Positions 1-20,000 of a stretch of 20,000 nucleotides of DNA are shown here, in pieces (position 1 is the stretch's first letter; the number at the start of each line of letters is the position of its first letter). The notes under the pieces are model-generated. The model made no database searches and was not told the DNA's origin. It worked only from the letters and a program-made list of their open reading frames with translations. The DNA is from Asterionella formosa (lineage: Eukaryota). The position numbers and the translations under genes were made by a program. The stretch lies in NCBI GenBank assembly GCA_002256025.1, contig NKIB01012585.1:55471-75470 (forward strand), in the 5' to 3' direction.

Positions 1-163
1 GCTCATGGTTTGACATTCTTGTTCATCATAAAATTCTCGAACGAAAGCAAGAGAAGAACAACAGGCAAGTGATCATATAAAAACCTACAAGAGAGTAAGG
101 TGATTCATTCTAGAAATCTGTGTGCGATAGTATCGCCCTGTTCATCTAAGGAAAGCGACGACT

Positions 164-2590
164 ATGCCCTTAACGTCTATGATGCTTCGCGGAGCTGCGC
201 AGAAGGTGTCGTTCGCATCAGTGATGGGCAAGAAGGGCGCAGTATCCGCAACATTGTTCTCAAAGGCTGCATCGACTCGTGCGGCGAGCCTCCGACCCCA
301 GAGTTTCCATTCAACTGCGGAAACTTTGCGCTCGTCCTTCCAAGTACACTCGCTTCATGGGACTCCAGTGCCTTTGGTGGCTATTGCTTATGATTCTGAT
401 GATGGATCCGACGAAAATCCCGAAGTGCCAGCTGCTGTCATGCTTTCTTCTACTCCCAGCAATGACGTCATCTGTACTGGACCCCACGTGATGTCTACGA
501 ACACTCGGAATTCGGCCGCAGGACGAATACCGACATCAACCACGACGACATCGGCTTCCAACAACACTTTTACTCCTCCTTCGGTCAGCGATAAGGGACA
601 TGCAAGGCGAGGCGCAGGAGGAGGTGGTGGTGGTGCGGGGAGGCACCGCTGCCCTAAATGCGGAACCAATGTCACCTTTCGGCATGGAGAGTTTGAAGAA
701 AATTCCTTTTATTGTGCCAATTGTTCTGGATGGTTTTCGATCATGCCCAACACCATCACTGCTGATAGCATAGCGAAGAATGAAACATACGGAGAACTTA
801 ACAAGAATGAAGAAAAAAAACTACAGGATCCTCAAATCTTGATGCAGCATGTACGTTTTTAGAAGAGAATTCATTGTGATTTTATTATTCTTATCACTGC
901 TGACGTACATAGCCTTCTAACACCAATGTTTTTGTATTTTTCTTCAGATACCCGAAAGCGCCACAACTGGAAGCGGTCGGCAACGATCTCAATCCAATTC
1001 TAGTGAAACAGATGAAGCAGCAGACGATGAATCAAATGACGGCGATGACACCAAGAAACAGCATGTCAGCAAGCTTCCAACTCCGCGAGAAATATGCAAG
1101 GGACTTGATGAATATGTTATTGGTCAACAAAGTGTCAAGATAGCTTTGTCCGTTGGCGTTCACAATCACTACAAGCGCATCCGTGTCGCCGAGGCACAGC
1201 AGGCTGCGGAATCCAAACGAGCCAGTACAAGGGAGGCCACCATGGATATCGGCGACAATGGCGGACTTCAGGAACTTCAGTTGGGACAGTTTGGAAAGAC
1301 TAGTGGAAAGAAAAAGGACGATTACGATGTCAACTCCATTTCTGTCAATACATTTGGGAAGACTGTGGAAGATTGTGAACTCGACAAGAGTAACATTATT
1401 ATCATAGGCCCCACTGGTTCTGGGAAAACGCTGTTGGTGAAGACTCTTGCTAAACTTATTGATGTACCGCTAGCGATTGCCGATGCTACATGCTTGACGC
1501 AGGCGGGATACGTTGGTGAAGACGTCGAGAGCATTTTATTCAAGGTATGTATGCATGGCAATTTTTACGTCAACTCGATGGGTTTGGTTACCTAACGCTC
1601 GCTTTTTTTTGTCTTTAATTTTTAGCTATATCTAGAGAGTGGCCAGGACCTGGAAAGATGCCAAAGGGGGATTGTCTACATCGACGAAGCAGACAAGATT
1701 CGAAAGTCTGGTGGCAATGTCAGCATCAGCCGGGATGTCTCTGGAGAAGGGGTACAGCATGCACTTTTGAAGATTGTCGAAGGTAACGTGGTCAATGTTC
1801 CCAAGGTTAGTGCATGTTTGCATCAGTTGCTGTAGATGTTCTCTTAGATGTGCCTTTAACAAGTTTTGTATTAAAAAAGGAGCCCGGTCGCAAGAATCCC
1901 CGCGGTGACTTCCTGCAGATTGATACCACAAACATTTTGTTTATTTGTGGCGGTGCATATGCTGGACTTGAGAGAATCATCAACAAACGCATGGATACTG
2001 CTTCCATCGGTTTTGGAGCTCAAATGAAAAAGGAGCTCGATGATTACAAGGTTCAAGGGAAGTACTTCGACAACGCGATTCCAAAAGATTTAGTCGAATA
2101 TGGGATGATTCCAGAATTTATTGGTCGCTTCCCTGTTATTGTATCAACCAAAGGTTTGGATGTTGAGAACTTGGTTGATATTTTGACGAAACCAAAGAAC
2201 TCTCTCATGAAGCAGTACCAATATCTCTTTGCCATGAGCAATATCAATTTTCACGTTACCGACGATGGTTTGGAAGAAGTGGCAAAGACTGCTTTTCAAC
2301 GCGGAACTGGTGCCCGTGGTCTTCGCTCCATAACGGAGAATGTACTGATGGAGACTATGTTTGTGACTCCCTCTCTTCAGAATGTCCACACTGTCTACTT
2401 GGATTCCGATGGTGTCCGTGGTGACAAGAAACCAATTCTTTTGACTGACCCACAGATGACGATTGCCAAGTTCGAAGCTTTGCGAAAGAGTGGCGTTGTG
2501 GATGTCGACGGGGCTGTTCATGTTGATATCAACACTCAAGGCAATGATGATGTGGAAACTGACGGCGAGAGCGAAGAAGCGGTTGCGTGA
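164..2590 (+). CDS. clpX: ATP-dependent Clp protease ATP-binding subunit ClpX, mitochondrial type; exons 164-850, 948-1544, 1626-1805, 1880-2590 (~724 aa)
   Basis: R/S/A-rich N-terminal presequence, C4 zinc-finger (CPKC...CANC), LPTPREI...LDEYVIGQ, Walker A GPTGSGKT, pore loop GYVGEDVE, Walker [23 protein letters not shown] loop (SIGFGA), GARGLR. Phase-0 GT-AG introns 851-947, 1545-1625 and 1806-1879 join the partial ORFs in frame. Confidence 0.96.
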
Positions 2591-2700
2591 ATGGTACTAC
2601 CGGTAGGTCCTGGAACTACTTGCACATAGCACCAAAAGGTCACGTTCACCCTAATTTATCTGGGTTTGTAGATATTATTAAGCCTTGTTGTTTGAAAGCC

Positions 2701-3186
2701 TTAGGCATTAGTAGGATCCGCACATTCCATGATAGTGAACTTCTTCATTGTTGGCTGTACATTAGCTGTTATGCGATGCCATCCTTGTGCTGCTTTGAAA
2801 GACAACCATATTCGACCAGGTATCGTAACTGGTTTACAGAAAAATCGGGCAATCTTGGCCTCTACCAACGATGCAGTTAGTCTAGTGGGATCAATGTCAG
2901 GAAATTTGCAAAGGATCCGCTGCGCAGCGTTGGAATTTTTCACTGACGCTTCAAAATGCCGAGTTAAACGTAGTACTTGCTTCTGTACAAACGGATGATG
3001 CGTTACGAGGCTTGTTGGCCGAGTCCAGGAAGGCGCTGCCATCGTCGTCATTGTTTGAAAGCAGATAAACCAGGTCGCTGACACTAAAATGGCAGATAAA
3101 GCTGTATGAACCAGTAGGAAAACAGGAATGTCGGCGGGCATCATATCTCGCGCCGCCAAAAAGTTTGTTACATTGGTTCCAATCAT
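2701..3186 (-). CDS. Hypothetical small membrane-associated protein (161 aa), weakly reminiscent of DUF1279/FAM210
   Basis: Open ORF with a hydrophobic segment (VFLLVHTALSAILVSATWFICF) and a C-terminal EAKIARFFCKPVTIPGRIWLS segment; convergent with clpX. Start codon and family are uncertain. Confidence 0.6.
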   Translation of the reverse strand: MIGTNVTNFLAARDMMPADIPVFLLVHTALSAILVSATWFICFQTMTTMAAPSWTRPTSLVTHHPFVQKQVLRLTRHFEASVKNSNAAQRILCKFPDIDPTRLTASLVEAKIARFFCKPVTIPGRIWLSFKAAQGWHRITANVQPTMKKFTIMECADPTNA

Positions 3187-3560
3187 TATTTATCGGGCCG
3201 TCTGTATCAGTCCAAAGAGTGTCTAGATGAGAATTACTCTGGAATACATAGAATGGTGCATCCATAGGCAGTACCGGTAGGGCAGTCTGCTTAACTAATA
3301 AAACGAGCAGTTCAGAATTATTATTAATGGCTGTACATAGACAACTACCGGTACAATTTTTTTTGTATAGATGTAGCTATTGTATATTCTTCCTGATCGG
3401 CATTTTATGACGAAGCGAAAGATCACTCATCCCGTCGCCAAATGTTGTTCGCTGTGTGTAAAACTAGATTGCAAATAGAAATCTCATGCCACACACCGAA
3501 AATAGAATGTAAAATAAAATTCGCTATTTTCAATCCTAACAAACAGCAGCAGGTTATTAT

Positions 3561-3586
3561 TCTCTCTCTCTCTCTATATATATATA
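3561..3586. repeat. Compound microsatellite (TC)7(TA)6
   Basis: tctctctctctctc followed by tatatatatata, read directly. Confidence 0.9.
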
Positions 3587-3684
3587 CATATTTATATAAG
3601 CGACATCCAGCAAATGCATAGAAACGGTTGGTATACATGTTAGATCAAGTTCCATGGAAGCGAGGCACTCCATGCCTTTGGAGG

Positions 3685-4500
3685 TCAAGACTTCGAAGCC
3701 TCTTCATGATCAAGTACCGCTTGCTCACTCCACAAATCAAATTCGCTTTCCTCTAGTATCGGAACACCCGAAGGAGAGACAACCACTGGGAGCGACGTCA
3801 AAGTGCCGAGCTCCTTGCGCATGATTTGTTCGTAGATTCTCCTTGCTTGGCAGTTATGCGCGAACGTCATGTAGTGCCGAAGTTCATTTGATTTGAATGG
3901 CTTCAATTGGCAATCCCGAATTTGGAGTGTAGCCTCTATCAAAGTAGAGCAGAACTCGTCGGAAACTAACGATCTCCCAGGAAGTAATGGAATCTTGGAT
4001 ATTTTCTCAGCAATGACCTCATGGTCGGCGTAGTGATCTACGATGTCCCGAACTGCAAGCCCACCCATGATGACACTCACGGGCAAGAAGAGTAATACAT
4101 TGGTTATCATGGAAAAGAATTTGAAGCTCGTCTCTTCGCCAGGTGGAATGTCAAGAGTATACCAGCTGCCATTACGTGTTCGTGGTGAATGCTGACCTAG
4201 TGCCATTCCAATCCTTGGTATCCTAGAAAAAAGGACAAAAGTGGACAAGGCGATCGCAAGCCCAACGAAGCAAGCTTCGGGTAACACGGAATCATTCATA
4301 ATGATCTCTCTAAGATAACTCCGTTCTCTCGTATAATCACTTTCTTGCATGGTAGTTGTATACTTTTTCCATAGACCCTTTGTCGCGACGACTTTCATGC
4401 AACAGTATATTTTAAGCTTGCGGAGAACCTCCGATTCGCTGGGCATTCCTATTGTTGTTGCTTTGCCATCTTGACCTGTCGGGTGTTTACGAATCGACAT
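3685..4500 (-). CDS. Hypothetical protein with two predicted transmembrane segments (271 aa)
   Basis: 816-bp ORF with hydrophobic stretches ACFVGLAIALSTFVLF and FFSMITNVLLFLPVSVIMGGLAV and a protein-like C-terminal region (IPLLPGRSLVSDEFC...FAHNCQARRIYE). True start uncertain. Confidence 0.75.
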   Translation of the reverse strand: MSIRKHPTGQDGKATTIGMPSESEVLRKLKIYCCMKVVATKGLWKKYTTTMQESDYTRERSYLREIIMNDSVLPEACFVGLAIALSTFVLFSRIPRIGMALGQHSPRTRNGSWYTLDIPPGEETSFKFFSMITNVLLFLPVSVIMGGLAVRDIVDHYADHEVIAEKISKIPLLPGRSLVSDEFCSTLIEATLQIRDCQLKPFKSNELRHYMTFAHNCQARRIYEQIMRKELGTLTSLPVVVSPSGVPILEESEFDLWSEQAVLDHEEASKS

Positions 4501-5164
4501 GCTGTAAATCCTTGAGACTTGATGATGATGATGATGAACTACAGCACAGCACAGGTTGCTCTCCGGTCATCTTGGTCCTTAATGTTTGCTGTGGAAGGAG
4601 ATTTTGGGGGAGAAAGGAGAGCCTTTTTTGTTGTTTTCTTCAATTCTTTTTTTGCAGGTGGAAAGTAGTTTTCGTGCGTGGTGAGTTTACTTTCTAAAAT
4701 CTTTTTTATCATTATTCCTTATTAATTAATTAACAAATGACTTCCTCTCTGAATAATAACATATATTTATTAATAAAGGAAAGTCTCTGACTGTACTTTT
4801 GTACTACGGTATTTGCTAACCTGTACTGTACGCACTTCGGGACAAATCGTCGTCTGGCCGTATGCACGGCCAATCAAAATTGGATGTGCACTTTTTCGGA
4901 GGCACTCTTTTACCTTCTTTGCAGTATTATTTTTTATAGCATCTATAGCTGGTACTGAATATTGTATATTAATAATTTTCATATGGCCATTTACACTTGT
5001 CTGCAATGTACACAGGAGACTCCTCGCTCTACTTTTGTAACAATCATTGCCGACGCCACCAAACGACATTGTCGTTGGATTAATAACTGAGCCTCTAATC
5101 ATTCGCAGTTTTCGCCCCCATCGCCTTCAATTCGCAAATCATAATTTAGATAGGCTGTATCAAT

Positions 5165-5888
5165 ATGGATACTGTTCTTGGAGTTCAATTTGACGGGGGA
5201 GGTGAGTGTTCCACCAGAATCAACGCGGTGTACTCAATTCAGAACTAAACCATGTCGCCGGCATCTGCGGGGTTCCTCTCGTTTGCTCACGGATTTGTGT
5301 GCTCTCCCTCCCTCAAAAGTCATCCTTGCCACTGACCAGACAAATGCTAGATCCATTCTTACATATCAAACCAACTTGGACAAAATCAAGGAGCTGACCT
5401 CCCATTCTGCCATGGGCGTCTCTGGTCCAAACTGCGACATGGTCAACTTTACCGAATTCATTGCCAAGAACATTGCGCTCTATGAGCTTTCCAATGACGG
5501 AACCAAGCTCTCGACTCACGCACAAGCCAACTACGCCAGAAATGAGCTGGCTGTCGCCTTAAGGAAGGGACCTTTCCAGGTCAACGTATTGTTGGGTGGA
5601 TATGACGAAACCACCACCAGTGCCTCGCTCTACTTTTTGGATTACTTTGGTGCCCTTCAAAAAGTCAATTATGGTTGTCAGGGACATGCTGGAAGCTTCT
5701 GTTTGAGTATTATGGACCGAAAGCACAAGGAGGGGTTGTCAGAGGCCGACGCCATGGACATTATTAACGACTGTATCAAGGAAATCCATGTTCGATTCCT
5801 GATCGCGCAGCCAAATTTTATCATCAAGGTCATTGACAAGTCAGGTATTCGAGTGATCAGTTTTGGGGGAGACCCAGCTGATTCGTAA
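5165..5888 (+). CDS. PSMB2: 20S proteasome subunit beta type-2 (beta4/Pre1); exons 5165-5201, 5320-5888 (201 aa)
   Basis: ATG at 5165 gives MDTVLGVQFDGG; GTGAGT donor at 5202 and AAAAG acceptor ending 5319 join to VILATDQ...DKIKEL...NIALYELSN...GPFQVNVLLGGYD...LYFLDYFG, typical of the beta type-2 subunit. Confidence 0.95.
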
Positions 5889-6414
5889 AGTGGAGGGATA
5901 TAGAATAAACGACATCAAAGGTCAAACACTACAAGATAGCAACATACTAACATGGAATTCTGGATCTGGCAGCACTGTGCATAGATGGTGCATGTAAGGT
6001 GTACATCGAACAATTGTTAGTAAGACCATGTTTCCCGGTCTGGTGTTACCTCCACCCTTGTTCTCAAATATAGTGGCTGTAGGCCTGTCATAAGCAGCAA
6101 AAGCAAAAATTATCTATGTACAACATGCACAAATACTGGTCGCGCTCTGAATACCAAATAAATTGTTGTGCAGAAAATATGTTGTGGTACTCCTACAAAT
6201 GTAGCAGTAGGTCTACGTACAATAACGTAGTATGCCCGAATGTTTCTTCACTCCTATGTCTACCGGTACTAACGCTAACAAAACTCCAATAGTTACAGTT
6301 TCTTCTTCGAGCAGTGCTTGATGCTGCTGTTTCTATCCTCTACTTCACCATCAGCAAAGACAGGAAAATCACTCTATTAGATATCTATTGAACAACTTGT
6401 AGAGCGTGATAGTC

Positions 6415-8448
6415 ATGGATCCCAGCAAGGAACTTCCTTTCCTGGAGGCTGCCAGGAATCGCGAGGAACAGATTCAACTGACCAATCGAATATTTCAGTC
6501 TGCACACTTGCATGGTGATGGAACACTACCAGTAGTGGAACATAGAGTTATGCGGCCGTTAACATTGAACGAAATCTCAACTCTTCAAGGACCATGCTTT
6601 TCAAAATGTAAAGATTGGGGGAAATTACGACTCTTGTTGAACCCTGAAGAGTCTCGAATGGATCAGAGCCCCTACCTTCAGCAGATCGTTTCGTTCAATA
6701 ATTTTTCTGGTGTGGTGGTAATTGGAATAAATAGCAAAGAAATATGCGATGGAGAAGCAGATCTACCTGTGGGTATTCACTCCAATGCATTAATTTCCAA
6801 TTGTATCCTTGATGCTGGTTGTCGAGTCTATCGCAACATGTGCATGGTAGATACATATGTGGGTATCGCGGCCTCTGTCTTGAATTGTGGCAAGATTTCA
6901 TGTGGGAAGAATGTTTTATATGGTCATTTGAATATCAGTGTGGGTCCGGAAAGTGGAGGAGGAAGAAATATTACTGTGACAGCCGAAAGCAATATGATTG
7001 ATGTTTGCCAGAAGCTAGGAGTTTCCAAAATATGTACCCCCAGCAATATTCCGCCCACAATGTGTAACATGAATTTCATTGGAGCGGGCTGTATGGTTCG
7101 AGATACACCTACTATCGACAGCGTTTTCTTAGCTTCGACTTCTACAATTGAAGGTGCAACTTCAGTACGTAATTCTGTCTTGCTCCCAACTGCTAAAGTT
7201 GGCAATGCTTGCACTGTTAACAGAGTTATGCTACAATGGAACGCCTCAATCATGGATCACTCTTACATATCAGATACGCTACTAATGGAGCATGCACACG
7301 CCGGTCCAAAAAGCTTAGTTGTAAAAAGCATTCTTGGCCCAGACGTTCATGTTGCCGCAGGTGAAATGCATTCGTCCTTGATTGGACCAAATACAAATGC
7401 GCATCATCAGTCTCTAGTAATTGGAGTCTTATGGCCATTAGGGAGAGGCAACGTTGGATATGGAGCAAACGTTGGATCGAATCATACCGGTCGATTGCCG
7501 GATCAAGAAACTTGCTCAGGCGAAGGGACCTTTTGGGGATTAAGTTGCGTCGTTAAATTCCCAGTTGACCTTTCTTATTCTCCCTACACCATTGTGGCTG
7601 CTGGAACAACAGTCGGACCTCAGCGAATTGCTATGCCGTTTTCTTTGCTCGTTGATATGAATGGTGAAACTCAAATCATCCCCGCATGGTCATTGCAAAG
7701 TTCGCCATATACTTTGACTCGAAATGCGAATAAATACGCTAATCGTCGAAAGGCAACGCACCACAAGTTTTACACGGGATGGGAAATGATTCGACCCGAT
7801 ATTGTTGATATGTGCTGGATAGCTCGAGAGTCCTTGCGAGGAATTTCACAATTGGCGCCAGAGTACAAAACTGAACGAATTGTTCCTGGAATCGGTGGTG
7901 CAACATTGTCAGAAAAGGCGCGCCAATCAGGTATACATGCCTACACTCAATGTATTCAGCGATATGCTCTCGGAGGCTTCTTAGAATGGATTCAAATCAA
8001 CCGGGGTAGCAAACTTCTGCTGAATTTGGAACAGGAATTTCAAGACGTGACTATCAGTGACTCAAACATGGACATTTTGACCAAGCCGTCTTGGCCAATT
8101 CTGCCTTGGGAAGTGGACATGTCAACCACTTGGATCCACCAGAAGTCCATCTTACGATCTGAGTTCCCAATGTGTGGAGATTGGGCCGCGTGGGTTGCTG
8201 ATTTACTCCATGCATGCATGAAAGTTGAGACTGAATACGCAAATGGAGTCTATAAGAGCAAGAAACGCGACGACGTTAGAGGAGTCGATACAATACCTGG
8301 TTACATGGACTCTCATGTTGCAGCAGAAGACGACGAGGTAATCAAGAATGCGAATGAAGCAGCAAAGCGAATAGCAACATTGGCGGAAGACTTGTTAGTG
8401 ACATTGTCAAAATTTGGTGTTTTGAACTCATCTAGGAGTCGACTATGA
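6415..8448 (+). CDS. DUF4954-like protein with hexapeptide/left-handed beta-helix repeats (~677 aa, intronless)
   Basis: Long ORF, first ATG at 6415. Motifs RPLTLNEISTL, repeated I/V-G-x-x-x-x turns and GRGNVGYGANVGSNHTGRLPDQE...GEGTFWGL...KFP, recalled as resembling bacterial DUF4954 proteins. CDS is confident; family assignment is moderate. Confidence 0.8.
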   Translation: MDPSKELPFLEAARNREEQIQLTNRIFQSAHLHGDGTLPVVEHRVMRPLTLNEISTLQGPCFSKCKDWGKLRLLLNPEESRMDQSPYLQQIVSFNNFSGVVVIGINSKEICDGEADLPVGIHSNALISNCILDAGCRVYRNMCMVDTYVGIAASVLNCGKISCGKNVLYGHLNISVGPESGGGRNITVTAESNMIDVCQKLGVSKICTPSNIPPTMCNMNFIGAGCMVRDTPTIDSVFLASTSTIEGATSVRNSVLLPTAKVGNACTVNRVMLQWNASIMDHSYISDTLLMEHAHAGPKSLVVKSILGPDVHVAAGEMHSSLIGPNTNAHHQSLVIGVLWPLGRGNVGYGANVGSNHTGRLPDQETCSGEGTFWGLSCVVKFPVDLSYSPYTIVAAGTTVGPQRIAMPFSLLVDMNGETQIIPAWSLQSSPYTLTRNANKYANRRKATHHKFYTGWEMIRPDIVDMCWIARESLRGISQLAPEYKTERIVPGIGGATLSEKARQSGIHAYTQCIQRYALGGFLEWIQINRGSKLLLNLEQEFQDVTISDSNMDILTKPSWPILPWEVDMSTTWIHQKSILRSEFPMCGDWAAWVADLLHACMKVETEYANGVYKSKKRDDVRGVDTIPGYMDSHVAAEDDEVIKNANEAAKRIATLAEDLLVTLSKFGVLNSSRSRL

Positions 8449-8581
8449 ATACCAGGGAGAATATACTCTAATTTATTTTTAAAAATCACTGCTAAATAAA
8501 ACTCTTTCGAAGGGACCATCTCGCGAGCGATCGGAAAGAATGAAATCAGTAATTTGCAAATGATTATCCCAGTCTGCAAAT

Positions 8582-9618
8582 CTACACAGTCAACAAGTCG
8601 TCAAGTGCCATTTCTTCCTGTATACCTCCTCCGCATATAATTTCCCCATCATCGCCCACGGTCAACCCGTCCTCGGCCGTCGAATACAAGATTTTAAAGA
8701 CTTTATCGACCATGTGTGCTGGATTGGATTCTTCTCCTTGCTCCTGGTGGACCTGAATGATCACTTCAACGTCCCGCAATTTCTCAAAGTAGAAGTCACG
8801 TTCCGTCTCAACCTCCTTCAATGTGGCGTCCAATTCTGCTAACTTAGCATTCAATTCGGCATTTTTCTTCATGAGATTGGCATCTGCTAAAACAGCATCA
8901 GTGATTGGATCCAAGTTTCCAACTTTAGTTTTGTTTTCTTGCAGCGTACGACTCGTGGTATACACAGGGGGTGCAGATCGAGCAGGCGGTCGAGTAGCCG
9001 TGGCTCGGGCAGATAGATGAGCTGGTGCACTTCGTCGGGGTCCACTAGATGTTGGAATTGGCTTTGAGTTATAGTTGGAACTTGTCATTCCTAGAAACTG
9101 ATTAACCGTTTTGGCTCCCTTGCCCTTGGCACGAGCTGCCACAGGATCGTAATCTGGACGATAGCACCCAGACTGGTCAAAGAAGGCCTTCAGCCACTGA
9201 CAGAATTCAAGATTGTCTTGATACTTAGCCTTGATGAGCTTGGGTACATCTACATATCTTTGCACGTTGTGAATTTTAAAGGCGGCCTGAAGTAGTTTGT
9301 AGTTTTGGACAAATTCATATTCCGATTTCGCTTCCCAATTGACTTTGGCCATGGGAATGCTTCCGGGGTAAATGTACTCTGTAATCTGGCACGCCACGGC
9401 TCCTGACGCAGTCTGTTCAATTTTTGCGAGATTAAGGGCTAAGAGGTCGTTGAAGCAATCCAGAAGTTCTTTGCGACCGGTGAAATACGCAGCATCCATC
9501 ATGCCTGCATTTGCGGAATGAACGCAACGAATCGCGGGGATGAGTCGAGGATTTTGTGGAATTCTACCGCGTTTTGCCCTGAATACTCACCAACAGCGGA
9601 ATCCCCATTTCTACTCAT
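8582..9618 (-). CDS. EB1: Microtubule plus-end binding protein EB1 (RP/EB family); exons 9618-9591, 9504-8582 (316 aa)
   Basis: CH domain (AYFTGRKELL...NYKLLQAAF...KAKYQDNLEFCQWLK), coiled coil and EBH motif (ETERDFYFEKLRDVE...KILY). Intron 9590-9505 (GTGAGT...GCAG) gives the N-terminus MSRNGDSAVGMMDAAYF. Confidence 0.96.
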
Positions 9619-10786
9619 GGTGCTTGCTTGTTTGGATATGTCAGAGTAAGGCAATGACAATTGAGATCTAAACCGTCCTGGTACTGGAAGTCGATGACTC
9701 TGAAAGAAGTTGTGCAGCCGATGGATCTTAACAGTGTGTTCAACGAGGCACAACGGCTTGCCAACGATCAATTTGAACTTTGAAATGAAGTTATGCCGAA
9801 ATATGATATTTACCGGTTTATTATGATATGAATATTTTCAGTATTCATACTGGAAGACAAATATATATATATCACTGGTGCCAGGGGGTACGACCCAGTA
9901 CAGCCTATGTGCTGGAGGATACGCAAGCAAAGGTCCGGCAATCGAGAGAATTAGCTTAATCTTTTCTAAAGTTAAAAAGTGTTTTATTACCGGACCTTCC
10001 CAGCAGAATGTAGAACTCCTTTTTCAACTTTTTAACCCCAAGCAAGTACCGATACATCGGTACATACAAATGAGTAAATCCCTTACGGTACCCGGTACCG
10101 GTATTCCAAGCTGCATACGCGTACTAACTGGTACCACCTAAAAACTGAGAGTCATACAAACTTTCAGTTTTGTGCTGATAGTCATAACAAAACGGGGTAA
10201 TCACACGGTTTGAGACGAATATTTGTAATATTATAAATCTGTATTAGACGAAGTTCTTCCTGTGCATATAAGGAACAGCATTATTCGTACTTGAAGACTG
10301 CAATCTCGTACCACCAGTTCTTTAGTTATAATAGCCCAAAATTGGCTGTCGACGGTTTTTGGTCCAAATCAGTTTTACCCCAATGAGCCTGCATGACTTT
10401 TTCAACACATAGGAGAAGCTGAAGCTTTATAAATAATTAGCTTGTTTCAAGACTTTTCCGCATCATTACTATGGCATGTTTGCGCCATTGCAATTAAGTT
10501 GTGCGCCATAGTAACTCGTTTATTTAGAGTTGTTTAAGTGCTGGTGCGCCAATAAATAAATATTATAACCTAGTGGTACCTGGTAATGGCATGATAGACT
10601 AGTACTAGTAAACCAGCACTGCGGCTGGTATACATGACATAAAAACAAGCCTACAAATCCAACTTGTAAGTCTCATAATATACAATTATTTGCGGAGTCA
10701 TCGCTGAGACACTATAGTAATCATGTTGGCAGACCAAGGAATGCTAACTCCTCATGAAACGGAAATTGAGCAGCTAAACCTCAACA

Positions 10787-13663
10787 ATGTGCGTAATTCG
10801 AGAGTTAGAAGCTATCAAGGCTAACAACGGAGGTAAAATGCCATATGGCACTACTTCTAAAGTGGTGGAGGCTAGGAAAAGATTGCTCCCATGGCTATCA
10901 ATTAACCATGTCAAGTACCAGATGAAAAAGCCCAATGCTTGCAATAGAACCATACATGATGGAATTGATTCATCAACTTGCCCAAATGCGAAATCCTATA
11001 TCTGTCAGTGATGGTCGTCGACTTGCCAACTCCCTAATATCTGGAACTAAAATAGGAGTCAGCATCAATTCATGGAGACAAACTCATTCTTCTGCATACC
11101 GATCTAATAAAATTCCGAAACTTGGAATGGGTTACTGGAGAGGGTTCATGAAAAGGAGCAAATAGTGACCGCTAAACGAGTGTCAAATTTGAAAGCAAGC
11201 GAGCCGATTGGTGCACTTACAATAATTTTAAAGCAATGAATGAGCAAGTGTACAAGGAGATGGTTGCGGGAGGGATTAATGTTAAATTCCAAAAATAAGG
11301 AATGGTTGAATAAAGAAGGAGTAGTGGTACTTGAGGAAAAGGATGCATTGGGACTCCAGACAAAGTATAATTTGATTTGTCCTGACCGGATGCTTTTTGT
11401 TGAAAAGGTGGGATCAAACACATCTCCAACTAAAGATGGCAATGTGGGGGGAGAGTTATTCCTCTGTGGAGAGGGTGAGCAACCACAGCAAAGATCGGCA
11501 CATAAAGATGCACACTTTACCGTTCTTGGGTTTACAGCTGCGAATGGGAATCCAATTATGTGTGCCATCATTTTTGGGTCCATTACACTTTTTGCATAAA
11601 AGTGTCCGAAAATGCATAATGAATTAGTCGGGGGAACTTGGGGTTACTTTTTTGACTAAATTTGTAGCAAATCAATAATTATTTTTATCAATGATAGAAA
11701 CGTTTCCTAACTAAGTTTTCAATGTCTCTTTTTACTTAGTATATTGAAAATCGAAAATTAAAAATATATTTGTACTACTGCACATTTTGTCAAGAAATCG
11801 GATGCATAATGTATTAGATTTACTTACGTTTTCGACATGGAACACATCACACATGCAACAGACCTTGTATATACTTTGTACATTCCGTATATAGCGTTAC
11901 ATATTACCGGTATATATGTTTGGCATACATACTACTCGTTATGTACTACCAGTACTTGCATGTGTGTTTGTACAGCTGTCTGTGGTATTGGGTCGATGAG
12001 ACCACAGCAACTCCATCTTGACAATGACGAAATTATGGAGTTGAATATCTTTACGAATATTGACAATGAGCAATTCCCATTTTGCACGTGTATGTGCACT
12101 AACATAGACGAGATTATTTTTGCACTACTAGTATTGACAACAAAAAGTTGAAAGCGGCGCTGGAAGTTGTTTCTGGTCGTCATTTGCTCAGTTTTGAAGA
12201 TATGACCAAAGTAGCGACAGTTTTGAGTTCGCCATGATTAGCTTGATAACTTTAAATAGATAAGGTTTTCTATGTTTTGTAGAAAAAGATGAGAAACTTG
12301 AGCAACAGTATTCTCGGAGAGGGAACAAGCAACATTTCAAGATGCAAGAAAATCCTCTACGTCAATTTTGTAGTGAGTTTCACGTACACACTAATTGTTG
12401 TGGCTCATATTTCTAAGGAATCTTGATAAGGTCATTTGACAGTCTAATATAGACATATTTTCAGCCATTGAACAGGACACTGCTTGTTCTTTACGCGAAT
12501 AAAAACTTTGCATCGCGGAAATGATCATGAAATCCCCTGACTGTCGGTTTATGCATTTTCTGACACTTTTATGCAAAAAATGTATTCTTTCATCATTTTT
12601 GCTGAAGACTCTCGAAGATGAATGGGTCCACTTGGTCTTGATCCATTTGCAGAGTGGGTGGGAGATGAAAACAACTTGTTAGCAAACAGTTGAAAGAACA
12701 AAAGGTACATGCAAGGGCCAGTGTGCACACCAGTTGATGGAGTCAACTTACCTACTTGTGTTGTCCCTCTGAAAATGGAAGTATGAACAAAACGGTTGCT
12801 ACAAGATGGCCATTACAAAGCGAAGCGCGAAATACTCACCAAGAAAGCGGACCATCGTCAGGAATTCTCACTCAATAAAGTTGACATTGTCGGAATAGTA
12901 AGCACTGCATGGGATGAATCATTTGGTCAAGTTACCTCCAACAGGACTGCAATTGCCAACCGAGGATGGGGCCCACTCAACTAAAATGTTCTTAATCACT
13001 CTGAAATCCAACTTACAAAGATAACATTGCAAAACGGCACCCAAAACAACAACACTGCAAATGCTACTTCTCCCCAAGAATTAAATCTGTCAGATGGATA
13101 TGCTGGCACTCTTGATGACCGTGTTGTTGAATACAGGAATCGTGAAGATGCTCGAAATGGAATCGACCTTGATTCCCAAGCCCGTCAACACAAGGAAACT
13201 GCCCAAGCCCTTCTCGATTCCGACAAGAAAAGAATCTCTGCCGGCCTATTGGCATCTGCTGGCATTCATGCTCTTGGACCAAATGTGCTTGCATCTGCAA
13301 TGTTGAAATAATAGAAAGGCAGAGGAAGTGGTTACTGAGCGTCAAAACAGAAGGCAGCATGAATTTATGAAGCTACAGAACAAGTTTATGGCTCTAGGCG
13401 CAGCCAACAAGCCTGAGCATATGCTGTCAGTTCCTGAAATTAAGATCCTTGTGCGATGGTTTCAATGCAATGGAGATTTCCCAGCACTACAAACAAGACA
13501 AGCCCTACTTACCCGCTTGGGAGAGACTTCACACCAAGGAGACCAGCAGGCGCCAGCAGAAGAGATCACAACTGTTGTGGTTCTTGCTGCAAGTCCCATC
13601 CCCCCTATTCTCCCCCCTTGGCCTGCAGATGACAATTGTGCTGACACACAAGGAGGAAATTGA
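10787..13663 (+). pseudogene. Fragmented transposase (CENP-B/Tc5-like HTH plus DDE-like domain) with frameshifts, stops, apparent deletions and a nested insertion
   Basis: Collinear pieces in different frames: IEPYMMELIHQLAQMRNPISVSDGRRLANSLISGT, LGMGYWRGFMKR, DWCTYNNF, MLFVEKVGSNT (degenerate D-E), HFTVLGFTAANGNPIMCAIIF; after the insert GLDPFAEWVGDE, QGPVCT, ENGS, AWDESF...AIANRGWGPLN. Confidence 0.82.
11577..12591. mobile_element. Nested non-autonomous TIR element (~1015 bp, MULE/MITE-like) inside the transposase
   Basis: 36-bp inverted repeats 11584-11619 and 12549-12584 (34/36). Flanking direct repeat CATCATTTTTG at 11566-11576 and 12591-12601, implying a 9-11 bp TSD, so ends are uncertain by 1 bp. 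AT-rich non-coding interior; transposase text resumes right after it. Confidence 0.9.
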
Positions 13664-15104
13664 CATTCCAGCCGCACTGCCTTGCATGCTTCGGGCGAGG
13701 AAGAATATGATGGGTGGCTGAGAGGAGGAATATGAAGGAAGCGACGAGACAAGGAGGAGGCGAAAGCGGAGCGTGGTGGAGGCAATGGTGGAGAAGCAAA
13801 CAAGCAATCAATCAAAAAATTCTCGCTTGGCTGACATCTGTCATAGTAGTAATACCAACAAACCAGTAGCCTGATGTAATCAGAACACTAATTAGTGACG
13901 AATGTAAATAATCCCTATATAAATCTATATCAAACCATCATCAAAACGAACAAAAGTAAGATTATTGACACAAAAACTGAAATAATATTTGAGTTAAAAG
14001 GCAAACTCATTATTATTTAAGGTTAAAAACAATGAAAACAATTAATAATAAATGAGTAGATGATGCAACAGGCAAATAATATTGTGGTAGTAAAAAGCTT
14101 TAGAGTGAACAAAAGGGTAATCGAAACCAGAATTTGAATATAAAATTGTCTTCAGGTACGTAGTAAAAAATATGCATGTCATACAAAATGACCAAAATCA
14201 TCAACTCTAAAAACTTCATATCTCTTGAATTATGAAGCTTCATTACTAATTAAACAGACCTATTGAAGGCGGAGAGCCTGTTCTACATTTAGCTACGTAC
14301 TTGATTTGTTGTCACCATGAAATTTGACTAAAATAGTTTGAGTCGAAACATGGGGTAAACTTTATATGACTCTCAGTTTTTAAGTGGCACTCCTTGGATA
14401 CTTGGTACTGGTACCTGGGGTACTACCAGGTACCGGTATGAGAGCGTGGTACATCGAAGTCGACTCATTCGAACATGAGTCATAACTACGTACCGGTAGA
14501 TGAGCTCATTCTAACATACCGTAACCCTGCACTGACACCTTCACCCTAACCCTCCCAACCCTAAAGAAAGTTTAGCCACCTTACATCCCCAAGTCTAAGT
14601 CCAATTCGAATTCCAACCAACGAACAAACGGTTTCGTGCTGGTGTTCTAATGGAATGATTACCGACATAATTGTTCAATGAGCTCTTTTGGTTAGTTAGG
14701 GTTGTCCTTTGTCAGCCTATTTCCACAGAAACCTATTGCTTTGGCAAAACAAAACATCAACTCATCTTCGTTTCGACCTTCAACTTGAAGGTTTCAACTT
14801 GAAGGATGTCATCAAGGTAATGGTTGACACACCGACCAATGCAAAGCCAGTATTGATCAACTTGCCAACAGTCACCTTGACAACATCGTAATTGCTGACA
14901 GCCTTCTTGGCGGCAAGGCTTTCTTTTCAGTTTTCAGGTTGGAGGTCACAATCACCACAGAAGACATGTTCTCTAAGCAATTTCATTTCAGTGCTGCCAG
15001 CAAACCAAAATCAAATTACTTCTTAACTTTCCTTAATTATACTGTTTCACAACATCAATTCAGCATTCACCATTTCTCTACCCCACTATGCTTTGAGTCT
15101 TACA

Positions 15105-15106
<2 letters not shown>

Positions 15107-15136
<30 letters not shown>
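15107..15136. repeat. (CA)15 microsatellite in the 3' flank of the 15146-16591 gene
   Basis: Perfect CA run read directly, 9 bp beyond the stop codon of the minus-strand gene. Confidence 0.95.
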
Positions 15137-15140
<4 letters not shown>

Positions 15141-15145
15141 AACTA

Positions 15146-16591
15146 TCAACTCGACAACAACGGCTGAACCGACACCCCACTTATTTCTGCACTTTCCAAT
15201 ATGTTGACACCAGCCCCACTTGCATGTTCACCATGCTCCACTAGCACACGCAACTTTGCCATGCTTGCCAACACTTGGTCCATGTGCCCATCTATGCTGG
15301 GCTTAAAACATCGTTGGAACATAGAACAGATGCCGCATAAAAAAAGCGCGGACGAGGAAGAGGACAGTGATGGCTCTCGTGCAACGCGGACTTTATCCGT
15401 AATAGACGTGATTCCTTGATAATCAGATACTTCAAATGTATGAAATACAGTTAATCCTCCAGCAAATGGCCCAATCGTGAGCGACACTTGACCTCTATGG
15501 CGTTCTACAAACATGTTAACCTTTCCCCACAAGGGAAAACCCATATACGTTCGTATATTGTGTACAGAGGTGGCCAGGTAACCTCCTTTGACTGGAGATA
15601 CTAGTGTTGATGTTGATGCTTCTACCCATTCTCCATCGTACTGTACATGGAAGTGTGGGGCTGAGGGTGAGATATGAAACATCCATGCAACCTGCAATTC
15701 ACAAAGGTCATTTACCGCGCGGTTACCACCTTCATCTCGCCGATTGATGGCACTCTTCGCGCCATCACTACTCCTAGTCACCACTAACGTTTGCACTGAA
15801 TCACACCATAATTGCAGCAAATCCGGATTTCCCAGAACAAGCAAAACCTCACTCGTCGTTGCCTCTACTTGCATGGATATTTGAAAATTTTCTTCCCCTG
15901 CTAAATCTATTTGGATGCCTCGACTGAGAAGTCGAGACACTCGAAACGACCGATCAAGCGGGCTGTCTTGGCAAAGCCAAGAATGATTAGTTTCTCCTGG
16001 TGCCAAGGTCGACAGCACCCTCTCTTGCTGGGAACGTTCCCGTAGGACAGACAACCTATCTCCGCTTTGACATTGACTCTGATCATCGGCTGCTCGCATA
16101 AGCTCAGAAAACCCCATCGATCGAGCAAACGAGTCCGAATTTTTCGGATGCAAATGAAAGGTTGCCGTTTCTGAAACAAGATAGGACTTTATGCTTTCAA
16201 TTCGATATGCGGCCAGCAGTGAGGAAGCTTCAAATTCGATATTCTGCGATTCTTGCGACATATTGTTCAGACTAGTCAAATCTAATACATTTTCCATCGG
16301 ACTGTCGAAGAACGACGACCCTTGGGCCGTCTGTTCGGTCGCAGCAGTCATCAAAGAAGAATCATTAGGAGATGTCAAAGAATGTTTTACGAAGCTCGGA
16401 CCTATTGTATTTATATCAACTTGTGATTGTTGTGGAGACTGGAAAACGAACTTATCTTGGCTCTCCGGAGAGTTTCCTGAAGTTGCAAAAGGAAGTGCAT
16501 CATCTACACTGGAACAAGCACTGTGTTCATCACGATCATCATCATGGTCATCATCATGGTCATCATCATCGATATCAAAGTATGACGACAT
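15146..16591 (-). CDS. Hypothetical protein with an acidic disordered N-terminus and possible SRPBCC/START-like C-terminal domain; probable intron 15715-15641 (~456 aa spliced)
   Basis: 481-codon ORF starting with a D/H repeat. EVLLVLGNPDLLQLWCD followed by beta-rich segments and a final amphipathic helix fits a helix-grip fold (inference). Contains a 75-nt GTAAAT...TACAG in-frame intron candidate. Confidence 0.8.
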   Translation of the reverse strand: MSSYFDIDDDDHDDDHDDDRDEHSACSSVDDALPFATSGNSPESQDKFVFQSPQQSQVDINTIGPSFVKHSLTSPNDSSLMTAATEQTAQGSSFFDSPMENVLDLTSLNNMSQESQNIEFEASSLLAAYRIESIKSYLVSETATFHLHPKNSDSFARSMGFSELMRAADDQSQCQSGDRLSVLRERSQQERVLSTLAPGETNHSWLCQDSPLDRSFRVSRLLSRGIQIDLAGEENFQISMQVEATTSEVLLVLGNPDLLQLWCDSVQTLVVTRSSDGAKSAINRRDEGGNRAVNDLCELQVAWMFHISPSAPHFHVQYDGEWVEASTSTLVSPVKGGYLATSVHNIRTYMGFPLWGKVNMFVERHRGQVSLTIGPFAGGLTVFHTFEVSDYQGITSITDKVRVAREPSLSSSSSALFLCGICSMFQRCFKPSIDGHMDQVLASMAKLRVLVEHGEHASGAGVNILESAEISGVSVQPLLSS

Positions 16592-18211
16592 GGTGCGTGA
16601 GCATGTGCTTTCTGTGTGCTTGGTAATTTCGGAGTTATTGTTTATGGCGATGAGTTAACTCAGCCAAAACAAAATATTCATTCTGGCAGGGGGTTGAAGC
16701 ATGACACCACCAATTAGAAATACTGTAGATGATGGAACAGAATTGGAATATCATACCTGGTAACCGGTACCAGATACAAGGTACCAGGTACCAGGTAGCA
16801 CAGCCAACATGCCGCATGACATTTAGCATAGGACTCATGTAAGGGGATAGGTACCATGTACCACATACCAGGAACCTGGTAACATTACCTGGTACCTGGT
16901 ACAACTGTTACTGGGGTAGACTTCGTATCCTTCTTGTGTACCATTGTACCTGCTGCGGAGTACCAGTACTCCTATGGACGGTTTGTACCGTATACCGGTA
17001 CTGTAGTTAGCTACCCGTTACTACGTCAGCAGTCGCAGTCCACAATTCACACCCACGTATACACGAATGAACAAAACTTTCGTTCTCTTTACTCCTGTCG
17101 TTTCTGTGCATACGTGAGGAATGTAAGAATCAATTTTTGTTCCAAGTTCTCTTATTTTTGTTTAGGCCGACAGATCAACCTGTCTGTATGTAAGAAAAGA
17201 AACAAGGCAGGCGGAGGTGGACAGAATTCCAAAATCCGGGCTGCTTAGTCTTGGTAAGTGCAGAGGCACCCGGTTGGTACGCCACAGCCATAATTTCATG
17301 ATATGAATGATTGTCGTTACATCACACCAACAAAAAGAAGAAGTGGTGAGAAAAGACTGTTCGTACTACAGCGCATGCCCTTCCTCGAACACTTTGAGTA
17401 CCGGTGGAATCATTGCAGACAAATTGGCCAGAGTCACTCATTTTCTTGATGCATCACACAATTCTTGCCTTCAGTGATGCAAAGACAATCTTGAGTCATC
17501 ATAGAGAATCCATACCTCTGACTATTATTTTTTTGAGACGATCCTTGAATGACTTTTGACACTCGAAGTAAGTTAAAACTGATGTTAAGCACATTTCAGT
17601 TCTTGATCAATAATTGAACCGCACATGTGCATACAAAAACATGGTAGTAGATTTCTGATTAGACTTTGCTTTTCAATTCAAAGTGAATTATCTAAATAGA
17701 AGTTCGAGTAGTCGATAAATATATTAATGTATCTGTTAGTCAATATATCCAGATAAACATCTTTTGATCAATCATTTTATCATAAATAACATATCAAGTT
17801 CTGATACAAAAACGGGTATATCAAACCGAAACACCCTCCCATAGACCCACCATACCGGTACTCTGCTAAAAGACTCTAAACCGGTACCATTCCATCATCT
17901 ATCACACTACTCCGGAGTACGTACCATGTACCGCTGGTACCAGTACCTACATAGCCCACTGAGCTTGCCTACCAGGCGACGTATGTTCATAATTTGAAAT
18001 TAGCAATGGAAGTGGCAATATATAGCTTACCGTAGTTAGTCTAGCTAGATGTGTTGACAATGAACACATTAGATCAATTTGGAATCAAAGCAGCTTCATT
18101 GCCCTCGAAAAAACAACGGGGTCACTGATTGGCATCGCGATCCAATATTCAAGTCGCATGTTAAAAACATTTATAAGTGAAGCTCTTTGTTTCAAAAAAC
18201 ATACCCTCCCG

Positions 18212-19402
18212 TTAGATATGGAGTACGTAAGGCTCATTCATACTCTCAAACAACGCCAAGACTGTTTCCAGTTCCACGACTGAGTTTTGTTCTTTTAAGC
18301 AACTCGCTGATCCACATGCCAAACCAAAGGCGAACGATGCCACCATTGTTCGCGTTGCCACATTTTCAGATAGCCCTTTGGTCACGATGTTAAGTCGTTT
18401 CTTCAAGCTCAACATTGTCGTTTCATCGAGCAATTTGCTCTCTGGATCTTCCAGGGATCTCCATGCTGCCAGTGTTCCCGCAGCAACGGAGTCTCCTGCT
18501 CCAATCGGATAAAGCGTTTTGCTTTTATCCAATATGGGCGGGTCCATCCGGAAGATTTCAGGTTTCTCTTCGATAGCACCATTCAAGGCCACAAAATGCG
18601 CTGCATATTTGCCATCTGTGATGGCCAATCCGGCCAAGGCCTTAGGAGAAAATTCTTTCAAAAATTGATCGACTGCCATTCCAAGCTCGCCTGGTGAAAT
18701 TCCCTCGGCTTCACTGCTGCTTTTCGGGGCCTTCGCGAGTCGACAAAGTTCGGAGGCATTAATTTTTAAAATTACAGGACCTCGATCTTCAATTCCAGAA
18801 ATAGTGCTCAGTAGTGGACTCAATCCATCGACAGAATCGATCACACAAAGGACTCGCTTCGAACACAGTTTCTCATAAATGCCTCCATATATGTCTTTTG
18901 GACACCCTGGTGGAATCGATCCCATAAAACAAATGGCAGCCGTGAGACTAGCCTTTGCTACTAACTGATTCATAAACTCTGTTTGTTCTTCATCTTCAAT
19001 GATGCCACTTGGTTCGACTAGTTCAGTCGACGCATCCGATGCCACAATTGTAGTACACGTTCTCATTTGACTCTTTGTTCGCACAGTCAATGCACTAGCT
19101 CCTTCAACTCCAAGCTTTTCCCGCAGAATTTCCATGACAGTATTTCCTTCAGGGTCATTTCCTACAAATTGAGCTAATCGTGTATCTCCGTAGCCCAAAC
19201 AACTTAAGGTGATGCAGACGTCCTGACCCTTGCCACCAACGCCCGTTTGAACCTCCGCGGCTCGATGAACATTGCCAGGCACCAGTTTGTTATCTGGTGT
19301 CAGGACGAAGCGCTTCTGGAGAGCCCCATTCAAACCAACAACAACGGTGTAGGCGCTAATTGAGGACATAATCAGGGAATGACACACGAGAAGGATCAGC
19401 AT
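18212..19402 (-). CDS. PfkB/ribokinase-family carbohydrate kinase (1-phosphofructokinase/tagatose-6-phosphate kinase-like)
   Basis: VVGLNGALQK, GVGGKGQDV, RTCTTI, TELVEP, GSIPPG, LKINASEL, ITDG and PIGAGDS signature motifs; intronless. Alternative start ATG at 19369. Confidence 0.92.
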   Translation of the reverse strand: MLILLVCHSLIMSSISAYTVVVGLNGALQKRFVLTPDNKLVPGNVHRAAEVQTGVGGKGQDVCITLSCLGYGDTRLAQFVGNDPEGNTVMEILREKLGVEGASALTVRTKSQMRTCTTIVASDASTELVEPSGIIEDEEQTEFMNQLVAKASLTAAICFMGSIPPGCPKDIYGGIYEKLCSKRVLCVIDSVDGLSPLLSTISGIEDRGPVILKINASELCRLAKAPKSSSEAEGISPGELGMAVDQFLKEFSPKALAGLAITDGKYAAHFVALNGAIEEKPEIFRMDPPILDKSKTLYPIGAGDSVAAGTLAAWRSLEDPESKLLDETTMLSLKKRLNIVTKGLSENVATRTMVASFAFGLACGSASCLKEQNSVVELETVLALFESMNEPYVLHI

Positions 19403-19879
19403 TGCCTATTATGAAAGAATATCTCTGAGAGTCTATACATAGAATGAGGAAGACAAAAAAAAAAAAAAAAGATACGAAGATTTGTTCATCTGTCTTGGTA
19501 CGACCAGGTGCTGAGTACTCCGAGTACCAGGTAGGATACCGATACCTGGGAGATTCCCAGAACCCATTGTGCGCCACATGGTGCAGCTAAAAAGGAGCAA
19601 GTTGCGGTAATTGTGCTGAAACTAAAACTTTAGCTATATTAATCCTATCTAAAATTGTTTATTTAAGGTTCCTGCATTTGAACCCCTAGCTCGAGGTAGG
19701 GTTAAAAAAAGAATATTGAGTCAGAGTAGTCAAACATAGACTTCTTACGAGTAAAACGTAAATGTATATCCCTAAACGGAGCTTTCACCAATACACACCC
19801 TTTCCACATGCTTAAATACAGTCATTTATCAAAGTAGGGGTATAGGTCAACGCTATATATCGTCAGGATATAGGATCTG

Positions 19880-20000
19880 GCGAGAAACTGCAGAAAGGAA
19901 CTTCGGTTTTTTAACTATGCTGAAAATAGTGGATTTTACCGGGCAAACTCGTTTATTTGGCCTAGTAAAAAAACCGAAGTTCCTTTCTGCAGTTCCTCGC
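19880..20000. repeat. Long inverted repeat / MITE-like foldback element, truncated by the window end
   Basis: GCGAGAAACTGCAGAAAGGAACTTCGGTTTTTTAACTA (19880-19917) matches the reverse complement of 19963-20000 at 36/38; 45-bp spacer. Confidence 0.88.

Follow-up and report, generated by a model that had tools for sequence, protein, structure and literature searches.

The question raised by this locus is why short words bounded by TA, the palindrome TACCGGTA and its longer relative TACCWGGTA, crowd the non-coding DNA of a 20-kb stretch of a diatom-like genome (the whole of which was analysed and is referred to here as the window), and whether a transposon residing in that stretch made them. The original prediction, which explained the words as footprints of transposon excision, had counted 10 copies of TACCGGTA and 8 copies of TACCWGGTA; both tallies were exact, down to the position of every copy. 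The expected numbers are 0.13 and 0.10, respectively; 0 of 200 dinucleotide-preserving shuffles reached 10 copies of TACCGGTA, and 0 of 200 shuffles matched the 8 copies of TACCWGGTA. TACCGGTA is the commonest palindromic octamer of the window and the only enriched one among the 16 palindromes of the class TA-xy-y'x'-TA, in which TATATATA has 5 copies and the rest have 0 to 2. The four variants said to accompany the words (TACGGTA, TACCGTA, TACTGGTA, and TACCAGTA) were all found in the window (Table 1), and the words are embedded in broader clusters full of GGTAC and GTACC.

Using a gene map based on Pfam matches, open reading frames (ORFs), and introns judged by eye, we partitioned the 18 sites: the 9,742 nt of coding sequence (CDS) contain none, unique non-coding DNA (5,601 nt) holds 16, and transposon DNA (4,657 nt) accounts for the remaining 2 (10577 and 11905). 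Therefore, the claim that the words lie outside real CDSs stands on an independent gene map, and the comparison of motif counts in coding and non-coding DNA, carried out within the window, assigned all 18 sites to the latter. GTAC is densest in unique non-coding DNA (10.5 per kb), compared with 2.4 per kb in CDS and 3.4 per kb in transposon DNA. Words are found 3' as well as 5' of genes, in addition to the two within transposons. The evidence base for these and the following analyses is this one 20-kb window and six short metagenome loci.

Table 1. Words, word clusters, repeats, and transposons in the window
Feature	Positions	Strand	Context
Isolated TACCGGTA	2598..2605		3' non-coding DNA in a convergent gap, 9 nt past the stop codon (2587-2589) of a ClpX-like gene
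Two isolated TACCGGTA (3272, 3346)	3272..3353		Between the 3' end of minus-strand gene 3685-4500 and a putative minus-strand ORF, 2701-3186
Isolated TACCGGTA	6261..6268		148 nt upstream of the ATG (6416) of a DUF4954 gene
Left-flank cluster	10047..10133		Palindrome GTACCGATAC-ATCGGTAC, then TACGGTACCCGGTACCGGTA (10084-10103), then TAACTGGTA (10125-10133)
Resident DNA transposon	10134..14387	+	4,254 bp; inverted repeats; broken transposase frame; high-copy family
TACCTGGTA inside the resident element	10577..10585		Word search
Nested second transposon (MITE)	11577..12590		52-nt inverted repeats; 11-bp target duplication CATCATTTTTG (11566-11576, 12591-12601)
Right-flank cluster	14388..14523		TACTTGGTACTGGTACCTGGGGTACTACCAGGTACCGGTA (from 14400), TACGTACCGGTA (14487-14498), TACCGTA (14517)
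Densest cluster	16754..17006		163-402 nt upstream of the ATG (16591) of minus-strand ORF 15146-16591; TACCWGG 7-bp arrays in inverted orientation plus TACCATGTACCACATACCAGG, TACCAGTA, and TACCGTATACCGGTA
TRF array, 7-bp unit	16754-16797		6.3 copies, 78% matches
TRF array, 7-bp unit	16886-16902		2.4 copies
Cluster	17853..17960		250-360 nt downstream of the stop of a pfkB-like gene; TACCGGTA (17853), AACCGGTACC, TACGTACCATGTACCGCTGGTACCAGTACC
Cluster	19488..19556		About 120-185 nt upstream of the ATG (19370) of the same pfkB-like gene; includes TACCAGGTA (19525); ~45 nt before the very high-copy repeat
Very high-copy MITE-like repeat	19597..20000		41-nt inverted repeats 19880-19920 and 19960-20000; bin 19344-20000 at >1000x unique depth
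TACGGTA	4805, 10084		Word search
TACCGTA	14517, 16986, 18028		Word search
TACTGGTA	14406		Word search
TACCAGTA	6527, 11947, 16961, 17938		Word search; the copy at 6527 is within the DUF4954 coding sequence

The resident element reads TA-CCACC...GGTGG-CA (the right end is also given as AAGTGG), with 34-nt inverted repeats that are 88% complementary (10131-10164 and 14357-14390). It had been predicted to read TA-CCA...TGG-(T)A; the CCA...TGG ends and the left TA stood, while the right flank is CA (14388-14389). The final TA of TAACTGGTA (10132-10133) is the target-site TA of the element, and the left- and right-flank clusters were a single cluster prior to the landing of the element within it. 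The depth over the element is 70,000 to 450,000 compared with ~900 in unique DNA, i.e., roughly 100 to 500x. The transposase of the window copy is interrupted by stops and by the nested MITE, which splits the frame and carries the TACCGGTA at 11905; relatives of intact length exist, and the contig joint 11576->12605 is present in X1, X2, and X9. The TACCTGGTA at 10577 is ungapped in an expressed deletion-derivative copy (X9 record 29, 10499-10608, 0 gaps) and, therefore, probably belongs to the consensus of the element family.

The six metagenome loci represent five further independent insertions; all six have the same inverted-repeat ends, and the starts read TA-CCACC, except for TA-CCCCC in L013. 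Overall, TA precedes CCACC or CCCCC at seven of eight ends (window left, L008/L017, L010, L013, L014, L016, and one contig joint), and both flanks of a single insertion are observable in the window copy only.

Among 116 candidates, 21 were longer relatives of the transposase remnant, and 15 aligned sequences were used to build a structure model of one of them, P0002 (pLDDT 69.8). This model matched the Mos1 catalytic domain with Z 11.9 and rmsd 3.4 over 194 of 201 residues, Metnase with Z 11.6, and Sleeping Beauty with Z 10.7; the next fold class was retroviral integrases (Z ≤8.7). Foldseek by itself was weak on the same model, with Mos1 as the best match (E 7.4e-3). The nearest neighbours in a language-model atlas, which serve as leads only, were pogo-type DDE_1 clusters with scores of 0.86 to 0.88. 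Among the 7 ORF pieces and 15 relatives, none matched the curated ITm Pfam families DDE_1, Transposase_1, and DDE_3 at E ≤1, and a PDB sequence search returned no matching chain. The alignment consensus contains the blocks FVDEVG, LDGHGS, and QVGDSxEQNG, candidates for the acidic catalytic triad, in which the first D alone is in a column given as invariant. So far, the family is found in diatom-labelled clusters and among unnamed metagenome proteins. The structure model thus predicts that the transposase family of the element folds like Tc1/mariner catalytic domains.

The words are also found at the element ends themselves. Of the eight independent ends, one of which comes from a strain-contig joint, four directly adjoin CC(W)GG-TA compared with 5.2% of non-coding TAs (P = 4e-4), and six have GG before the TA compared with 11% of non-coding TAs (P = 4e-5). 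Beyond the GG, a weaker C-W further out gives a palindrome-like target consensus. The central base of the word next to the element is A at two ends and T at three, a mix that fits a palindromic scar read either way round, whereas a fixed segment of the inverted repeat should not vary like this.

The enriched words also have the composition that had been predicted, TA+CC(A)+(T)GG+TA, i.e., the terminal bases of the element between two TAs. When all 64 possible 3-nt ends were compared under a footprint grammar, CCA came top with 27 words, many of which are shared by CCT, CCG, and CCC. Unique non-coding DNA contains 9 core words, and their 24 substitution neighbours sum to 9; the two central A/T insertions sum to 7, the central C/G insertions to 1, and the two central deletions to 5. 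The variants, then, differ mainly by the length of the centre, and the added base is A or T as predicted by the third base of the element. Fixed TAs with a mixed junction length are what end-joining gives. The full CCA+TGG scar, TACCATGGTA, was not found in the window.

Since the words are physically tied to transposon ends, many of them are probably scars of past insertion and excision. We assign a probability of roughly 0.45 to the reading that the TACC(W)GGTA words arose from the activity of a resident high-copy family of cut-and-paste elements of the Tc1/mariner/pogo type; the enrichment, the ends with their TA flanks, the fold class, the link between ends and words, and the spectrum of variants are the observations behind it. 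According to this model, the element would insert at TA with ends reading CCA...TGG, and its excision would leave behind both copies of the TA together with the outermost two or three bases of each end. End-joining would convert these into TA-CC-GG-TA, TA-CCA-GG-TA, and TA-CC-TGG-TA, plus shorter and longer relatives. The element would favour a TA after GG, i.e., GG-TA-CC, so that every scar would make fresh preferred targets; repeated cycles at one spot would stack scars into clusters and 7-bp arrays, and selection would clear the words from coding DNA. We infer that excision made the words, rather than the element choosing pre-existing ones, and likewise the feedback loop and how large the stagger of the cut is; an element with a mere preference for GG-TA-CC words already in place would be just as likely to show this association of ends and words.

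Populations offered a further comparison. X2 record 12 has ≤3 gap letters over 5074-10154, and X6 record 20 has 1 gap letter over 5142-6895, at a population divergence there of only ~0.3 to 0.8%. With so few gap letters, no footprint-size (6-nt) indel is possible at 6261 in X2 and X6, and there is none at the 10084-10103 cluster in X2; therefore, the former site is unchanged in both populations and the latter in X2. Other strain contigs carry many gap letters, for example a net −6 over 1768-2770 (X6 record 18) and +7 over 4795-5065 (X2 record 11). No footprint-like indels were found in ~2.1 kb of aligned interior from five element copies. Polymorphism between TA, footprint, and element was not established from the strain contigs. 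The footprint explanation as a whole is partly supported, by the enrichment, the ends, the fold, the end-word link, and the spectrum of variants, and is weakened by this outcome, by the stability of 6261 and 10084-10103, and by a precedent for the same palindrome in oomycete promoters.

That precedent underlies a rather unlikely alternative, according to which the palindrome is a candidate dimeric factor site conserved in stramenopiles (oomycete M94/motif-9) and the transposon lands in open, factor-bound promoters. Both TACCGGTA (M94) and the sister palindrome TACATGTA (M93) are counted among the over-represented, "high-confidence" palindromes of Phytophthora infestans promoters (PMC3597505), and 206 genes of Plasmopara halstedii are reported to carry ATACCGGTAT/GTACCGGTA upstream (PMC10031896), the octamer being read as a factor site in both. 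For TACATGTA, an Irx-type homeodomain factor has been proposed, and a footprint origin was considered and dismissed for the conservation and abundance of the motif, as set out in the relevant part of that report (PMC3520976). In the window, all 16 non-transposon sites are intergenic, the three nearest sites are 148, 155, and 163 nt upstream of the ATGs at 6416, 19370, and 16591, respectively, and the site at 3346 would be a fourth in the range of 148-163 nt if ORF 2701-3186 is real, which hints at positional constraint. The unchanged state of 6261 and 10084-10103 in the populations covering them is also in favour of a factor site. However, the spacing of the half-sites varies (0, 1, 2, or more, and also −1), and where a base is added it is the A or T that the third base of the transposon predicts. 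Moreover, the site at 2598 lies just past a stop codon, and that at 17853 is 250 nt past a stop and >1.2 kb from the next start codon. A factor site would not normally form head-to-tail arrays of six units or recur in dozens of near-identical arrays in other parts of the genome, and the match between the inner bases of the motif and the terminal bases of the element would be a coincidence.

Less likely still is the possibility that the GGTACC-type words are a slippage-driven minisatellite with the 7-bp unit TACCWGG and that the transposon prefers GG-TA-CC, the words thus being targets and not scars. Two TRF arrays (Table 1) and the palindrome-like consensus at the element ends, with GG before the TA at six of eight, agree with it, as do the numerous contigs from other genomic locations that match the array regions at 16754-16902; bin 16676-17342 has a depth of ~40x that of unique DNA, and 29 X2 contigs diverge after 16797. 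However, the arrays contain only 5 of the 18 words (16754, 16782, 16789, 16886, and 16893), while the other 13 are outside any array and most of the 18 sites are single isolated words. Neighbouring units, as read by eye, are seldom identical (2 of 13 pairs), and unit lengths vary (4 to 7 nt between TAs) with the TAs kept, which slippage would not give. A minisatellite also leaves the combination of TA and element end bases unexplained. Tc1/mariner elements do not usually have a target that is both extended and GC-rich.

Finally, it is very improbable that the words derive from worn-down termini of transposon inverted repeats, whether solo ends or subterminal repeats: GGTACC runs do join the high-copy repeat (19597-19664) directly in other genomic copies (contig joints 16792/16795/16804 -> 19597-19664), and the two transposon-borne words are probably part of their family consensus (10577, from X9; 11905, with no high-depth 6-nt gap listed), but the terminal and subterminal 400 nt of the element are nearly without GTAC words, the GTAC density of transposon DNA is well below that of unique non-coding DNA, identity among seven ends begins sharply at TA-CC while the sequence outside differs in its length and in whether the central base is A or T, and a direct-repeat search of the window found no extended similarity around the isolated sites.

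A broader version of the scar reading, possible but doubtful, is that a pogo-like element preferring GG-TA-CC writes its own target at excision, that repeated cycles sow new TACC(W)GG words across intergenic DNA and lengthen them into arrays, and that the stramenopile promoter palindromes TACCGGTA and TACATGTA of Phytophthora and Plasmopara are scars at least in their origin, perhaps put to regulatory use afterwards. Our search of the diatom literature did not find the motif or the mechanism described.

Among known systems, Tc1/mariner footprints have been described one at a time, as rare events. Unlike these, the words described here are the most over-represented non-coding octamer and form arrays. 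They are like known footprints in their TA-enclosed terminal bases and mixed junctions, here with CCA...TGG ends; in the sections of the sources that describe them, Tc1/mariner footprints consist of the first or last 2 to 4 element bases between TAs, as in TACAGTA and TACTGTA for Sleeping Beauty (PMC6943129) and taCATGta for Tc1 (as cited in PMC3520976). Unlike in Sleeping Beauty, the two 3-nt overhangs of the element would be unable to pair, and, therefore, the 8- and 9-mers would need trimming or fill-in. Pogo/Tigger (DDE_1) and mariner elements share with the resident element the TA target, short terminal inverted repeats, and the nearest catalytic-domain fold; the present family differs from them in having no Pfam profile or PDB sequence match. 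Stowaway MITEs show a similar, Tc1/mariner-type re-use of one TA: repeated insertion and excision left several distinct footprints in intron 4 of the Triticeae beta-amylase gene, and that case is a single locus across species without array build-up or genome-wide enrichment (PMC1925063). The words also have a match in another stramenopile host, where the oomycete motifs M94/motif-9 and M93/motif-1 include the identical octamer and are enriched upstream of genes. In the oomycete reports, those motifs are read as homodimeric factor sites whose presence correlates with stage-specific expression, with a footprint origin dismissed for TACATGTA; by comparison, the words in the window have a link to transposon ends, length variants, arrays, and copies 3' of genes.

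The palindrome TACCGGTA occurs at 10 sites in the window and TACCWGGTA at 8, and all 10 and all 8 coordinates in the original prediction were exact. These counts compare with chance expectations of 0.13 and 0.10, respectively, and were reached in 0 of 200 shuffles. TACCGGTA is the top palindromic octamer in the window, it is the only one of the 16 palindromes of the form TA-xy-y'x'-TA that is enriched, and the 16 ACCGGT hexamers are preceded by T in 13 cases and followed by A in 12. The claim that the sites avoid genuine coding sequences held on our own gene map (0 of 18 sites in 9,742 nt of coding DNA); unique non-coding DNA (5,601 nt) contains 16 sites and transposon DNA (4,657 nt) the other 2. 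The variants said to accompany these core words were present as listed, with one copy of TACCAGTA (6527) being coding. The words form the peak of a wider sequence bias: in unique non-coding DNA, CC follows 11.8% of TAs and GG precedes 10.4%, roughly double the values for coding or transposon DNA, and GTAC occurs 10.5 times per kb compared with 2.4 in coding sequences and 3.4 in transposon DNA. The enrichment is both genuine and strong.

The window comes from the nuclear genome of a eukaryote whose introns are short. Besides the genes listed in the table, it contains three further ORFs without a Pfam family. The nearest Atlas cluster of the DUF4954 protein is mostly diatom-labelled, its remaining neighbours are nearly all bacterial (Planctomycetota, Spirochaetota, and Bacteroidota), and the gene is a candidate for an old bacterial acquisition in diatoms. 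Public runs containing the window were freshwater, lake, and algae metagenomes, and the pfkB-like protein had no match when used as a query against metagenome contigs. Metatranscriptome contigs end at 14574, about 570 nt past the stop of the ORF at 15146-16591 and 50 nt before a motif cluster, and at 19385, which lies 15 nt 5' of the pfkB ATG; since RNA ends cannot be defined from contigs, these positions are only a hint of such ends.

Genes and repeats of the window, in order of position
Feature	Coordinates	Strand	Remarks
ClpX-like gene	164-2589	plus	three introns, by eye
Proteasome beta subunit gene	5165-5888		
DUF4954/hexapeptide-repeat gene	6416-8448		left-handed beta-helix protein
EB1 homologue	8582 to about 9620	minus	
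Resident element	10134-14387		bounds set by comparison with other copies
Inverted repeats of resident element	10131-10164, 14357-14390		34 nt, from repeat search
Nested second transposon	11577-12590		about 1 kb; 11566-12601 with duplications
pfkB-family kinase gene	18212-19370	minus	
Terminal repeat	19597-20000		41-nt inverted repeats (93%) at 19880-19920 and 19960-20000; loose ends at 19597, 19663, 19693, 19926

The resident element, a DNA transposon, starts with CCACC, ends with GTGG, and has TA at its left flank (10132-10133) and CA at its right. The predicted reading of its ends as TA/CCA...TGG/(T)A (slashes marking the element ends) was correct. In three DNA data sets, its interior has a depth of 100-500x that of unique DNA, and deletion derivatives (10608 to 13434) are also found in RNA contigs. 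The transposase frame of the window copy is interrupted by stops and by the nested transposon, whose inverted repeats are 52 nt long and 83% complementary and which is flanked by an 11-bp target duplication (CATCATTTTTG); the length of this duplication suggests a Mutator-like MITE. The nested family is high-copy, and contigs carrying the empty site (joint 11576->12605) are present in X1, X2, and X9. The terminal repeat, within which the window ends, has a depth of >1000x that of unique DNA as well as several nested boundaries, and adjoins GGTACC-type arrays in other copies. A CACTA-type reading of the resident element, with a 3-bp duplication, was rejected because the bases preceding its ends, read inward, are the same at both end kinds, which agrees with a palindromic TA and not with a 3-bp direct repeat. 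An origin of the words as subterminal repeats was also rejected, as GTAC words are scarce within the element.

The 119-residue transposase piece has 21 longer relatives (P0001-P0021; 251-1025 residues) among 116 candidates, none of which has a Pfam domain; 15 of them align and share the conserved blocks FVDEVG, LDGHGS, and QVGDSxEQNG. The sequence to which they are related is located at 11240-11599. Pfam searches with the ORF pieces of the element and with the 15 relatives, as well as a profile search of PDB sequences with the family, gave nothing usable, and the transposase alignment had no match among genome contigs and viral contigs. The family seems to be absent from profile libraries as a described family. 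An AlphaFold model of one relative (pLDDT 69.8) gave a weak Foldseek match to Mos1 (E 7.4e-3). Upon structural re-alignment of this model, eleven Tc1/mariner entries ranked first, with Z scores of 11.9 for Mos1 (194 of 201 residues aligned), 11.6 for Metnase, and 10.7 for Sleeping Beauty, and Tc1/mariner scores exceeded those of retroviral integrases by two to three units. Among Atlas neighbours, those with an assigned family fall into pogo-type DDE_1 clusters (0.86-0.88) and serve only as leads. We therefore treat the element as divergent, either within the Tc1/mariner/pogo group or closely related to it, in keeping with its TA flanks.

A query of 18 nt from the element end found 17 loci in metagenome contigs, of which six (L008, L017, L010, L013, L014, and L016) are true copies, L008 and L017 being one site in two samples. 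The remaining 11 are unrelated, having matched by chance, and were kept only as a composition control; motif words number 0 in the 8,921 nt of these control loci vs 3 in the 1,912 nt flanking true copies. A 20-nt element end had no match among genome contigs. Seven independent ends are fully identical from TA/CC inward, with identity falling off outside, and the two bases preceding the TA are G in 6 of 7 and 7 of 7 of them. In other copies, the flank adjoining the element is a motif word using that same TA (TACCCCTGGTA, TACCGGTAGGTA, TACCAGGTA, TACCTGGTA, and TACCCTGGTACCAGGTA), and the corresponding word in the window is TAACTGGTA; no such word is present at the right end in the window or at a further end, known from a contig joint (17703 to 10131). 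CC(W)GG is found at 4 of 8 ends vs 5.2% of TA sides in the motif-rich non-coding DNA of the window (P = 4e-4), and GG precedes the TA at 6 of 8 ends (P = 4e-5 vs the non-coding DNA of the window). The central base next to the element is A in two ends and T in three, which speaks against the word being a constant outer portion of the inverted repeat. Because the end flanks carry words far above the non-coding background, the element and the words are linked. Beyond the original prediction, the element shows a target preference for a scar-like context.

That the words are excision scars of the resident element is the best-supported single explanation and not a proven one; we assign it a probability of about 45%. 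After excision of a Tc1/mariner element, its first or last 2-4 bases remain between TAs, and the junctions differ by repair system (PMC6943129, in excerpt); rice transposon footprints are diverse (PMC4423477, in excerpt), and recurrent use of a single site is documented for a Stowaway element (PMC1925063, in abstract). The inner bases of the words are identical to the end bases of the element, and when all 64 possible 3-nt ends were scored for scar grammar, CCA came top with 27 words, followed by CCT with 24, while the next unrelated end had 17. The most telling pointer is the variant spectrum counted in unique non-coding DNA, in which the core word has a count of 9, all 24 single substitutions sum to 9, the two central A/T insertions reach 7 vs 1 for C/G, and the two central deletions reach 5. 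A variable junction length, an A/T-specific extra base, and intact TAs are expected if CC(A) and (T)GG overhangs are end-joined. Excision of the element followed by such joining between the TAs would generate the words, and if GG/TA/CC were a preferred target, every scar would double the count of such targets, which would account for the clusters, the arrays, and the numerous near-identical arrays at other genomic locations. A small, perfect palindrome, GTACCGAT-AC-ATCGGTAC, is located at 10047-10064, and a second TACCGATA word at 19541-19548 lies in another cluster; both may have been left as scars by another CC-ended family or reflect a longer retained end.

One of the two main rivals, conceivable if rather unlikely, is that the words serve as a factor site conserved among stramenopiles and targeted by the element. 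The identical octamer is over-represented in Phytophthora infestans as the palindromic promoter motif M94, with the sister motif M93 being TACATGTA (PMC3597505, in excerpt), and has also been reported in Plasmopara halstedii (PMC10031896, in excerpt). In the window, three predicted start codons have words at distances of 148, 155, and 163 nt on their upstream side, and a fourth has one 160 nt upstream provided that the ORF at 2701-3186 is real; this spacing is weak evidence for a positional constraint. In line with a factor site, site 6261 is stable in the contig sets X2 and X6, and the cluster at 10084-10103 is stable in X2, as bounded from gap letters. Against it, the words at 2598 and 17853 are clearly 3' of genes, and the A/T-specific extra base and variable junction length are unlike a spacing-strict dimer site. 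The other main rival, a slippage-grown low-complexity word targeted by the element, is slightly less probable still; successive TAs in the clusters are separated by mixed lengths of 4 to 7 nt and 2 of 13 neighbouring units, read by eye, are identical, a pattern unlike slippage.

The proposal of excision scars is partly supported, by end bases, variant spectrum, and end linkage; among contigs of other populations, no site was demonstrated in the alternative states of TA, scar, and element. Contigs of two other populations aligned to the window with many gap letters, which were bounded to intervals within unique DNA; X6 has a net change of -6 with 1 substitution across 1768-2770, X2 has +7 without substitution across 4795-5065, and the best-supported indels listed all fall in the high-copy element. 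Across about 2.1 kb of aligned interior from five element copies, which diverge by 2.6-4%, no scar-like indel specific to a copy was found, and the complete six-base scar TACCATGGTA is absent. (CA)n and (TC)n(TA)n microsatellites and a 12-nt coding repeat are present at 15102-15140, 3561-3598, and 16527-16577, the coding repeat forming the His/Asp-rich N-terminus of the ORF at 15146-16591; they are probably the source of some strain indels.

As scars, the words would make cut-and-paste transposons a quantitatively substantial source of short-sequence content in compact protist intergenic DNA and, beyond occasional indels, of minisatellite-like arrays; motif discovery would then have to compare over-represented TA-flanked palindromes with the termini of resident TA-targeting transposons. 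If they are a targeted factor site, this would be a rare case of sequence-specific targeting within the Tc1/mariner/pogo group and would suggest a regulatory word conserved in both diatoms and oomycetes. Searching the literature for diatom occurrences of the octamer, or for footprints of mariner-like elements in diatoms, gave nothing relevant among the matches listed. In the excerpted text of Seidl et al., taCATGta is noted as a Tc1 footprint in C. elegans, and a footprint origin is dismissed in Phytophthora, citing motif conservation and abundance, with an Irx-type homeodomain factor proposed instead (PMC3520976). Should the words be scars, the abundant palindromic "promoter motifs" of oomycete pathogens, for which a footprint origin was dropped untested, would need re-reading. 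Excision footprints are known already; what would be new is footprints as the dominant non-coding word, building arrays.
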